From Candidatus Jordarchaeales archaeon (GTDB taxonomy: Archaea; Asgardarchaeota; Jordiarchaeia; Jordiarchaeales; Freyrarchaeaceae): a stretch of 10,230 bases of DNA. Positions 1-10,230 of the stretch are shown piece after piece. Every line of letters starts with the position of its first letter. The stretch's first letter is position 1. Position numbers and translations under genes: made by a program. The notes under the pieces are model-generated. The model did not search any database, had not been told where the DNA came from, and saw only the letters and a list, made by a program, of their open reading frames with translations. Location: positions 5,473 to 15,702 of the forward strand of contig JAWCFL010000020.1 in NCBI GenBank assembly GCA_038858525.1, in the 5' to 3' direction.

Positions 1-2
1 TA

Positions 3-1121
3 AGCAGAGACAAGGATCCGAGGGAGCTCAAGCCAGACGAGATAGTAACGCTGGTGAGGAAGATGAAGACCTACAAGGAGTTCCTCCCTCCTGACGCTAA
101 ATGCCTCTCACCTTTAGGGGAGGAACTCTTGGAGGCGGGGATACGCAAGGAACTTAACCCCGACTTCGTCAAGGTCGTCCAGCGTCCACCATCCTCATAC
201 GGAGGACACCCCTTCATAGTCGAAGTGGGCATAGCGTATGGAGGAGGGGTTCCGCGTAGCGAGGAGATTATTCTTTACAGGTTTGCCAATAAGATCCCCC
301 TCCTCTTTGATGAATACAAGGACGTGTCAGCCAAGGTAATAAGGTCGATTAAGTGGTCGAGGTATAGGATAAAGCCAGGGATGCCTATAGCAATTTTCGT
401 TCATTTGGTCAGCACGAACATACCATTTAAAACCGCGGGGAAAGAGTTCATTGCGGACCGGCCGGAGTTAGAGGTCGAGATAAGACGCGGCATCTTAGAG
501 TGCGCTCGCGCGCTCATGCGCTACATTCAGAGAAAAGAGAGAGTTGCCCGAGAAAAACAGAGGCTCAGCATATACGAGAAGTTTTTACCATTAATAGTTA
601 GAGACATAACGATTTTAGCCGGGGAAGAGAAAGAACCAGACTATACTGTATTACTTGAGAAGTATAAGATGATAACGGAGGAAGAAATTGCAGGGGGGGA
701 GGGAGCCATGGAAGAAGAGTTTGAAGAGGGGGAAGTTGTTCCCTCTCTGGAAGAGCTCGAGGAGGAGGGTGTAGCTGTAGAAATGGACTTAACAGTTGAA
801 GGCGAAGATGCCGCTGAAGAAGTTACCGAAGAAAGATTTGTTGAGGGAGAAACGGTACCGGAACTTGAAACTCATTTAGAACAATACGGTGTGCCTGAGG
901 ACAGTGAAATCCCACTTACAGATAATCCAGGGTCTGCCTTAGAAGTTAAGCCAGCCGAAGCTTCACATAAGAAAGTTGTAAGGAAAAAGGCTGAGAAAGA
1001 AAAAGTAAAGGAGGAAGGGTCGTCGTCCTCCAAGGCTAAGAGGTCCTCCTCTAAGAGTGGAGGGAGGGCTAAGCCGGCTAGGAAATCTGATAAAAAGAAG
1101 GAAAGTGAAGCGAAGGAGTGA
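3..1121 (+). CDS. top6B: DNA topoisomerase VI subunit B, 3' part (gene starts left of the window), with a long acidic/basic C-terminal tail
   Basis: The frame is open from nt 3 (SRDKDPRELKPDEIVTLVRKMK...), so GTG 54 is not the real start. Transducer-domain motifs seen: FLPPDAKCLSPLGEE, RPPSSYGGHPFIVEVGIAYGG, LYRFANKIPLLFD, VHLVSTNIPFKTAGKE. It lies directly upstream of top6A. Stop TGA 1119-1121. Confidence 0.96.
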   Translation, partial: SRDKDPRELKPDEIVTLVRKMKTYKEFLPPDAKCLSPLGEELLEAGIRKELNPDFVKVVQRPPSSYGGHPFIVEVGIAYGGGVPRSEEIILYRFANKIPLLFDEYKDVSAKVIRSIKWSRYRIKPGMPIAIFVHLVSTNIPFKTAGKEFIADRPELEVEIRRGILECARALMRYIQRKERVAREKQRLSIYEKFLPLIVRDITILAGEEKEPDYTVLLEKYKMITEEEIAGGEGAMEEEFEEGEVVPSLEELEEEGVAVEMDLTVEGEDAAEEVTEERFVEGETVPELETHLEQYGVPEDSEIPLTDNPGSALEVKPAEASHKKVVRKKAEKEKVKEEGSSSSKAKRSSSKSGGRAKPARKSDKKKESEAKE

Positions 1122-1122
1122 T
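1115..1122 (+). promoter_or_regulatory. Shine-Dalgarno site of top6A, overlapping the top6B stop
   Basis: GGAGTGAT at 1115-1122, 5 nt before ATG 1128. It resembles the archaeal GGAGGTGAT consensus and supports the long Top6A N-terminus. Confidence 0.7.
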
Positions 1123-1127
1123 CGAGA

Positions 1128-2453
1128 ATGGGAGAAGCGTCCACTATTCTCTCTGCCATGTCGAGGAACTGGAGTAGAGTTGATGGCATTGCCAAGAAGG
1201 CAGGGGTAAATGTTGATTCAGCGCTGAAGATGTTAGAGGAGCTTACGGCTGAAGGGCTGGTCGAGTCAACCGTTAAGGACGGCGTAACATTATGGCGGCT
1301 CTCGGCGGCTGAAGCGAGACGTAGAAGGCTCATAGAGAGGGAGAAGCTGGAATACGAGAAGGAGCAAGAGCTTAGAGCCAGGATCGAGGAGAACTTGACG
1401 CTTGTTGGCAAAAGGCTTTACGAGGAGCTTCTAAAAGGCGAGTTTCCGTCAATAGAGATACCCAGCAGGAGCACTTCAAACATAGTTTTTGACAGTGAGC
1501 TCGGGCAATACGTGTTGGGCGACAAAAAAATCCTTAGAACAGCTAAAAGCCTTGGCCAAATAAAAAGCTTCACTCAACTAATATGGGTTATGAGGTTCGT
1601 CAAAGAGCTTCTTAAGATGGGGAAGAGCAGTACTCTGAGAGACGTCTATTACAGTAGTGAGGCCTTTGGAGTCAAGTTTAAGGATCAGCAAGAATCGGAC
1701 ATCTGCATAACCGAAGTGGAGGCCGTGATGAAGGTTCCTCGAGAAGACTTCAGGGTTTTCCCCGAGGAGAGAAGCGCCGTGTATGGCGACCTCGTAGTGG
1801 AGTATACGACGCCAGCTAAATATGCAGGCAAGCAAGTTGCCATGAACGAAAACCCTGACGGCGTAATGATAGGGCCACACTTAGTGAACGCTAAGTTTGT
1901 GAAAACCAGTGCCGACAAGGTCATAGCTATAGAGTGTGGTGGCATGTTTACAAGATTTGTTGAAGAGGAAGTTCACGAGAAGTTTAACGCCATACTTGTA
2001 CACACGGCAGGACAGGCGCCAAGGTCCACTAGACGGTTCATAAGGCGTCTCCATTACGAGCTAGGCTTACCCGTCTACATATTTACGGACGGCGACCCGT
2101 GGGGGGCGCATATAGCAATGGTCATAATAAGTGGTAGCGCAGCCGCAGCCCACCTAGTGGGGCTGGCAACCCCCAGCGCCATCTGGATGGGGGTTTGGGC
2201 GTCAGACATAGAACATTATAATCTTCCAACAGACAAGCTCACAGACCTCGACGTGAAAAGATGTAGGGAGCTACTGAGGGACCCAAGATACCAGACGCCC
2301 TTCTGGCAAAGAGAGCTGAAAAAGTTCCTCGAGCTTGACAGGAAAGCTGAGCAGCAATCCTTCAGTAGGTACGGTTTAACATACGTTGTAGATGAATACC
2401 TCCCGAAAAAGTTTAAGGAAATAGAGGAAATGAAAAGGAAAGGCTTACTGTGA
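1128..2453 (+). CDS. top6A: DNA topoisomerase VI subunit A (Spo11 family), with an N-terminal extension
   Basis: Catalytic WHD motif STLRDVYY (Tyr175, nt 1650-1652), TOPRIM Glu in IAIECGGMF (E269), DxD in FTDGDPWG (D321/D323), GQAPRSTRRFIRRL and C-terminal KAEQQ. 441 aa. Confidence 0.97.
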   Translation: MGEASTILSAMSRNWSRVDGIAKKAGVNVDSALKMLEELTAEGLVESTVKDGVTLWRLSAAEARRRRLIEREKLEYEKEQELRARIEENLTLVGKRLYEELLKGEFPSIEIPSRSTSNIVFDSELGQYVLGDKKILRTAKSLGQIKSFTQLIWVMRFVKELLKMGKSSTLRDVYYSSEAFGVKFKDQQESDICITEVEAVMKVPREDFRVFPEERSAVYGDLVVEYTTPAKYAGKQVAMNENPDGVMIGPHLVNAKFVKTSADKVIAIECGGMFTRFVEEEVHEKFNAILVHTAGQAPRSTRRFIRRLHYELGLPVYIFTDGDPWGAHIAMVIISGSAAAAHLVGLATPSAIWMGVWASDIEHYNLPTDKLTDLDVKRCRELLRDPRYQTPFWQRELKKFLELDRKAEQQSFSRYGLTYVVDEYLPKKFKEIEEMKRKGLL

Positions 2454-2460
2454 AGCTATG

Positions 2461-2471
2461 AACGAAAAACA
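2461..2471 (-). terminator. Possible oligo-T terminator for the UPF0280 gene
   Basis: The minus strand reads TGTTTTTCGTT about 60 nt after the stop codon, in the gap between convergent genes. Archaeal termination at U-tracts is established, but this tract is short. Confidence 0.3.
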
Positions 2472-2533
2472 CAAGACTCCTTAAAGCCAAACTGCCAAAC
2501 AGCCCTTTGCTCCATTTTGCTTCAACACCGTTA

Positions 2534-3286
2534 TTATATTATTCTTGGTGGTAGGTAATCCTCAACTTCTTTAACTGTTTCTACGATGTCTCCTTTTACT
2601 CTGACTATCTTCGGAAGCCTTCCCACTATTCCAGCATACTCTCCCATGATGACTAAGGCTCCCCGTACTCCCTCTATTTCCTCCGCTACCTCCAACCCTG
2701 CCTGAACAGCTTTCTCAGGGTCATCTCCTTTGACAGCGTTGCCAACGGCGGTCGCTGCAGCGTCTGCCAACGCAGCATTTTCTGCCACCACTGTTGCGGC
2801 GTCTGCCACGCCAAAGCTAAGAGCATGCCCAACTGTTCCTGAGCTCGTCCCAACACCTAGAGGCATGTCTTCCCTCAATAGCTGGAACGCGAGCTTTCCG
2901 GAAAGAGAAGACCTGCCAGCGAGTATCCCTATAGTTACGGGCTTCTCCGAGTTGGCGGAGACCTCTCCTCCATCTTCAACCACGGCCACCCTTGTCCTGG
3001 CGAGCATTGCCTCGACGGATAAATCAGCTAGGGCTCCAGCTACTGCCGCCATGGGACCAACACCTGCTTTAAGAGCTGCCTCAGCCATCCGCTTAGCAAC
3101 CTCTGGCGCATCGCCACGCACTTCCAGGGGCTCCAGTGAATGAAGGAAAGCAGGGTGCCTTCTAATATATGCTTCGAGAAGTCTCCTGTGATTCCTGAGC
3201 GCTGTCACAGCTTCTTTTACAGCCTCGTAGGAGTCCGTTACAACAACTATCTTAGACTCCTTTAGGGTATACCTGACCCTTATCAC
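2534..3286 (-). CDS. UPF0280 family protein (ApbE-like superfamily), function uncertain
   Basis: Family motifs LEAYIRRHPAFLHSLEP, GVGPMAAVAGALAD, EDGGE, GVGTSSGTVGHALSFG and ADAAATAVGN. GTG start with GGAGGCG at 3298-3292. Confidence 0.9.
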   Translation of the reverse strand: MIRVRYTLKESKIVVVTDSYEAVKEAVTALRNHRRLLEAYIRRHPAFLHSLEPLEVRGDAPEVAKRMAEAALKAGVGPMAAVAGALADLSVEAMLARTRVAVVEDGGEVSANSEKPVTIGILAGRSSLSGKLAFQLLREDMPLGVGTSSGTVGHALSFGVADAATVVAENAALADAAATAVGNAVKGDDPEKAVQAGLEVAEEIEGVRGALVIMGEYAGIVGRLPKIVRVKGDIVETVKEVEDYLPPRII

Positions 3287-3445
3287 TTCAACGCCTCCAA
3301 GAGTTCGCCGATACTTTTTAATCTATCTTGGAAACTTTTAACTTTTTACTAACCTTCTCTTGGCTGGCGCCGTCAAAGGAGAACGCGAACGTGTTCGTCA
3401 TCCTCGCAAAGTACTCTAATTTTTCTCGGTGGTTTTTGGTTAACA

Positions 3446-3453
3446 TTTATAAG
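3446..3453 (+). promoter_or_regulatory. Candidate TATA box for thrS
   Basis: TTTATAAG ends 46 nt before ATG 3499, in the divergent intergenic region. SD-like GGGGTG at 3487-3492. Confidence 0.55.
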
Positions 3454-3498
3454 CTTCGCATACTTTTTGAGGGTTAAGCTCTTTTAGGGGTGCTCTGA

Positions 3499-5340
3499 AT
3501 GAGAATGCTTCTGATACACGCTGACACTTTCTCCTATGAGGTGACCGAGAAGACCCCTATAGCTGAAGAGATCGGAGAGGAGGCTAGGAAGGGCTCGTCT
3601 AAGGATTGCCTCGTTGTTTTTTCAGCTGTAGAAAGAGGCGACGAGAAGAACGTGGAAGATGTCGTCAGCCAAGCTGTGGATGAAGTTAGACGGGTCGCAG
3701 AGCAAGTTGGAACCAAGAACATAGTTGTTTACCCCTACGCTCACCTCTCGTCAAACCTATCAGACCCAGAAACAGCCATAAAAGTGCTCAGAGGAGTAAG
3801 CGAGTCTCTCTCAAAGTATTACTCCGTGCTCAGAGCCCCCTTCGGATACTACAAATCCTTTAATATTTTGTGCAAGGGGCACCCTCTCTCAGAGCTCTCA
3901 AGGGAAGTTAGGCCGAGGGAGGAAGCTAAAGCGGTTAAGGGAGCTAAGCGTTTCCTCGTAGTCACTCCGAGTGGTGAGGAGGTGAGCCCCGAGGATTATC
4001 TTGCCACGGCGGCTAGGGACGAGTTCGCTGTGCTTGTGGAGAGAGAAGCGCTTGGCAAGAGCGGCGAGGGGATTCCCGGAGAGCCCGAGTTCATATCCAT
4101 TGTTAAGAAGTTCCAGATGAACTGGGAGGAATTCTCTGACAGGGGCCACATGAGGTTTGGTCCTGCAGGAGACTTGCTCTTCAGCCTTGTAGCTGACTAC
4201 TCCAGCCAGATAGTTAGGGAGCTCGGCATCCCCGTGTACTTTGTTAGGGGAACGAACATGTTTGACCTTTCGAGGAAGCCTGTGAGAGAGCACGCCGAGC
4301 TCTTCGGTGACAGGCTTTACCAGCTCGAAGTGGAAAGAAGAATGTATGTTATGCGGTATGCTGCCTGCCACCAGCAGTTTTCGATGCTCAAGGACTGGAC
4401 GATAAGCTACAGGAACCTTCCCTTCGGCGTCTTCGAGGTTGCTGATAGCTACAGGCTAGAGCAGAGCGGCGAGCTCCTGCTTTGCTTCAGGACGCGAAAG
4501 CTCCACATGCCAGACCTCCACGTTATCTGTCGTGATGAAAAGGAAGCGTGGGAGTGGTTCCACAAGATAAATGAAAGAATATTTAGGGAAATGGAGTCCC
4601 TTGGGAGAAATTACGAGTTGCTAGTGAACTTGACCTCTGAGGAGTTCTACAGAAAAAATAAGGATGAAGTGCTCAAGTTGGCGAAGACGCGAGAGAAGAA
4701 CCTTCTCCTCTGCTTCTATCCTCCGGGAGTCAACTACTACTGGTATATAAACGTCGAATACCACATCTTAGACGACCTAGGGAGGCCTAGGGAGATCGGA
4801 ACAGTGCAAATAGACTTCGGCAACAGCAGAAGGTTCGGCATAAAGTATATTGATGCAAACGGTGAGGAAAAATATCCCTACATAATACACACGGCGATAA
4901 TAGGGACCATTGAAAGATACCTCTATACGCTCTTCGACACTGCAGTTAAGATGAGGAAGGAAGGCAAGGCGCCCATGCTTCCCGTCTGGCTCTCCCCAGT
5001 GCAGGTCAGGCTGATCCCCGTATCGGAGAGGCATATTGAGTACTCTGAGAAGCTGGCTGACGAGCTCAGAGATTTCAGGGTCGACGTGGATGACAGAAGC
5101 GAGACGGTGAGCAGAAGGGTGAGACAGGCTGAGGAGGAATGGATACCCTACGTGGTGGTGATAGGAGACAGGGAAGTTGAAGGAGGCAAGTTAAAGGTTA
5201 GAATTAGAGCTGAACGAGCCGAGAGAGAGTTAACGTTTGAGGAGTTAAGGGAGCGCCTGAAAGCCGATGTTGCAGGAAAGCCGTTCAGACCCCTACCTTA
5301 CCCATTACGAGTATCTCAAAGACCAATCTTCGCAGTGTAA
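3499..5340 (+). CDS. thrS: Threonine--tRNA ligase, archaeal full-length type (DTD-like N-terminal editing domain, class II core, anticodon domain)
   Basis: Editing domain MRMLLIHAD...VVYPYAHLSS...RAPFGYYKSF..CKGHPLSELSR. Zn ligands in RYAACHQQF (Cys), HMPDLH (His) and IIHTAIIGTIERY (His, motif 3). Anticodon domain RVDVDDRSETVSRRVRQAEEEWIPYVVVIGDRE. Confidence 0.97.
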   Translation: MRMLLIHADTFSYEVTEKTPIAEEIGEEARKGSSKDCLVVFSAVERGDEKNVEDVVSQAVDEVRRVAEQVGTKNIVVYPYAHLSSNLSDPETAIKVLRGVSESLSKYYSVLRAPFGYYKSFNILCKGHPLSELSREVRPREEAKAVKGAKRFLVVTPSGEEVSPEDYLATAARDEFAVLVEREALGKSGEGIPGEPEFISIVKKFQMNWEEFSDRGHMRFGPAGDLLFSLVADYSSQIVRELGIPVYFVRGTNMFDLSRKPVREHAELFGDRLYQLEVERRMYVMRYAACHQQFSMLKDWTISYRNLPFGVFEVADSYRLEQSGELLLCFRTRKLHMPDLHVICRDEKEAWEWFHKINERIFREMESLGRNYELLVNLTSEEFYRKNKDEVLKLAKTREKNLLLCFYPPGVNYYWYINVEYHILDDLGRPREIGTVQIDFGNSRRFGIKYIDANGEEKYPYIIHTAIIGTIERYLYTLFDTAVKMRKEGKAPMLPVWLSPVQVRLIPVSERHIEYSEKLADELRDFRVDVDDRSETVSRRVRQAEEEWIPYVVVIGDREVEGGKLKVRIRAERAERELTFEELRERLKADVAGKPFRPLPYPLRVSQRPIFAV

Positions 5341-5355
5341 TGGAGGATCGGTTGC

Positions 5356-6543
5356 TTGGAGCAGACTTCCAGGAGAATAGTGCTCGCCTTATGCTCGGCT
5401 TCAGGCTTCATTGACTATTTGGGGTACGGCGTCATAGTCCCCCTACTCCCGCTTTACGCTACGGCGCTTGGCGCCGATGAAGTTGACTTAACGCTGATAT
5501 TCTCATCATACGCGGTAGTTCATCTTGCGTCAGCGTTGCCCTTCGGCTTCCTCTCTGACAAGTATGGGAGGCGTCCCTTCATAATCTTAGGCATATTGCT
5601 TCTATCAGCATCTTTCGCCGTTTTCCCTCTAGCTGGAAGCATACCTGCCCTCATATTTCTTAGAGCCATTCAAGGGCTAGCAGCATCTTTGATGTGGTCA
5701 TCGCTTAGTGCTCTAGTAGCGGACATATACACGGGTGAGCGGGGAGAAAAAATAGGGTTGTTTAACGCGTTCACAGCTAGCGGCTCAATAGTGGGGCCGG
5801 CGTTCGGCGGCGCTCTTGCCGAAATAAGTTTTTCACTTCCTTTCTTGACTGTTGCAGGCGTTTCCCTCACCTTAGGATGCTACATGTTGTTTAAGCTTAA
5901 GACACCCGTAGTTAGAGTGCCATCAACTCCTCCGCTTTCAGCCATCAGGAACGTTTTATCCGTTCGAAACATTCTCTTTCTCTTTGTAGCTGAAGCAGCC
6001 ATCTCGTCTCTTTATGGAGCGATGGAGCCCCTTCTCCCATCCTACCTTAGCGGACGTATAGCTATGTCCACAGCTGAGATTGGGTTAGCGATAAGCATCT
6101 CCTCCCTTTCATTCACTGTTCTTCAGCCATTCATAGGCCGTCTCTCTGATAGGTATGGAAGGCGCACGTTTATCATTCCTGGCTTCATCGTCCTAGCGGC
6201 CTCAACAGCCCTAATACCATTGGCGAGCAACGCCATCCAAGTTTACCTTGTCCTATGCCTTACTGGGGCCGCGTCAGCAGTCGCCTTCACCCCGATAACC
6301 CCCCTAATTTTAGACTCCCTAGACGAGGCTTCCCTCAAGAACTATGGCTTAACATCAAGCCTGTTTGGCATATCTTGGAGTAGCGGCTACGCCGCCGCCC
6401 CCATTACGGGTGGTCTAGTGGCAGCCTACCTGGGAATTTCAAGGCTCTTCTTTCTTCAGGCAATGATACTGGCGGTTGTTGGACTGCTGTCTATAAGAAT
6501 ACTTCGTGAACCAAAACAACGTTACGATAACGTTTTCTCATAA
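5356..6543 (+). CDS. Major facilitator superfamily transporter (DHA1/TetA-like efflux type), substrate unknown
   Basis: About 12 hydrophobic segments. MFS motif A occurs twice (GFLSDKYGRRP, GRLSDRYGRRT), RAIQG in TM4 and motif C-like GSIVGPAFGG. TTG start with GGAGG at 5342-5346. Confidence 0.92.
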   Translation: MEQTSRRIVLALCSASGFIDYLGYGVIVPLLPLYATALGADEVDLTLIFSSYAVVHLASALPFGFLSDKYGRRPFIILGILLLSASFAVFPLAGSIPALIFLRAIQGLAASLMWSSLSALVADIYTGERGEKIGLFNAFTASGSIVGPAFGGALAEISFSLPFLTVAGVSLTLGCYMLFKLKTPVVRVPSTPPLSAIRNVLSVRNILFLFVAEAAISSLYGAMEPLLPSYLSGRIAMSTAEIGLAISISSLSFTVLQPFIGRLSDRYGRRTFIIPGFIVLAASTALIPLASNAIQVYLVLCLTGAASAVAFTPITPLILDSLDEASLKNYGLTSSLFGISWSSGYAAAPITGGLVAAYLGISRLFFLQAMILAVVGLLSIRILREPKQRYDNVFS

Positions 6544-6644
6544 AATTATTTAGAATACAGCATTATTATTCTTATTTTTATATTCGAACTTTGAGAATTT
6601 TGCATTAATCATATTTTTCGATGAAAGATTTTTTATTTCAAAAA

Positions 6645-6659
6645 GAAAACCTTATAAAT
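6645..6659 (+). promoter_or_regulatory. BRE + TATA promoter of the wHTH-CARF gene
   Basis: GAAAAC followed by CTTATAAAT in an AT-rich intergenic region. SD GGGAGGT at 6692-6698 precedes TTG 6705. Confidence 0.65.
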
Positions 6660-6704
6660 CCTTTAACTTAACTATATTATTGAAACTATGCGGGAGGTTA
6701 ACAA

Positions 6705-7298
6705 TTGCTGATACTGGACAAAGAAGCAAGACACGGTATTAGAGGAAAAATACTACGTCTGCTCCTAGAAATGCGTGAAGCATCATTTCGGGACCTCCTC
6801 GTTAGGCTTCCCGTCACCACGCTAGACTTCCACCTAAGAGTCCTAAGGAAAGAACAAATAGTTGATGTAACAGATAGAGGTTACAGAGTGAATCCAGAGA
6901 AAGTACAGTATCTCAGAAATAAATTCAACATTAAAACGGATTTGATTCTGATCGCTGGAGTGGAAAACGAAAAAGACGTTGAATCCGTGGAAAAAGAGAC
7001 AGCTAGAGCGAATATAACCCCGAAGGAGTTCTTCTACGTAGCTGACTCAAGGGTTGCTGGTGCCCTAAGAGGCGCTGTCGAGAAGCGGGGCGGAGCCATG
7101 CTGGTGTTAAATTCGGAGAATCCGGAGAAAGCATTCAAGGAGCTCTCCAGGCTCGTAGAGGAAAAAATTTACAATGTGGAGCCGGTCATAAACCTCTCAT
7201 ATGCTAGTCGCCTCATGGCGATAGCCCTAATGAAATTAGGCGAAAGGTATGGCTTAAGGCGCTTCCTTACGTGTGATGGAGAAATCCTCTGGCTCTAA
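6705..7298 (+). CDS. Putative transcriptional regulator: N-terminal ArsR-like winged helix plus C-terminal CARF (Csa3-like Rossmann) domain
   Basis: Residues 7-63 are wHTH-like (HGIRGKILRLL...TTLDFHLRVLRKEQIV...GYRV). Residues 78-197 show alternating beta/alpha elements, with EPVINLSYASRLMAIAL matching the CARF motif [DN]L[ST]xGx[RK]. The wHTH call is about 0.8 and the CARF call about 0.65. Confidence 0.7.
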   Translation: MLILDKEARHGIRGKILRLLLEMREASFRDLLVRLPVTTLDFHLRVLRKEQIVDVTDRGYRVNPEKVQYLRNKFNIKTDLILIAGVENEKDVESVEKETARANITPKEFFYVADSRVAGALRGAVEKRGGAMLVLNSENPEKAFKELSRLVEEKIYNVEPVINLSYASRLMAIALMKLGERYGLRRFLTCDGEILWL

Positions 7299-7945
7299 CT
7301 CTTGATTTTCACTTTTCTCCCTAACACTTCCAATTTTCCCTCAACATAGAGCCTGACAGCTTCAGGATATATTTCATGCTCTTTCTTGAGAATTCTCTCA
7401 GATAATGTCTCCACAGTGTCGTCATCATGAACTGGAACGACAGCCTGAAGTATGATTGGTCCATGGTCTACCTCTTCATCAACAAAGTGGACAGTGCACC
7501 CCGTGTACTTCACACCGTAATCAAGCGCTTGTTTCTGGGCGTTAAGCCCCGGAAAGGCTGGGAGAAGAGATGGGTGGATGTTCATGATCCTTCCCTTGTA
7601 TTTTCTTATAAAGTATGGGCTGAGCTTAAGCATATAGCCAGCTAAGAGCACTAGGTTGACGTTCCTCTTTTCCAGTTCAGCTATAATATTCTTGTCGTAT
7701 TCTACCCTCAACCTCTCCCTTTTCTCTGGGTCAGGCTCCTTCCAGAAGTCCTTAGGATCTATGAACAATGTTTCTATGCCGTGCGCCCTAGCTTTTTCAA
7801 GGGCAGGGGCATCTCTCCTACTGCTTATAACAACGACAACCTTGGCGTTCTTAATGTATCCCTCCTCAACCTTCCTAATGATCGCTTCCATGTTAGAGCC
7901 CCTACCAGAAACCAGAATACCGATGTTAATCACTTTACCCTCCAA
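7295..7945 (-). CDS. purN: Phosphoribosylglycinamide formyltransferase (folate-dependent GAR transformylase)
   Basis: GAR-phosphate loop SGRGSNM, catalytic N122/H124 in NIHPSLLP and D160 in TVHFVDEEVDHGPII. TTG start with AGGAGGTT at 7958-7951. Confidence 0.96.
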   Translation of the reverse strand: MEGKVINIGILVSGRGSNMEAIIRKVEEGYIKNAKVVVVISSRRDAPALEKARAHGIETLFIDPKDFWKEPDPEKRERLRVEYDKNIIAELEKRNVNLVLLAGYMLKLSPYFIRKYKGRIMNIHPSLLPAFPGLNAQKQALDYGVKYTGCTVHFVDEEVDHGPIILQAVVPVHDDDTVETLSERILKKEHEIYPEAVRLYVEGKLEVLGRKVKIKS

Positions 7946-7981
7946 TACTAAACCTCCTCTTGATACTGGAAATTTTCATAG

Positions 7982-7996
7982 TTTATATCCTCTTTA
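7982..7996 (-). promoter_or_regulatory. Candidate TATA box for purN
   Basis: The minus strand reads TAAAGAGGATATAAA. ATATAAA (7988-7982) ends 37 nt upstream of TTG 7945 and is preceded by a purine-rich stretch. Confidence 0.45.
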
Positions 7997-8133
7997 ACTT
8001 TCCTAAAATTTCACCCTTATGAAAAACTCTTTCTTATGGGAGAACAAAAACATGCATTCCAAAGTAAAGTATTTCGTTGATAATTCAATTTCGAGCTCTG
8101 TTACGCAAACCATCTCTGAACTAACGTTTTAAC

Positions 8134-8220
8134 GCCCAGACTGGGCTTCGCTAAAAACTTCAAAACTACTCCACAACACGACTTGACGCATCTCAATTAC
8201 CCAGTCTTAAAGAAGTTTAG
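8134..8220 (-). ncRNA. Candidate structured RNA element upstream of purN (speculative, ZTP-riboswitch-like topology)
   Basis: Nested complementary segments: 8212-8220 with 8151-8161, 8193-8196 with 8183-8186, 8200-8207 with 8138-8145, and palindrome 8134-8146. No covariation evidence is available. Confidence 0.2.
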
Positions 8221-8352
8221 GAAGAAAAGCTTACATAGGGAACAAGTATCCGTAAGTGAAGAGTTGAACCCGGGTTGCTGAGATTTTGCGCCTTCTTTTT
8301 CTCAGAAATCATTACTGTAACAGTTATTTCTTCTTTTTCTTCGCCTTCACTT

Positions 8353-9537
8353 TTAAATTTCTACTTTTTTTGCTTTTTCCAAAGTTTCTTCCACCATTTT
8401 TTCCACTTCTATTCTTTTTTCAACCTCTAATACCTCTTCTAGCTTTGCTTTGAGGATAGGGTGTCGAGGTGCAGCAGTGCATCCTAAGCTCTTCTTGATT
8501 GAAATATCATATGTCCCTATTTTCCTCGCTATAGCTTCCGTTTCAACTTTGTCAAACCCGAGAAGTGGCCTATGGACAGGGTATCTCTTAACTGCCTCAT
8601 TTAGAACTCTTAGGTTTCTGAGGGTTTGGCTTGCCTGCTCCCCTACAGCTTCCCCAGTCACTATTCCCTCAGCTTTTTCGATTTCCGCTATTTTTTCTGC
8701 CACCCTGTACATGAACCTCTTGCAGAGGATGCATGTGTACCTTTCGGGGGATTCCCTTTTTATGGTTGTTAATGCTTCCTCGTAGGGAATAACGTACATT
8801 TCCCCCTTCCGCCCCGCCCATCTGAAGAGGACTTTTGCGCAGTCCAGCGCCTTCATCCTGCTAGCTTCATCAGAAAACGTTGGGCTTGAGTCGAAGTATA
8901 CTGGAATTATAAGTGCTCCTCTTTTCATCATGAGCCAGCATGCTACAGGTGAGTCTATTCCGCCACTTAGCAGGCAGATCACTTTTCCTTGTACTCCTAA
9001 CGGGAAGCCTCCAGGTCCACTGTACTCTTCGGTGTAAACATACGCTTTGTCGTCGCGTACTTCTATTTTGATCGTTACATCTGGATTCTTAAGGTTCACT
9101 TTTAACCCGTTTTCCTTGAATAGTTGTAGGATCTCGCTTCCCACTTTTCTGCAGATATCCATGCTGGTGTAAGGGTGGTTTCCCGTCCTCCTGCACCTTA
9201 CGGCAAATGTTATTCTCTCTTTTAGGGTCTTCTGAGCGACTTTTAATGCTGTGTGTACTATGTCGTCTATTTTTGAGCTGGTTTTCAGCGCTGGTGAGAC
9301 TGACGAGACTCCAAATATGCGGGTTGCCAACTTCGCCGCTCTAACGGCGTCGCCCGACGCTACATATGCTCTCCCGAAAACGTATTCTATCCTGTGGTCT
9401 ATTCCTTCTGCCTCTAGTAGTTTTTCTATCTGCTTGCAGACTTCTTTTTCGTAGTGTACTCGCGTTCTTGAACTTTTGACTCCAACCTCGCAGCCAAACC
9501 TGACTATCACGGTATCGTAGCTCCATTCCTCCGCCAC
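8353..9537 (-). CDS. thiI: tRNA 4-thiouridine(8) synthase ThiI, archaeal CXXC+C type without a rhodanese domain
   Basis: N-terminal VIVRFG.EVGVKS, THUMP domain (TFAVRCRRTGNHPYTS; VNLKNPDVTIKIEVR), PP-loop LLSGGIDSPVA, CILCKR, GEAVGEQASQTL, RPLLGFDK and a late Cys in GCTAAP. I place the start at GTG 9537 because AGGAGG lies at 9552-9547. The longest ORF starts at GTG 9570. Confidence 0.95.
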   Translation of the reverse strand: MAEEWSYDTVIVRFGCEVGVKSSRTRVHYEKEVCKQIEKLLEAEGIDHRIEYVFGRAYVASGDAVRAAKLATRIFGVSSVSPALKTSSKIDDIVHTALKVAQKTLKERITFAVRCRRTGNHPYTSMDICRKVGSEILQLFKENGLKVNLKNPDVTIKIEVRDDKAYVYTEEYSGPGGFPLGVQGKVICLLSGGIDSPVACWLMMKRGALIIPVYFDSSPTFSDEASRMKALDCAKVLFRWAGRKGEMYVIPYEEALTTIKRESPERYTCILCKRFMYRVAEKIAEIEKAEGIVTGEAVGEQASQTLRNLRVLNEAVKRYPVHRPLLGFDKVETEAIARKIGTYDISIKKSLGCTAAPRHPILKAKLEEVLEVEKRIEVEKMVEETLEKAKKVEI

Positions 9538-9629
9538 TTGCAGAAGCCTCCTCTCGCCTACTCTGCTCACTTAACGATCCTAAACGTCAATGGAAGAAAA
9601 CACCTAAAATCTCTTTTCATTTACTAGTC

Positions 9630-9635
9630 AAAAAA
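9630..9635 (-). terminator. Possible oligo-T terminator of the 119-aa gene
   Basis: T6 tract (CACTTTTTTGA) on the minus strand about 52 nt after TGA 9690-9688. Confidence 0.4.
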
Positions 9636-9687
9636 GTGATCAAGAAATCACGAATCAACATATATGTAACTTTTACTCTAATAGCTA

Positions 9688-10047
9688 TCAGGTTTTTCCT
9701 TCCTTATCTAATATTTCGAGTATCCTGTCTAGTTCGTACATTTCGCTGAGCGCATTTATCCTATTTTTAAGTTTTGCTGCCGCTATCATCGTGTGATGCT
9801 CCTCTTTCATTATAACGATGACTCCTGTTCTCTCTGTGGTTTTTATAAGAAAGCTTTTCTTGTCATGTACCATGCTTCCTATGTTCATCATTGATAAAGG
9901 GAACTTTCTGTAGTACCCTAAAACGTCTCCTTTAATTTCCCCCTTAAATGCCCACACCTTGAAGTTTGTATCTATGACGTATATTGCTTCAACTGCAAGT
10001 TTACCTATGTTTGACTCGATAATCTTTACTATGTTTTCAGTGTTCAA
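9688..10047 (-). CDS. Hypothetical protein, possibly Roadblock/longin/profilin-like fold
   Basis: 119 aa, TTG start with GAGGAGTGG at 10063-10055, globular composition. Predicted pattern is helix, two strands (AIYVID, KVWAFKG), short helix, three strands, long helix. The CDS is likely real (about 0.8) but the fold is uncertain (about 0.4). Confidence 0.7.
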   Translation of the reverse strand: MNTENIVKIIESNIGKLAVEAIYVIDTNFKVWAFKGEIKGDVLGYYRKFPLSMMNIGSMVHDKKSFLIKTTERTGVIVIMKEEHHTMIAAAKLKNRINALSEMYELDRILEILDKEGKT

Positions 10048-10136
10048 GGAGCATCCACTCCTCTTGGGACTATTGCTTGCCGTCTTCTAGGCTTCGTCTT
10101 CCAATTTTTCGAGGAAAATTTCAGGATCATTGATGT

Positions 10137-10229
10137 TTAAACTTTTCTGATAACTTCATGCCGGACCAACATATGCTTTTCAAAAATGGTCCTCAAACTA
10201 CGCTCATTCCTGAATGCTTTTTCCTCTTC
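10137..10229 (-). CDS. Possible 3' end of a gene entering from the right edge
   Basis: A minus-strand frame is open from the window edge: EEEKAFRNERSLRTIFEKHMLVRHEVIRKV, then TAA 10139-10137. It is only 30 codons and cannot be confirmed. Confidence 0.25.
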   Translation of the reverse strand, partial: EEEKAFRNERSLRTIFEKHMLVRHEVIRKV

Positions 10230-10230
10230 T

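Follow-up and report, generated by a model that had tools for sequence, protein, structure and literature searches.

Card1, Can2, Cdn1 and VC1899 are Crf4 (CARF4) nucleases that are activated by cA4 or cA3; the structures compared here were PDB 6wxw, 8bao, 7bdv, 8z4i and 1xmx. A minor CARF family is catalogued in PADLOC as CARF_m5 (profile PDLC01987, 'CARF_m5--CARF'), and its name reportedly follows the style of the CARF classification of Makarova et al. 2020. Csa3 and Csa3a are CARF-wHTH transcription factors that bind cA4 (PDB 2wte, 6w11 and 6wxq; PMC8699464, PMC8844856). In Csa3a the Gly backbone NH and the Arg of the motif L-x2-G-h-R bind the phosphates of cA4, the side chains of the two Arg residues reach across the dimer axis and Arg98 and Gly96 make contact, and motif 1 of Csa3 is the motif of the b1-a1 loop (PMC8699464). 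The protein described here, P0001, is a two-domain protein in which an ArsR-type wHTH is followed by a Card1/Can2-like CARF domain.

Gene neighbourhood

The window, by which is meant the whole stretch of 10,230 nucleotides that was analysed, comes from an Asgard archaeon and carries housekeeping genes. Its genes are, in order, topoVI B/A, an ApbE-like gene, ThrRS, an MFS transporter, the wHTH-CARF gene, PurN and ThiI, and no cas gene was found within the window, so that the housekeeping surroundings given in the preliminary description were confirmed. The wHTH-CARF gene (6705..7298, forward strand) starts with a TTG codon, encodes the 197-residue P0001, a divergent CARF_m5 member, and is convergent with PurN, the two overlapping by 4 nt. 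Close homologs of P0001 carry the labels Candidatus Freyarchaeota or Jordarchaeales. Base composition gave no signal of horizontal origin, the GC content being 0.458 for the gene and 0.469 for the window.

The neighbourhoods of the homologs were surveyed as well. The block comprising topoVI, the ApbE-like gene, ThrRS, the MFS transporter, the wHTH-CARF gene and PurN was invariant among the orthologs, even at 56% protein identity (ThrRS-MFS-gene-PurN being constant), and their surroundings were likewise housekeeping and free of nearby cas genes. The sister family, f2, has the ThrRS-MFS(x3)...PurN neighbourhood with no CARF_m5 gene in it; the gene was therefore either inserted in the ancestor of the ortholog-bearing family, f1, or lost in f2. 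For the same reason the adjacency to PurN looks like a landing site and not a functional link. Sensing of a purine metabolite, suggested earlier with the PurN neighbour as its sole ground, was considered and rejected as unsupported: the topoVI-to-PurN block is syntenic in the family, and the f2 block lacks a CARF_m5 gene.

Start, promoter and candidate operator

A Shine-Dalgarno sequence, GGAGG (6693..6697, forward strand), is located 7 nt 5' of the TTG start, and GGAGG-N7-TTG was found in all orthologs. It is preceded by a BRE/TATA promoter block, AAAAGAAAACCTTATAAAT (6641..6659, forward strand, with the TATA at 6652-6659). Across eight ortholog upstream regions this block was nearly invariant while the flanking intergenic sequence was variable, and it was kept in orthologs as distant as 56% protein identity, which bears out the earlier proposal that the gene has a promoter of its own.

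Directly 5' of the BRE lies an imperfect AT-rich palindrome, ATGAAAGATTTTTTAT (6621..6636, unstranded), which is regarded as a putative operator, a candidate on weak evidence. The copy in the window has two mismatches and was the sole match there at up to three mismatches; two or more matches were obtained in 16 of 200 shuffles. The block was conserved in the orthologs, forming a perfect 16-bp palindrome, ATGAAAAATTTTTCAT, at loci L016 and L022, with altered half-site spacing in the group at 56% identity. No copy was present in the PurN-ThiI intergenic region. When the genome was searched with the full palindrome, 11 matches were obtained at up to two mismatches and showed no pattern. A search with TGAAAA-N1-3-TTTTCA returned 65 matches against about 19 in block shuffles, and no cas promoter was flagged among them. 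Prediction of a regulon from the candidate operator was attempted and abandoned as too noisy, the window's own site being two mismatches off TGAAAA-N1-3-TTTTCA.

Protein fold and domain order

P0001 was modelled with AF2 using an alignment of nine close homologs (pLDDT 90.9, pTM 0.85). Fold and profile matches identified an ArsR/SmtB-type winged helix-turn-helix at residues 1-75 (6705..6929, forward strand), and fold matches together with the AF2 model identified a six-strand Rossmann-like CARF domain at residues 79-197 (6939..7295, forward strand). The elements of the CARF part were b1 (79-85), b2 (108-114), b3 (131-135), a3 (140-154), b4 (158-163), a4 (169-182), b5 (185-190) and b6 (193-196), P0001 ending at residue 197 in strand b6. 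All of the strands and helices named in the preliminary description match the model, and its account of the ORF as a stand-alone wHTH-then-CARF protein holds (CARF Z 15.2-12.8).

In a fold search with residues 1-75 the ArsR/SmtB set (CzrA, SmtB, CadC, HlyU and BigR) was matched at Z 10.7-9.6, with CzrA at 10.7, and the family profile reached ArsR-family structures at 2e-7. P0001 shares the fold of these proteins in its N-terminal 75 residues but scores under the curated cut-offs (Pfam HTH_5, E 1.2e-3, 19.1 bits against a gathering score of 22; NCBIfam HTH_metalloreg, 2.8e-4, 20.6 bits against 55), and its dimerisation is predicted to occur via the CARF domain and not via the ArsR helices a1 and a5.

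For residues 77-197 the top fold match was VC1899 (1xmx; Z 15.2, rmsd 2.5, 119 residues aligned). Can2 (Z 14.7 for 8bao, and 13.9), Card1 (13.2), Can1 (13.2), Csa3 (12.8), Cdn1 (12.6) and Cam1 (12.5) followed, with Csm6 also within the range 14.7-12.1, and the top of the list consisted of CARF proteins only. Foldseek returned 25 matches at E <= 1e-3, every one of them a CARF protein (Cam1 at 8.4e-6; Csm6, Can2, Card1 and Csa3 each at probability 1.0). The comparison with CARF structures thus identified the C-terminal domain as CARF, as had been proposed. The sequence of P0001 by itself gave no solved-structure match and no Pfam or NCBIfam CARF match, and its CARF domain was revealed only by profiles and the fold model. 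Look-alikes obtained with a protein language model, taken as leads only, were the Csa3 and HFX_2341 clusters (0.77-0.78) and Thor/Bathy clusters (0.87-0.89).

P0001 resembles Csa3 in combining a CARF domain with a wHTH, in the absence of an enzymatic effector and in its predicted homodimer with a two-fold pocket. It differs in the reversed order of its domains (wHTH 1-75, then CARF 79-197), in having an ArsR-like wHTH where that of Csa3 is MarR-like, and in a gene that does not adjoin type I-A cas genes. Pfam Csa3_N (PF22662) gave no match to P0001 at E <= 1 and matched one of 22 relatives (0.0072), while the PADLOC Csa3 matches of P0001 (E about 1e-3) covered the wHTH part only. A further difference from Csa3 is that the CARF domain of the family is nearer in sequence to Card1 and Can2.

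The best fold matches of P0001 were with Card1, Can2, Cdn1 and VC1899 (Z 15.2-12.6), and the CARF domains of Card1, Cdn1 and Can2 were the only solved ones reached by the sequence profile of the family. A CARF-only family profile matched Card1 at E 2.4e-5 with the TGGTK loops aligned, 'ividlTGGTKlvsIa' falling on IIVNITGGTKIMSLA and TGGTK on TGGTK; Cdn1 was reached at 1.7e-4 and Can2 at 1.9e-3. Unlike Card1 and Can2, P0001 has no PD-(D/E)xK nuclease domain and carries a wHTH upstream instead, its CARF domain being C-terminal where theirs is N-terminal.

Family membership

Residues 16-197 of P0001 matched positions 13-195 of the 195 in PDLC01987 (E 9e-21, 72.8 bits), and a genome scan returned the same match. 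P0001 also fits the architecture of CARF_m5, with an N-terminal wHTH, a C-terminal CARF domain, a length of about 200-250 residues and no effector domain, as judged from the AF2 model, the fold searches and an alignment with 21 relatives. An exhaustive profile search (1.84 billion representatives) yielded about 20 further distant proteins of 205-250 residues with the same domain order. Among 22 relatives, Pfam matches were to CARF_Card1 (11 of 22), Cas_APE2256 (three) and HFX_2341_N (two). P0001 is thus like CARF_m5 in its full-length match, domain order, approximate size and archaeal origin. It departs from the family in its lower score (72.8 bits, whereas other members scored 117-200), in its loops (NLSYASR for DLTGGTK and AGVEN for GGLG) and in its long-branched clade, which is restricted to one organismal family and has a housekeeping context.

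From these results P0001 is, with high confidence, a divergent CARF_m5 wHTH-CARF protein. Since the match is full-length, the wHTH-then-CARF order belongs to the catalogued family and is not new. The preliminary description had proposed a one-component regulator of an undescribed signalling system; a regulator of this type outside a cas locus was upheld, but its family is already catalogued and common. None of the papers searched names CARF_m5, and they yielded no experimental study, ligand or binding data for any CARF_m5 protein; in the 2025 CRISPR classification an N-terminal wHTH goes unmentioned. A common, described family with a known ligand had been named beforehand as the outcome that would tell against an undescribed system; the family proved to be catalogued and common, but no report of a ligand was found. 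P0001 is accordingly a new, divergent member of a catalogued family on which no experimental work was found, and the gene taken alone is a modest find.

Distribution and phylogeny

In the phylum, CARF_m5 was present in 141 of 400 genomes, representing 49 of 85 genera. True orthologs of P0001 were found only in one Jordarchaeales family, f1 (five genomes, two genera, E 1e-107 to 1e-112).

Maximum-likelihood trees of 62 CARF_m5 family members were computed in a quick and a careful version. Clade B (30 rows, support 99/94) was widespread and tracked the organismal families; it included P0030, a paralog from the same genome as P0001 (C35:1720-2448, loop IIDVTDGTR, 160 bits). Clade A comprised 17 rows and clade C four. 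The clade of the window protein, W, comprised four rows (support 100/100), and its stem measured 1.45 substitutions per site. Clade W fell outside clade B (99/94) and was placed with clades A and C. In the quick tree W joined clade A (SH-aLRT 85), and in the careful tree W, A and C formed a polytomy; a sister relationship of W and A is moderately supported.

The context of clade A was examined by running Pfam on 71 ORFs around 11 of its loci. The neighbours included 17 RAMPs, three Csm1_B, three Cas10 palm2, three Cas4, two Cas1, two Cas6, one Cas2, one Csx1 HEPN, one Csx3, two STIV-B116-like and two Cas_NE0113 matches. In clade C, one gene (G114:C4) was about 1.3 kb from an ORF containing a Cas10 match and another (G115:C49) stood at the end of a Cas10 operon. 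Genes of clades A and C sit within type III CRISPR loci, and the sister genomes also have a CRISPR-adjacent CARF_m5 paralog, which belongs to clade C. P0001 is a lineage-specific, fast-evolved CARF_m5 paralog of one Jordarchaeales family. Because clade W lies outside clade B and among the CRISPR-embedded clades A and C, P0001 appears to derive from the CRISPR-linked part of the family and to have diverged fast after moving to a housekeeping site.

Predicted dimer

The homodimer prediction reached an ipSAE of 0.69 in each of its three runs (best of three controls, 0.00), with contact agreement of at least 94% and partner pLDDT of at least 89. Among proteins of solved structure, 20 of 30 one-chain pairs and one of 23 single chains attained this mark. 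The predicted interface is two-fold and is made up of helix a4, the b4-a4 loop, the b3-a3 loop and the b5-b6 hairpin (residues 138-141, 164, 167-169, 172-180 and 188-197). In the model R169 is in contact with A167, S168 and R169 of the other chain, an arrangement matching that of Arg98 and Gly96 in Csa3a. P0001 is predicted to form the canonical two-fold CARF homodimer with a pocket contributed by the b4-a4 loops; CARF dimers have already been solved, and the result may therefore partly reflect likeness to them.

Pocket loops and candidate ligands

The b4-a4 loop, N163-L-S-Y-A-S-R169 (7191..7211, forward strand), had been located correctly in the preliminary description; it corresponds to DLTGGTK in canonical CARF_m5 proteins and to NITGGTK in Card1. 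The b1-a1 loop, IAGVENEKD (residues 83-91; 6951..6977, forward strand), is the counterpart of Csa3 motif 1 and of LIGGLG in canonical CARF_m5 proteins. The canonical loops, LIGGLG after b1 and DLTGGTKP or D-[LV]-T-G-G-T-K after b4 (DLTGGTK in most members), were taken from the observed consensus of the family and not from a published definition. P0001 departs from both (LIAGVEN and NLSYASR), keeping only the L, S in place of T and R in place of K; the homolog alignment thus agrees with the earlier observation that the b4-a4 loop has substitutions at its Gly pair and retains the Arg.

Within the clade L164 and S165 were invariant and residue 169 was always R or K, which fits the Csa3 motif L-x2-G-h-R; the likeness to Csa3 may be written L-x2-(G/A)-h-R, with the Arg across the axis. 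Position 167 was A, S or T, and position 166 was variable (Y, H, S, T or G). The most basal orthologs retain DLSG[ST]SK. As read from the alignment, the clade has preserved part of the pocket floor and has lost the Gly pair step by step. In the b1-a1 loop G85 was kept in six of nine close homologs (Ala in the group at 56% identity), and E89 and D91 were invariant.

The reading preferred here, and held tentatively, is that P0001 may be a cyclic-oligoadenylate (cOA)-gated regulator acting away from CRISPR loci. The CARF homodimer would bind the AT-rich palindrome at its own promoter and other targets. During type III interference, the three GGDD Cas10 enzymes of the genome would make cOA, most likely of the cA4 class; this would sit in the two-fold pocket, whose floor is formed by the b4-a4 loops (S165, A167 and R169), and its binding would switch the DNA binding of P0001. 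The protein would then carry out CRISPR signalling in the manner of Csa3, but from a gene remote from CRISPR loci and with the opposite domain order. That P0001 is a ligand-gated regulator of some kind is probable; cOA as its ligand is a possible, still tentative assignment.

The cOA reading is favoured by the type III linkage of the nearest relatives of known context, and by the retention of the phosphate-binding Ser and Arg/Lys positions together with the dimer geometry. Against it stand the loss of the Gly-Gly pair and the change of GGLG to AGVEN in the b1-a1 loop, the long W stem of 1.45 substitutions per site, the fixed housekeeping site with no cas gene nearby, the separate CRISPR-adjacent paralog (clade C) in the sister genomes, the Cas10 independence of much of CARF_m5 and the placement of W with clade A, which is only moderately supported. 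These points keep two other readings well alive: a changed ligand, which is somewhat unlikely, and a CARF domain blind to any ligand, which is unlikely.

With a changed ligand, the pocket would have been remodelled (GG to x-[AST], GGLG to AGVEN) after the gene left the CRISPR locus, and P0001 would control housekeeping genes independently of CRISPR in response to a different small molecule, such as a metabolite or a nucleotide (linear or 2',3'-cyclic-phosphate). The long stem branch, the altered pocket loops and the stable housekeeping synteny are consistent with such a history, as are E89, D91, S137 and E141, which are clade-invariant, non-canonical and located in or beside the pocket loops. 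There is also a precedent, the CARF domain of RtcR, which senses RNA ligands other than cOA. A newly optimised site, however, is argued against by position 166, which is not fixed in the clade; no candidate ligand or synthase was identified, and the adjacency to PurN is uninformative.

Degradation of cOA by the CARF domain, as in Crn1 or Sis0811, with the wHTH as an accessory, is very improbable. Foldseek did match Sso2081 and Sis0811 (CARF plus wHTH) at E 5e-4 to 3e-3, but these matches were weaker than those to Card1, Can2 and Cam1. Crn1-type ring nucleases have a catalytic Ser in the b1-a1 loop, and no Ser or Thr is present in residues 83-91 of P0001. In addition, dedicated ring nucleases (Csx3 and B116-like) are already present at the sister-clade loci.

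Selection and expression

For the closest pairs dN/dS was about 0.05 in the wHTH and about 0.14-0.16 in the CARF domain. Across the clade the wHTH was 76-95% identical and the CARF domain 44-73%, and the dN of the CARF domain was 3-5 times that of the wHTH. By these measures both domains are under purifying selection, the wHTH being much more constrained, and selection on the CARF domain favours the cOA reading.

The same figures bear on the possibility of an ordinary ArsR-type repressor or activator in which the CARF domain no longer binds a ligand and has been retained solely for dimerisation. The 3-5-fold higher dN of the CARF domain speaks for such a role, and so does the loss of the canonical GG with a variable adjoining position; many conserved CARF residues lie in the predicted interface (138-141, 164, 167-169 and 172-180), for which dimerisation alone would suffice. 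However, a dN/dS of 0.15 indicates clear purifying selection over the whole CARF domain, S165 and a basic residue 169, which are phosphate-binding positions in other CARF domains, are retained across the clade, and DLSG[ST]SK persists in its most basal orthologs.

A 431-nt contig from metatranscriptome run X15 aligned to 6732-7162 with eight differences (about 98% identical). It is taken as a weak hint of expression of the gene, DNA carry-over being possible and the uncovered parts being uninformative.

Sources of cyclic nucleotides

The genome (2.09 Mb, 92.7% complete) was searched for cas10 and CD-NTase genes, either of which the preliminary description had considered relevant; the former were found and the latter were not. 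Three Cas10-type proteins are encoded on C50, C45 and C49, each with GGDD, and Csx1 is encoded on C19, while neither a SMODS CD-NTase nor a DAC c-di-AMP cyclase was detected in this 92.7%-complete genome. Cas10 is thus the only recognisable cyclic-nucleotide synthase in the genome, which favours cOA as the ligand of P0001. It was present in four of the five genomes carrying orthologs, the fifth being 73% complete; its occurrence in all adequately complete ortholog genomes counts against a changed ligand.

Across the phylum, Cas10 was detected in 26 of the 141 CARF_m5-positive genomes and was not detectable in the other 115, as counted with one model (Cmr2) at E <= 1e-8 in a set containing many incomplete genomes. 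G002 and G004, both single-contig genomes, are among the Cas10-negative carriers. Some members of the family, at least, therefore work without Cas10; from representatives these are judged to be mostly clade B. The 115 Asgard genomes make ligands from sources other than Cas10 plausible and in this respect support a changed ligand. In its fullest form, which is rather unlikely, that reading has a former type III CRISPR regulator taken over by the hosts of one Jordarchaeales family and adapted to a ligand other than cOA, now acting as a CRISPR-independent one-component switch for housekeeping genes. If it were true, then together with the widespread Cas10-independent CARF_m5 clade it would mean that CARF domains serve Asgard archaea as general sensors of small molecules.

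CARF_m5 proteins are common in Asgard archaea, often in genomes with no detectable Cas10, and are a family for which no experimental study was found. The genome analysed here holds a natural comparison set, consisting of the canonical-loop paralog P0030, the divergent P0001, the three GGDD Cas10 proteins and Csx1. A side-by-side comparison of these would bear on whether CARF domains outside CRISPR loci still sense cyclic oligoadenylates or have been turned to other signals, and the sister genomes extend the set with their CRISPR-adjacent paralog.

Paralogs and partial copies of the CARF_m5 gene

A second CARF_m5 copy (P0030, 242 aa; profile match, 160 bits) was located in the window's own genome on the minus strand (G000:C35:1720-2448 = L051:1720-2448). 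Its loop is canonical, IIDVTDGTR, and it was placed in clade B, the widespread CARF_m5 clade, whose branching tracks organismal families. The gene is flanked by a pair of small ORFs on one side and a 1104-aa ORF on the other, and nothing cas-like was conspicuous among the unannotated ORFs around it.

The third CARF_m5 paralog, clade C, is present in the sister genomes G114 (G114:C4:16433-16948; L055:7886-8554) and G115 (G115:C49:16316-16831; L056:13275-13946), in both directly beside the Cas10 operon. The corresponding Cas10 contig of the window's genome, C45, starts only ~1.4 kb upstream of cas10, so that a clade C equivalent may fall past the end of this contig.

Short ORFs of 140-155 aa, in which the match to the CARF_m5 profile was confined to positions 73-195, the CARF half, were found at L063:8445-8873 and L064:7334-7765, with further examples on contigs G144:C158, G145:C92, G278:C223 and G278:C296. 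Two such ORFs are in CRISPR-linked loci, each adjacent to a gene for the complete wHTH-CARF protein. The CARF-only products look like partners without a wHTH, or decoys. Repeated matches to the CARF profile were seen in the long proteins P0015 (968 aa; profile positions 116-190) and P0029 (793 aa; positions 92-128), each protein matching its short segment eight or nine times; these may be repeat proteins made of Rossmann-like units.

Genome-wide occurrence of the palindrome

The palindrome TGAAAA-N1-3-TTTTCA was counted with ≤1 mismatch across the whole genome (G000). There were 65 sites, against ~19 in block shuffles preserving composition.

Other genes of the window and its neighborhood

The small ORF at window positions 9688-10047 (minus strand, 119 aa) has a low GC content (0.369) and gave no family match. 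An ORF of equal length is kept at the corresponding place, 11152-11511, in ortholog loci L015 and L016, which makes a genuine small gene probable. The MFS transporter beside ThrRS is present in one copy in the window's family, whereas the sister family (f2) has three tandem paralogs (L095:9787-13977 in G116; L096:2005-5987 in G118). The topoisomerase VI B ORF (3-1121, plus strand) carries, at about residues 220-372, a long C-terminal low-complexity tail past the transducer domain, acidic at first (EEEFEEGE...) and Lys/Ser-rich thereafter (...KKKESEAKE).
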